Part shown: positions 1-64,000 of the stretch, piece by piece
Position numbering within the stretch: the first letter of the stretch is position 1
How the letters are laid out: each line of letters starts with the position of its first letter
From: Octopus vulgaris
Lineage: Eukaryota
Direction of reading: 5' to 3'
Assembly (NCBI GenBank): GCA_951406725.2
Contig: OX597826.1
Coordinates: 15,624,001 to 15,688,000 of the forward strand
DNA: 64,000 nucleotides
Notes under the pieces: generated by a model
Databases searched by the model: none
What the model saw: the letters and a program-made list of their open reading frames with translations, nothing else
Told to the model about the DNA's origin: nothing
Position numbers and translations under genes: made by a program

Positions 1-438
1 TAAATTTTGCAACGTATTTGAAGAGTGAAGGCAGCATTTAAATACAGCACACAGACATCTATCTGCATTGACTATTCAACAACTGTCTATATTATTTGAG
101 AACTGCTTATAATGGTCCAGTGAAAACTGTGCATACACATATCACATCTGACAGGAAAATCTCTTACAGATGATTCAACACAGAAAAGTGTGGAAGCTAA
201 CTGCAGCTAAGCTAACGTGTAGAGAAAACATATATGTTATGGTACTTTTCTACTTACATACACAATATATCCTGCACATGCAACAGCTTACGTCCATTTA
301 TTCTGTTGTTTCATATCTGTATTGCCACGAGAAATCGAGTCATCATTCCAGACTAGTACAGCTCAGTAAAATAGATGCTACATACATCTGCAATTGCAAA
401 AGTCTGGCTATAAAAAGGATATTTGCAAATGTATATAA

Positions 439-486
<48 letters not shown>

Positions 487-1223
487 GCGTGTGTGTGCGT
501 GTATAAATATGCACACACCCACACACACATTGCCTTTTCTCACTCTTCTCAATAAAGTTTACAACCATTCGTTTTTTGTTGTTATATTGAAAATTTAGAA
601 GTTTTTCCGTTATCAAGAGATTTATGTGTTAACATTTGTCAGACACTCTCCTATATGTTACTCTTCTATGCTGAGAAATATGGGCCGCTTATGATATTGT
701 AATAAATATATTGCATCTTTCAATAACGTTTTTATTTTTTATTTTTGTACAATTCATGATTCATTCATACTACATATATAAAACTTCCATCAATTTCACT
801 GTGCGGTATGTGTGTATAACCTCTATCTAGTGGGTACTTGAAGGAAAACAAGCGTTAACAAGGTACGTAACATATACACAGAGAAACACAGACACACATA
901 TATAATATATATACATATAAATGTGTGTGTGTCTGTGTTAGACATTACGCACATATCTCTAATAAGGAAAGTGCTGGAAGTTATATATATATATATGAAA
1001 GAGAGTGAGGTAGCGAGTAAGTGAGAATATGAGGGGTTTCGTTCACTGGTGATCTAAATGAATAGGTACGATGTGTAAGTGCTAAAATTGGTCATCCGTT
1101 AGCTTCTAAATTCACAGCTGAGGCTGGAGCTAGGGATTCGGTGTAGGCTTCTGACATAGCAAGTATATATTAGAGGGAAAAGGACAACAAAAATCAAAGA
1201 CCATGTATATATATATATATATG

Positions 1224-2160
1224 CCATTAAACGCCTTCTATCGGGCCCTTACTCTCCGTGAGATCTCGTTTTCGATATCTCGGCACATATTCACTTCCTG
1301 TCCCAGGTAGACATATTCCTTTACCTCTATTTCATCTCTTTCATCACTATTTCATCACTGCCGATCACCATTCGACCTGTTGGTACGTTGTCTGACCGCA
1401 TGAACTTCGTTTCCGTGCGATTCATCTGGAGACCTACTACAGAGCTTTTGATGTCGAGTTCCATCAGCATGGTCTGAGACTAATCCGTGGTTTCAGCGAT
1501 GAGTACGATGTCGTCAGCGAAACGGAGGTGAGTGAAGAGCTTGCTATTGATGTTGACACCGCCTTGCCAGTCGATGCCTCTGATGATCTGCTAGAGACAT
1601 GCGGTGAAACGTTTTGGGGAGATTGTATCTCCGTGCTTCACTCCCTTCTCGACCGGCACTCGTATGGGTGATGACAGTAGAGCTATGTCGGTGGCGCATC
1701 CGGAATTTGCCTCCCTGAGCAGTTGCACATATTGCCCTCGACCCCTTGCCTGTGCAGCGAGTTCAGCACTGCGTTGGTTTCGACGCTATCGAAGGCCTTC
1801 TCATAGTCTACAAACGCAACGCAAAGTGGCAGATTGTACTCATTCGCAGTTGTGTTTGATTAAATATATGGTCCATCGTGCTGTAGTTCTTCCGGAAGCC
1901 GGCTTGTTCTCTCGGTTGTTGTTCGTCGAGATGACATGATAACCTGTTCAGAATTATCTTTGTGAACAGCTTGTACACATGAGACAGCAGGCATATGGGT
2001 CGGTATATTTTTAGATCTTCTCTATCATTTTCTTATATAGCAGGATGGTATTTGACTCTTTCCACTGCGAGGGAATTCTTCCCTCGTCTAGACAGTGCGT
2101 AATTCGCTCAGCGAGGATTTTCCAGAGCTGCTCTCTGCCTGACTGTAACACCTCCGATGT
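1224..2160 (-). mobile_element. RTE-clade LINE fragment, reverse transcriptase region, degenerate
   Basis: Minus-strand translation gives THLRFADDIV (about 1505-1535) and KEYVYLGQEVNMCRDIENEISRRVRA; stops and frameshifts present. Confidence 0.9.
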
Positions 2161-2458
2161 TATACTGAATGGAGGAGTGAGTGGAGTTTACATTCTTTGG
2201 TGTGAATGAGAAATTGATAAAAGTGATTATTTAAATGAATTATGTAGCGTAAAGCAGTGTTAACACGGGAGGGTGACTGAGAGGAAAAGAAGAGGGAAAA
2301 AACCAGAGGGAGAAGGCGGTCGATGGTGTGTAATTTGGCGAAATTAGAATGAACAAACGCGGTAGGATGTAGTACGGAGTATGGGTAGGATGGTTGTAGC
2401 AGAGTGGAGAATGGGGTGGAAATGGAGGCGGAAATCTTTAGGGATGAGGCGGTGATGA

Positions 2459-2500
<42 letters not shown>

Positions 2501-2749
2501 CTTTATTAAATGATATATATTTCTTTATCAAAAGAACGTGACGAATGTATAGCAATGGAAGTTATGGTAGAAGTGTCGAAACTGAAATTCAACGTTGTTT
2601 AACTTATTCATTTAAAATATTTGACATCACAAACTTTATAACTTTATAAGTTAAATAATTCCTAGGGAAAGGATTTTGAGTGTCTCTGACGCTTATACAA
2701 AATGAATACATGTAACTAAATTGTGTTGATTTTTGGTTTATCAAGGTTT

Positions 2750-4300
2750 AGTCAGTGAATGTCTGTTTACAAGTTTTAGAAATGCCATAACGTTAAGACT
2801 TTCTAACATTTATTTTGAAATGCTAAACAAAAGCAACTTCTAAACTTTGAAAGGTATTTGAAAAGATCGTATCCGAAATTGATATTTTAGCAACTTGCCA
2901 TAGAATCGTAAACATAGCATTTATGTTTGGGTCTGATATAATTTTTAAAATTATGCGACATAGCGTCATTTTTCCCAGATGGAAAAAAGCAATCAAACTA
3001 TTCATTGAACATCCTAAATTCTAAAGTTTCTAAACACACAGCGGTAAAGCAACTATATCCTTCTTGATATTGCCTCGCCTTCTTGCTATACACATTATAT
3101 GGAATTTGCTTTGTAATAACTTCTATAAACTGTTTTCTTCTGCACTGCACTTGATATGTATAGAAATTCCAGCAGAGTGGTTTTCTTGCCTCTAGTATTA
3201 CTAAAGTATTTAATAAATCTGTTATAAGAAAATGTTTTCCTTTTCATTTAAGTCTTTATTTGCATTTTATTTCTTCAGTTATTTCGCTCCGACTATCAAC
3301 TCTAATACAGATCTGAATATTCTTTCAGTACTCCGTTTTTTTTTTATTTTTGGTGCACAGATGCTATCTAGACGCAGAGTAGATAGCCAACACCCGAATC
3401 TCATTGTCTCAATGAGCATATATCTAGAAGGCATCCATAGATAGAAAGAATGTGATCATCTTAAGCGACACAAAAAAAATATTCAATGCATATATCAAAA
3501 GAAATATAGCATACCTTCCCTATGATTGACCCTCTCACGATTTCAGTATCTTTAACGTCAGTATCATATAACATGGATAAACATGCAACCTAAAGATGTA
3601 CAAGGAACCGCTTCCACACTAGTCAGCTATAGACCTCACGTAAACTGCATTGACTCATTTATTGAAGCCACCTCTGTGAAACACACTTATATTGTCCATT
3701 TGATATTAAAACGGCCTCCGCTTATCTGAACTTGCCGTGACATATCTTTCCATCGAGACGCCAATTCATCTTCACTGTATTCCTCTTTCTCACATTAATT
3801 TTTTTGTGAAGTTTCCTATGAAAATATCGACGTTTATATGTTTAAATGAGCACCAATCACATAATTCTGTCTATACTCAATGACAAGATATTTTCATAGG
3901 CCTATGCAAGCGTTTGAGTTATACGATTAATTGAGGATTTCACATATCCTCCCACTAGTTTAGAACTGATAGTATGCTATTGCCAACCTTATTTTCTCAT
4001 AATAAATACATCGCTCCTTTTTTAATTGGTACAGATTTAAACTTAGAGTAAGTATTTTGATACATGAATATGTACAATAAATTGATTCCTGCAGAATATG
4101 TTACAGTTTCGAGAAAGTTCATGCACTTTTCATTTCATAAGATTTCAAAATAGGATACATGTCTAATATTAGCCAACTCTTTTAGAATACATTTGTAAAC
4201 GTATGTATGACTTACCAGACTTTTGATAAAATTGAATAGATTCGAGTGATATTCATATTTTTCTGAAGACTAAGGATGAATGGAAAGAAAATGTAAATAT
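2750..4300 (-). mobile_element. Highly decayed hAT transposase relic (ZNF862-like)
   Basis: Colinear minus-strand remnants: GAMYLL*ENKVG (DGA motif region), ENPQLI..ITQTLA*A (HCxAHRLALA), QYKCVSQRWL (RW motif), NAMFTILWQVAKISI (dimerisation region). Ends uncertain. Confidence 0.55.
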
Positions 4301-4729
4301 AACTTCCTTATTTTGATATTAATGTAGATTCAGATGCAAATGTTTTGAATTCAGATCATGTGTTCATATCCTACTCTAAATTCTCACAGTAAAAACGAAG
4401 ATACCGGTATTAAATGAAATGTTTTCAGAACAATACTTAGGAAAAAAATAAGAAAGATTAATATTGTTAGTGTAGAGTATGTTTTGTAGGTCATCGATAA
4501 TGGAAAAGCAGAAACCGAGTCGAAGATTCGATTTAATGCATTCTTTGAAAGAGAGAAATATTACATATTGTGCCTATGTGCGAAAATACGCCTATATTAC
4601 TCGGACGTTGAATATGTAACAACATTGCTCTGGGTTTGATTACACTGCACACAGACTTGTGGTACGTGCCTTTTTTTTATGCTTCGGGTTTCGCCGAGAT
4701 CTCGTGTAAGTGTAAAGGTAAATTGGCAA

Positions 4730-4900
4730 TTAAAAGTAAGAAAGCAAAGGTCAAAAGAACGTACATATGAAATGTATTCGCTCAGCTCTCAGTATAAGGC
4801 GGAAGAGAAAGAGTGGTTGTCGAAACGTTTCGAGCCCGGCTCTTTATCATGAATAGGATGAAGGAAAGATCGGGAGAAAGAAAAACGTTTAAGAAAAACA
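4730..4900 (-). mobile_element. Short non-coding repeat with degenerate HHR-like motif (GAGC-loop-GCTC-GAAACGT family)
   Basis: Minus strand reads ATGATAAA-GAGC-CGG-GCTC-GAAACGTT at about 4823-4850; same architecture at 17455-17490 and 22653-22690. Confidence 0.5.
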
Positions 4901-5036
4901 AATGTGATTACATGGCTGCAGCCATATGTATATATGTATGTAGCTATGTATCTATGTATCTATCTGTCTATGTACATATCTACCTGTTTATCGGTGTGTG
5001 TAAGCGCGCGAGCGTGTGCATGCACGCAGGCCTATA

Positions 5037-5112
5037 TGCCACGCAGTGAGACTGAACCCGGAACCTTGTGGTTCGTAAGCAAGCTACTTACTACACAGCC
5101 ACTCCTATGCCT
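5037..5112 (-). mobile_element. SINE family A, tRNA-like head only
   Basis: Reverse complement matches the 5' end of the full copy at 21863-22265. Confidence 0.85.
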
Positions 5113-7631
5113 ATAAAAATGATAAACAATCTTAATCAATTGTTGAACCTGATTGGATTCTCATCAGAGGCATCCACATCATTCTGAAAACACAGCCTTT
5201 AACTGACTGACAATTAGGTATATACTCACAGAACCAACTGTTCCAATTATTATTAGTATAAATGTAAATTCCTAATCCGGATTTAAAAGCTGGAGTTGTC
5301 AATAGTTAGCTTCTTTCTCTTTGATTTTTAAAGAGATATTCAAGTCAGCAGGACAGTTGCCAAAACAACAATATCTGGCCTGTTATGTTTACACTACACA
5401 AGTGATTTGAGGGCAATGTTCCACTACTATTACGTGTGCTGATATTTGTATGCGTATTCAATAACAGGGGGAATGCTGTTATCTATTCCAGGAAAGTGTT
5501 TTTTTTCCCGGAGAACATCATGCCGCATAGGGGTGTAGTACCTTCATGACACATGCTTCTAATCACATGTGATGTCTTCCACAAAAATATGGCACATGTG
5601 TGTATGTATGTATGCATGTGTGTATGTGCGCGTTTGTGTGTGTGTGTGTGCGTGTGTATGTGTATGTATATGAGTGTGCATCTGCGCGCTCGTGGGCGTG
5701 CGTCTACATGTATTTCTTGAAAATAACACTTTCTGAAGAATATAGAAAACTATTGTTACTCTAGCGTTTGTCACATCTGAAGCTCTTACAATACAATGCG
5801 ATTTCTGTAATATCATTGCAGTGATTCATTTACCAAATTCTTTGCACATTTTTGTTTTTGATACAGTATATAGAAGAACGAGATAGTATGTAGCAATGAT
5901 ACTATCATATTTATCTTAATGCGATGGTCTTCGAACAATTACCAGAATGCATATTATTATATACTACGCTAAACATGATACAGTTTTCTGTTTGTTTACA
6001 CATCCCGCAACACCTGCTGCCACAGCATTAGAAGGAAGTGTATACTTTGTTCCGAAGATGTAGAAATTTGCGCGCATGGTAAATGGTAGCAATTTCGTTT
6101 TCTTAACTGTGCTGAATAGATATATCATTCATACGTCAATGATAAACTAGGAAATTAAAAATTGATTCACGAATTTCCGCAATGTTCGCGTGTTGTGTGC
6201 GTATGTGCGTGTGTATCTATGTGTGTGTATGTGTGCTTGTGGGCTTTTGTATATATATATATATATATATCTGTTTTTGTGTTTTGAAGTCGCAAAGTCG
6301 CAAACTATAGCATAAACGTAATTACAAAAACACAAATTTCATAACTTGCAAAATTAACACAGCAATGTCATTCGGCAAACTGCCTCATAAAGGTGCTGCC
6401 ATCCGATGGTCCTCTACATAATTATTAGTCCGGGGACTAGATGTTCTGAGATTTTTATCATCCATCAGACTTACTATGACCCTTAGTGAGACATTGTTCT
6501 CAACCTGGAAGAGAATTATGATAAAAATAAAAAAAAGAAACGAAAAAAGGGCAAGAAAAGGATTTCCGGCCGCATTGCAAGTAAGGGAATCTAACTTATT
6601 GGTCAAGTCTCAGTAACCAGCATCCTACTGTCTGTCTTCACAAACATATTGTCATTTCAATTTGTAGCTTCACCTGCAACAAAGGTGTGATAGGGAAATT
6701 GCTAGTTGCTTATCATCTCCACGTAGACTCCCTACGAAAGCAGTCACATCTATTCTCGTCACTCATATCCGTAATTCAACTTTCCGATCTGCAATATTAA
6801 CTACAAACAAATCTGTCTGTTAGAAAATACCTACCAATTGGAATTAGCTTTCAGTTCATGTTTTTCTGCAGACATTAATTTGCAGACGTTCAAACAGGAC
6901 ACCATTTCACTAGTCTCAGAAGTCTTGGAAAAGGCAAGGGAAGTGCCCGTTCCGCCTCGCTAAGCTATAAACAATTTTGATCAATTGTTGTTGTTGTCTC
7001 ACTTCACTCGCATCATTAAACATTTCGATGCTTATCACCATCACATTGTGGGAAAGTAAGAACCTAATATATCGAGCCACAGCGGTATATAAAACTAACT
7101 AGAAGATTTAAGCGGGATGATGAGCTCAAGTTGAACGTATCTTTAGATAATATAATCCTGCTGAACATAGCAAAAATAACTTCAGATTTTGTTAACTTCA
7201 CACAAGATATACTAACTTATAATAGGATAAATCACGTCTCTGTTTAACTGGGATAAATATTAACTCACAGAAACTGTTCTTCCCAAAAATTGCTACTGAT
7301 AGAGAAATTGTCTGTCCACTTCCTTTATTTTCCGATTAGCAGAAAGGGTTCTAGAGGTGAAATCATGATAAATCAAATCAAACGTGGATAGAAAACAAAT
7401 ATTTTACGTGCAAAGAAAAGGGAAATTAAACACGCTTTCATGAACAACCATTTTTCACCCTTTTTTTTTTCTTTATGTCTATCTTTTTCTCTTTCTCACT
7501 TTTCTTTTCATTATTCCCTCCGGTGAAATTTTTTCACCATTCTACTATTTAATTCTTAACTTTTCGTTCTATTTTTTTCTCATTTGCTATGATTTTAACA
7601 TTCTTTTATTATGTTCTCACCGTGTTGCTAT

Positions 7632-7827
7632 GTATACATATACATACATACATACATACATACATACATACATTCATACATACATACATACATACACACA
7701 CACACATATATATATATGTATATATATATATAAACGTATATACATACATATCTATCTATCTACATATATATGTGTCTATATATGTATATATATATATATA
7801 TGCGCGTGTGTTTGTGTGTGTTGTGTG

Positions 7828-7879
<52 letters not shown>

Positions 7880-7890
7880 TATAAAGATAA

Positions 7891-7925
<35 letters not shown>

Positions 7926-7930
7926 AATAT

Positions 7931-7969
<39 letters not shown>

Positions 7970-7997
7970 CATGGATGGATAGACAGACATATATATG
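7632..7997. repeat. Compound microsatellite (TACA)n/(TA)n/(GA)n/(TAGA)n
   Basis: Directly visible. Confidence 0.95.
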
Positions 7998-8296
7998 TTT
8001 ATTGAATAAAGATAAACAAGATTCAAATGTTTAGATTTGCATTACTCTGCTCCTGTCATCTTCATTGTTACGAAAAGAGTCTAAAAATTATTCTTAGATC
8101 CTTTAAAAATTTATATAATTTCTACTTTATTTGTGTGTTTAGGCGTCGCAAAAAATACTTCGATTCCTGATATAGAAATATTTTCCTCTTCCTCATATTG
8201 TAAACAATGGCCAAATCATAGAATGTTTTATTAAACATGATTTCTATTAGTTAAACTTTTATTATATTCTACCCAGTAACATTTTCTGATTATTTT

Positions 8297-8480
8297 AAGG
8301 CGGTGAGCTGAGAGAATCATCGTTAGCACAGCGGGCAAAATCTTTAATTCGAAGTTCAGATTCCACCGAAGTTGCCATTTGAGGTCGATAAAATAAGTAC
8401 CAGCTTATCATTAAGGTAGATGTGCTGCACTTACCAACTCCCACCGAAGATGATGGACTTGTGCCAAAATGTGATGTCAG
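8297..8480 (+). mobile_element. SINE family B, degenerate
   Basis: AAGGCGGTGAGCTG..GAATC..CGTTAGCAC head, GTTCAGATTCC B-box and GGTCGATAAAATAAGTACC body, shared with the other copies. Confidence 0.8.
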
Positions 8481-8913
8481 TATCTGTGACTGTTTGCTTT
8501 CTATTCTTAATCATTTCAACTCAGCACTAACAGATTATGATGATACGTTGCCTTTCCGTGTTATCTAAATTTTAATCTTAAGAAATACTTCACAAAATTT
8601 TATTTTCATACAAAGTGATAAATATTTGTTTGAGTATATTAGATTTAAGAAATCATTGTTCTAATGTAATGCTTCCCAAACTTTTACACAATGGTTGACT
8701 TTTATGTAAATGACTTTTCCCCACAGACCACGTTTAATATGCTTATCCTTATATATATATACCAATTAAGGACTGAACAGGAAAAGTGGACAGTCAACAT
8801 GCTAGATATAGACGTCAAATCGCCATTCTCCACAAAATATTATGTTCTCAAATCAAACTCAGCACAAAACCAAAGCAATAAACAAGTGAAAATATACGAA
8901 ATAAAATAATTAC

Positions 8914-8977
8914 CCATGTACTGATCAGTTTCGGCTATTATTATCCGCAAGGATAACTGTAGCATTCATCAGCATGG
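8914..8977 (-). ncRNA. Type I hammerhead ribozyme fold, near canonical
   Basis: Minus: CCAUG-CUGAUGA-A-uGCUA-cag-UUAUCC-uugc-GGAUAA-uaa-UAGCc-GAAAC-UGAUCA-GUA/CAUGG. Stem I 5 bp, bipartite stem II with a first-pair mismatch, palindromic stem III ACUGAUCAGU. Lies in a ~250-bp segment between TA runs (8762-9008). Confidence 0.75.
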
Positions 8978-9065
8978 CCTGTTATAAATGCAATTTGCTG
9001 GACTAGATGTATATATATATACATTATTTACATATGACGGATATTTGTCCTCATCTTGTTTGTTG

Positions 9066-9115
9066 TTAACACTACGTTTCGGTTGATATACTCTCCACCC
9101 TTCATCAGGATTCCT
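9066..9115 (-). ncRNA. Minimal PLE-type hammerhead motif, stem I eroded
   Basis: Minus: CUGAUGA-AG-GGUGG-agaguaua-UCAACC-GAAAC-GUA/GUGUU, in the PLE 3' UTR. Confidence 0.6.
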
Positions 9116-9166
9116 GGGGAAATTTCGAACATGGGTTCTCATTCCAAAGGTATTTTTCGATGCTGC

Positions 9167-9183
9167 CGTTGTTGTTGTTGTTG

Positions 9184-9236
<53 letters not shown>

Positions 9237-9239
9237 GTT
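9167..9239. repeat. (GTT)n(ATT)n microsatellite
   Basis: Directly visible. Confidence 0.95.
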
Positions 9240-9241
9240 CA

Positions 9242-9314
9242 GGTCACTGCCTGAGATCTAACTCGGAATTTTGAGGTTATTAGCAAGCGCACTTAACCAC
9301 TACGCCATATGGCC
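9242..9314 (-). pseudogene. tRNA-like module (anticodon loop CT-AAT-AA, Ile-like) inside the PLE 3' UTR
   Basis: 73 nt with A-box TGGCGTAGTGG, T-arm CCGAG-TTAGATC-TCAGG and imperfect acceptor pairing; stems mismatched, so not a functional tRNA. Confidence 0.65.
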
Positions 9315-10264
9315 GTGGGCAATTATGGAGTGAATTTTAGGGCCTATAAATCTTATTTTTTCCTATCCTTCCATAACACTGGTCCCCATATGCTACTCAT
9401 ATCTGCACTCAGTCTGCTTAGGAGATTGCTGTGTCCAAGATTATGTGCTGCTTCTTTTAGTTTTCGTATTTTCCAGTGGTGTTCTCTGTCTATTATTTTA
9501 ACTTCATCCATCAGGGGGGAGGTGGTCTTCATTTTCCCATATATGATCAGCTATACCCGATTTATCAGTGTCACAGTTTTACGATGTTCGTCTACCCTTA
9601 TTTTGAAAGGGCGGCATGTTTAGCCTCTGTAAAACCTACCCCATATGCATGGGATGGAGTACAATCAGTCTTTTATCACATTCTCTTCTATTGGTGGTTT
9701 TACTAGAAGGAGATATTTACAAAGTATTGTATTGCTCTGGAATACTGTCCTGATGTCATATGGGCCGCATATCCTTTGTATATTTTCGGAGAAGCCTTTC
9801 ACATAGGTTAGGCAGATTATGGACAGTTTATTGGTTTCATCCTTTCTTTTCTTCATAACTGGAGTGGATAGTATACTTTTGGGGTAGTTGTTGCTTAATA
9901 GATTGTTATTGAGCTTGATCATTTCTTCGTGGTATCACGATCGCTGCCTAAAAAAGATTGAGCAAAGAATATAAGAAGCGCGCACAAGCACACACACGCA
10001 CATCTACACATACACACACACACACACACATACACACATACACACACTCACTCACACACGCACACACACAGTTACATGTTCTTTGCACGCGTACTCGCCA
10101 AAATATGAGAATAGGCTCACTTGTTATTTTACACAAGAACTGGTAGAGACTTTATTAACACTCACAGAGATCGGGCTCAAAGGAATGCATTAACAGTATT
10201 TCTACCATTCTAACAAAAGTGTTAATCATGGAAACAAGTTTCCTGGCTATATGATGCGAGTCGT

Positions 10265-10482
10265 AAGGGCAGCGAGCTGACAGAATCATTATGTCGACGG
10301 GCAAAATCTTTGCGGCGTTTCGTCCATCATTACTTTCTTAGTTCAATTCCACCGAGGCCAATTTTACCTTTTATCCTTTCCTGGTTAACAAAATAAGGAC
10401 AATGTGAGCACTGGGGTTCATGTAATCGACTTCGCCCCTCCTCCGATCTAGCTGGCCTCGTGCCAAAATTTGAAATCAATAT
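10265..10482 (+). mobile_element. SINE family B
   Basis: AAGGGCAGCGAGCTGACAGAATC head; CTGGGGTTCATGTAATCGACTT and GTGCCAAAATTTGAAATCAAT tail. Confidence 0.85.
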
Positions 10483-10494
10483 GATGCGTGCCGT

Positions 10495-10693
10495 TAAGGA
10501 GGCGAACTGGCAGAATCGTTAGCACTACTTAGCAGAATTTCGTCCGTTTTACGTTCAAAGTTCACATCCTGCCGAAGTCGACTTTGCGTTACATCCATTT
10601 TACTGACGATAAAATAAGTACTAATGTCGAGGTAATCGATATACCCCGCTCCACCAAGATTGCCAACCTTTTGCAAAACACTTTAAAACAATA
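10495..10693 (+). mobile_element. SINE family B, head-to-tail after the previous copy
   Basis: AAGGAGGCGAACTGGCAGAATCGTTAGCAC head; GTCGACTTTGC..GATAAAATAAGTAC body. Confidence 0.8.
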
Positions 10694-10802
10694 TGATGTG
10701 TACAGTTTCCATCCTAATTACACTTCAAAGTTCATTTGATGTTTTAAGTTTATTTCGTTGCTATGAAAACGGACATCTAGAAAGGCACATAAGTAAAGAC
10801 TA

Positions 10803-11202
10803 ATCTTTTCTACTCAAAGCAAAGGCCCGAATTTTTGGGGAAGGGGCCAGTCGAATAGATCGATCCCAGCATGCAACTGGTACTGAATTTATCGAACCCG
10901 AAAGGATGAAAGCCAAAGTTGACCTCGGCGGAATTTGAAATCAGAACATTAAAGACAGACAAAATACCTATTTCTTTACTACTCACAAGGATATAAACAC
11001 AGAGAGGACAAACAAGGACAGACAAACGGATTAAGTCGATTATATCGACCCCAGTGCGTAAGTGGTACTTAATTTATCCACCCCAAAAGGATGAAAGGCA
11101 AAGTCAACCTCGGCGGAATTTGAACTCAGAACGTAACTGCAGATGAAATACGGCTACGCATTTCGCCCGGCGTGCTATCGTTTCTGCCAACTCGCAGCCT
11201 TA
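10803..11202 (-). mobile_element. SINE family B, dimeric variant with duplicated body
   Basis: The block AAAGGATGAAAG..AAAGT..ACCTCGGCGGAATTTGAA occurs twice (about 10900-10940 and 11085-11125); single head at about 11160-11202. Confidence 0.9.
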
Positions 11203-11628
11203 TAAGAAGGCCAGATTAATTACCTTCAGCAATCATTAAAATTTATGGCGCGCATTCGTTCATCTATATAAAGTCGTGTATTTATGAGAGATTTTACTGT
11301 AAAGCATAATTTTATCGAGTCCTAACAGCTGCCTTTAAGCAACGCCTGTACAATCATAGGCCCACTGTTAGGATTCTAGAAAGATGTTACGTCACGTCCC
11401 TAGCTAGCCACGTGTAGCAGTTTGCTGATGAAGGAACTCCATACGAAATTAGATGGTGGGTCATAGATTATTCAGGGTCCTGTATAAGCTGGGGCGAACG
11501 ATGCAAACTTTGCATAGGAGAGCGGGCAAGGATCCTTTTTAATTATACACTGAGACACACACACACGCGCGCGTGCACATACACACACACGCATACACAC
11601 ACACACATACACACACACACACATACAA

Positions 11629-11718
<90 letters not shown>

Positions 11719-11748
11719 GAAAGTTGGTTTGTGAAAGCACGTCGTTGA

Positions 11749-12027
11749 ATATATAGAAAATAGTAAAAACTGAAAAACTACAGAAGGCTTAAAGGTTAAA
11801 AAATATATATATTTTCGTCAATATGTCTGAAGAATATTAAAAATTTTTTATAACGTCGTAAGAAATTTGAAAAGCTAAACGCGAAACCGGTCTTTCTTCT
11901 AAACTATATCATTGTAAGGAGAAAAAAAAAGAAAAAAAGAATTTTTAACATTCTTCAGACATATTGACGCAAATATATATATTCTTTAACCTTTAAGCCT
12001 TCTGTAGTTTTTTCAGTTTTTACTATT

Positions 12028-12038
<11 letters not shown>
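11749..12038. repeat. ~97-bp inverted repeat with ~95-bp spacer containing an HHR-like motif
   Basis: 11749-11845 is the reverse complement of 11940-12038 with about 4 differences; spacer has AAGAAA-T-TTGAAAA-GC-TAAAC-GC-GAAACCGGTC-TTTCTT. Confidence 0.9.
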
Positions 12039-12077
<39 letters not shown>

Positions 12078-12174
12078 TATATATATATATTTATAAAATT
12101 AGATTAAAAAAATATATTTTAACAATTCAAAATGAACAATTAAATTACAAATAATATTCCCTCAACTAATTATT

Positions 12175-12224
<50 letters not shown>

Positions 12225-12232
<8 letters not shown>

Positions 12233-12838
12233 TTTTTATTGCTGAAAAAAGCGAAACTGCAGTCTAAGATGAACAGAGTTAGTAAAATTTTTTATTTTCA
12301 TTTCGCTAAATTTATCAAGCTTCTGTGTTTCTAGTACATACTTCGCCTTTAATGTACTTATATATGAATAATATATGGCCTGTGCTAGAAACACCAGCGA
12401 TAATAATTAATTTTATTTTATCGCATTTCGAATTTGTTTACATATTTCTCGATAAATTTTGAGCGTTAGACTATATACCAGAATTCCCTAGTTTGTCGGG
12501 TTCGTTCTGCATCTGCGCAGTGATCTGATTAGTTAGAAAGAGCAAATTAGTAGACGCACATGTGTCTATCGAGTTGCGTTTCATAATAACAGGAATCTTA
12601 CTGAAGAGCCTACTTGAGTAAATAAATATTATTTTTATTGCTGAAAAAGGCGAAACTGCAGTCTAAGATGAACAGAGTTAGTAAAAGTTTTTATTTTCAT
12701 TTCGCAAAATTTATCAAGCTTCTGTGTTTCTAGTACTTACTTCGCCTTTAATGTACTTATATATGAATAATATATGGCCTGTGCTAGAAACACCAGCGAT
12801 AATAATTAATTTTATTTTATCGCATTTTGAATTTGTTT

Positions 12839-12840
<2 letters not shown>
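12225..12840 (+). mobile_element. Retrozyme-like or PLE pseudo-LTR partial tandem (399-nt unit, ~1.5 copies)
   Basis: 12225-12440 is repeated at about 12625-12840 with few differences; bounded by (TA)n on both sides; contains one full and one half HHR; no real ORF. Confidence 0.8.
12595..12669 (+). ncRNA. Type I hammerhead ribozyme, canonical core
   Basis: AUCUUA-CUGAAGA-GCCU-(36 nt, partly paired)-AGGC-GAAAC-UGCA-GUC/UAAGAU. Stem I 6 bp, palindromic UGCA loop 3, predicted cleavage after 12663. Confidence 0.85.
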
Positions 12841-12888
<48 letters not shown>

Positions 12889-13233
12889 GCGAAAGATCTA
12901 GCTGGAGTGCCAACATTCCGATATTCTGTAACAGGGCTTAGAAAGACTGAAAGACCGATGCAATACAGGTGTCAATGAACTTTTCAGCATTCCTCGTATA
13001 TACTATGTTAACTCGAATGCCGGAAAATACACCAAGCAGTTGCTTCTAGGAAAACCAGAAGACATTGTTCTGCAGAATTGGCTCGAAGTCATAGAAGATC
13101 GGGATTTAATGGTTATCTATTGTTTCTCTTCTATACTCAATTTACGTTATCTTCTCGTTGGGAAATTCATTTACGTTTAAGCGCAATTACATTTCATTTC
13201 TTTCGGAAAACTCAGGAGGTATATATCTGTATG

Positions 13234-13277
<44 letters not shown>

Positions 13278-14513
13278 AACATAAAGATATATATACATAT
13301 ATATATATGTTAAATGGTTGAATAAGATTCATCCTTTAATTTGGAGGTCTCTATTTTTAACCTCTCTTCTCCATTTCTATAAATTTACAACACATATACA
13401 TACATACACACACATATATATATAATAATACACACACACACATATATATAAAAGAATAAAACTAAACTGCAATCCATCGTTTCTGAGTAATTTTTCTTCC
13501 TGTAATATATATTTAAGATAACAGGCCTATTAACATTATCATCACATAGAATCTATTAAAATGCGTGTGTATTTGGATGTCTGTATCGAATGAGGTAGAA
13601 GGTAATGAAAAACAAAAATACATAAACGATATTCACAATTAAAAGCTCTCATATTTATATTCATATATAAAGGAGTATATACGGACGCGTAAACAATGCT
13701 GCACTGTTGTACTAATAGTATTCAGCTGTTACCGTTTATTTATTAATAATAACGTATCATATGTAATGTGTAATACATATGTGATATATATTGTGGTAAC
13801 CGATACAAATTTTACTGTTTTATGAGTTTAATTACTGTAGAAATCCATTCACCCACAACCTCGTCACTCATAACTGAGAAATAAACTGAAACCTACTGCT
13901 ATTTGTCCAAGTGTGTTTGAACATATCTCACAGTGACGACTAAAAATTACATTGTTTATCCTTTAATTATCCTTTACTTCTTTTTGCAGTTTATTCAGGG
14001 AGGAAAGTGTAAAGAGCAGATCAGTAAGATATGACGAGGGACAACTGGAAGCGAAGCATTTATCCTAAACCAGAAGTATGATCCGAATATTACTACAGAA
14101 TGAAGTCTTCTAGAAACCCCTAAGTCATTAAATCGTCCAGAAGATGAAGTCTGCCATCAATTTAAATTGCTATCGTTATACACATAACAGTATTGCTTGT
14201 GTTGAGATTCACAAGTGCAACGCATACAGGCACAACGCAATCTGTACGTATATCAAAAGGTTAATTTAGTACAGAGATACAGTAAACTTTACACACAGAG
14301 GCATTCCAAATATTCCATGACAAAGTTAACGTGAATGCAGAATAATATTTGTATCACCAACGTATGTGTGTGTGTGTGTGGGGGGGTGTCTGTGTAAGTA
14401 TATCTGACTATTTTGAGCATGAAATACGTATAACATAATATTAGTAAATATTCTCATCAAATTCAAATATTTGGAGTCTTTCATTGTACATAAATGATTT
14501 CCTTAAACAGTAA

Positions 14514-14547
14514 TACATACACATACACACAAACACAGACAAACGCG

Positions 14548-14579
<32 letters not shown>

Positions 14580-14601
14580 CACACATACACCAATGTTAAT
14601 G

Positions 14602-14632
<31 letters not shown>

Positions 14633-14833
14633 TTATACATATATATATACACACACATATATACAAACATATAAATATATATGTATGTATGAGTGTATGT
14701 GTGTATGTGTGTATATATGCATATATTCCAGCAATACATACACATACACACAAAAACACACAAACTCACACACACACATATATATATACACATACATATG
14801 TAAATGTGTGTATATATATATATATATATACAT

Positions 14834-14868
<35 letters not shown>

Positions 14869-14931
14869 CACGCACATATATACAGACATACATGTACATA
14901 TGCATACATACAAATATATATGTATGCATGA

Positions 14932-14970
<39 letters not shown>

Positions 14971-14975
14971 CATAT
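14514..14975. repeat. Compound (TA)/(CA)/(TG) microsatellite with internal ~60-bp duplication
   Basis: Directly visible; 14673-14730 resembles 14912-14980. Confidence 0.9.
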
Positions 14976-16386
14976 ATTCCATACATTTTCATGTGAGGGA
15001 ATCAGTTTTTTGTGTGTATGTGTGAGTACATATGTGAGATTATGTATCGGTGTGAGCGTGTTTAAAAAAAAACATATATATTACTGAAAAAAAGGAAAAA
15101 ATCCGTAACATATACCCATGATCGTATTACACATGTTCAATAAAACATGCACTTACATGTGTACGCATGTGTCCCCTGTGCAAATATACGTATATGTGTA
15201 TGTATATATGTGTAGTATGGCCCTGTGTGTACATGTGTGTCAATGGCTGTGTTTATGTGTGTAGTTGCGCGCGTGTTGTGTATGACACTTGATACATGTC
15301 ATATGAAACAAAAGCAGATATTGAAAATAACACAAAAGGCTTATTTGGTTTCCCAATCATGTTACTTATAAATATCAAATAGATGGAATGAACAGAAATT
15401 ACTCTAAATAATTAAAACGAAGTGATAATTGCTTTGCTGAGCGGAAAATACTTTATATAAGAGAAAATGATAGAAATATATGATGGATTGCATTTATAAC
15501 ATTCGCTATTGTTGTCCTGTTACGATAAAAGAAACGATCAATCTAATTTATCACATGCTGCTCCTATATTATTAATTGTATGCGCGTCTAAATCCATTTG
15601 ACCCTTTAAAACTTTTATATTTATCTTTATCATTATGAGTTGCCCATGCATATTTGAATTCAATTAACCTGCAGTAGCAGAGGATCAATTTCTTCCGCTT
15701 AATGAGTATTACATAGTGTGTCGTTTAAAGTTCAAAATAGGACATGGAAGAAATATTGTAACAACGATATTTTAGTTTCTCTTGAAGTGGTATAACATAT
15801 TTATTGTATTTTGATAAAGTTTATTTTAACATTATTGTAGTTTTCTAATCAAGTATCTTTCTGCCGTTCTTCTAGTGCATCTCTTTATTATAGTTTTTCA
15901 CTTGTGTGTATATTCATCACAATTCGCCGCGGAGCAAATGCAGTAATTGTGGTTGGAATATACAAACATACATACAGACAGACATGTGTGTATGTATGTA
16001 TGCGAACATACATACACACATTCACCTACGACTGGTACAAATTCACATTTACCTACGACTGGTAAGGGCGGGTACTCACTTTCCATGGCGTATATGAATG
16101 ACCGAGAACAAATTTCTTCCTTGCGGGACGAAGGTCTCTTGCTGAATTCAAGGCCTGCAATTTTGAGCAGTGATAGAAGGCAAATCTATCATTCAGCAAT
16201 AGTTATTTAATTACACCGGCATTCACCATAAAGAAGAAATATAAAAAGTCTCTAAATGTGACTAGGTTATTAAGGAATACCTACATTGCTAGAAATAAGA
16301 GCTAAACCGCTCTAATACTGCAAACAACGCACCTGAATGAAAACATGTATACACTAACAAGGACCAAAAGTGCCAATCGTGAATTT

Positions 16387-16435
16387 TTGACACTGACGAG
16401 TCAGTTTCGGCAATTTCTGTTGCCTCCTCAGTTAA
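16387..16435 (-). ncRNA. Hammerhead fold, probably inactive (G at position 17, stem I cut by a SINE junction)
   Basis: Minus: UUAA-CUGAGGA-GGCAA-cagaaa-UUGCC-GAA-ACUGAC-uc-GUCAGU-G-UCAA. Confidence 0.65.
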
Positions 16436-16535
16436 GCGATGTTGGGGGAACAAACAGACAGACAGACACACACACAAACACATACACACACACAAACACA
16501 CACACACACAAACACACACACATACATACAACACA

Positions 16536-16616
<81 letters not shown>

Positions 16617-16778
16617 GACGGGTTCTTTCAGTTTCCATCTACCAAATCCACTGACAAGGCTTTCGGCGCCCCAAGGCTATAGAAGAAGACACTTGCCCAA
16701 GATGTCACACAATGGGACTGAACACGGTACTATGTGGTTGGTAAGAAAGTTACTTACCACACAGCCACTCCTGTGCCT
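16432..16778 (-). mobile_element. SINE family A, 3'-truncated, expanded internal microsatellite
   Basis: AGAAGACACTTGCCCAAG and CTTACCACACAGCCACTCCTGTGCC match the reverse complement of 21863-22265. Confidence 0.9.
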
Positions 16779-17054
16779 ATATACATGCATGCATCCATCC
16801 ATACATACATACATAAATACTTGCACGCACATATGGATAAGTTTTAGTAACAGAAGTAGATCTGGTACCGAATTGCAATTTGCTTATCCTATTTTAAGTG
16901 GATATACTGTAAGAACACAATAACACTACAAAAACTATCATAAGAAGCTCTCTCCTATTGATATATTGTGCTAGAAAGCATAGAAGTATCAGCAGAGAAC
17001 TGAAATAGACACATATCTATATCTATATCTATATCTATTGATATATAGCAATAT

Positions 17055-17235
17055 AGCTACACACGTGCTGTTGGCGATTTCTTTTCCGTCTTTGGAAATT
17101 TCCCTCTTTATTTTCTGATGAAGAGTTATGCTCACAAAATCTCTCTTTCTACCGAGTGTCAAACTAATACATTCCTTGTGCTCGTCAACTTGTTTACTGC
17201 TAAATTTATTCGTTTATTGTTCATTTGAATTGAAT
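17055..17235 (+). mobile_element. Short HHR-family repeat, degenerate
   Basis: TTTT-CTGATGA-A-GAGT-TAT-GCTC at 17111-17133 with GAAAC lost; GAGTGTCAAACTAATACA shared with 54811; ends in TA/TACA run. Confidence 0.55.
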
Positions 17236-17246
17236 ATATACATACA

Positions 17247-17280
<34 letters not shown>

Positions 17281-17394
17281 AATATATATATATCTATATA
17301 CATATATATACATACATACATACATACATACATACATACATACATACATGCACACATACATACATATATGCATGTATCAGTCGCCATGATAGTT

Positions 17395-17590
17395 CGTTAG
17401 CCACTACACACGTTTCTCTCTCTCCTTTTTCCTCTCCTTGTTTTTTCTGTGTTCCTTTCTGTAGAAGAGCGTAGGCTCGAAACGTAAAAGACTTTTTCTA
17501 TTTCTGAGCGTTATACCAATACATCCGTTTGTTTTGTACACCACCTGTCTTCGTCTTTTGTTTTTTGTTATTTTTCATAAACTCTCCCTA
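17395..17590 (+). mobile_element. Short HHR-family repeat, best copy
   Basis: CTTT-CTGTAGA-A-GAGC-GTAG-GCTC-GAAAC-GTA-AAAG at 17455-17490; 3' block TGTCTTCGTCTTTTGTTTT shared with 54850 and (reverse) 21765-21785. Confidence 0.7.
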
Positions 17591-18329
17591 CATACATATA
17601 TACATACATGCACATATATTTTGTTGTACCTAAGGATACGGATTTTGACACCGTTGTTAATACACGTACAGATTCTATTCCATGCCCTTATTTTTACTCA
17701 ACTGGTTGAATATCTAACTAGTTAATCGATTGTTTGTTTGATTTGAATAAACAATCAGTCATTTGCTATAAAATTAGCATGCATTGTAGGTCTCCCGGTA
17801 TGTGACCTGCCATGAATATCAAAACTAGTCGTGAAACTGTAAATTGATAACAGAATGTGAGATTGCTTCAACCTAATAGAATTCAAAATTTATTTTCCTG
17901 CTATTACGTGTCCCCCTATTTGCTGTGAAATTTGTGCTTTCTACAATTGCGTTTTATTCCTTCTTAATTATAAACTATCATTTTGTTCTATTTAGTTTTA
18001 GATCCCCCTAATAAATAGTGATGATTGTCAATGATTTAAGGCTGTTTGCGTGACATATTGGAATATGACATTGCTTTTTAGAGGGATGTCTTACCAAGAA
18101 ATAATTCTCCATGTCGTAATCGTTTCAGAAATCTGAAATAATTGGGTTGTGTGACAGTGAACTTACTGCAAAAGTTACTTTACTATGACAGCCCGTGTTT
18201 TCTCGAAGTTTGCTGTTCGAGTAAAAGATTTTGAAATTGAAATCTCTCGGCTATTTTGATGCGTCTTTGATGCATATCTTTAGATTTTTATCATAATCTC
18301 TCCTTAGATACAACAAAATATATTTCAGC

Positions 18330-19130
18330 ATAAAATACACTATATGGGAATATTTATAGAAACAGTGTGGTTGTTCTCAACAACAGTCAAGTGCTAGGGA
18401 ACATATCTCCGGACGAAAAGTACCTGTCTGTTGCCCCGATCTCTCTGGATTCTTCACACGGTGTTTTACTGTCAGATTATGTTATGACTCTAACTGGCCC
18501 AGAATATATCGATTTTCCTCCACATTTTTCTTTTTATATTTGCTATCACTATAATGTTCATTTCTATGGAGTTCATTGCACGCTTCGTTTCTCTCTAAAC
18601 AACTGCCCCTGAGCGCTATCGACAACCATTTCCGATATCCAATACTAAATCTGCGTTAATTCCAAGACTTGTCTTTTCGGAAACATCATTCAACTGATTT
18701 GCATCAGTCTTATGTCATTGAATATTGCATAAGAACAATTGCTACACGTTCAAGAAAGAAAAATATTGTAACTTTCTTAAGCATGAAGAGCAAGTAGTTA
18801 GGTCCTCATCGTATCTGTAAGCTTTTGAATAGGGCATACCTACAGCAATGACTGCATTGAGCCTTCTACTAGCTCTCCATATTAGGATGTCCGTCTTCAA
18901 CAAAGCTGAAAGGAAACTGAAAGAATAATGAAGTATTGCCTCCGAAAATGGAATGATACTGATATTTCTTATTCAAACATCGTGAACCGCATCCAAATAA
19001 CCCCCAGTCGTCTGAGTAGCGTGCATTTATTGACCAGTATGCTTTAAATTCTAGTACACAAATCTATTGTGCCCTTTCTGTATTTTTTCTGCTACTGGGA
19101 ATTCTCCTCTTTGGACTTCTCTGACATTTT
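18330..19130 (-). mobile_element. Possible very old LINE RT remnant
   Basis: Weak minus-strand echoes only: YSKAY and ADLVL..KRAMNSIEMNI. Confidence 0.25.
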
Positions 19131-20641
19131 GGCTTCCCTATCCAACCAGCTCAATTTCACCCACTTATCCTTTCGTAACCCAAACTGAATAACCCCATAT
19201 TTCTTCAGCCTTCCATTTTCAAGTGTTTAAGAAGAACGTTATCCACCTATTTCGAGGGTGAGAAGGTGCAGCATCTGTGGGTGCAGCCCTCTAAATTAGA
19301 CCTAGATAATAAAAAATATTGACCTCTGTAAGTAAATGATATCAGTCAATGTACTATATTAAGTAAGCGATAAGTGGATATCATTTTCATAACGTTAATA
19401 TAATTTACATATCCCTGAAAATGACCTTATATATACATTAAAATACAAATGGAATATAAAGCTGGGCATTGTTAAAAAAAACCTTGTAAATCACTTTTCT
19501 TTCTTTATATTTCCTGTTAGTTTCAAAACTTCTAAAATTGCAACTGTTAAATAGAATTAAACTCGCACTCTTTTAAGGTATACACTTAACAATGATTTTA
19601 TAATGGAAGTCGATTTTCTCTGTCTTACATCTTTATTTTGATGCTTTAATTGGTCAAGAGTCTTGCTAACGAGCTGGGTTCTTTTTGTATGTAAACACTC
19701 AGCTTCAATGAAGCCACTACACTTCTGCATATTCTTTCATGGCAGCCATAGGGGAATAATTAAATTACGAGCGAGACGGAAATAGGTTGTCTTGGAAGAG
19801 CTGAACTTCAAAGAAACGAAATCTATTGATTATCTAGCTCATTTATGACGATCAACAACAATGAAAGAATCAGAAACGTACCTACTTACATACTGATCCA
19901 CATACATTTACACAGAAAGGCAGGCAAACATTACGATGTACATATATCTGTCCAAAGTTTTACCAACATCGACAGAGAATACATACATTTTGTCAAGTGT
20001 CACCACATAAACACTGTTACTTGCATATTCTTAGTTTTACTTATAATCACATGAATGCGATGATAATTTAAACGCGTTCTCCACTCATCATATTGCAAAT
20101 AAAACAGTACTCACGTTCATACATATATAAATTCGAGCATACACTCTGACGCAGTAAGTATACGATGCATACAAACATACATTAATATAGAAACTTGTTA
20201 CCAAAAACTGCTGGCTTGAGAGAGTGTATTATATAAATCACAGCCACTTATTGAGGGAAAATTACATTCATGCTTCATTTAAAACAGGAAGAGGGAGAAA
20301 ATGTGTGGCTGCATGTATATATATGTGTCTATGTGTGTATTATTGTATCTGCGTATGTGGATTGTGAAGGAATGTATATGTATATAACAGAGTGTGTATG
20401 TGTGTTTGTATGTCTGTGAAGATTTTTGTTTTGCTTTTATTTGATAACTAACGGCTGAATAGCTTCCAGGGGCAATCTGTATGAGGATACTCGACTTCCG
20501 TCTGGCCGGAGGGCAGAACCACCTTCATTATCTTCTATCCGAACAATTAATTATTAATACATACATTTCTGAAGAGCTAGAGAAAATCTAGTTATATGAA
20601 GCCGTTATTTTAACACACATACATATCCAAGTGCATCACTC

Positions 20642-20692
<51 letters not shown>

Positions 20693-20699
20693 TATATAC

Positions 20700-20730
<31 letters not shown>

Positions 20731-21678
20731 CATATATATATAAATATATATTTCTATGTATGTATGTATGTAGGTAGGTAGGTTGATAGGTAGGTAGGTA
20801 TGCGTATGTGTGCACACGCGTGTGTGTATGTCCATATATATATACATATATAAATACACACACATGTATATAAACACACACATATACATACGTATATGTG
20901 TATTTATAACTATAAACACATACACATGTAAACATAGATTGACGCACACACACATGTATCTCTCTATTTATCATCTATCAGTCTATCTATCTGTGTGTGT
21001 GTGTGCGTGTGTGCGTGTGTGTGTATTTGTTTAAAATCTTACATATATACCGTTTCGTTTTATATAGGAGAAATCTATTGTGCAAATTTCATTCAGGTCC
21101 TGAGAGTAATGAAGAAAATGCAAATGTAGAAATTTCAAAATCGAATATACTTAAATACTTTGTTTCCGTCGAAATAGAGAAATGGATTTAGACAACGAAA
21201 AGTGCATGGGAATTGTCTAACACTAAGTGGGCTATTTACTTACCCGATACATTAATGAACTGCCCTTCCTGATAGATACAAATGAGCAAATACAGCTCTC
21301 GTGAATTCTTTCATTGCTTTGATATGTCTGTGTTGACACAAATAGAGAATTGGCGAAATTATATAAATTAAGAATCATTTACAAACATTGCCAAGAAATG
21401 TACTTTCGAAGATGTATGTAAATATGCATGTATGATCCTTTGTGTGTAAGTATGGAGCCATGTATAGCTATAAGAATATAAGTGTGTATAGAAGCTGGTA
21501 TGTATGTTTGCATATATGTATGCACGTATCTATATCACGGTACGTATGTACAGTATGTAAGTATGTATGGTATGTATGTATATATATACATATACATATA
21601 TAGGTATATGTGTATATATATGTATATATACATATTTCAGTAAATGTATATGTATATATATATATATATCAGTAAATG

Positions 21679-21740
<62 letters not shown>

Positions 21741-21820
21741 TATAGTACAAATTTATTTACAGAAAGCAAAAGACGAAGATAGGTGTAGGAAAAACAAGCT
21801 AATGCTCGGGGAAAATGGAA

Positions 21821-22640
21821 GGATCTTTTCGGTTTGAATGGCAGGTTTTAACATAATTTCTAGGCGCAGGAGAGGCTGTGTGGTAAAGTAGCTTGCTAAC
21901 CAACCACATGGTTCCGGGTTCAGTCCCACTGCGTGGCAACTTGGGCAAGTGTCTTCTGCTATAGCCCCGACCAATGCCTTGTGAGTGGATTTGGTAGACG
22001 GAAAATGAAAGAAGTCTGTCGTATATATGTATATATATATATGAATGTGTGTGTGTGTTTGTGTATCTGTGTTTGTCCCCCTAGCATTGCTTGACAACCG
22101 ATGCTGGTGTGTTTATGCCCCCGTCACTTAGCGGTTCGGCAAAAGAGACCGATAAAATAAGTACTGGGCTTCCGAAGAATAAGTCCCGGGGTCGATGTGC
22201 TCGACTAAAGGTGATCCTCCAGCATGGCCGCAGTCAAATGACTGAAACAAGTAAAATAGAAAGAGAGAATGAGTAACTAGACACATTTAAACTTCGTATA
22301 CTGGTAGAATGTGTTTATAAAAGATCTTTTTCTCTTGGCTTTATTGAGAAAATTCTATAGTTTGTAAGATATTTGTGGTTTTTTCTTCAATTTCTGCAAT
22401 TTCAACCAATCAATGACGTCTATTGAGGTGAAAACATTCTGTGCCGTATGAAAATGCCCCTCGTTTAAGAAACAGATTGGGTTTATTTATATTTGTGAAG
22501 AAAAAAGATACCCTTCCCCCCAGCACTAACCCTAACCCTAAAAGAGATTGAAATGTAATAGATCGATTCTAGGGTCATAATTATGGGTGACAATTTCATA
22601 TGACACCGCTAGAAAAACTGTCGTTCAAACCGAAAAATCC
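21821..22640. mobile_element. MITE with ~28-bp terminal inverted repeats
   Basis: GGATCTTTTCGGTTTGAATGGCAGGTTTT versus AAAAACTGTCGTTCAAACCGAAAAATCC; internal CTAACCCTAACCCTAA; interrupted by a SINE. Confidence 0.85.
21863..22265 (+). mobile_element. SINE family A, full length (tRNA head, CORE-like segment, internal microsatellite)
   Basis: A-box-like GGCTGTGTGGT, B-box GGTTCAGTCCC, CORE-like CTTGGGCAAGTGTCTT, tail CAAATGACTGAAACAAGTAAAA; six copies in the window. Confidence 0.92.
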
Positions 22641-23049
22641 AAACCGAAACTTCGTTTACGTTTCGAACTTATGCTCTTCGACAGTAAAGTTTAAGAAGAA
22701 AAAAAATCGGAGAGAGAAAACATAGGCAGAGTTAAACCGCCCAATATGGCGATATGAGTAAAATAAACACAGAGTTTGAATGAAAGGGAGATAATAACAA
22801 TAATAATAACATTAAAGGTAATGGTTAGTCCAACGTACAATGTTGCGCAAATGTGTGTGTGTGTGTGTACGTGAGAATGATGTGGGTGAGTGTGTATGTG
22901 AGAACGATGTGATTGAGTGTGTATGTGTGAATAGGGGGCCTGAGTTGCGTGTAGCAGTTGACGTGTGCTTGTTCAGGTGACGTGTGCACGTGTATATGTG
23001 TGTGTATGTGTGTTTCTGTGAACAAATAATGTGCGTGTGTATAGTGTAT

Positions 23050-23387
23050 ACTCTTTACTCTTTTACATGTTTCAATCATGTGACTGTGGCCATGCTGGAG
23101 CACCGCCTTTAGTCGAGGAAACCTACCCCAGGACTTATTCTTTGTATGCCTAGTACTTATTCTATCGGTCTGTTTTGCCGAACCGCTAAGTGACGCGGAC
23201 GTAAACACACCAGCATCGGTTGTCAAGTGATGTTGGGGGGACACAGACACACAAACATATACACCCACACATATAAATACATATACCTATATACAGCGGT
23301 ATTCTTTCAGTTTACGACTACCTAATCCACTCACAAGGCTTTGGTCGGCCCCAGGCTATAGTAGAAGACACTTGCCCAATATGTCAC
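23050..23387 (-). mobile_element. SINE family A, 5'-truncated
   Basis: Reverse complement of about 21940-22265. Confidence 0.92.
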
Positions 23388-23499
23388 GGAAGGCATTGAG
23401 GGTAGGGTAGAGTGGTCGTAGGTAAAGGAAATGGGAGACAGGTAAGGATGGGGCAGGTGTAAGAAGAAATAATTTCAATTGGTAATTGGATGCATCTTT

Positions 23500-24720
23500 T
23501 TTTCGATTTTTGCCATAGAATATACAATTTCTTTTTCATATGAATTTGTACATGTAGCTTTGTAAGGAACCAGAACTAAAACATTCGAGACATAAAAAAT
23601 GGAATTAGCTACATATGGTCCATGGTAATGAGAAGGAAATATTTGGCTGAGCCACATCAAGGTTAGCTTCGTCCACTAACTGGTTTTAGTAAAGATTTGT
23701 GATTAGTCTCCCCATTAATATTTTAATGGCTTTAGAAGACTTCTGAAAATGAAATTTGCTGGTCAATCGGTGTAATAACAAAATTACATTATAAACTAAT
23801 GCTATTAATGCTTGTTTTAATTCCAAGCTCGATATCCCTTCAAAGACTATTTATCGATCAAATTTCAATTTCCTCGTTTCTAGTCTGCAAAAGGGCATTT
23901 CATAGAGACTGATCATGAATAAAGACGTGCAACCCGATTACAAAGATTCCATTAGTTGAAACAATACATTTTTATAGAATTGATATTTTTAAAACAAGTA
24001 CAATTCATTATAAAATATTTATACCAAACTTCGTTCGGCAAGGCTTGGCGCACCATTGTAATTATTAACAGGAAATGTACATGTCGAATCTACATTTACT
24101 TGTAGTGTTGATGATGTGTAACGAACTAAGAATATTTTGAGCTTCCAGTGCGTTGAGTTCGACACCTGGTGTCAGAAGTTAACCTTTGCTAAGCCAAAAT
24201 ATTGTTCAAATTCCATTTACTTTGGTTTACATTGGATGACATTACTAACAGTAGAAAATAGCAGCAACCATGTAAAATAAAATAGTTATTAGAAGACGAA
24301 TGGCACAAGGAAAGCATTATCAAAGCATCGTTTACTCTTAATCTTAATATCACTTATAATAAAATGAGATCTTGAGAAAAGGCAAAAAAGTAGTTAAATT
24401 GCCCATTTTCGACTTCGAAATTAGATTACATGCTTGATGGTGAGATAGCAGGGCATCTAATCGAGATAATTTAGTCGAATATATACCTTTCATTGTCAAA
24501 GGTTGAATTTCTTCCTCGTCATAAGAAATAGATATTCCGATTGAAATAATAGCCAAACTATTTTCCTCGATAATCCTAAACAAGGCAGAAATGTGATAAT
24601 GTTAACAATACAAGTATGTCGTGATGCCCAACGTTAATATAAAGTAGATACAGTTATTGAGGTAAAAACATGTTTATACTTCACAAAGAACCTTGGATGC
24701 TCAGCCATTAGATATAACGT
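23500..24720 (-). mobile_element. Probable decayed hAT transposase relic
   Basis: ORF 24350-24583 (IIEENSL..SISYD..KGIYSTKL..ALLSHHQACNL) parallels the hAT GQxYD..KGV..HCxAHNLNL region; LTSDTRC follows downstream at about 24160. Confidence 0.4.
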
Positions 24721-26019
24721 CTATTCATGTTGAGATTTAATGAATGATTCTATAATTTATAATTGATCGATTATATTAAATTTCGATTTTCACTTTAAAA
24801 TCTATCATAGAAAAGGACGGACGTACACAAAGAGATGTAAGTGCTTTGTGCGTGTGAGAATATGTGTGTTTATATGTGTCTGCGTGTGTGGTCGTGTGTA
24901 TCAGCACGTGAGCTATGTACATACGTGCGTTTGTTGAACAGGCAAATGGTGTGTGTTTGAATGTGCGTTTATCTTTGTATGTATTGGTAATAAAAAATAG
25001 TAACCTATTTTGAAAATCAGATTACTGGAAGATTCCTTTCCTTTTAAATTCTATACAATTAATAGCGTTCTATTATTTGATTATCTTTGATACTTCTTCG
25101 GAGCCTGCAGCAATTCCGAAGATAGAACATCTTTTAAGTAATGTATTATTACTACGTAAACTTCACGTGCTATAATGTTTCCCTATGGGTTCATACCTAA
25201 AATTTTCAACCGAACCTGTCAAGAGTAAATATACAGTGCTGTGATCTGAAACCACAACTACATCTTCAGTAATACGCCCCCGTGCGCAAACACTCACACA
25301 CACACAGTGGTATATACACAATGTTTATATAATAAGAGCAAGTGTGATTGAATTAATTATTTCGCAGTGTACGTAAGTCTTGATGGTAGAGAATTTGTGT
25401 ATACAATTTCTTCTGAAAATAAATAATTAAACGAATGCAAGAATAATTCGCAGACATTATTTAAATATCAAGAAAGGCCAGGAAAACATTAAGATACATT
25501 GTATACATAAGGAGGCTAGAGACACTTACGTTGTACATATCAGCGTCAGCGGGTAATTCAACTGATAGTTTGTACTTTTAAGTTTAACATAGACTTTAAT
25601 AGTTATTGTGAGATATATAGCACTAAACCTTATCGCATATTAATAGTAATGTTAGCAAATATACTGCTAATAGTTTGGAAGTCACCGTCAGAATATGGTC
25701 ATCGATTTTATTACCGTATCTAAAGTGAACAAAATAGCTATACTATAGTGTGCTGTAATCAATTTATTATTAGCGGTGCTAAATGCAAGCCCGTGAATAA
25801 CATGACACCGATCAATCCTGTCATTGCACAAAGCAACTTGCTTACTGTATCTGTATCTTATACGACACCACTTTCTACTATTGAAACAAACAATGACCCA
25901 TATGCTGAAATGTAATAGGAAATAATGTAGTATATCGTTGTAATGATTTGACCATAGGGAACAAATATTACTTACAATTTACTTCGAGTTATTTCAAATA
26001 TGCATGATTTCTTAAACTA

Positions 26020-27188
26020 TCAGGCTGATTAAAAAGTAAGCAATGTTTTGAAACATGCAATTCATCACAATATATTTCAACAATACAGAAATTTTATTCT
26101 TCAAAATAAGTACCATTACAATCAACACATTTTTGCTAACAAGTTTGTTTATTCCAGTAGCATAAAAATCTGGTAAGCTAGGGTTTTAAGGCTGATGAAC
26201 ACTTTGAAATCATTCTCAGTATCGGTTTGATTTTGGAACTCCTTCTCTCGCAGGAGACCATGAAGGTGCTTTAAAACGTGATATTCGGTAGGAGAAAGTT
26301 CTGTGGAATATGCTGAGTGGGGAAGAACTTCGTAGTCAAGTTCCCTCAAATTCTGGAGCATCGTGTGGTCGAGCATTTTCATGAAGAATAATTGACCGTC
26401 TGCTGTAGAAGAGTCTAGGACGGAAGAGTAGCAGTTTTTCGTTCAGTTTGGCAATTTCCTGGCAATACGTGTCTGCAGTAAAGGTTTTTCCGGGTTTTGA
26501 GTAGTTATGGTGGATGAGTCAAGCAGTACCCTCATAACCTTCACTTTGAAGAGCTCGTATTTAGGGAATGTTTTCGGTGCTTCGTTTTGGTCCAACCACT
26601 GCGAAGGACGTTTTTTTATTATTCTGAATGAATCGGTCTGATTATGGAGAAAAGCGACGAGCAAATTTCATATCTGCATATTTTCTTATTTTCATTCAAA
26701 TCGTGTGGTACCCATTTGTCGAACTTTTTTGATTTCCCAATCGCATGCAAATGGTTGCAGGCAGTTTTCTGGCTAACTTGAATTGGCTAGTTCGCGAGTG
26801 GGTTTAAGTGGATCTTTCTCAATGACGGTCTTTAATTGACCGTCATCTTCAAGGCTCAGGTCTCCACTGCGAAATCGTTTGCACCATTTTCAAGCTCACC
26901 ACTCACCAAAGATTTCATTGATATCACGAGCAGTTTCAACTGCTTTACGTTTTTTTTTGAAGTTGAATAGCAAAATTGCTCGAATATCGCGCTTTGACAG
27001 TTCCATTTAAGATGATTGTAACAACGGTGAAAAATATCAATATCAATGTTAATTTATTGATGCAGTTTTATATCTGTATTATCAGACAATTGCAAAAAAC
27101 AAAAAAAAAATTTTAATTCAAAACTGTGCAAAAATCCGGTACAAATTCTTCATGTTTCAAAACGTTGCTTGCTTTTTATTCAAACTGA
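26020..27188 (-). mobile_element. Mariner (Tc1/mariner) transposon, both ends present, transposase pseudogene
   Basis: ~38-bp TIRs (TCAGGCTGATTAAAAAGTAAGCAATGTTTTGAAACATG and its imperfect inverse), TA flanks at 26018-19 and 27189-90; MELSKRDIRAILLFNFK from 27006; LPHSAYSTELSPTEYHVLKHL. Confidence 0.93.
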
Positions 27189-27649
27189 TAATACATTATG
27201 AATTCGAAAATACTGGGTAAATATGGATGGAATCAAATTTTAGCGCCATAGTTTTTTTGAATATTAAATGTCATCCTATTAACTCGGCAGTGCCACGTAA
27301 ATAATGTGAATATCAGTTGTGAACCCGTTCAGCTTTCCAAATTTTACTAGGGAACAAAATTTATTAAATACATCAAATATGAAGAATTAGACAACAACAA
27401 TTGAAAGCACGAAATTATGATGATATGTAAATATTATGAGTGTAAGATTAGAAGTAAAGATTAATAATTTCAGTTTTATTTCCTCTACAAAACATTTATC
27501 TTTTAAAATCCATGACTATGTATCCAGCAAATGGATATATAGTAATTACTTTTGACACTATCATAGCCCTTAAATAGTTTAATGCTCTATAAATTTGTGT
27601 TTATTCCCGTGCATCCAAGAAATAATAACAAAGATAAAAACAATATTAA

Positions 27650-28015
27650 TAGGCATAGACACTTCCTTAAAGTTCCATGGAAGTCTTCCAAAGTGATGGT
27701 GCCCAAAATCCTTGTGGGGGCTGCCTTTATCTTCTCATTATTTTCAGAGCAACTGCTGTGGAGGTTCTCCTTCGGCTTGAACAATCTGAAGTGATAGAAA
27801 GCAAAGTCTAGACTGTAGAGAGAATTTTGATGCCCGTCTCTACCAAATATTTGGCTACTTAGATGGGATTGTAGACTGATGCATTGTCTTAATGCACGTC
27901 CCACCGATCCGAGTTAAAGAGCTCTAGCCCTATGCGATTACGTGTCTTTTCGAATTTCTTCAAAACATTCGCAATATCCTCTTTGTTGACTCTCTCACCG
28001 GCGAAAACTCATTTA
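27650..28015 (-). mobile_element. Second mariner fragment, catalytic C-terminus
   Basis: GERVNKEDIANVLKKF..LFNSDRWDVH*DNASVYN..YLVETGIKIL, then YSLDFAFYHFRLFKPKENL (YSPDLAP motif region). Confidence 0.8.
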
Positions 28016-28408
28016 CAAATATAATTACCTACAATATTCTTTTAGTTCTCACTGCATATGTTCCAGTGTTAATATTATAAAGAATTTTCTTATAGATTAT
28101 AATCGGAGTGTTATCGAGATTTTTAACAAAATGTTGCAAATTTCAATACTACGCGTTACTATATATAAACTATGACAATATTTAAAACAAACTGGGCAAG
28201 TTTTATACAATGTAATGAAAACTGCTTAGATTCATCTCAAGATAATTTCTGTATTTCGTTCAAGATGCATTGTCGTCTTATACTACAGATATTCCAATTA
28301 GATAGTATTTCATTCCCGGTGGGGCTTGACACTATGCAGCCTTTACAGTATATGATATAGTATGATTTAGATTATGGCTGCTTTATCTTTCACTGATATC
28401 GACATTTT

Positions 28409-28590
28409 AGAATCGTTAGCACGCCGGACAAATTGCTTGGGGCATTTTTCTTGAATTCAAATTCCACCAATGTCGATTTTTTCTTTTTATACCTGGGGTT
28501 CGATAAGATAAGGGCTAGTTGAGCATTGGGTTCGTAGAAATCAACTAGCTCCCATCATCAAAATTTAGGGTCTTATGCCTATTACAGAAA
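28409..28590 (+). mobile_element. SINE family B, degenerate
   Basis: AGAATCGTTAGCACGCCGGACAAA, TTCAAATTCCACC, GTTGAGCATTGGG; a partial further copy follows at about 28655-28750. Confidence 0.75.
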
Positions 28591-28759
28591 GAATTATCAT
28601 CATCATCATTGTCGCCATCGCCATCATCGTAATCATCAGAGTAGTGAATGGAAAGAATTGTTAGAAAGTCAGAAAAATGTAAAATGTTTTGGCGTTTGTT
28701 TCGGCTCTTTACATTCTGATTCTCAAATGGCTCCAAATTAAACTTTGTCTTAAGGTGGT

Positions 28760-29900
28760 ATTTTAGCCTTAAGTACTGACATGAAGGGTGTCTAATTTAG
28801 ATATACTTCTTATTCGTAAATTTTTAGTATTTTCATGTGTTTCTAGTACACCACCAAGTGTACCTCAGTCTTCTGGATATTTGCAACATTGTGTTATATG
28901 GATGCGATTGTATGTTATTTTAGCTTTACTTTGTTATAGACATTTTCTTCGTTTCTGGTGTAAACTTAAAACTTCCTTTGCTGTGTGCAGAATATGTGTT
29001 GTGCAAATTGTTATTGCGTTTCAGGTTGGCATTGTGACTTGCTTTTAAACAGAAAATATCTTTCGACTCACGTTAACTGTTCGAAATAGGAATTCGTTCT
29101 AACATTGATTTGTGCGTTGCAATCGCTTCTCCTTTTGTTCAAATAAGTATTGTACGATACTTCATGATTTAATTGATATCATTTTCATCTTCCAAATTCA
29201 ACCACCTTCATTTACCTTTGGAGTTTCCCCTAGGAATTTGTCTGGAGAGAAAGATTCAGAACGTTCACAAGAGTCCGAAGATTGTCATCGTTGTCCTTGA
29301 TAATGAAAATAGAACTGTTGTGTCTTGAAGTCCAGAATAGCTCTTTATTCAGTTTATTGTCACTAGACTGTAGTATTTAGCATATTTGGCATGTACTTAC
29401 GAAGTTTCGTATCTCTCTTCAGGTGGAATATTAGTTTATTTGCCAATAGTCACAACTGGGAAATGCATCAGTTTTTGTTCTATATTCCTTCCAGGCATAC
29501 CTGAATTCCTTGCTCATTGGTGTGTTAGCCGTTGTTATATATGTTTTTGTTTCTATGTCTGGTAAAGGCTTATGCCTTTCATTAAATATCTTCATTTCAT
29601 GGAAGAAGCACTCAAGTGTTTTCTAATTACTTTAAGATATGAGCTTTCTGTCACTTACGACCATTCCTGTATTTAGTGATGCAAATAATAGTATCCACTA
29701 GACCCTGTTACAATACTGTTATATCTTCTGTTATATACATGCAGGTTTGAAATTTCAGCGTGATCATTTCTGTCATCCGGCCTTCCTGTTTATGAAATAA
29801 GTAGCAGTTAAAAATTAGGATTGATTGCTATGCCACACTTCAAAAACATGTGGCTTTGTGTCACTTTAGTTGTCATTATATCAGTTCTCTTGATGTAAGT
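28760..29900 (-). mobile_element. Possible old R4/Dong-like LINE 3' remnant
   Basis: Weak echoes only (IFIIKDND, IWKMKMI) of the restriction-like endonuclease region. Confidence 0.25.
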
Positions 29901-31667
29901 TAACACCAATATTCTAGTTAAGTTGTTGACGGACTGTGCTGACAATATTTAGTATAGATTACTGACATAAGTAACGACGATACGCAGTAGGCCATGGGAA
30001 ACAAAAAGATTTCATGTTTTATACGTTGACGACGTGATCTACGTGTTGCTCTAAATAATTTGACAATGATTTCCACATTTAGCCTCGCTGAAATAAGTTT
30101 GGGTAGTTTACGTATGTAAATCCATACGTCTGTAGTTTTGATTCAATCCATTTCATTTTTTACTGTTGAAGTCGATATTCAACTTTGAAATCTTAAACTA
30201 GTTATGGGGAAAGAAAACAGCTATTTTTGAACTGAATTTGTACTCTTCATATTTAAGAAAGTAAAGTCTTGAACTCATCCGGCTTGAACGAAGAACTGAA
30301 ATCGAATCACAGAACAAATCAAGAATTTTACTCGGTCTTTACTTAAAGGAATAAACAGTAAATAAAGAGATATAAATTAGTCAACAATTATTAAAAGTGT
30401 GTCCATGTACTACTAAAGAAAAAATTACAGTTGTGAAAGAAGGACGTATACATCTAAACACGAATTTTCATTCATAAATTTGATGCTAAACTGAATGGGG
30501 GATCTATTTAGCTATCGATTATCTCGTCCCCTTCAAATATCGTACATCATTTGTATTCCCCTTATAAAACCTATATGTTCACTATAGAAAATCTATTCCT
30601 GAAGCGTTCTTGTAATTACTCAGTAAATTGGGTTTGGTTCTTTCTTCCAACAGGCATTATTTTTCAAAAAGAATAAAGAGATTGCATGTATTCGTAATTA
30701 TTTTTCACATTTCCCGTATCTCATTTACAAAAGTGAAAGCTTTTGTGTTACGATAATTTGTATCCATGAAGTAAAATAAATATCCAAATATCTAAGTACA
30801 TTTGACAGTAAGTCGCAATATAAGAATCTCAAAAACTACCTTCCGTGTAAAGTTAAACAGCATTAATCTGGCATTGAATAAAACCATTTCTTCACACGCA
30901 TGAATAAATTTGACGTGCAGTCAATAAAATAGCAGTTTAGAATTTTTGAGAGGGTGAATCTTTCAGCAAACTGGATCAGCAGAAAACGCTGAAGATGTAA
31001 TGTTCATGTGGTATATGTAGTGCGATGTAGTCGAGCGGTGCCAGTCAACTCGTAATTTATATTCTCAAGAGGAACTGAACACAAATCAAAACAAAGAAAA
31101 CGTTAATTAATTACAGATCTCAAGTTAATTGCAGTAGTGTATCGTGTTATTAACCATAAGTGGATAACACATTGAAAAGAATTAGCTACCGACATAATGT
31201 AGCCTTTATAAGGATATCCTGAGACTCATAATTCTAAATGATTAACAGGCGCAAGTACGAAACATGATAGAGAATTTCATGCACCATACGGAAAAGGAAA
31301 TGTTGGATTAAAATGTTTGTGTAATACCGAAATCCATGAACAATGACAATAGTATTATCATTAATATTCAAAAATATATGCTTCATATATTATTGAATAT
31401 TAATTGCTATGCTAATGTCACTTGTTCATGGATTTCGCTATTACACAATCATTTTAATCCAACTTTTAGAGAAAATGTTTACATAAATAAAGTCCCGATG
31501 TTTCTACTAACCGTATGTTACAAATGCAGATAACAGGGAAAGGCAAATGCACATCTTCCCTTTCCTTTTCCTATTTGCATTCATGCATATTCACACGGAC
31601 ATAAATCGTTCATATATTAGTTCTTCAGAAATTACAAAACACGCGATGGTTAGAAACAGGAATGTGC

Positions 31668-31707
31668 GTATATATACATACGTATGTACATATATATATA
31701 CATATAA

Positions 31708-31777
<70 letters not shown>

Positions 31778-31803
31778 ATATATATGTGATCTATATATAT
31801 ACA

Positions 31804-31861
<58 letters not shown>

Positions 31862-31864
31862 CAA

Positions 31865-31911
<47 letters not shown>

Positions 31912-31955
31912 AACATACATACATATGATATACATAAATAATATATATCTATAAA

Positions 31956-32010
<55 letters not shown>
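31668..32010. repeat. Compound (TA)n microsatellite
   Basis: Directly visible. Confidence 0.95.
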
Positions 32011-32013
<3 letters not shown>

Positions 32014-32851
32014 ATATTACGACACATATTCAGATTCTGTGGTATATTGTATATCCTACGCAGATTCCCACGCAAAGACAACAATGCTTATTGACACAAC
32101 CCTGCACGATCCACATTTCATATCCAGCAGCCACGAATGACATTCACGAACAAAGCGATAGGCGTCCGTCATCACAATTGGTTGCTGCAAAAAAAAGACA
32201 ACATAGAAAGGCTTTATGTGTGTACAGAGAGAGAAAAAAAGCGAAATGAGGAGGAGAGAGAGCGAGGAAAAGAGGACGAAATGCCGCAAACCCAAAATAC
32301 AGTGATGTCGACACTAAACACAACATGCTCAAAAGAATATAGAATAAGATGATATAAGATGATATCAAAAATATTTCAAAACCCTGGTAATAAACAAACT
32401 CGCATATAATCTGAGACGGTCGTAGAAATCGACGGTGAGAAGACGAGGCTGAAATGAACAATGAATACACATTGGACAGCGAAATATGCAGATAGGAAAA
32501 GGAAACAACAAAGAGAAGCAAATAAAATACTAAATCATACGACAAACAGAAATATGCATTGAAAGACAATAGCCGTAAAGGAACAACAGACAAGAACAGC
32601 TTATACATCCTTCAACAGATACAAAGAACATCGGAATGTTTCTGGATTATTTTTCAGATTTCTGCACAACTGCCTGAGTAAAGACTAAGAGTGTGTTAGC
32701 AGCTGCAAGTGTTGTTCTACGACAGCATGTTGCTTGATCCGATTATTTCAGTGAAGCAAATGGATTTCAGATCTGATCTGATACCTTTCACACACAATAC
32801 TCAGCTTAGCAGCCGATTTGAATAATTATTTTGTTTCGGTTATGTCGTGTT

Positions 32852-32852
<1 letters not shown>

Positions 32853-32920
<68 letters not shown>

Positions 32921-32960
32921 GACTGCTACTACTACTGCTACTGCTACTGTTGCTGCTTCT
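32853..32960. repeat. (TAC)n/(TGC)n trinucleotide repeat
   Basis: Directly visible. Confidence 0.95.
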
Positions 32961-33129
32961 GTCGTGGCTGTTGTTGCAAATTTTTGGTATATTGGCAAAA
33001 GTTATTCCCTGTTCAGTTAAAATCATATTTATTCAACCGCTTGTGTGTTTCTGTATGTTATCTTCTTTTGTTTTTTAATTAGCTAGTTTCTTCCGCTGAG
33101 ACAAAGCTCCACTGATGGAATGTAGATAA

Positions 33130-34270
33130 CAACCAACGATGTCACATTTCAAACTTGCTTTGTGATCTGCGGGTAAATTGGTTGATTTCTTTTTCTGATA
33201 AACCTAGCTTATCCAGATTGTCACCTACGCACAGAAACAAGAGAACCAATTATTATTGGTCTTATTATGAATTTATAATCTGCATACAGAAGCTGAAGGT
33301 TTCGAATCACTTGTCCAGAGTTAACCCTTTCTCTTTGATTTTCAAAGAGATATTCACATCAGCAGGACTGCTGGCTCCTATGACATTACATTTTCTTGCC
33401 TGTCCCAAATAACAATATCTGACTTGTTTACACGTGGCAGATGTTTTATTGGGAGGAGTGTTCCATCAGTATTCCTTGCGTTTGTGTTTGTGTATGTATT
33501 TTTCACTGTATCTTTGGTTTGTTATACATTTGTGTTGCAATCTCTTGTTCTTGGAATGTAAATGCTTGGCCTTCGATGTAATGTGATGGTCAGACGTCGA
33601 AGAGAAGCTGCGCTTCAAGTCGGTATTTCTGACTTCTTCAAGTCTTCAAGGAACATACACATGCATAGTCCTCTTTTGGTATGCTGGGCGATTATACCCG
33701 TGTCTTGTGTGTGTATGAGACGTGATCAGAAAGAAAGTACTTCCCGAGGAACTTGCTGCCGATACGTATAATATTATTCTCTTTTCTGTTCAGCATTAAG
33801 TAAGTGTTTTAACATTTTCGGCTGCTGTTTAGCGAGTACTTTCTGAGAGAGACTATCTGACATACGAAGTCTGTCATCACCGATAACAAGACTCTACTTA
33901 ATTTATCTCTTCTTAGGTAGAACATGTAGCTACCACTATTTCTCTAGTGATTTCCATTTGATGTCAATATCTTACAGGTTTTAACGTCTATGGAGTGGAG
34001 TACCTCTTCAGACCTGTCAAATATCCCAAACGTTGGAATTAGCACGGGTACTGAAAAGTATTGTGAGATATTGTCTTGATGTGAGAGGAGATTCCCGACT
34101 ACTAATTTTCTCTAATTCTTGCATAATATTATCGGCTTACCTTATCTTTATTCCCAGTGCCTTCGCATGTTTTCCTCCACAGGTATTTGTAGCAGTCTTT
34201 GTGTGGGACAGCAGAAATAGTGGGGTCATTGATACACAAGTCTTGGGTTTGGGGGACTAAATTTCCAGGT
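33130..34270 (-). mobile_element. R4/Dong-like LINE fragment with restriction-like endonuclease region
   Basis: HKDCYKYL, SVPVLIPTFGIFD..IDVKTCKILTSNGNH, IEGQAFTFQEQEIAT, SDIVIWDRQE..SSPADVNISLKIKEK..IRNLQLLYADYKF..PIIIGSL; colinear with 47200-48900. Confidence 0.8.
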
Positions 34271-37200
34271 TCAAATATTAAACATTTCTGGCCAAATTCC
34301 TTCCCTATGTAATTAATTTCTGGCCAATTTCCTTTCCTATATAATTAATTACAGCTCGGTTTTTCGCTTTATTAACATTTTCAGCATAAACTTGAGGTCA
34401 TTCCCCCCAAAATTAAAGGTTACATCAAGATCTACGTAAGACCCTAGCTCTTGGAAGATATCTAGACAACCAAAATCCTAAATATGAAATGATGTTTACT
34501 ATAAGCTTGTACGGACACAGGGTATAATAATTACAGCAGATATCAAACTAACTGATATGTATAATAATGTAAGTACAATATATCATTGCAATGAATTATA
34601 AATGAACAAAAACGGTCGAAGTATAACAAATTGGTGAAACAGCAGACGGGATGATAATATTCATCAGATAGTTTAATAGAACTATGAGTTTTAAGATGTC
34701 ACTTTAAGAAACCGAGAATGATAGCACAGCGTGAGCCAAGTAAAATTCCTAACAACAAACCCGCGGAATAAAGTTATTCGGATGGCGGCAGTTTATTCGC
34801 CAAAAACACATAATGATAAAAACAAACGTTTTATTTATGACATTTGTCTATTCATTAGAGAAACACGGGAGGTGGGATGGAGTTCTGTTCCCATGTCAGC
34901 TAAATATATTTCATTCTTAATACACTGTATCTTCTCCACTTCTATGTTTCTTTCTCCGTTCTTCGCATTCCCCAGCTCTTTTATTATTTCATTCTTCTTG
35001 TCTTCCTGTCTGCACGCACTTGACTGACTGCGACTCACAATTTAATCGTTTCTCTCTTCCTTTCTTTCCTTTTTTCTCTTTCCCGCATTCCATGTCCACC
35101 TGCATTTATATGTAAATAACCGACTAACTTTCCCCTCTCAAAATTCTTGCCACTATCAATACATCCACCTATCTGGTAGTAGATAAGAGTTCACAAGCAC
35201 TGCCCATTATCCATCAAAACTTTTTGATTGGTGTAGAATGTTTAATATCTTGAAATCTAAACAAGGAAATCCGTCGTAAACTAATGCAAAAATCGCCTGA
35301 AGAAGTATGTATGTCGAATCAATTGGCTCCCGTAGGGTCCATGGATATAATAAATGCAGTTTAATAATATCCTTTAGATGTGGTTAGAAGGTCTTCTAAA
35401 TATACATGTCATGCCGAAACATATGTAGAAAAGCATTAATAAAAATATAAAACCGTTACCCATAAAATATTTCGCGGGTGGTTTTCAGTTAGTCTTTCAT
35501 AATACTTTCACATTTGATTCCGATTTCTAATAATGTTTTGATATTTTACGTCTAATTACTTCTTTGTATAATATTTCTCACTTGCTTAGTAAATATTGCT
35601 TTTATTATTTTATCACTGTCATAATCTCTCTTTTTTTAAACAAACATCAAGGTAGCCCAACTACAGTAGTGGCAGTTTGTTAAGTTTTTACCTTCCCCTC
35701 AAAGCAACATGGAGATTTCAATTCAGCAGCCCATATGTAAGCTTTGCAGTATGAACAAACATTACCAAAGAGACTCTTTGCATTATGTATCGTGTACAAT
35801 AGACAGGACAGCGTGTTCTTGAAAAATGTCGAATCTGGGCTTTCATTGCTAATACTTTAACAGAAATCTTCCTAGTTTGAAAATATCTTCGTCTGTACTC
35901 CTACTGTAAATAGCTGATTTCGTCTCTCAGCACCCTGTTTGTTGGGACTGGTGTTTCTGTTTGTATCGCATTGAAGCTTGGAAGGCTTCCCATTTGGTGC
36001 TGATTATAAATAGGCAGCTAAACAGTCACAGACGGTGAATACTGACTCAGTGTCTTATTTTGAAGTAGAATATTCTCCTCTCGAGATATTCTAACCAGTC
36101 GGTCATGTGGAGCGGAAACAGAATCATATCTACGTCTATGTGCATATTCAGACATTTGTTTCAGTCGCTTTGCGCTGGTCTCCTTTTATTTAGATGCCCG
36201 TCTTTGTCTCTCCCGTCTTGCTTTTGTTGCTAAATAATCTTTTTCAGTCGCATATTTTTTTGGGTGCCCCTTGTTGAATTGCAAAATTCTAATTTGATAT
36301 TTGTGTAATAACGAAATCAAATCTGGAGTGTGTGCGTATGTATGTATATTACAGGGACAGTGTGTGTATTTATATTGGAGAGACAGTGTGTGTATGTGTG
36401 TGTGAGAGAGAGAAGGAGAGAGAGAGAGCGAAAGGAGAGAGAACATTGCAAACAATGAAAGAAATAAACATGAAATGAAGAAATCATAAAGATGAAATCT
36501 CGTACAGAATATTTAAATTTGTGAAATTGAAAAATTAACAAATAGAAGTTCAAAAATTAAATTTTCCTGAAAATTTCAATTTCTAAAATATCTCGTTGAG
36601 TAAATATTTCTTTCAGTAACCTCAAGATAACCCAACTACATTTAGCGTGCTAGAAATATCAGCAGTCACATAGTTATCATTGTAAGGCTTACAGCGTTCC
36701 AACAGCCATGCCCATAAAATCACTTCTGAATTCTTTAAAAAAAGTTATACCCATCAATTGAAAATTTTTCATTTTCATCAAAAATATTCATTTAACAAAT
36801 TCCGAAAATTAATATTATTTTTGAAATTTTGTCTCGTATAATACGCGTCAGAGTTTTACAGCTATTTTGTCTAATAGCTTTCATCCATTCAATAAATAAT
36901 TTTTTTTTACAGTACGCGTATGTGGGTTTTGCAAATAGCGAATCAAAACTTGAAATGAAAACATTGAAATGAATCTATATTAAATTATCATTAATGAAAA
37001 TAGAGGCAAGAGAGAGAAAGAGAGTGAGACTCTGTTGCAAATGAAAACGGAAAATATCGCCTGCAACGAATTAATATAGTTTAATAAACGTATATATCAT
37101 TAACATCTATATTTTTAAAATCAGTATTATTAAAATCTGCAATGGATGCAACGAATATTTAAATTTCCGAAAAACTCATAGTTGAAATATTCAATAAACT

Positions 37201-37956
37201 TCAGAAATGGAAATTATAGGAAATTTCTTGGAACATAAATTTATGAAAAAATTTACAGACGTTCAAGCCTTTAATAATTGCTTTCTTCTTGCCTAATTAA
37301 TAAGCAGCTTTCTCAATTATGATATAAATGTATGTAAATATGCATGTATGTATGCAAATGTGTTTGTATATATGTATGTGTGCGCATGCATGTATGTATT
37401 TATGTATGTATGTATCTGTGCCTGTTGTAGATGAAATTTGTTTTGTAGTACGGTGTACGGAAAGTTCAGGAACATGGTCTATGTTGCTTGCAGACCCCAT
37501 CTTGAGGATCTAACTATCATGTACATTAAACTAATTTCTTCCTGTTTATTTGCTCACCGTTTCGCACCATTAACACAGTTCAGTAGACTGGGTACAGAAG
37601 AGGAAAATAATTTCTTCGATTTAATAATTTCTTATATTTTTGAACATATTTTAATAGGACTTACCAAGATTATTTCGCTTCTATTCTCAATTTCAATACA
37701 GTTATTAAGCATTTCGCATGCATATACGATTTAGTCTCCGATGTGATTGTAAGATAATATGATGGGATTAATAATGGTAATATCAATACATCTACGTTTT
37801 CCATAAATACTAAGAATGAAAGCGCCAAAAATTTTCGTTTTTATCGCTTTGAGTAAGCGACAAAAACAATATAGATGTTTTAAAGTAAAAAATATTTCTG
37901 GTCATTATCTATAGTACTACACATACACACGCACACAAACACGCATATAAATATAG

Positions 37957-38028
<72 letters not shown>

Positions 38029-38789
38029 AAATGGAATCATAAGTCTTATACATATACCTGCCTACATATTTATGTATGCACACACATAAACTGAACTGTA
38101 CCTTCGAGAGTGAAACAGGAATAGAATTGAAAATATTGATTTGGGACGAAGAACACTCATGAATGTGGTTTTATTTAATAACTATTTTTCGTGTACAATG
38201 CCCCTGTTATCAGACGCTGTCGCTGGAACTAATGAATCGATTAGGAATATATAAGCGAGCATATATAGGTGGAAGTATTAACGTATACATGCATACATAA
38301 CGCATAAATACATACATATACACGTATGTATACATTCCTATAGTAAGATACACGATTTGTTATTGAAATTTTTCTGTTGTATTTTTAGTACAATGATTTA
38401 TTTCTCTATTATTCACATCTTTTGCGACTTCAATCTCGTTCCTCTCTTAAATGCATTATTAAATTCCTATGCACTTGCACGAATATATATAACCATGTAT
38501 TTGTCCACGCTCTTTTGTGAGCGTATGTGCGTCTGTGGATGTGTTTAAATGAATGAGCTTGTATCAGTAAGAATCTGAGTATATGCGCAGAGTTGCAAAC
38601 TTGTTGTCGCTATATGTACTTATTCATACTTACACACACACAAAAATAGACACTTACATATATGCTCATATATGTACACACACGCTCTATCATTATGTAT
38701 GTGTATATAAGTGTATTGACGGATTAATACAAATTTACACATAATTATATATACACACATACACACACGTATATATACATATATGTGTT

Positions 38790-39905
38790 ATACAACGCTG
38801 GTCATAATGCGCCCCATCCCTTCTTGATTGTGGAATTATTTTCCATCTTGATCCAAATTGATTGACTTAAATCTTCTCCCTATCTTTGTGGAGGCGTCCC
38901 AAGTGTCTTTTCTGTGGGCAATTGCGCTGGTGTCTGTAAATATTGCAATACATCGGTCCCAGCAGAACTTGTGTTTTTCGTGCTTTGCCGTCACATCGTT
39001 CACTCTGCACCGATCTCGAGTCATATCATTTCTAATATGCTCTGATAATGATATGTCTCGCAAAGATCTTCCCATGGCCCTTTGCCTCTTAACCATTTGA
39101 TGTTCTGTACTCTTTGTAGAAGGCCACGTCTCACTTGCATTTAAGAGCGCAGGTACGACCGTGCTGTTGAAGAATCTGGCATGTATACTTTTAGTCAAGT
39201 TTTGTACAAGTCGATTCTTGAGTTCAATGCATTTTCTCCTGCTCTTATTCTGTTTGAAATTTTAGCATCCTTACCTCGGTCCATCTTCACTGTGTGCACT
39301 AAGTAGACGTACTCATTTTCCTATTCGATTTCATCGGTTCATTTTAAGACCTATCGCTAAGCCCTGAACCTCCAGCTCTGTCAGTATGACCTCCAGCCCA
39401 TCTGTAACTTCAGCCACTTGTACAATATCATATACGATTCGGAGGTGCATTAGTTGCCTACCATTTATGTTCACACCACCTGTCCAGAAAATGCACTTGA
39501 TAACCATTTCCACACATAAGCTAATGAACTTTGGAAAATAGTATCTCCTTTCTTGACACTGTTCTCAGTTAGAACCCTTACTGGTGGTGATAGTAGAAGC
39601 ATATCTATTGTGCATCCAGAGTTCACATCTCCTAGTCTTTTCATGCACTGCGCCTCGACAGCTTGCATTTCCAGAAATTTGAACACCGGTTTCATATCGA
39701 TGCTATCGAAGTCCATTTCGAAATCAATAAAAGCGATATATACAGAAGATTGATTTTGTTCTTTAGTCGTATGAGTCGTGGTAAAGTCAATATGTGATCT
39801 ATCGTACCATATTTCTTATGGAAACCTGCTTGTTCTGTCGGCTGTTTGTCGTCGAAGTATTTTCAAAGACTGGTGACAATGACCTTCGTAAATAAATTAT
39901 AAAGT
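38790..39905 (-). mobile_element. RTE-clade LINE fragment, degenerate
   Basis: QAGFHKKYGTIDH, GGVNINGRQLMHLRIVYDIV, ARFFNSTVVPALLNASETW; same type as 1224-2160 but more decayed. Confidence 0.88.
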
Positions 39906-41340
39906 TGAAACAAGAGGCCTATATACATATATATGTTTATGCAGATATATCGACGATATTATTTTTCTTAACAACAATTGTTTTGAATATTAGCTTGGGG
40001 AAAATATATCTGAATGATATCCAAGCTAATAGAAATAGTGACTCTATGGGTGAAGCCAACCATTTAGATTTTAAGGTGGTTCGTGAAAAGATACAAGTCA
40101 AAAAGTTTGCAAAACTGATTCTTCTAATTTTTTTTTTATTGCAACCTTGACCTAGGCTGTCTTAAGGTATACAACCGTATGTTTTACACTAGATTTTTAG
40201 ATGCGTAGAATTATGAATTAGGTCGGGATGTTTTTGGATAGAATATATAAAATAAAAGCATTAAGGGGGGAAAAAAAACAAGGTTATATTAAGGAAGTTT
40301 TTAGAAATATTTTAAATTGTTACTTGGTGAGATAATAAAAGCATGGGAAAAATATGGACTAACCTCTGGTTTTCTACTGGGTAAAGATTTTGAAACTGAC
40401 TAGTTTTAATTAAAAGTGGAAGTTGCTACTCTGCACTTTGTGGATGAGTTGGCATGTATTATTTTGCATTGTAAATAAATTCATTGTAAATAAATTCAAA
40501 TAAATTCACGTCCGTTAAAATGTTGCTATAGATCTGGTTGTCGAATGCTATTCTTTTTTTTCTCTTTTGGTTTTCGACCGGAATAGAGTGAACACGAAAG
40601 GTTGTGCATAACAGTTTGTGATATTTACTTCTTGTCAATGAGGAATATTTTAGATAAGATTTTTTTTGTTTTAGCCAATTTTAAAATATTGTTACGCCTA
40701 AGGTGACAATTTTAGTTGAAATACTTCCTATAACTATATTTATTAAATTCTTCCCCAGACGTAAGCTTTTCATACCTCATTGTTAATGATGATCTTTTCT
40801 GATGGTTTACTTTTAGAATATTTTATTTATGTCAATGATTATGATTTGGACATTTTGTATTATCTATATTATTTTATATTTATATTATTTCTGTTCTTTA
40901 ATAAGGAATTCTTTCGGTTAGCTTATTTTCGATAATTAGATTTATATTTCATTCTGATCTTTGCTATGCTATTCCCTTATTTCATAGTTTGTGGTGAAAA
41001 GTTAAATTTTTCCGCTAGTTTACATTCGGTACATTGAGGTACGTTTGCGTACTTGGATTGTGTTATAGAGTAGGAAGGAACAAGTCTGTGTTCGTTAGTT
41101 AAATTTATGTTTGATTTTCTAGGCTACTTATTTTTAGAATTCTTATTATTTTCAACTTTATGTATTAGTGGTTCAGGAAATTTTGCTGGATGCGTTTAGT
41201 TCGCTAGTTTTATATTGTGTTATAATTTTTGAACTACCAATGATATTTTGGAAATATTTCTTCTGTATGACGGTACTATACTTTGTCCCATTGGACTTGG
41301 TACAATTATTTTTTTTATATGTGGTCTGTATATGTAATAT

Positions 41341-41647
41341 GGAGGCGCAGTGGACCAGTGGTTAGGGCAGCGAACTCGCGGTCGCAGGATCGCGGTTTCG
41401 ATTCCCAGACCGGCGTTTTGAGTGTTTATTGAGCGAAAACACCTAAAGCTCCACGTGCCGCGGGTAGAGGGTGGTGGCGATCCCTGCTGTACTCTTTCGC
41501 CACAACTTTCTCTCACTCTTTCTTCTATTGGCCTGCTCGCTTAGCCAGAGGGTGGCGTCATTTGAAGGCTAAAACAATGCGAGGCGCATTGTGACCAGCG
41601 ATGTGTAGCAACATCTGATGGCCTGGTCGGTCACGGTGATCACAGTG
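41341..41647 (+). mobile_element. SINE family C, full length with 11-bp target-site duplication
   Basis: tRNA-like head GGAGGCGCAGTGGACCAGTGGTTAGGGCAGCG..GGTTTCGATTCCC; tail CACGGTGATCACAGTG; TSD ATATGTAATAT at 41330-41340 and 41648-41658. Confidence 0.92.
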
Positions 41648-42114
41648 ATATGTAATATTAAGCAGATGTAGACGTAATTGACATGTTCTAGTGTTTGATC
41701 TCTACTACTAGTCTATTAATTACTAGACAGCATTTATCTTATTAACTTTGTTGACATTGCCGGATGAAATGGTAAATACTAGATTTCAAAACTATAGTAA
41801 TATCCCATAGGCTTCTGATAATTGAAATATAGGTTTGATATGTTTGTTTTCTGTGCTTCATTTTACATTTTAGGGTCTCATTGCTCTGAGTTGATCTTCG
41901 TTACACGGATCATAGATTATGTTGTTTGCATTATCACATACATAGCTAATGCACGAGTGTCTTCATTTGCAATCTTATGTTGTTACAATACTTACTTAAA
42001 AGTTTCTAGTTTTGATATTTGCTGTGGAATATATGTATGCATGTATGTGTGTATTTACATATACATATCTATCAATGTGCCTGTCTGTCCATCTATCTAT
42101 CCATCCATCCATCC

Positions 42115-42148
<34 letters not shown>

Positions 42149-42712
42149 TTATCTATCCATATACATATACATATACATAAATATGCATATATATGAGTGT
42201 GTGTGTGTCTGTGTCTGTGTATGTACTTGTGTGTTTGTGCACATGTCATCATATATTTCCAACTTGTATGCTCAAATTAGGAAAAGCGGATGGGTAACAG
42301 CTTTGATGAAATGGAAGCGAGTCTATGAGTCGAAGACAACTAAGATAACAACAACGAGAACAAGAAGATTATAGAAGATGGAAAGTCCTACAACATCCTG
42401 TATGACAGAATAGAAGTGCTGCAATTGGAATACATTAGGGGAGTAAAGTATGTACTACGAGTCTTTTGAAAACAAACAATTAGAAAACATCTGAAAAATA
42501 AAGTTTATAAGCAATGGGCTTAAGTATAAGCACAGGGATTTGCAGAAATATTTACTAATCTATGACAAAAGTTGGGGGTAGATGATGGGAGAAATGGAGG
42601 TGAGAACGTGCAAAGATGGGTAGCAAACCAGATTTAAGTACATTTGTCCTCTGACCTGTTTCATTTTCAACAATCATATATATATATATAATGTTGCTGC
42701 TGCAGCTGCAAA

Positions 42713-42766
<54 letters not shown>

Positions 42767-43650
42767 ACACATCCATTCATCCATCCATCCATACGTACAT
42801 GCACATAGGCACAAACACATACATATACACACACAAATATTTATATGTGTATGTGCTTGTGTGGGCTCACCGTTAGTTTAGATCAAGACAGTTGTAACGA
42901 GCAATTCTACAAACAACGGGAGAAGAAAATATTTGTATACATTGTGGAATTCCCTACATAAAAAAGACATATATTTGAAAATGCAGATGCTGCAACATAG
43001 TGTTACAGTAGCATACAAGACACACCGCAATGGTAAATCTGATTACGATAAACTCAGTCTGTCAAAATGTGGCCTGATACTCTGGAAAAGTTTAAAACGA
43101 CCAGCAGAATAATAAAAAAAATGCCGAAACACTCAAACCCCCGCAAATAAGATCAAGACGACCGGAAACGTTGATAAAGATGTATTTGGGAAAGTTGTTG
43201 CACCAACGAAGTATAAGTTGTATATACTCAGAGGCGTTAATGAAGATAAATTAATTAATTTTCCATTGTCAAATAACATGGTATAAACAGAAGCTGTTCA
43301 AGATATACATATAGACACATATATATACATACATTCATACACATACATACATACATACAACAGAAATGTCACACTGCCAGGTAGATTTCGAACACCAATA
43401 TTCAATGGAATTTACAGAAGCAACACCTGACACACAGGCACCAGTAGGCAGATCACTACCAGGACACACAAATGCGTGCACACACTCGCTCACATGCACA
43501 CCAACTCTATCTGTCTGTCTCTATCTCTCTTTCTCTGAGTGTGTCACTCTCACTCTACACAGAGTAACCCAAACGCTCACACACACATACACACACATAT
43601 ATACATACACACGTATATATATATATATGCATATACATGTTTGTAGATAT

Positions 43651-43731
<81 letters not shown>

Positions 43732-43734
<3 letters not shown>

Positions 43735-43929
43735 AACGAGATGTACTCGCATAGCAAGTAATTTGATCTGAGATCGTGTGCTGAAACGAAAACAATTGCA
43801 GCGTGGAAGGTGTTTATAAGCCATTTAAGAAACACACAAAACCGTTCGATTCACTTCAACATTTAAGTTTAATTTGTCAAAATATTTTCGTCGCTAAAAT
43901 CTGCGACCTGTTCACTGACAAAGTCAGTG
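43732..43929 (-). mobile_element. ~200-bp non-coding element in (TA)n carrying a variant HHR
   Basis: Unique segment bounded by TA runs on both sides; HHR fold at its minus-strand 5' end. Confidence 0.6.
43873..43922 (-). ncRNA. Type I hammerhead fold with G3-C8 core swap
   Basis: Minus: UUUGUCA-GUGAACA-G-GUCGC-agauuuua-GCGAC-GAAAA-UA-UUU/UGACAAA. Stem I 7 bp, stem II 5 bp, palindromic AAUAUU stem III. Confidence 0.65.
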
Positions 43930-44739
43930 TATATATATATATATATATATTAGAAGATTTGAAAGTGATACACAGATATTATATATTAGAAAAAGTAGGG
44001 TATTCAGAGATCTGGATGGTTGTCCATATACAAATATTTATTAACATGTCATATGTTTTTACAAATCACATATCTTCATCTACTCTAATAGATTCTTCAG
44101 ATTTAAGTTGTGGGAAGGAATTTGTCTCTTTGTATAGTATTAGTGAATGGGTTGGGGTGGAGAGAGAGAGAGGGTGGGGAAGAAGAGTAATGTATAGTAT
44201 AATGGGTAAGAAAACTGTGAGAGGAATGGAGGGAAACAGTGAGAGAGGGTGTGTGTGTGTGTGTGTGTGCATGTGTATCTGAAAGGAAGTGTTTTGAAAA
44301 ACAGATAAAGAAAAGTAATATATATTTTTAAGTAGGTGCCGAGAACAAGACGCTTAATTTGGTTCAGGAAGCACACCAGGGGGTCTGAAAGGAAAATGTT
44401 TTCAAATTGAAAAAAAATTGTTTTTTTGTAATGTCCATGGAAAAGAGAATGAAAAGAAGAAGACAAAATGTGTTTATAACTATACAGTTGGTCAATTCTT
44501 TCAATAGAACATAAGTTGATTCTTGGTCTATGAAAATGGTTACTCTAAGGGGTATCTGTTTCGGTGAGGAATAATGAAAGTTATCTTTCAAAAAATTGTT
44601 TGGACTTATCAGCATCATCATCATCATCATCATCATCATTGTTCAATGTTTGATTCCCATGCCGGTATGGGTTGGAAAATCTAGATGCAAGAATGTCTCT
44701 ATTTATGTATGTACATGCACACAGCCACATATGCATATA

Positions 44740-45300
44740 TCTTAGGGTTCCAGATGGGTTTATAAGGAAGTTTATGTGATTTTCATATTTTCAGCCATTC
44801 AGTTTGGGGGAGCAGTTTGCTATGAAGTGTTGTTCCATATTTTTTCTGAAGAGGGTGTCATTCCTTGGGCATTTATACAAGGGAAATATCTTGGATCTTC
44901 CTTCACCACATGTTTCCAAGTGTTTACTTAGTGGAATATTTTTAGCTCTTCTGCTGTGGGTGTGATTCTGTCTAATTTATTTTGATGTTGCATATTTTGC
45001 AGATTTGTGTTAGATCTTCTGCATCTTTGGTATGAGTCTGTCGTGGGTCTAATTCTGTTCCATTCATTTCGATGTTGCATATTTCTGTGACGAGGTTTTT
45101 ATGTGGTTACGATGCGCAGATATGCGGTGAGGCTGGGGAGTTGAAGTGTTTCTTTAACACACGTTTGGAAACCAGAAGAAATGAGAAGGAGAGAGGTACC
45201 TGTTAAGTTGCTCTTAGTGGTCTGGGTAACCAGGTAGTATGGGTTCTTTGATTGTGACTGGGTGAACCTCTTCTCTTTTGGGGAATTTTATTGTTGAATT
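44740..45300 (-). mobile_element. Penelope-like element fragment, GIY-YIG C-terminus
   Basis: PLSKHLETCGEGRSKIFPLYKCPRNDTLFRKNMEQHFIANCSPKLNG* (44935-44791), with the typical E..FI...PxLN ending. Confidence 0.7.
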
Positions 45301-47199
45301 TTTAAGTGTTTTTGTTTCGTTCTTTTTTATACACGGATTTTTGTGCTACGTTTCACTTCTCCCTCTTTGTTTTGTCTTCGGCCCTTGAGGCCGATAAAGG
45401 AAAGATGATTACTATTATGATTATCATTACTATTATTATGCATATGTTGCTTTTATTTTTATTATTTAAAAAAATTATGGTTGTTTTTAATTTATGATTG
45501 TTTGCTCCTTGAATAAACAGCGACAAATACTTATTCTTTTCACGATAGAGGCGGAACGGCATAATGTTATCCTGGTCAGGTGCCGCTCTGACATATCAAA
45601 CCACAGATTATGCGTACTCGTCAGTCAGAACTAACTTAATTGGAACGTGAATAGAAACTGTATGGTACAGAAATAATTGTAGAGAATATTTACTTCCTTC
45701 TTTCTCTGCCTTCTTACTTGTACATACATATGTATGTGCATGTGTTTCCGTGTGTGAGTGTATGTGTACATGTGAATATATGTTTTGTATGTAGTGTGTA
45801 TATGTAACTATGTTTGTGTATCCAAGGATTTCCTATAACTTCATAACCTTAAACCAAAATTATAGTGGTGGTGGCTGTTCTGTTCATCCATGCTGTATAA
45901 GTTGAATACACAAATGGAAGCTGTAAAAATATAGATACTCTTCGAAATGTATTCAATAATTTTATAATATAATTGCAAATTAATTCCGAGATGAGAAACA
46001 GAAAGTAATGAATACATACATATATACATACACAAACATATATACATTTTAAGAATAATTCAAACTTTCAACAGAATGTGACAAATGCAAAGTTGAATGG
46101 TTGTTGCAGACACTAATGATTATCAATTTGCAATATGTAACATTATAACATTTGCTTATAATAGCTTTCTTAATGGGTGATTTTTCCTCATAGAAATTTG
46201 ACAAACTTCGACCATTGTATTATATAAGAAAGTGTATTAATATTTTAGTATTATATTTCTAAACGTAAATATGCCGGAGACAATATGTGTTGTTTTTATA
46301 GAATATTTTCCTCATTAGACTTATTGTTTCAAACTTTATCACTAATGTTAAAATTTATGGTTATGGACATAAATTAGTATCAGCATCTGATGTTCAAAAT
46401 TTCGTGAATAATTTTACATTTCTCTCTCGAGTTCTTCGTTAAAGGAAACCTTGTTATAGGTTTGAATCTGTGCTCTCAATCGATTATATCAAAGTCACAC
46501 TAAAGTGAACACAAATTTATAAGGCGTTTTGGACGAAGTTTACGTTCGTCATCTAAAATTCATTCCTTCTAACTACAAAGTTACATATTTCAAGAGTGAA
46601 GAAGCTACTTGCTTTTATAGATATAATTGACTGTATTATTTAAAATACTTGCTTCGTTATTGCGATAATTTTGAGATTTTCGTCAAAGAGGTCCGTCATT
46701 AAGAATTCATAATACAATGAAAATGATATACCAGCTATACAATTCCATGAAAAAATAATAGTCGTACATTTGTATATACGGAAGCAATATATATAAGTAA
46801 ATGTTTTACCTATTCACAAGTTTGTTATTCATAACATTCTGTCCAAAACTGAAAACTAAATATGAAATAGAAATTGGTTTCTTCAATGCGTATAAGAATA
46901 ATCAAAATAAAACAGTTAACCATGGCGTGACCATATGACTGTCTATGGAAAAATCTTATATATTTTTTCCTAAAAATTTAAACAAATACAATAATTTTCC
47001 AAATCACGGAAATCGGAAGTCATTGTGGTGTCTCACATTATTATTGCCAATTATAATTACCATGTCAGATAGTAAATTAAGCTATTTGGAAGAGAAGGAT
47101 AAAGATTTTATCAACAAAATCACAGTCTGCTCCTCTCCACTTTTTATCAGGTTTATTTTGTACAGCCCAAAAACTCTCTATATCTCTATATCTGTCCAT

Positions 47200-49130
47200 C
47201 AGGCATGCATTGATAAAATACAATATCGCTGACTATATGCCAAGGGGACAGCCTCTCTGTAATGTTTATGCTGTCTGTAAAACCCTTGCCATCATGTTAA
47301 GGAATTCTGAAGGATATCTCACTGGTTCACAACGTAAGAATAGTACCAAAATTACACGTGAAACTATATACTTGAAATTATATGCAAATAATATACATGA
47401 GGTATGAGTTGAAAAAGATCCTTGACATGGCTACAACATTTTCAAAGGATATAGGGTTGGAGTTTGGTCAGGATAAATGTTCCTATATGATTGTGAGAAG
47501 AGGGAAACCTGTAAACACGAGTAGCAACTTCTCTAGCAATGACTCAACTGTTTCCTCTATATCTGATGGGGAATGTATCTCGGGATGGATGAAAACATAA
47601 CTTACAATGGCATCTGTAACAAAACACGTGCCATTAAAGAATATTACAGCTGAATAAAGAAACTTTGGACCTCAGAACGCTGCATTCAACAGAGGCCCAC
47701 AATGTGTTTGCAGTGCGGTACTCATACCAACATCTGGATGCTTGACTGAACGCTTGATAAGATTCGAGCCATTGCTATGAAAACCCGGAAGATAATTTCC
47801 ACATCAAGAGTGACGTAGACCACCTCAAACTAAAACGAAAACAAGGTGGCAGAGGCTTAACATCAGGCAAGACTGCCTTTGAATGTCGTATCATATCCTT
47901 TCGGCAAAATCTTTTAACCAAAAAGTGTCGAAGTGCATTCCTTGACCAAGTCTGCATACATGAGGCTGCTAACATATTGAGGCTTTGAAAGCAGCTCCCT
48001 GAGCAGCATTCCTTTCTGATAAACTGAATTACATGCCCAAATAAGTCGCACGAATCTACAGCAATGTATCATCTGGTAAAAGGATGAGTATATATGAGCA
48101 GAAGATCATGCATGGCTATATTAGTAGAAAGCTCCGTGATGATAGAACATCGATCATCAAAAAAGTCTATCATGGACCAACAACCGGATTACTAAGTACC
48201 ACCTTGAAGCGTATGCTTTTGCAATCCAGGAATAAAAAATATCAACCACATATCTGATGCTCAAAAGGGACAGGGATGAGAGAAAAGCAGCAAAATGTGA
48301 CAACCGATGCAGACTTTGTGGAGTTAACACCGAAGATATCACCTACAGCACTTGTCCGAAAATGTTATCACGGTATTATCTACCGATGAGACATGATGTT
48401 TTGGCTAGGACAGTGTATAATGAGATCTGTCAGAAAAATAACACCGTGGACAAAGAAATAAGAACCCAAAGTATGGTAGAAGCAATACCCACTCATAATG
48501 AAAAGAAGCACTAGTGGAATGTCCCAGTGAAAACCTCAGAAATATGTAAACACAATATACCTGATATAATGATTTGGGATTGAGAAGAGAAACTGTGTAC
48601 AGTTGTGGAAATCAGCTGCCCAGCGAATGTTAAGAGAAAGTAGAAGATCATCGTAAAAGAGAAAACCGGCGCTGAACTATTGAAAAATCTGCAGTTATTC
48701 TATCCAGATTAGAAGTTCCGATTTATACATGTAATTACTGGGGCTCTGGGATACGTAACTCACTGCCTAAATACCAATCTTGAGAAATTAGTATTCTCAA
48801 AGCGAAAAGGAGAGAGCCGATTCGAAGATTAGAGGTGCAAGCCATCACTGGGACTGTAAATATCTGTAAAACTTTCCAGGTGTTGCTCATTTAAGTATAT
48901 ATGAACATGTCTAGATATGCATGTATATGCATGAGAATACATACATAAAACCAAACATGCAGATCTGCACGTATACATGCTTACGTACATACATATTTAC
49001 ATACAGGCATACATGCTACAAAAATACCCTATTGATGTTGAAATTCTAATGAAGGATCTTTGGATCTAGTTCAGAAACTGGCTCTGTATCTATAGGCAAG
49101 AAATATTGAAATAAAACTGAATAATGTCTT
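47200..49130 (+). mobile_element. R4/Dong-like LINE, 5'-truncated: RT, CCHC knuckle, restriction-like endonuclease, probable 3' UTR
   Basis: QGDSLS, TFSKDIGLEFGQDKC, SDVDHLKLKRKQGGRGL, CRLCGVNTEDITYSTC..RHD, HNIPDIMIWD..VVEISCP, ITGALG; many stops. Confidence 0.92.
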
Positions 49131-49339
49131 ACATACTCAATGTTATATTTGAACCCTACATTTAACTAGAATTACTATTGAAACTTGTCATATTTTGAGA
49201 CACATTATCTAATATATAAAGACTTTCAGAGACAGATGTATTTTTCAGTGCATAATCGCTGAAAGTAATAAATGAAATATTTGTAATATTAGTTTACTCA
49301 ATAATGTTACTATATTCCTACGTCCACTATTATACTTTT

Positions 49340-49535
49340 GAGGTGGCAGAATAATTAACGTGCCGGGCGAAATGCCGTATTTCTTCCGACTTGATATTCT
49401 TAATTCAAATTCTGGCGACAGCAGCTTTACCTGTTATCCTCTCGGGTTTGAAAATATACGCGCCATATGATCAGCGGGATCAATGTAATGAATTAGGCCT
49501 TGCCCCATGAAATTCCAGGCCTTGCGCCTATAGTA
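49340..49535 (+). mobile_element. SINE family B, degenerate
   Basis: TGGCAGAATAATTAACGTGCCGGGCGAAATG, TTCAAATTCTGGCG, GGCCTTGCGCCTATAGTA. Confidence 0.7.
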
Positions 49536-50759
49536 TAAAAATTTATTGTACTTTTGAAAAGACATGTAGAAATCAAAATTTTTTGAGATTTATTTTAGAA
49601 GTTTTCTTTAGAAAATTTTACACAAAATTTTATTTTAGATATATTAGAAATGAATCGATTTTCAAATATTTTTAAGCAAATGAAGCGAAATCAGAAAAAT
49701 GTATTTTCTCTTTACACGATAGATTCAATTTCCTTTAACTAATATATATTTAAAACAAGTTATTGTCTTGGTTTGCTGTGGTATCACTGTTAATGGCAGG
49801 CCCTAAAATCCCCCATGAATTATTAACTTACGGAAAGGGGAAAATTTTCCTAAAAGTCTCGATGTCTTTTACAAAAAGATTACTATAATATTATTCAAAT
49901 AGCCTTACAATCATGCAGTCTCTATCTTCCTGCTTTCGATTTATGCATTTTGTTGTTCGTAACTCTAGATTCTTGTTGCTTAGAAACACAGGTAAACAAA
50001 AGAACATTTCCATTTGTTTGTATAACTAATTCACAGCATTTTATCATATTACATTTGAATATTTATATTGCTAGAGTGAGAAAATGGGTAACTAACACGT
50101 AATGCATTTAGCGTTTCATTAAGTAATGTAGTTAATCAATAAATTTACAACGATAATGCGATTATTATCGTTTGACTAATTCATATAAAGAAAAGCATTG
50201 TCGGCAGTTCGCGGCAATTAAATTTAGTAAAGTAATTAGATATGGAATGCAATAAGGAGTTAGACAGATTCACGGCAATATTGTGACAACTTCGATCATA
50301 TTTCCATCGTAACATTACTCATCAGCTGATCTCTGATTACTTGTTAGCTCAGATTCATTAAAATATATTTTCATTATTTCATATTCATTGGGCGTTTGAT
50401 TCTGAACAGCGTTAGTCATTACGATGATTAGCTTTGTTATTATGGATAAGACTGTAACATAGGAAAACATTCTGTTATTGCCTAATTTTCTGGCTGCAGA
50501 CATTCATATGTATGTTATCTGGCACTAATTTTCCCCCATCATATTAAACTAAGTGTCAAAAGTCGCATATGAGTTGATCGTAATACATATAAAAGAAGAA
50601 TCGTTCTAAGTTCGTTAGTATAAATATTTATATTAATTATCCAAATAGTTTGCATATCGGAAACGAAATTAGTTTATCATCATCAGCAATAACTGGACAC
50701 TGAACGAGGGTGTGCAGCGCATCCGTGCCTATAGAGCTTGCCTCGAACCGGTAGCGCGC

Positions 50760-50959
50760 CCAGATGATAGTGACAGTTTTACTTTTAACAACGTATGATG
50801 TTCATACTAGTAAGCATTTACTAGTATGTAGTATTTACCTATTTTCTAATATAAATACTGTCCTAACCTATTTTGGCGAATTTTGTATTCGTTTGGTGTC
50901 AACACAGGACATCCCGAGACGCGATGGTCTATTGTTTCCTCAACGTTATCGCAATTTTC
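50760..50959 (-). mobile_element. R4/Dong-like LINE fragment (CCHC knuckle and RH motif region)
   Basis: CDNVEETIDHRVSGCPVLTPNEYKIRQNRLGQYLY*KIGKYY..YEHH..KTVTIIW. Confidence 0.8.
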
Positions 50960-51081
<122 letters not shown>

Positions 51082-51685
51082 GTTTATGCATCTGTGACAT
51101 GTAAATGCAATTATTTATCTAGAATTATTCTGCTCTACAACTTAATCATTACCGTTACTGACGTTAATGTCGCTACGTATATTTTAATGTATATTTTGCG
51201 GTTTTTTTACAATTAATAATGTTTTATTGCTTTTATTTCAACTGGTGTTTTTTGCTCTTACTACATATTCTGTCATTATTGAAGCACTTATTGTTTTCTA
51301 CTTACATTACTGCTGTTATTGTTCTTCCCGTCGTTAATATTGCTTTCGAAAGTTTAAATTGATTTCTGAACACTTAACAGAAAATTGCGGTAAGTTTATT
51401 TTCCAATCTGCTCTGTGTTCGACCATAATTGGTCTTATTGACACTAACCAAATCTATAGCCAGCCTCAGTCTCTAAACCACACTGATTTACATTAGGTTA
51501 ACTCTCTTGTCGCCGTGGATTATATTAGTGTTTTGAATAACACAACACCTGCGCCATGAAATACATATAAATAAATGTAGGCAATGATGAATTTGATTTC
51601 CGACATTTTAAATGTAATGTTAGTATGATGTACATTGTTTTAATGTACACGATGTCGGTGTCTGTAGATCTGCAGCTGTAGGTTG

Positions 51686-51819
51686 TAGTGATGATGTTCA
51701 TGATGATGAGGAGGAGGGGAAGAAAAAGGAGGAGGAAGAGGACGGCGACGACGACGATGGTGGAGGTGCGGGTGCTGGTGGTAGCAGTGATGTTGGTGGT
51801 GGTGATGATGGTGATGATT

Positions 51820-51852
<33 letters not shown>

Positions 51853-51880
51853 GGAGTGATGATGATGATGATAATGAATA
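51686..51880. repeat. Compound (GAT)/(GGT)/(GAG)/(GAC) trinucleotide tract
   Basis: Directly visible. Confidence 0.9.
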
Positions 51881-51984
51881 CAGGTTGACGACGAAGGTGA
51901 CAGTGGTAATAATGATGATGCTAAAAATTCGCTCACATTGAAAGCAATGAGTCTTGCGTTAGTCTGCAGCGCTGAGTTCAAATT

Positions 51985-52290
51985 CCTTTTTGTGTAGCGT
52001 TACTGCTCCTATATCGTACTTAGAAGCGTCTGAAGCTACAACAATCTCCGCTGCAGGATGGAAGTGATCGAACGACGATTCAGATAATATTCTTTTTAAT
52101 TTTGTCAAACGTCTTTTGACAGTTTTCTGGCCAATTCCATTTCATATCTGTTTTCGGTAAATTATTTAGTGGAACCCTAAATTTATTCATATTTGGGGTG
52201 TAATTTTGGAAATGATTTGCTTGTAATGTAATTATATTAGACAGAGGAAGCATATTTTTTATTACGTCTGTTCTCGGCGGGTCTTCAACT
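51985..52290 (-). mobile_element. Ty3/Gypsy pol fragment (RT connection and RNase H start)
   Basis: DPPRTDVIKNMLPLSNIITLQA..FRVPLNNLPKTDMKWNWPENCQKTFDKIK, then HFHPAAEIVVASDASKYDIGAV. Confidence 0.88.
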
Positions 52291-52374
52291 TTAATTCCAG
52301 CAACTGTTGGTATTATTGTTGTAATCGCTGCTGTAATTGTTGTTGCTGCTGCTATTGCAACTTCACGACGGATG

Positions 52375-54265
52375 CTAATACGTAGTACTCCATGTTGTTG
52401 GATATGCCGTACCATACTTTCACTATGTGCTTGTTGAAGATATTGTGGTACTTATGTGTTTTGGGGAAGCACCTATCTAAAGCTGCAGGGAATTATTTAC
52501 TTATCTTAGCTGATATTTGCAATCTGAAAGAATGTGTTATACCATATGACCTTGGAAATTTTGTGTTTTTTTGTTTTGGTCCCTTTAGCCTATTTTGTGT
52601 GTTGTTGGCATCTTGTGAATCACCCACTTTAGGTGTGTGGGTGTTAGAATTATTTAGGGCTTCGCTAGGTGTGAACTTGATTTTTCCCTTAATGCTTCAT
52701 TGTAGTAAGGCGTATGTATGTTGACTCTTGTTTGGGTGGCTGATAAGCGTGATATTCTGGTGGCTATGTTCCTACCTATTCTTTTGGTTACATATAGTGG
52801 ATGATTGAACTTTACATTCATGTATCGAAGACACTCGTTCGATTTGTAGTATGGCTCGTACATCCCGGTTTCTAAGTTCAGAAAAGCATTTAGTAAATTT
52901 ACCTAACGGTAATTACTGCCTATAGTTATAGACAGACAGAAATTCCTATATAATCTGTGTAGTTCCTTTCTGTATCTCTCTATTTCTACTCTAGTATAAT
53001 TATCTACTACAAAAAGGGCAATCGTCTCTGTATAGACTACTCACCGCTATTTGTGAGAATGAGGATTTGATGTGGAAAAAGATATGAATTCCTACGATAT
53101 CCGTGACCTGAGCTGAGTCATTCGAACCCATTGGTATATCAAAGGAATTCGTTCCATCTGATCTCATCCATAGTTTGTTGTCGTAATTAATAAGAGTTTC
53201 TCATGCTGTTAATATTATGTTTACATATGACTTAGATAACGTATAACTTTTTATTATAAATGTGAGTGTCTATTGAATATTATAGGGTTAATTTTAGAGT
53301 AGTAGTTATCTATATCCAATTGTATTAATTTGGAGATTTTGTATATTGGATTTACTTAAATCATACTATTACCTCCTGCGACTCAAACCATAAAGAAAGT
53401 CCAATCTTAATTAAAAGTTTGGACATTATTTTATCTATGATTGTTTTGCTTATACATTCTGTGCCCTATTTCGGTGGACATATTAATCTGCGTTTAAGGT
53501 CGTAATCGAAGGTATTTTTGTGGTCTTTAAGATTTATCCTAGGTTTTCTTGGGACATATGGTTCTGTGCTATCGTCTATCTCCAGTCTTTTTACTATTTC
53601 AAATGCTTTGTTGTTTATATTAGTTAAAGTGATGTTGGGTGTATTTTTGTATTTGCTAAGGGTTTCTGTTTTTACCTAGATTATTATATAGTGTGGTGTT
53701 TACAATAATAAGGTTACTACCATTGCATTTGAGTTTTTAAAAACCTCCAGTATTTTTCCAATTTTTGTTGGTGTTCTCGTTGTTCCTTGTTGGGTATATC
53801 CAGAATTTGATGTATTGTTTTAAAATTTTGTAGAGTTCTTCTTCGAATTGCGTCAGGTGTTGATTTGTTGGTGGGTTTCTCAGGAATTTGAATTATTTCT
53901 TGAATGCGTCTTCTTCCTTCTAGTGCTCCTGCGTGCTGTTTTTCTTGTCGTGGAACAATGCTTTCCATCTCATTCTTCTTATGTTGGCTCACAGTTGTTT
54001 TAAGTGTTCGTTTTAGGTTGGTATGAGAATATCTTTTAGTGAGAAGTCGAGGGTTAGTTTCTCCATCCCCTGTCTCTCTGTAGTATTTTAATGGTAAAAG
54101 CGACTTCGACCGGCTTTCTGGTTTCTGTCAGTATTAGTTATGGCATATTCTGTGAAGAGCGTAGTAGAGTACAGTATAAAGCTCGTCCACGTTCACATTG
54201 AACCTGTGCTATCCAGTATTAGATGATTGTTATACCATACTCTGTTACGTTCTTAACAAAATATA

Positions 54266-54268
<3 letters not shown>
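52375..54268 (-). mobile_element. Penelope-like element, N-terminus and RT, lacking GIY-YIG, pseudogenised
   Basis: ATG at 54066 MEKLTLDFSLKDILIP..IRRMRWKALF; FDIPMGSNDSAQVTDIVG; LYRDD; YMNVKFNHP..PYYNEAL; FPKTHKYHNIFNKHIVKV. 5' end abuts (TA)n. Confidence 0.92.
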
Positions 54269-54718
<450 letters not shown>

Positions 54719-54734
54719 GTAACCATGATTGACC

Positions 54735-54890
54735 GGAAGTCTTTTTTATTCTCTTTCTGTTTATTTCATTGTGTTCCTTTCTGCTAAAAAGTGTATTTTC
54801 TCACCTTCCTGAGTGTCAAACTAATACAGCTGCTTGTTGTTCATACACTTGTCTTCGTCTTTTGTTTTTCTGTAAATTGCAACTATATAT
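54735..54890 (+). mobile_element. Short HHR-family repeat with most of the ribozyme deleted
   Basis: GTGTTCCTTTCTG and TGTCTTCGTCTTTTGTTTTT match 17395-17590, but GCTCGAAACGTAAAAG is missing. Confidence 0.7.
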
Positions 54891-54896
54891 ACATAC

Positions 54897-55021
54897 ACGC
54901 GACGGGCTTCTTTCAGTTTCGGTCCGAGGCAATGGTAGTAGGCACATGCTCAAGATGCCACATAGTGAAACTGAACCCGGAACCATGAGACTGAGAAGCA
55001 AACTTCTTACAACACAACCAC
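54897..55021 (-). mobile_element. SINE family A fragment with internal deletions
   Basis: CGACGGGCTTCTTTCAGTTTC and CTGAACCCGGAACCATG. Confidence 0.8.
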
Positions 55022-56389
55022 TTGGACATTCTTTGTATATCCATTACACGACATATTATTCAAATAAATAATTTTAAATAATTCGAATACGGGGACACTG
55101 CTTGAACCTGAATGTCGAAAAAGTATTGATTGAAAAACGGACACATTTGCAGAAATTGTTTGAATACATTCAGAAATGCATATTATCATTTCTGACAAAT
55201 TGGACATTTTCATAGCCAGGAAGGAAATTAAGGTTTTTCTGCATTAAATTTCTTTGGTAAACATGAATATAATGCACTCTCTAGGAAGACATCAACGAAT
55301 TAGACAAAACATTAGCATATATACTTTGACGTTCGAAAATATCCTGCGGATACACACGCACACACAGGTATGTACGTACATATATATATATATATATTTG
55401 CCTACATCCGTACATAGTTATCATTTTTGCTTAACCTGAAACAATGTTATTGTAGATAGCAAATAAGTTATTTCATTTTCACAATATTGTTATTAAATTA
55501 TATAACGTGTATTTTTTGGTTTTATATTTGAGAATTACATCGTTGACGTTATGTTGTGAGGTAAATTTAAGCCTTACGATTGCAATTTGTTATCATAGTT
55601 TAGAAATGGATTTCATTTGAAACAGCCGGGTTACCAAAATATTGCGTTACTTTTGCGCATTAGGGATATATTCTGTGGCGAGCTTAACCCAGAAAAGGAA
55701 ACGAAGTTGTATTCAAGGATATGTAATAATCTTCATCTGCAGATTAGTTTCGAATGATAAAGCATTATACATAATAAATATTATAGCATACACGCTATGT
55801 CTCATAAATACAGAGCTTATGGTATTCTGGGTTCCAAGTATAATGTAACTATGGTGTAGACGTATTAAAAAAAATACTAAAATACGTAAAAGGAAATAAA
55901 GAAAACTAAAAAAGATTCACTTGTGTCTTCTGTGTTTGATCAAAGACGGAACTAAATGACAGTAATTATTTAAACTATCATTAATTGCAACATTTTTCCT
56001 AAGCTATACACACACACATGCATATATAGACAGATACATATATATTTATATTGACAATGTGGTATTTAGGCTTGTTGCTTACTTTGGCTGAGTATTATAG
56101 GAAATCTTTCTCAACGTCTCAGAACCCTTCACTTCTGAGAAATCGACTGTATGAATCAAAATAATCTGTGTTTGATGGAATTTGTTGGGGAGAAAATCCC
56201 TACATTTTAATTGTCATTTTTAATCCGCTTATTTTGAACATTTATTATTTGGGGCAAGTGTATAGCATTTACTATTTTGGATAACAGATTAACTTACTAT
56301 ATGCGCAGAAAATTTTATTAATTCATGAAACAGAAGCATATGATAGGACACTGACATTCAAACACTATAGTAAGTTTTTTAACAGAGAG

Positions 56390-57930
56390 CGCCATCGCTG
56401 CAATGCTCATTTTAATTTATGAGAAATAAGAAGGGTAATGGAAATTTTCTTTAAGTTAACAATATCATATACCAGAATATTAATAATTTTCATGACTTTG
56501 ATAATGTTGGGAAATTGCGTGCTTTATTAACGACAACATTTAATCTCTTTAATAATGATATTTCTTTTGTTGGAATGGGTGCTTCAATTGTTATGCGTCT
56601 TGAACTGTAAAGAGACGTGTGGAATTTCTCTGAGAAAACGATGAATATTTTTCATGCATTTTCTATGGCATCCTACTGTGAAGAACTGCTGGCATAATTA
56701 GAATTTACTAAAATGCATTTGATTTAAAACGATTTCTTCAATCTAATCAGGTTTCTATTCGTTTGCTGCTCAATTCTCTCGACACATTCTCCCAGTCATA
56801 AAGGTATTGGAGTTATCTTTCTTCTCCGAAGATCAATGTTGCGTCACTTCGATTTAGTATTTCAACTTCAATGTTAATTGGTTCCAATGCTGACACAACG
56901 ACCTGCGTAGCTTTAATTTCATTCTCGTAAAAGTTCAAGAGGTTAATTCATATCGATCATTAAGATTTGCGCTGCATCTTTCAAGGACAAAGAATTACTC
57001 TAACAATGCAAATACAACATTTCATCTTGTTTTAGTATCATTGATTAATTGCAATGTGTGATCATATTCCTTTTTAACATATTTCTGAAGTATTTCATAT
57101 CTTGTCGGAGACCTACAAAGTGAGCTCAGAATTATTCTCCCTGTTAAAATTGACTTCACTAAAGTCTAAAATATTTTCAATGCGAAATGTTTTCTGCAAT
57201 TAGAGCTGATTCACTAAGTTCAGCTTACAGAAAATCGACATAACAAAATTATTCGTAATTGTGGAACCTATACTTTGACCCTCATTCTCCGATATATCTT
57301 GAAAAATGTCACCATAATGACAGATTTGTGTATAAAGAATATCACCAACAGTCAAATGACTTCTTTTAAATAGCACAACTGATGCATACATTTAGCACTT
57401 TAAACAAATATAGCCATGTACCTGCTATAGCCATGTACCTGCTATAGCATGTGCAATTTCAGATATTCAGAACGGACTGTATCTTAAACCTAACTTATTG
57501 TCTGCAGTAAGTTGCAAAGATTCTAATCATTCTTAAACTCATGAATTTGCTTGATTAATTTACATTTCCAGTCAAATATTTGCGATTACGTAAGCACAAA
57601 CATATATGTTAAACTACAGAAAAACAATTGATCACTTCGCTTTTCCTTTTCCATTAATCATGATTTTCTCTCAAATTAAGTTTAAGTACGTTGAAACAGA
57701 ATCGTTCCATTGCAAAAACGAAACTTTATTCCCTATTTGTTAAGAAATATATTTCAAAATATTATTTTCATGGAAAATCCATCAGTAATGCTCCCTTGGA
57801 TATGTCTTATTCTAAAGTTAACATTTTCTTCCTTTTCTTCAAATGACAGCAAGTGTCATTTTCTTCAGATGACAGTAAGTGTCATTTGCTGTTCGTCGAC
57901 ACAATCGAAGTGGTTCGTCTTCCACTCACT
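56390..57930 (-). mobile_element. hAT transposase pseudogene (hATx-like)
   Basis: RSPTRYEILQKYVKKEYDHTLQLINDTKTR*NVVFALLE*F; VVSALEPINIEVEILNRSDATL; NFPTLSK. Confidence 0.85.
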
Positions 57931-58011
57931 CATTCTTCGTATATATATATATCTATAAGGAAAATAAGACAAGGTAGAAAATGCTAAAATAATTTTATCA
58001 TTAAGAACTTT

Positions 58012-58048
58012 TTAGTACTGGTTTCAGTCATTGCAACTTTTTCAGCTT

Positions 58049-58050
<2 letters not shown>
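58012..58050 (-). ncRNA. Degenerate minimal hammerhead motif
   Basis: Minus: UAAG-CUGAAAA-AGUU-gcaau-GACU-GAAAC-CA-GUA/CUAA in a ~95-bp insert between TA and CA runs; positions 3 and 8 are unpaired. Confidence 0.45.
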
Positions 58051-58113
<63 letters not shown>

Positions 58114-58133
58114 CATATATATATATACATACA

Positions 58134-58529
58134 CTAGCAGTATCGCCCGGTGTTGCTCGGGTTTCTAAGGGAAATAACTATATAAGCATTTTTAGAGAGT
58201 TATAGCCAAAAAATAGGAAAAAAATGCATTAAAAATGGAAAAAAATTAAGGTAAATTTCGTTTTAAATCGTTGACACATCGTAGATATTTTCAGAGAGTT
58301 ACTTCCCTTATATAATAGCGAAAAAAATGCATTAAAATGGAAAAATATGATGGTAAATTTTTTTAAATCGTAGACTCATCGTAGACGCGCGCTAATACCC
58401 AGAAGGGCTCGATATGACTCACGACTATAAGATACCCGGTTTTGGTTACTATGCACCGCAAAATGTGGGAGTAGTTAGGAATCTAAATCGTATGAGACAG
58501 ACACACAACTTCACTCTTATATATAAAGA
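58134..58529 (-). mobile_element. Non-autonomous Helitron
   Basis: Minus strand begins A|TC and ends CTAG|T, with GC-rich hairpin CCCG-agcaacac-CGGG about 8 nt before CTAG; no TSD. Confidence 0.8.
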
Positions 58530-58878
58530 TATAAGCCACGTAGTTATATACACATACTTTGTTATATACGCATTCTTAAAAGAAAATGTTATTTTGAATA
58601 CAACATTTATAAAGAATAAAATATTTTTTGGTTTTTCTTAACCCTTTCGTTACTATATTTCTGACCAAAATACACCCCTTATGTGTTTCAATTAATTTCT
58701 AACGTAATCATAAATTTAGTCTGGTTTCATTAAACAACTATAACTTTTTTATTTATCAATATATTAATGTGATTTTTGGAAGATAATTTAATGAAATGTC
58801 CTCAACCAATTCTATACTATAATTTTTGTCACAAAGTGACTCTAATTGCAGGTAGATACAGGTAAATTCAACAATATA

Positions 58879-59452
58879 TAAAATTATTAAAATTTTGTTC
58901 AAACATCGCTATAGAAAATGGGTTATTAGCTAATATTCAATTGGGTATACAACAAAAGTTTACGATAGAATTTGTTATTCTGGGTAACTTTCTGTAAAAT
59001 TATTAAAATTTTGTTCAAACATCGCTATAGAAAATGGGTTATTAGCTAATATTCAATTGGGTATACAAAAAAATTTTACGATAGAATTTGTTATTCTGGG
59101 TAACTTTCTGTAAAATTATTAAAATTTTGTTCAAACATCGCTATAGAAAATGGGTTATTAGCTAATATTCAATTGGGTATACAAAAAAATTTTACGATAG
59201 AATTTGTTATTCTGGGTAACTTTCTGTAAAATTATTAAAATTTTGTTCAAACATCGCTATAGAAAATGGGTTATTAGCTAATATTCAATTGGGTATACAA
59301 CAAAATTTTACGATAGAATTTGTTATTCTGGGTAACTTTCTGTAAAATTATTAAAATTTTGTTCAAACATCGCTATAGAAAATGGGTTATTAGCTAATAT
59401 TCAATTGGGTATACAACAAAATTTTACGATAGAATTTGTTATTCTGGGTAAC
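58879..59452. repeat. 116-bp tandem repeat, ~5 near-identical copies
   Basis: AAATTATTAA recurs at 58881, 58997, 59113, 59229 and 59345; I saw only two variable positions. Confidence 0.97.
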
Positions 59453-59972
59453 GTTTCGTTTCTGCCGTAATGATTTCAAATGGGCTCATTCGAAAAAGTA
59501 AATAGAAATAGTCTAAGGCTTTACTCTTCTGGGAAAGTCTGTGGCTTGGTGCAGTTTCTTCAGAAAAATCACCGAAAGAAACAGTTTTTAAATTTTCACT
59601 CCATTCAGGTACCAATTCGTTTTCTTTATCGATGTCGGACTCACTGTTTTCACTTTAATAGCTGCAAACTTGCAAAGACAAAGGGGGAGAAGGGTGATAG
59701 CGTCAGTGAAACAATTCGCTCCCTTTGTGTGTGTGTGCGTTTGCGTGTGGTGTAAACCACATTAAGAAAAACATTTGACATACACACCAGAATGTGAGTT
59801 TTCTGTAAATTTTGCTTAATTGGAGTTTAAATTTTAAAAACTGGACCTGGCATGACCCGATGCATTCTACTCTTAAAAATGCTAGGTAAATTGTAATTGA
59901 AGAAATCCTATATTGTAGATTTCTATAACTTACAAAGGGAGGCAGATAAAATCTGCCTTTTATAATAAGAGA
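59453..59972 (-). mobile_element. Possible Helitron 5' portion
   Basis: Minus strand begins A|TCTCTTATTATAAAAG, similar to the 58529 end, followed by hairpin GGCAGAT..ATCTGCC; no 3' CTAG end identified. Confidence 0.4.
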
Positions 59973-60576
59973 TATATATATATGCATGTATGTATGTATG
60001 TGTATTTGAGTGTGTGTGTATAGACATATATAGATAGACAGATACAAATATATACACATGCATAGAAAAACATATCTACATATATGTATATAAGCATATG
60101 TAAATGCATACACCTCCCAATTTATGAAGAAAGTGTTTTGTGAACAATCCTCAAGCGATCATTAAAAATGCTAATTGACACTTCCAGGCATTTTATAAAA
60201 TTATTGCTGATATATTTGGTCTTAAATATTGCAGTGGAAAATTCCAAAGCAAAAGAATACACTTTCCGAAAAGTTCGGATTACAATTTACTTCATATTTC
60301 GAGAATCTTTAAGAACGAATGATCGTTGAAAAGCAGATTTCACTTAACGTCTGATAAAATAGCTATATAGAAATAGGTACATTTGCTTTAAAATAAAATA
60401 AAACAAATTATAATTAACACAAAGTGAGTTGGTTAATTTTGCCAGCTACGGAATCAGAAGTCTGCGTCTCTTCAGTGATCAAATATTAGTTCCCAACAAA
60501 ACTCACATAACTTCTGTTGAAAAACCTCTTCTAACAATAAATAGTAATATGGAGCGATGTCATTCGACACTTGATG

Positions 60577-60879
60577 CCATCCAACCAAAATGCAAATATA
60601 TGGGAAACTACCCCCTGTGTCATCTCTTGTGAAAGGTAGGAGAGTCCAGTTTGCTGGACATTGTTGTAGAGCTGAAAAAGAGGTAATTTCTACTCTTCTC
60701 CTCTGGAAGCCATCTACTCGCAATACCAGAGGGCGCACACTCTCCTACCCTGATGTAATCTCCAGGGATACAGGCATCCAGCAACAGGACCTCCGTAATG
60801 CCATGATGGACCGTGAAGTCTGGCGTAGCATTGTAAATTCCATTGTTTCGACCACGGTCGAACAATGATGATAATGATG
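60577..60879 (+). mobile_element. RTE-type LINE 3' end, 5'-truncated, apparently young
   Basis: Open frame HPTKMQIYGKLPPVSSLVKGRRVQFAGHCCR..AMMDREVWRSIV; terminal hairpin TCGACC-AC-GGTCGA; (ATG)n tail. Confidence 0.88.
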
Positions 60880-61229
60880 GTTGGACTACTTTACTAGTGT
60901 TAAATTGCATCTGAAAAATACAGTGATTGATGTCTTCTTTATATATCGTATTAATATTGGCGCTTTGCAGCGTTACTTCAGTAGTTGGAGAATACTGTAC
61001 AAATGAACATCATAACCCATATTTTTCATATGTATTACTTAAGGTATTAATTATATACTAAGGAAAAGTTTGGTTTAGCTTCCAAAATTTGAGTAGGTCA
61101 CTTGCATCTAGGCATCCTTGCATGCAGTAGTAAAAGAGGTACACTATTTCATGTGAAAGCTAAATGAAAATTTTCATAATTAAGTTTAAGGTGATGCTTA
61201 ATCAGCTTTTTCCTTGCAAGATTTATATG

Positions 61230-61460
61230 GAAGAAAGGGTGCAGATTTGACATATAAGATTTTTCGTGTATTTCAGTATCTTTGATTTCCTGAAATGAAA
61301 CTCCTCAAGATTGCAGATCTTACTGGAGGAACAGGAGTCTCTTGAGACAGAGACTTGGAAGCGTGTTTTGTAGTTATGAACCTTGTATCATGTCCTCTCT
61401 GAAATACTAGCCTAAGCCATGAACATTCGATTATCAAAATGCTTAAGAGATTCCTTAAAG
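61230..61460 (+). mobile_element. hAT dimerisation-domain relic
   Basis: FPEMKLLKIA..VS*DRDLEACFVVMNLVSCPL*NTSLSHE parallels FP..LLKIA..VSSA.CERGFS.MNL...LRNSL. Confidence 0.55.
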
Positions 61461-62608
61461 TGTATATTCAACATTAACTTTGTGAACCCTTTGCAAATTT
61501 TTGGTCTTGTTAGCCGTCTTCGTGATTTTCAAAACTGATGATTGATGTCAAAATTATATGCTACGTATGTCATCAAATATTTTAAACAAATCAAGGCTAA
61601 TCAACCATGTAATTGTCCATAATAAGATTGCAGTCAAAACTATTGTGGACATGCCTGCAATAAAAAAAGTGACTATGCTCGAATTATGAAGAGAAGAATT
61701 GATGGAGAACCAATTATAGAGGACGGGAATCGCTTTATGTGAGATGTAACACATACATATATAAATACGAGAAAACAAACTTTACGGCTGATTCAACGAT
61801 TCAGTAAATGATTAATGCTAATTATGCAAGCAGGTCTATAGAATGAAGCAATATTACACATAAGAAATAAGCAAAAGTCTGTTTTTTCTAAACTTGCATG
61901 AACCTTGATATGTATCTTCATGTAGGAAAAATCGAAAATATTACGCAGAACAGTGAATGGTAAATGCAGTCGTAGTTGGTCACATATTCATGATAAATAT
62001 TCATGATAAATACAGTCATCGATAAAATAGACAAAAGAAGAAAGGGATAATTATGAATATCGAGGTGAATATGGGGTAAGGTGTAAGGAGAAAGAACGGG
62101 AAATAGAGAGGAAAATGTTATAAAAATGTGAGGAATAGGAGAGAAGGGGAAAATAGAAAACAAAAACCAAAAAGGAAAAAAAGAAGTGAAAGTGAAAGGA
62201 AAGAAACAATGAAAACCGAATGAAAGAGAACTTTGTGATGCTTGGGCATAAAAGGAAAGGTTGTAAAACTAAGTATGGGGGGCGTCGACTGGAGAGACGG
62301 GATGAAAGGAAGTATATTAAAAAGAAAAAATGGAATGCCATATAAAACAAGTTTCCTACGGTGTAAGTGAAGCAGTGTAAACTGATGGCAACCTGGTTAA
62401 ATATCAGTGTCAGATGCATTTATGCAAGAATTGGGAAACTCTAAGAATAAAAGTATCAAAATGAATTTAAAAAGACGAATTATAAAACAGATATTACGCA
62501 TGTAAAAGCAAAGTATGAATTCGAATTAAAGTAGTGAAAAATTCTTACTAGAGAATGTAGCAGATATAAGCACATATAAGGAAAATTGATAAAAGCAAGG
62601 TCGAAAAA

Positions 62609-62668
<60 letters not shown>

Positions 62669-63301
62669 TTGTATCTATATAAGAAGATTAGAGAAAGTCA
62701 GTTCATGGTAAACAGAAAATGGTTTGAAAATCTATGTGGACAGAACGGGATTACATCGTAAGCTTTATAATGGTGAACATACTTATTCTCACGAAATGTC
62801 TCAAGGGATCCCGTGCTGAAAAGTTTCATGCGCCCTCACTAATAAGATCACCCAGAGAGAAGCGATAAACAATGGACGTTGAAATGATGGATATAATTCG
62901 ATGAAGTAATAGAATACGTGAAGGTTGCGGTACATAACATATCTGTCATGTAAAGCCTCTTAAAATCATTAGATGTTATGTATATTTTGGCGTAAATGTA
63001 TTTTAGTGGTGGTACAATTATAAACAACACTATATCACAAACAATCACCACTCAAATAGCAAGGCAATTAATACTTAATCGACAATTATATTTCTTGTTG
63101 TCACGAGTAAAGTTCATTACAATATTTATCTAGTCATTCCTGCGAGAAGATTCATCATCATCATCATCATTATTATTATTGAAGTTACTATTATCGTGAT
63201 TATTACAACAATCATTATTGCCATTATATATCATTTTATATTCACATACATATATATGAGTGTATATATGTATATATATATATATTTATATATATATACA
63301 C

Positions 63302-63708
63302 TTACTCTTTTAATTGTTTCAGTCATTTGACTGCAGCCATGCTGGAGCAACACCTTTAGTTCAGCAAAGCGACCCAGGACTTATTTTTTGTAAGCCTAGT
63401 ACTTATTATATCGGTCTCTTTTGCCGAGCCACTAAGTTACGGGGACGTAAACACACCAGTATCGGTTGTCAAGCGAAGTTGGGGGGACAAACAGAGACAC
63501 ACAAACACACACACCTATATATATACATATATATATATATACATATATATATATACATATACATATATACGACGGGCTTCTTTCAGTTTCCGTCTACCAA
63601 ATCCACTCACAAAGTTTTGGTCGGCTCGAGGCTATAGTAGAATAGATTTGCCCAAGGTGCCACGCAGTCGTACTGAACCCGGAAGCATGTTGCTGGAAAG
63701 CAAGCTAT
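63302..63708 (-). mobile_element. SINE family A, nearly full length
   Basis: Reverse complement of 21863-22265 except for the first ~20 nt. Confidence 0.92.
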
Positions 63709-64000
63709 TTATTTAATTTTATTTGCCATAAAGAAAGTACATAGAGTAGCTGCGAGCTGGACAAGTACATTAATGAATGAAAATGAAATAAAATGAATAA
63801 ATGAGAGACGAAACCCAACGCCCGCCGATTGGATTTTTCTCGAAAACATATTCTTTTTTTAAAACTCAACATGAGTTTTCAAACCTCTAGCAAAAAGGAG
63901 GCACTAAAACCTCTTATTTAACATGATTTTCTTTTTAAAAACATAATTGAGGTTATAAACCACTACAAATAAGGCAAAAATATGAGGTTTCAAACCCTCT

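Follow-up and report, generated by a model that had tools for sequence, protein, structure and literature searches.

A tRNA-like module joined to the open reading frame end of an abundant Penelope-like element family in octopus

Hammerhead ribozymes are a known component of the pseudo-LTRs of Penelope elements, where a minimal architecture has been described (PMC4209133). In the PAc element of Anolis, according to the account of its structure, the hammerhead overlaps the start of the open reading frame (ORF), and reverse transcription begins 111–118 nt into that ORF, placing the start of Penelope reverse transcription in the ORF-start region (PMC11167929). Also known are schistosome repeats that pair a Pol III promoter with a hammerhead, and terminal repeats of TRIMp3 elements that contain tRNA or 5S sequences; insertion of a SINE into the terminal repeat has been proposed as the origin of Cassandra, Ajax and Helenus (PMC10886601). 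Non-LTR retrozymes have in turn been proposed to be derivatives of Penelope pseudo-LTRs (bioRxiv 10.64898/2026.07.22.740005). The repeat annotation of O. vulgaris includes 190 Penelope-like consensus sequences making up 6.83% of the genome; in the portions of that report that treat these sequences their ends are undescribed (PMC13282606).

Here we describe an element within a 64-kb stretch of Octopus vulgaris DNA (the window: contig OX597826.1, positions 15,624,001 to 15,688,000; coordinates below are window positions). The element lies on the minus strand and comprises, in its own direction, a GIY-YIG remnant (9353–9944), a spacer of 38 nt from the stop codon (9315–9352), a tRNA-like head of 73 nt (9242–9314), the word TGAAC followed by a trinucleotide tract (9168–9241) and a hammerhead-bearing tail of 146 nt (9022–9167), with a (TA)6 run at 9010–9021 marking the apparent 3' end. 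The tract consists of (AAT)16 at 9236–9189 and (AAC)7 at 9188–9168. The stop codon, TAA, occupies 9355–9353. A preliminary description had placed a tRNA-like module about 40 nt after the GIY-YIG stop and, behind it, (AAT)n(AAC)n, a hammerhead motif and a TA run; the gap proves to be 38 nt and the other parts are all found in that place, on the minus strand. No target-site duplication was seen at the (TA)6 end, and none flanks the module in the window copy (seed 7, minimum length 10). There is no second LTR within 8600–10100, and no second copy of the head and tail within the 64-kb window.

Other repeats and retroelement remnants are present in the window. An (AAT)41 tract at 50960–51081 was considered as a relative of the module and rejected, as its flanks are unrelated to those of the (AAT)16 tract. 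It abuts a decayed coding-like fragment (50850–50960, minus strand) that we take to be non-LTR retroelement-like, and decayed frames at 38839–39815 and 53720–54127 (both minus strand) are presumably remnants of retroelements with a reverse transcriptase (RT). An imperfect inverted repeat of about 290 nt (11749–12037) is possibly what is left of a fold-back transposon.

The ORF remnant retains the 3' part of the reading frame only, namely the RT–endonuclease linker and the GIY-YIG endonuclease, and Pfam found no domain in it. Stops interrupt the frame at 9667 and 9622, and there are frameshifts near 9568 and 9514. With its two stops read as X, the remnant has 829 relatives by phmmer (E≤0.001) among 1.84 billion representatives, the closest with 63% identity and, by its source name, from Octopus sinensis. 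Residues 608–803 of an 806-aa relative (P0163) align to 9934–9365 with 50% identity (tblastn, E 7e-50); this protein carries RVT_1, and the matching region is C-terminal to the RT. Another relative (P0052) has RVT_1 plus a GIY-YIG match that falls under the Pfam cut-off. Comparison with solved structures gave weak RT matches only, a word-index protein search with an 89-aa fragment found nothing, and an alignment of the ORF protein detected no relatives in viral and prokaryote contigs.

For assignment to a clade, the criteria as given in PMC8557442 are two cysteines of the CCHH motif inside GIY-YIG and the absence of a CX2-5CxxC zinc finger in the linker. In alignments inspected by eye, the CxC of CCHH is present in the relatives, with the second C missing from the window copy, and the relatives have no linker zinc finger. 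Because of these two features the family points to the EN+ Penelope-like elements of Penelope/Poseidon type, an assignment made by motifs alone. At the truncated end, the ORF runs into 31 nt (9945–9975, plus strand) that are an inverted piece of the family's ORF, the usual form of a Penelope 5' end: loose ends of other copies behind 9933 and 9945 match the reverse complement of 9945–9975, and read depth drops there. The window copy is thus a 5'-truncated, decayed member of an abundant Penelope-like family.

The tail contains a minimal type I hammerhead (9068–9114, minus strand) with the architecture described for Penelope pseudo-LTRs (PMC4209133). Its core spans 9108–9073, with CUGAUGA from 9108, GAAAC at 9080–9076 and a predicted cut after 9073; one extra base precedes stem II, and the pair G10.1–C11.1 and a palindromic ACGU are present. 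By eye, stem II has 5 of 6 pairs and stem I, which is damaged in this copy, 3 of 5. The fold is no better than that of shuffled sequences (z 0.47), and Rfam gave no match to this hammerhead. The core motif occurs four times in the window, against an expectation of 0.17. About 20 nt before the core is the word GTTCGA (9135–9130, minus strand), which is found likewise in a distant family (loci L004, L018 and L021 and their sister loci), thus in two families only; the word resembles a B box, and pairing with the CGAAAC of the core is another possibility.

Adjacent to the element, past the TA run, is a second hammerhead (8914–8977, minus strand) that belongs to a different element and is better formed, with 5 of 5 pairs in stem I, a palindromic stem III and a fold z of -2.97 (equalled by 3 of 200 shuffles). 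Its element has no other BLAST match within the window. Further motifs of this kind were noted elsewhere. One at 12595–12672 (plus strand) has a 6-bp stem I, a palindromic stem III and a long loop II, and the letters upstream resemble those of the motif at 8972. Another, at 16380–16435 (minus strand), has perfect stems II and III and apparently interrupts SINE-like sequence; it is probably inactive because there is a G at the cleavage position. A degenerate minimal-hammerhead remnant of another Penelope-type end lies at 4780–4860 (minus strand).

The head was described in advance as a 73-nt module with A and B boxes. Its length, tRNA spacing and A box (9307–9297, exact) hold, and the B box (9262–9254) does not, as it has two mismatches in the window copy. 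The acceptor stem preserves 5 of 7 pairs, the D stem 4 of 4, the anticodon stem 1 of 4 and the T stem 3 of 5. ARAGORN found no tRNA, even at -ps70, Rfam returned no match at E≤10, and the head folds no better than shuffles (z 0.21). The Rfam result carries little information, because a SINE-like head at 21860, used as a control, is missed as well. An A box together with a B box of at most one mismatch is expected by chance 0.42 times per window, and the B box of the window copy has two; the A box alone is matched four times in the 64-kb window. Taken by itself, the head of the window copy is not beyond chance.

These results would suit a head that is ordinary pseudo-LTR sequence, of no tRNA origin, in which a likeness to A and B boxes arose by chance: neither ARAGORN nor Rfam nor folding gives a positive result for the window copy, and the A box has four matches in the 64-kb window. 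We regard this as very improbable, however, given the 73-nt tRNA spacing, the intact D stem and largely preserved acceptor stem, and a canonical B box at the correct distance in other copies of the family (see below). Moreover, local alignment of the head with heads of the window's common SINE-like family scores 45 and 44, above the shuffled maxima of 31–36, and those heads too are invisible to Rfam. Six copies of this SINE-like family were recognized (5037–5113, 16561–16779, 21860–22100, 23217–23388, 54884–55022 and 63463–63710). The likeness is confined to the heads, where it is weak; the SINE-like family continues into a different body. We base the probable tRNA origin of the head on its tRNA spacing, the canonical B box elsewhere in the family and the likeness to SINE-like heads. 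Any frame of the head and spacer compared with 183 proteins scored no higher than shuffles, and a probe for mis-called ORFs of other copies, made from the antisense frame that crosses the head, gave one candidate and no match. DNA patterns made from the head and tail had no match in metagenome, prokaryote or viral contigs.

Whether the module belongs to the family or to this one copy was addressed with public runs. Twenty-four runs from four organisms were listed, none with more than 29% of the words of the stretch, so the reads and contigs that align come mostly from other copies. Four of the 24 were aligned to 9225–9975, which comprises the ORF end, the head and the first microsatellite units: 6832, 6780 and 5393 contigs aligned from organisms A, B and C, respectively, and 3664 RNA reads. 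The RNA reads come from a cDNA library in which the two directions are nearly balanced (0.51–0.59). Within the element, depth sums to about 1e4 to 1e6, and beyond 9952 to 100–300, a fall of about a thousandfold; depth summed over contigs reflects abundance, not copy number, and varies about tenfold with the alignability of the diverged window copy. In the DNA runs, differing letters occur at 87–91 of about 720 places, which puts the window copy no more than about 12% away from the majority.

Depth shows no break at the junction of head and spacer, and the bin that holds the junction is among the deepest; over the spacer it equals that of the neighbours in all four runs. Contigs span the junction (X1 record 1, 9244–9497; X8 record 17, 9260–9409, both among the 24 pieces listed of 19162). 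Loose ends at 9275–9292 represent the family's own version of the head, and the B box is canonical in one of them (X24, at 9275; 172 RNA reads, possibly from one locus). Another 102 RNA reads (X24, at 9226) leave the head, cross an AAT/AAC tract shorter than that of the window copy and enter sequence matching 9151–9159 of the window, and so share the start of the tail. The aligned stretch stops before the end of the microsatellite and the tail, and this single loose-end row from one run is the link between head and hammerhead in other copies. The module is therefore joined to the ORF end across an abundant family in three related organisms.

The preliminary description named, as the finding that would refute it, other copies lacking the module; other copies carry it at the depth of the family, contrary to what would be seen if a SINE or tRNA pseudogene had entered this copy alone, once the element was in place. 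A one-off insertion has some appeal, because a head with a simple-repeat tail has the shape of such an insertion and because removal of the module restores the spacing seen in relatives. We reject it as scarcely credible: the junction is at family depth in three organisms and is spanned by contigs, the joints listed include none that leaves out the head (loss of the entire module would be invisible on the aligned stretch), and the module has no target-site duplication.

A module with a promoter-like head could also spread alone, as a Penelope-dependent SINE whose head-to-tail Pol III transcripts are copied by the protein of the element, leaving many copies that start at the head. Such a transcript would include the 3' region where Penelope reverse transcription, in the account for Anolis, starts (PMC11167929), it would contain no TTTT, and the pairing of Pol III transcription with a hammerhead has a precedent in schistosome repeats (reviewed in PMC6765202). 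In the RNA run, the head is covered 1.13 times as deeply as the sequence immediately upstream. This small RNA excess would equally fit the usual 5' truncation or expression of a few loci, and head depth in the three DNA runs is 0.52, 0.80 and 0.68 of that upstream. There is no pile-up of molecule ends at 9314 or elsewhere in the four aligned runs, and no loose end falls on 9314, the first base of the head, among the best 24 of 1409 rows. A large population of such SINEs, one of two uses suggested in the preliminary description, is therefore unsupported, and we consider independent spread quite unlikely; as alignability is uneven along the diverged window copy, there may be a small minority of head-starting copies.

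The timing of the gain was approached through distant relatives of the ORF. The best 80 of 156 loci, mostly from two assembly series, are 28–51% identical to the query; 48 of them reach the ORF end, and among these a hammerhead core is present in 14. The distance from ORF end to core is 77–129 nt in ten of the 14 (22, 37, 203 and 404 nt in the other four), compared with 245 nt in the window, or 98 nt if the module is taken out. None of the 48 loci has a strict pair of A and B boxes, a pattern that would miss the window copy too. In a closer sister family, represented by the mis-called protein P0013, there is no trinucleotide tract in the approximately 120 nt upstream of the hammerhead. As the distant relatives leave no room for the module between ORF end and hammerhead, it was probably gained in this lineage. 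The outgroup is a weak one: the 14 hammerhead loci represent two families, 13 of them belong to one family, in which some loci recur in two assemblies, and the whole set of 80 is remote from the query.

The tail that follows the microsatellite is probably the start of an ORF, because it could be aligned to the N-terminal region of a full-length relative. A frame that begins with the ATG at 9142 and stays open past the hammerhead as far as the element's end aligns with residues 23–53 of the 861-aa P0174; its score of 51 was reached by 4 of 5000 shuffles. This is a modest test, as in 60 shuffles the highest score against all 184 proteins was 41 on average and 54 at most. The same frame had no match in six other long relatives. 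An ATG at 9105, inside the hammerhead core as in Anolis PAc, was also tried; it matched no N-terminus among the seven long relatives, and the frame from 9142 is the better candidate. If the tail is the ORF start, what had been called a 3' UTR would double as the 5' leader of the next unit in a tandem, and the head would lie about 170 nt upstream of that unit's start codon.

This arrangement bears on the second suggested use of the module, as promoter for the next tandem unit. The suggestion gains positional support, since the sequence past the microsatellite is probably an ORF start; Pol III activity itself is putative. In its full form, the head of the upstream pseudo-LTR would be a working Pol III promoter, like the 5S sequence of Cassandra, and transcription would read through the ORF into the next pseudo-LTR to give the template for reverse transcription. 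The location of the head just upstream of the probable ORF start agrees with this, as do the undamaged B box of other copies and the broken stems of the window copy, and Penelope promoters are placed in the pseudo-LTR in the accounts consulted (PMC8557442, PMC6765202). The sense strand from 9945 to 9022 has a single TTTT (9634–9631), and about 99% of the depth has another base at 9632, so that in most copies this site would not stop Pol III. The scarcity of TTTT is not significant, however, since there is none in 62% of shuffles of the head and tail and in 18% of shuffles of the whole stretch. Relatives apparently manage without the module. Pol III RNA is, as a rule, short and uncapped. For TRIMp3, Kojima argues that the autonomous partners necessarily depend on Pol II (PMC10886601). 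On balance we find a working promoter doubtful. It is correspondingly unlikely that an ORF-bearing Penelope family has switched to a tRNA-derived Pol III promoter that crosses the hammerhead and a terminator-free ORF to make the transposition template. If it had, the element would be an autonomous retroelement driven by Pol III, from which Sm-alpha-like and tRNA-bearing tandem parasites could readily arise.

The reading we prefer, with a probability of roughly 0.6, is that the tRNA-derived module was captured once by the founder of the family and has since been copied as a passenger of the 3' end of the element. We infer that a short tRNA-derived retroposon, consisting of a head and a simple-repeat tail, would have entered the pseudo-LTR of the founder between the stop codon and the hammerhead. 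Reverse transcription would start downstream, in the tail that holds the ORF start, as the Anolis work locates it for Penelope (PMC11167929); because the start is downstream of the module, every new copy would inherit the module, useful or not. In intact copies, binding of Pol III factors and short transcripts over the hammerhead would still be probable, and the window copy, to judge from its damaged B box, would probably not recruit Pol III. Capture is favored by the broken cloverleaf stems of the window copy and by the proposed SINE-insertion origin of some TRIMp3 repeats. Counting against it are the missing target-site duplication of the module and the failure to find, within the window, a free donor SINE with such a head and tail. 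The canonical B box kept in other copies speaks against a mere passenger, and the position of the module, where Penelope promoters lie, fits use as well as carriage.

If the module is merely a passenger, its significance is modest. Nevertheless, a coding Penelope family whose pseudo-LTR has a promoter-like module, probably of small-RNA origin, as a fixed part could plausibly represent an intermediate stage through which repeats combining Pol III promoters with hammerheads arise from Penelope ends. Promoters of small-RNA origin are otherwise known from SINEs, from non-autonomous LTR elements and from the hammerhead repeats of schistosomes. Such modules may also be misfiled as SINEs in octopus repeat libraries although they are Penelope ends. 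The octopus SINEs OK, OR1 and OR2, reportedly described by Ohshima and Okada in 1994, are said to have tRNA-derived heads, and OK also a block of trinucleotide repeats. The module has a head of probable tRNA origin, which resembles that of a common SINE-like family in the window whose body differs.

The family is like described EN+ Penelope/Poseidon elements (PMC8557442, PMC4209133, and Anolis PAc in PMC11167929), as far as those accounts set out the features, in the placement of GIY-YIG C-terminal to the RT in its relatives, the minimal pseudo-LTR hammerhead overlapping the probable ORF start, the 5' truncation with an inverted piece and the AT-rich site. It differs from the Penelope elements in these accounts in having a tRNA-like head and a trinucleotide tract inside the pseudo-LTR; the word "tRNA" does not occur in PMC4209133. 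Full-text literature searches brought up no coding Penelope family described as having a tRNA-like head within its pseudo-LTR, and Repbase, Dfam or the Zenodo library of PMC13282606 may already contain the octopus family. Like the type I hammerheads of animal non-LTR retrozymes (PMC7229834; bioRxiv 10.64898/2026.07.22.740005), that of the octopus family is of type I. Retrozymes, as portrayed in the relevant passages, are non-coding tandem units with a hammerhead in each and no described tRNA-like head, whereas the window copy is single and joined to an ORF.

Parallels to the putative promoter come from outside the Penelope elements. TRIMp3 elements (Cassandra, Helenus and Ajax; PMC10886601) have a Pol III promoter derived from a small RNA in a terminal repeat, for which an origin by SINE insertion is proposed. 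In the description given there they are non-autonomous LTR elements with a PBS, a PPT and target-site duplications of 4–5 bp, in contrast to the single terminal module on a Penelope ORF, in an ORF-bearing family, that we describe. The schistosome Sm-alpha and Sj-alpha repeats resemble the octopus module in that a Pol III-type promoter, putative in octopus, is followed by a hammerhead. These repeats, as characterized in the review (PMC6765202), are non-coding and often tandem, whereas the octopus module, of which no free population was seen, is joined to a coding Penelope ORF.

Follow-up and report, generated by a model that had tools for sequence, protein, structure and literature searches.

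An insertion of about 1.5 tandem units at positions 12233-12838 of the window (the whole 64,000-nt stretch of octopus DNA analyzed here) is probably a 5′-truncated copy of a dispersed animal non-LTR retrozyme, spread by a Penelope-like element (PLE) from a circular RNA that predicted ribozymes cut and that was re-ligated. The first-pass annotation had called the element a non-LTR retrozyme, and this class assignment holds on every DNA-level test. Insertions of the family look PLE-like: they are truncated at the 5′ side, end 3′ at a fixed internal site, lie in microsatellites, and include partial tandems and inverted heads.

The window copy comprises a 5′-truncated unit (12233-12439) followed by a full unit (12440-12838). 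It and the unit features described below lie on the plus strand, between two stretches of an unstranded (TA)n target on the 5′ (12174-12228) and 3′ side (12841-12886), which match the flanking TA runs noticed earlier. Positions 12220-12439 and 12619-12838 form a direct repeat of 95% identity at a spacing of 399 nt; 5 substitutions among the 200 positions compared bear out the claim that the copies differ at few sites. The same 399 nt separate two GTC sites (12262-12264 and 12661-12663), present exactly as described. The extent proposed at the outset, 12225-12840, stood with respect to the repeat layout but not to its limits: homology stops at 12838, and TA microhomology obscures the exact 5′ junction within 12226-12233.

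As the first-pass annotation had it, the second GTC site lies in a complete type I hammerhead (12595-12669) and the first in a 3′ half only. The complete motif matches Rfam RF00163 at 36.3 bits (gathering cut-off 34, E = 2.3e-7), with its core at 12601-12607 and 12652-12655 and cleavage predicted after 12663. Its stems are helix I, ATCTTA/TAAGAT (6 bp), helix II, GCCT/AGGC (4 bp), and a 2-bp helix III with the palindromic ACTGCAGT. Upstream, from about 12233 to 12270, remain the 3′ arm of helix II, GAAA, the palindrome, GTC 12262-12264, and the 3′ arm of helix I; the 5′ half is missing because of truncation. Beyond its 4 bp, helix II continues through an internal loop into a further hairpin of ~8 bp, an extension of ~30 nt. 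This extension probably explains why a whole-window Rfam scan with fast filters at the gathering level returned no hits and missed the hammerhead. Since hammerheads with an extended helix II slip past default Rfam scans, such families are probably undercounted. A genome-wide RF00163 search returned six other motifs, none belonging to the 399-nt unit family. Elsewhere in the genome, another family of hammerheads (108 nt, at 1501-1608 of loci L164, L165, and L168) has a long helix II and a palindromic ACGATCGT loop 3 and exceeds the Rfam cut-off; its L164 member lies within an inverted repeat, and the family is possibly another retrozyme or a PLE end. The best Rfam score in the genome (45.5 bits) belongs to a lone compact type I hammerhead that is not in a tandem repeat (L163, 1501-1547). 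The window also holds five 116-nt AT-rich tandem copies of 99% identity (58879-59457), in which no hammerhead was seen.

Between the two cleavage sites lies a predicted monomer or circle of 399 nt (12265-12663), with a folding z-score of -2.36. The region is low in GC (27% over 12001-14000) and the claim that it holds no real ORF was upheld: all six frames of the circularized unit contain 7-15 stops per round, and the longest ATG frame spans 37 aa. An endless ORF running round the circle was rejected on account of these stops and of a unit length that varies from 397 to 404 nt across the family. A tRNA search found none, and with a fixed internal site at one end and ragged 5′ ends at the other, the family shows no LTR/PBS/PPT layout. 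The further stem reported for the unit was recovered as a long hairpin (12325-12394, arms 12325-12338 and 12381-12394; second copy at +399), followed by a short hairpin (12397-12424) directly before an internal copy of the priming site. This site (12436-12445, GTTT|ACATAT) is TA-like and predicted to be mostly single-stranded, and genomic copies end here; in the window copy, the fixed 3′ end falls at 12835-12838, where priming-site sequence is joined to the TA target. A predicted long-range stem of 9 bp (12308-12316 with 12451-12459) would enclose both hairpins and the priming site (12308-12459).

The unit belongs to a dispersed family in this 2.8-Gb genome (227 contigs), with unit lengths of about 399-404 nt. 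Exact patterns matched 96 hammerhead cores, 196 3′ halves, and 282 + 103 3′-end motifs, figures that count motifs rather than loci, whereas the reversed patterns matched none in each case; with 96 exact cores against 0, the hammerhead family is not a chance match. Elements were taken from part of the roughly 385 places with a 3′-end motif. Blastn defined 132 elements from loci L001-L162, after removal of two cut loci and of duplicates; seven of these loci had no blastn match, five being copies of about 21-28 nt and two unrelated. Arrays reach 5.8 units. A younger 404-nt subfamily is 82% identical to the window copy and has a GUA cleavage triplet. At least two intact hammerhead cores occur in 18/126 elements, and one in the window copy; two consecutive complete hammerheads are the criterion of Li et al. 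for an active element. A minor lineage carries U4C in the hammerhead core (7/128 units). In its members L043, L047, L141, and L153, CCGAUGA replaces CUGANGA, and an A-C mismatch is present at the base of helix II. The lineage nonetheless has several copies, some longer than one unit, and may spread without cleavage.

The unit is also present in sequencing runs X1-X20, which cover three organism labels (A, B, and C) and eight studies. The four runs examined carry several subfamilies, and the family is therefore common to close relatives or populations. None of the runs that contain the unit is recorded as RNA. Three runs presumed to be RNA, and one presumed to be DNA, gave contigs that span the unit together with its 12838-to-12440 junction. 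Such contigs carry no information on ends, strand, or level, and they are no evidence of circles because tandem DNA makes the same joint.

The 3′ end falls at one unit position (12439 = 12838 of the window) in 126/132 elements. Among elements chosen by ribozyme or whole-unit match, regardless of 3′ motif, 90/93 end there too. The 404-nt subfamily shares this end in 37/39 elements, with 20 loci of the subfamily having been chosen via the 3′ motif. Of the six exceptions among the 132 elements, two are pieces that are inverted or partial and on the opposite strand; the others are a segmental partial copy, a degraded element, an old diverged one, and one that ends at another TA-like spot. The idea of permuted genomic copies is thereby refined: it holds for 5′ ends, whereas 3′ ends are fixed at one internal priming site, and random permutation of both ends is rejected. 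No more than 20 nt separate the 3′ end from a TA run in 125/126 elements, and the 5′ end from one in 108/126, compared with 7.6% of random 20-mers from the window. Direct flank duplications of at least 12 nt were found in 4/126 elements, three of them within repetitive or palindromic flanks.

Inside arrays the priming site reads GTTT-ACATAT or GTTT-ACGTAT, whereas termini mostly read GTTT-ATATAT, sometimes with C or CG retained. The junction therefore lies within 12439-12445, at a sequence that mimics the target, and this TA-like microhomology is situated 175 nt beyond the cleavage site. Predicted folds of four subfamily copies place the priming site in a mostly unpaired linker after the two hairpins. 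The 3′ arm of the predicted 9-bp closing stem lies downstream of the genomic end; as the stem is nearly invariant, covariation neither supports nor contradicts it. The optional 30-40-nt tail from a second start site, a PLE trait, is absent from the unit, which has one dominant 3′ end. Inverted heads occur in the unit copies L135, L227, and L245. The inverted segment inside L245 (1152-1930) has its own end at the fixed priming site, as though each strand of the target had primed at the same RNA site.

By contrast with the fixed 3′ end, 5′ ends are spread over the whole unit, and copies range from about 21 nt to 5.8 units. The lengths of 60 copies fit an exponential distribution with a mean of 279 nt (KS p = 0.14; copies on contigs 1-5 with an exact terminal motif, outside the 404-nt subfamily, six very short ones being entered as 25 nt, and none with a changed motif). 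Of these copies, 6/60 are long enough for two ribozymes. Among elements that reach it, 106/107 pass the first cleavage site, and 30/32 pass the second. A pile-up of 5′ ends at cleavage sites was sought and rejected (four ends within 3 nt against 2.9 expected, p = 0.36). From a cleaved linear monomer, cDNA could extend over 175 nt at most, the distance at which the priming site follows the cleavage site. The templates were therefore continuous at the cleavage sites, as re-ligated circles or uncut multimers would be.

Two young Neptune-type PLE families, A and B, are candidate helpers in the same genome (L199 at G000:C3:86384500-86390300; L221-L226). Both encode a reverse transcriptase (RT), a CX4CxxC linker, and, at the C-terminus, a GIY-YIG domain in open frames of at least 800 codons (850 and up to 1214 codons from stop to stop), and for each family 150/150 among the matches scored show 95-100% identity. 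Both end in (TA)n, and tandem copies read TATATAT or GTT-ATATAT behind the end; they use the same TA-like junction logic as the 399-nt unit. The 3′ end of family A takes two positions, separated by about 43 nt. The hammerhead motifs in both families are minimal ones like those reported in PMC4209133. When the unit was compared by blastn with 52 loci of the two families, it matched co-located unit copies only, and other, more distant PLE fragments also exist in the genome. Since no sequence is shared with the unit, nearby pieces vary, and other PLEs exist, families A and B are candidates only. Chimeras arising by template switching between unit and PLE were rejected: nearby PLE pieces lie at varying places and on varying strands, mostly across a TA run. 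The window itself contains, just upstream of the unit copy, an inverted repeat (11707-12037) in which a pair of terminal-repeat fragments from family A (86-92% identity with L199) stands head to head; a minimal motif resembling a hammerhead of U3/A8 type occurs near 11860-11895. It is a separate insertion in the TA run neighboring the unit copy. Older fragments related to family B are found at 2169-2460, 10969-11083, 17376-17619, and 21654-21797.

Whether circles or linear multimers served as templates can be approached through alleles within arrays. Adjacent units differ at 144/14,442 sites (1.0%), against a median of 7.2% between elements; subfamily-specific sites agree within an element in 1257/1285 cases, and rare alleles are common to both units in 21/57 elements. 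In the young subfamily, alleles that run through a whole array differ from one long array to the next (three in L242, which has five identical units, one each in L247, L236, and L230, none in L248), so no array copies another or one long master. Alleles common to only some units occur in L008, L236, L248, and L004; long arrays are therefore not simply one monomer repeated, and in the first three the pattern points to multimeric templates or to local duplication and conversion. In the 5.8-unit array L004/L050 (G000:C19:53546379-53548697), units three apart share three private alleles, and an assembly-wide search for these found two matches, both in L004/L050 itself, and no source locus. A trimeric circle or multi-step local duplication could produce this period of three.

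A linear template is the rival that deserves most attention, and we regard it as a less probable account that still commands real weight. It holds that PLE-type priming took place on linear read-through RNA, transcribed from a tandem master locus and left uncut, that arrays grew later by unequal exchange or slippage, and that the hammerhead is a passenger or transcript trimmer. A fixed 3′ end and read-through of the cleavage site are predicted equally by this account, the partly shared alleles agree with it, and within-element differences recur between elements more often than in simulations (12 vs 5.9, p = 0.015), a mild excess that inheritance from linear arrays would give and that argues against circles. 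Published work lends it further support: the hammerhead is dispensable for insertion in vitro in the anole PLE, where uncut RNA is the main substrate (PMC11167929), 8/9 Xenopus retrozyme dimers showed no cleavage in vitro (bioRxiv 10.64898/2026.07.22.740005), both of which count against circles, and Li, Clavereau and Pollet lean towards local tandem growth in the same preprint. Yet daughters of a linear template can only be shorter than their parent, the private alleles differ between long arrays, and any two independent elements have at most one internal difference in common; several of the recurrent differences fall at CpG or TA-run sites. The period-three alleles are unique to the 5.8-unit array, and one unequal crossover from a 2.8-unit array cannot yield them. 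The ribozyme itself has been kept by compensatory changes across subfamilies up to 18% apart (helix II GCCT/AGGC, GTCT/AGAC, or GCCA/TGGC; outer pair of helix I from AT to CG), which would be pointless if cleavage had no role. Among 18 representatives, 95% of stem cells are paired and three pairs changed on both sides; these were chosen by hand from 69 distinct, related sequences, and core conservation figures partly reflect the search pattern. On balance, circles are considerably more probable than linear multimers as templates. The earlier proposal of reverse transcription round a circular RNA fits the family data, though these do not separate it fully from uncut linear multimers.

Far less weight falls on two other explanations, both improbable. 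The unit could be the terminal repeat (pLTR) of an autonomous PLE and its copies the truncated ends of that element, as the insertion anatomy is of PLE type, Xenopus retrozyme units are homologous to pLTRs (bioRxiv 10.64898/2026.07.22.740005), and each protein query returned about 18,000 PLE candidates, part of them scored. The first-pass annotation had named constant attachment to a PLE ORF as the observation that would speak for a solo pseudo-LTR. Instead, 0/126 full-end elements are contiguous with an ORF, and no examined element, in loci that include 94/96 of the exact cores, extends upstream into an ORF or UTR (judged from junctions at loci L227-L266 and by tblastn at other loci); the extension is always another unit. 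The unit ribozyme is canonical with long helices, in contrast to the minimal motifs of families A and B, and a search for a short-loop hammerhead with the same palindrome gave two unconvincing matches, neither with a fitting helix I. The unit may, long ago, have originated from a pLTR. Marginally less improbable is mobilization by another retroelement, such as an endonuclease-bearing LINE with a TA preference, or copying at the DNA level. LINE-like ORF fragments are also common in the loci, and the link to a PLE protein is an indirect one. Priming, however, takes place within a unit that continues beyond the site and not at the 3′ tail of an RNA, the junction recurs in the two local PLE families, and partial tandems and inverted heads are described marks of PLEs (PMC8557442, PMC11167929). 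Spread by a PLE from a re-ligated circle therefore remains our preferred reading.

A cycle consistent with this reading would start with transcription of a copy holding two whole hammerheads (at least about 640 nt). The hammerheads would release unit-length RNA, probably aided by pairing of the helix III palindromes, and a host ligase would close it, by analogy with coral, mussel, and axolotl retrozymes. A PLE protein would then nick (TA)n, ACAUAU/ACGUAU, which follows the cleavage site at a distance of 175 nt, would pair with the nicked end, and synthesis would proceed round the circle until random fall-off. The genomic record of this step consists of the fixed 3′ end, the TA target, and the scattered 5′ ends; the enzyme and the circle are presumed. 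Only products longer than about 1.6 units could re-enter the cycle, and the window copy, with 1.5 units and one whole ribozyme, is probably a dead end.

The first-pass annotation had further suggested that paired palindromes could let the intact core cleave the upstream site, a possibility that is geometrically sound in models. Metazoan type I hammerheads are an established case in which a palindromic helix III allows cleavage as dimers (PMC4209133). The hybrid of 8 + 6 bp is nested and all Watson-Crick. In constrained folds of 12229-12838 it reaches -133.4 kcal/mol, compared with -131.1 for the monomer fold and -137.8 without constraint, that is, 2.3 kcal/mol better than the monomer fold and 4.4 above the free minimum. 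In the ensemble, the pairing probability is about 0.3 for the palindromes and 0.0 for the hybrid helix I; these figures leave tertiary contacts and Mg2+ out of account. Nearest-neighbor folds also speak against the preferred reading, with the active hammerhead 6-7 kcal/mol above the minimum and a helix I probability <0.1. As 18/126 elements carry at least two intact cores, cleavage through the palindrome hybrid is not needed for the proposed cycle.

The element class was already known, and what sets this family apart is an unusually clear insertion record. Copying of circles by PLEs into insertions longer than a unit was proposed in 2014 and 2020, and for the return of animal retrozymes from RNA circle to genome, PLE enzymes, target priming, and more-than-unit copying have been proposed rather than shown. 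In the accessible portions of the literature we found neither a cephalopod retrozyme nor a fixed priming site with read-through statistics, a survey whose scope ended short of repeat libraries and of the supplement of PMC7229834, which covers further invertebrate retrozymes. The words "ribozyme" and "retrozyme" have 0 occurrences in the accessible text of a 2026 octopus repeat paper (PMC13282606). This young family supplies a nucleotide window for priming, a target, a processivity curve that ignores the cleavage site, and arrays with private alleles. Together with the two young PLE families of this genome, whose ORFs are open and whose junctions are of the same type, it makes the model directly testable in vitro. 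A bolder reading, which we put forward tentatively and consider doubtful in its full form, is that the family is a tape record of rolling reverse transcription on ribozyme-made circles, the templates being monomers and, on occasion, dimers or trimers (as in the period-three array on contig 19), and that this parasite recruits a Neptune-type PLE by RNA shape and a TA-mimicking priming loop without sequence kinship between unit and helper. If true, it would provide a defined RNA, a start site, a target, and two intact candidate enzymes with which to test the unproven retrozyme cycle.

Among known systems, the closest are the animal non-LTR retrozymes (Cervera and de la Pena 2020, PMC7229834), non-coding tandem units of 150-450 nt that are low in GC (<50%) and contain a canonical type I hammerhead. 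The octopus unit shares their size, low GC content, type I hammerhead, lack of an LTR/PBS/PPT layout, and coexistence with PLEs; mussel units measure 350-390 bp, and copying of circles by PLE enzymes was proposed in the same work. It departs from them in its helix II, extended by ~30 nt, and in occurring mostly as short dispersed insertions in hundreds rather than thousands of copies. A fixed priming site, 5′ truncation, and TA targeting are traits of the octopus unit not described in the accessible part of that paper. Plant LTR retrozymes, with a type III hammerhead in LTRs, PBS/PPT, and a 4-bp target duplication, differ from the octopus unit, whose hammerhead is of type I and which lacks an LTR layout. 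As in vertebrate non-LTR retrozymes (Li, Clavereau and Pollet 2026, bioRxiv 10.64898/2026.07.22.740005), PLEs co-occur and monomers, dimers, and multimers are found. Vertebrate families, for which these authors argue a pLTR origin, are often pLTR-homologous (24/57 to annotated elements), whereas the octopus unit matches neither PLE family A nor B. The window copy would not count as active under their two-ribozyme rule.

Comparison with PLEs themselves concerns the mode of insertion. In Poseidon of Anolis, internal initiation and AT-rich targets were shown in vitro (Frangieh et al. 2024, PMC11167929). In both Poseidon and the octopus unit, reverse transcription has an internal start at a stem-loop that follows the hammerhead, and genomic ends map to the start site. 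Poseidon has two start sites that are not homologous to the target, whereas the octopus unit has one dominant site with TA-like microhomology and no ORF. The Neptune and Naiad PLEs described by Craig et al. 2021 (PMC8557442), along with non-autonomous Chlamys elements, MRC1 among them, share with it partial tandems, inverted 5′-truncated heads, a (TA)n bias that hides target duplications, and multicopy head-to-tail non-autonomous insertions. The octopus unit differs from the non-autonomous Chlamys elements, most of which have no hammerhead and whose 3′ ends are similar to those of their partners. From an autonomous PLE or a solo pLTR it is set apart by flanking no RT + GIY-YIG ORF in the examined elements and by its lack of homology to the 52 PLE loci. 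The unit works like a non-autonomous PLE passenger.
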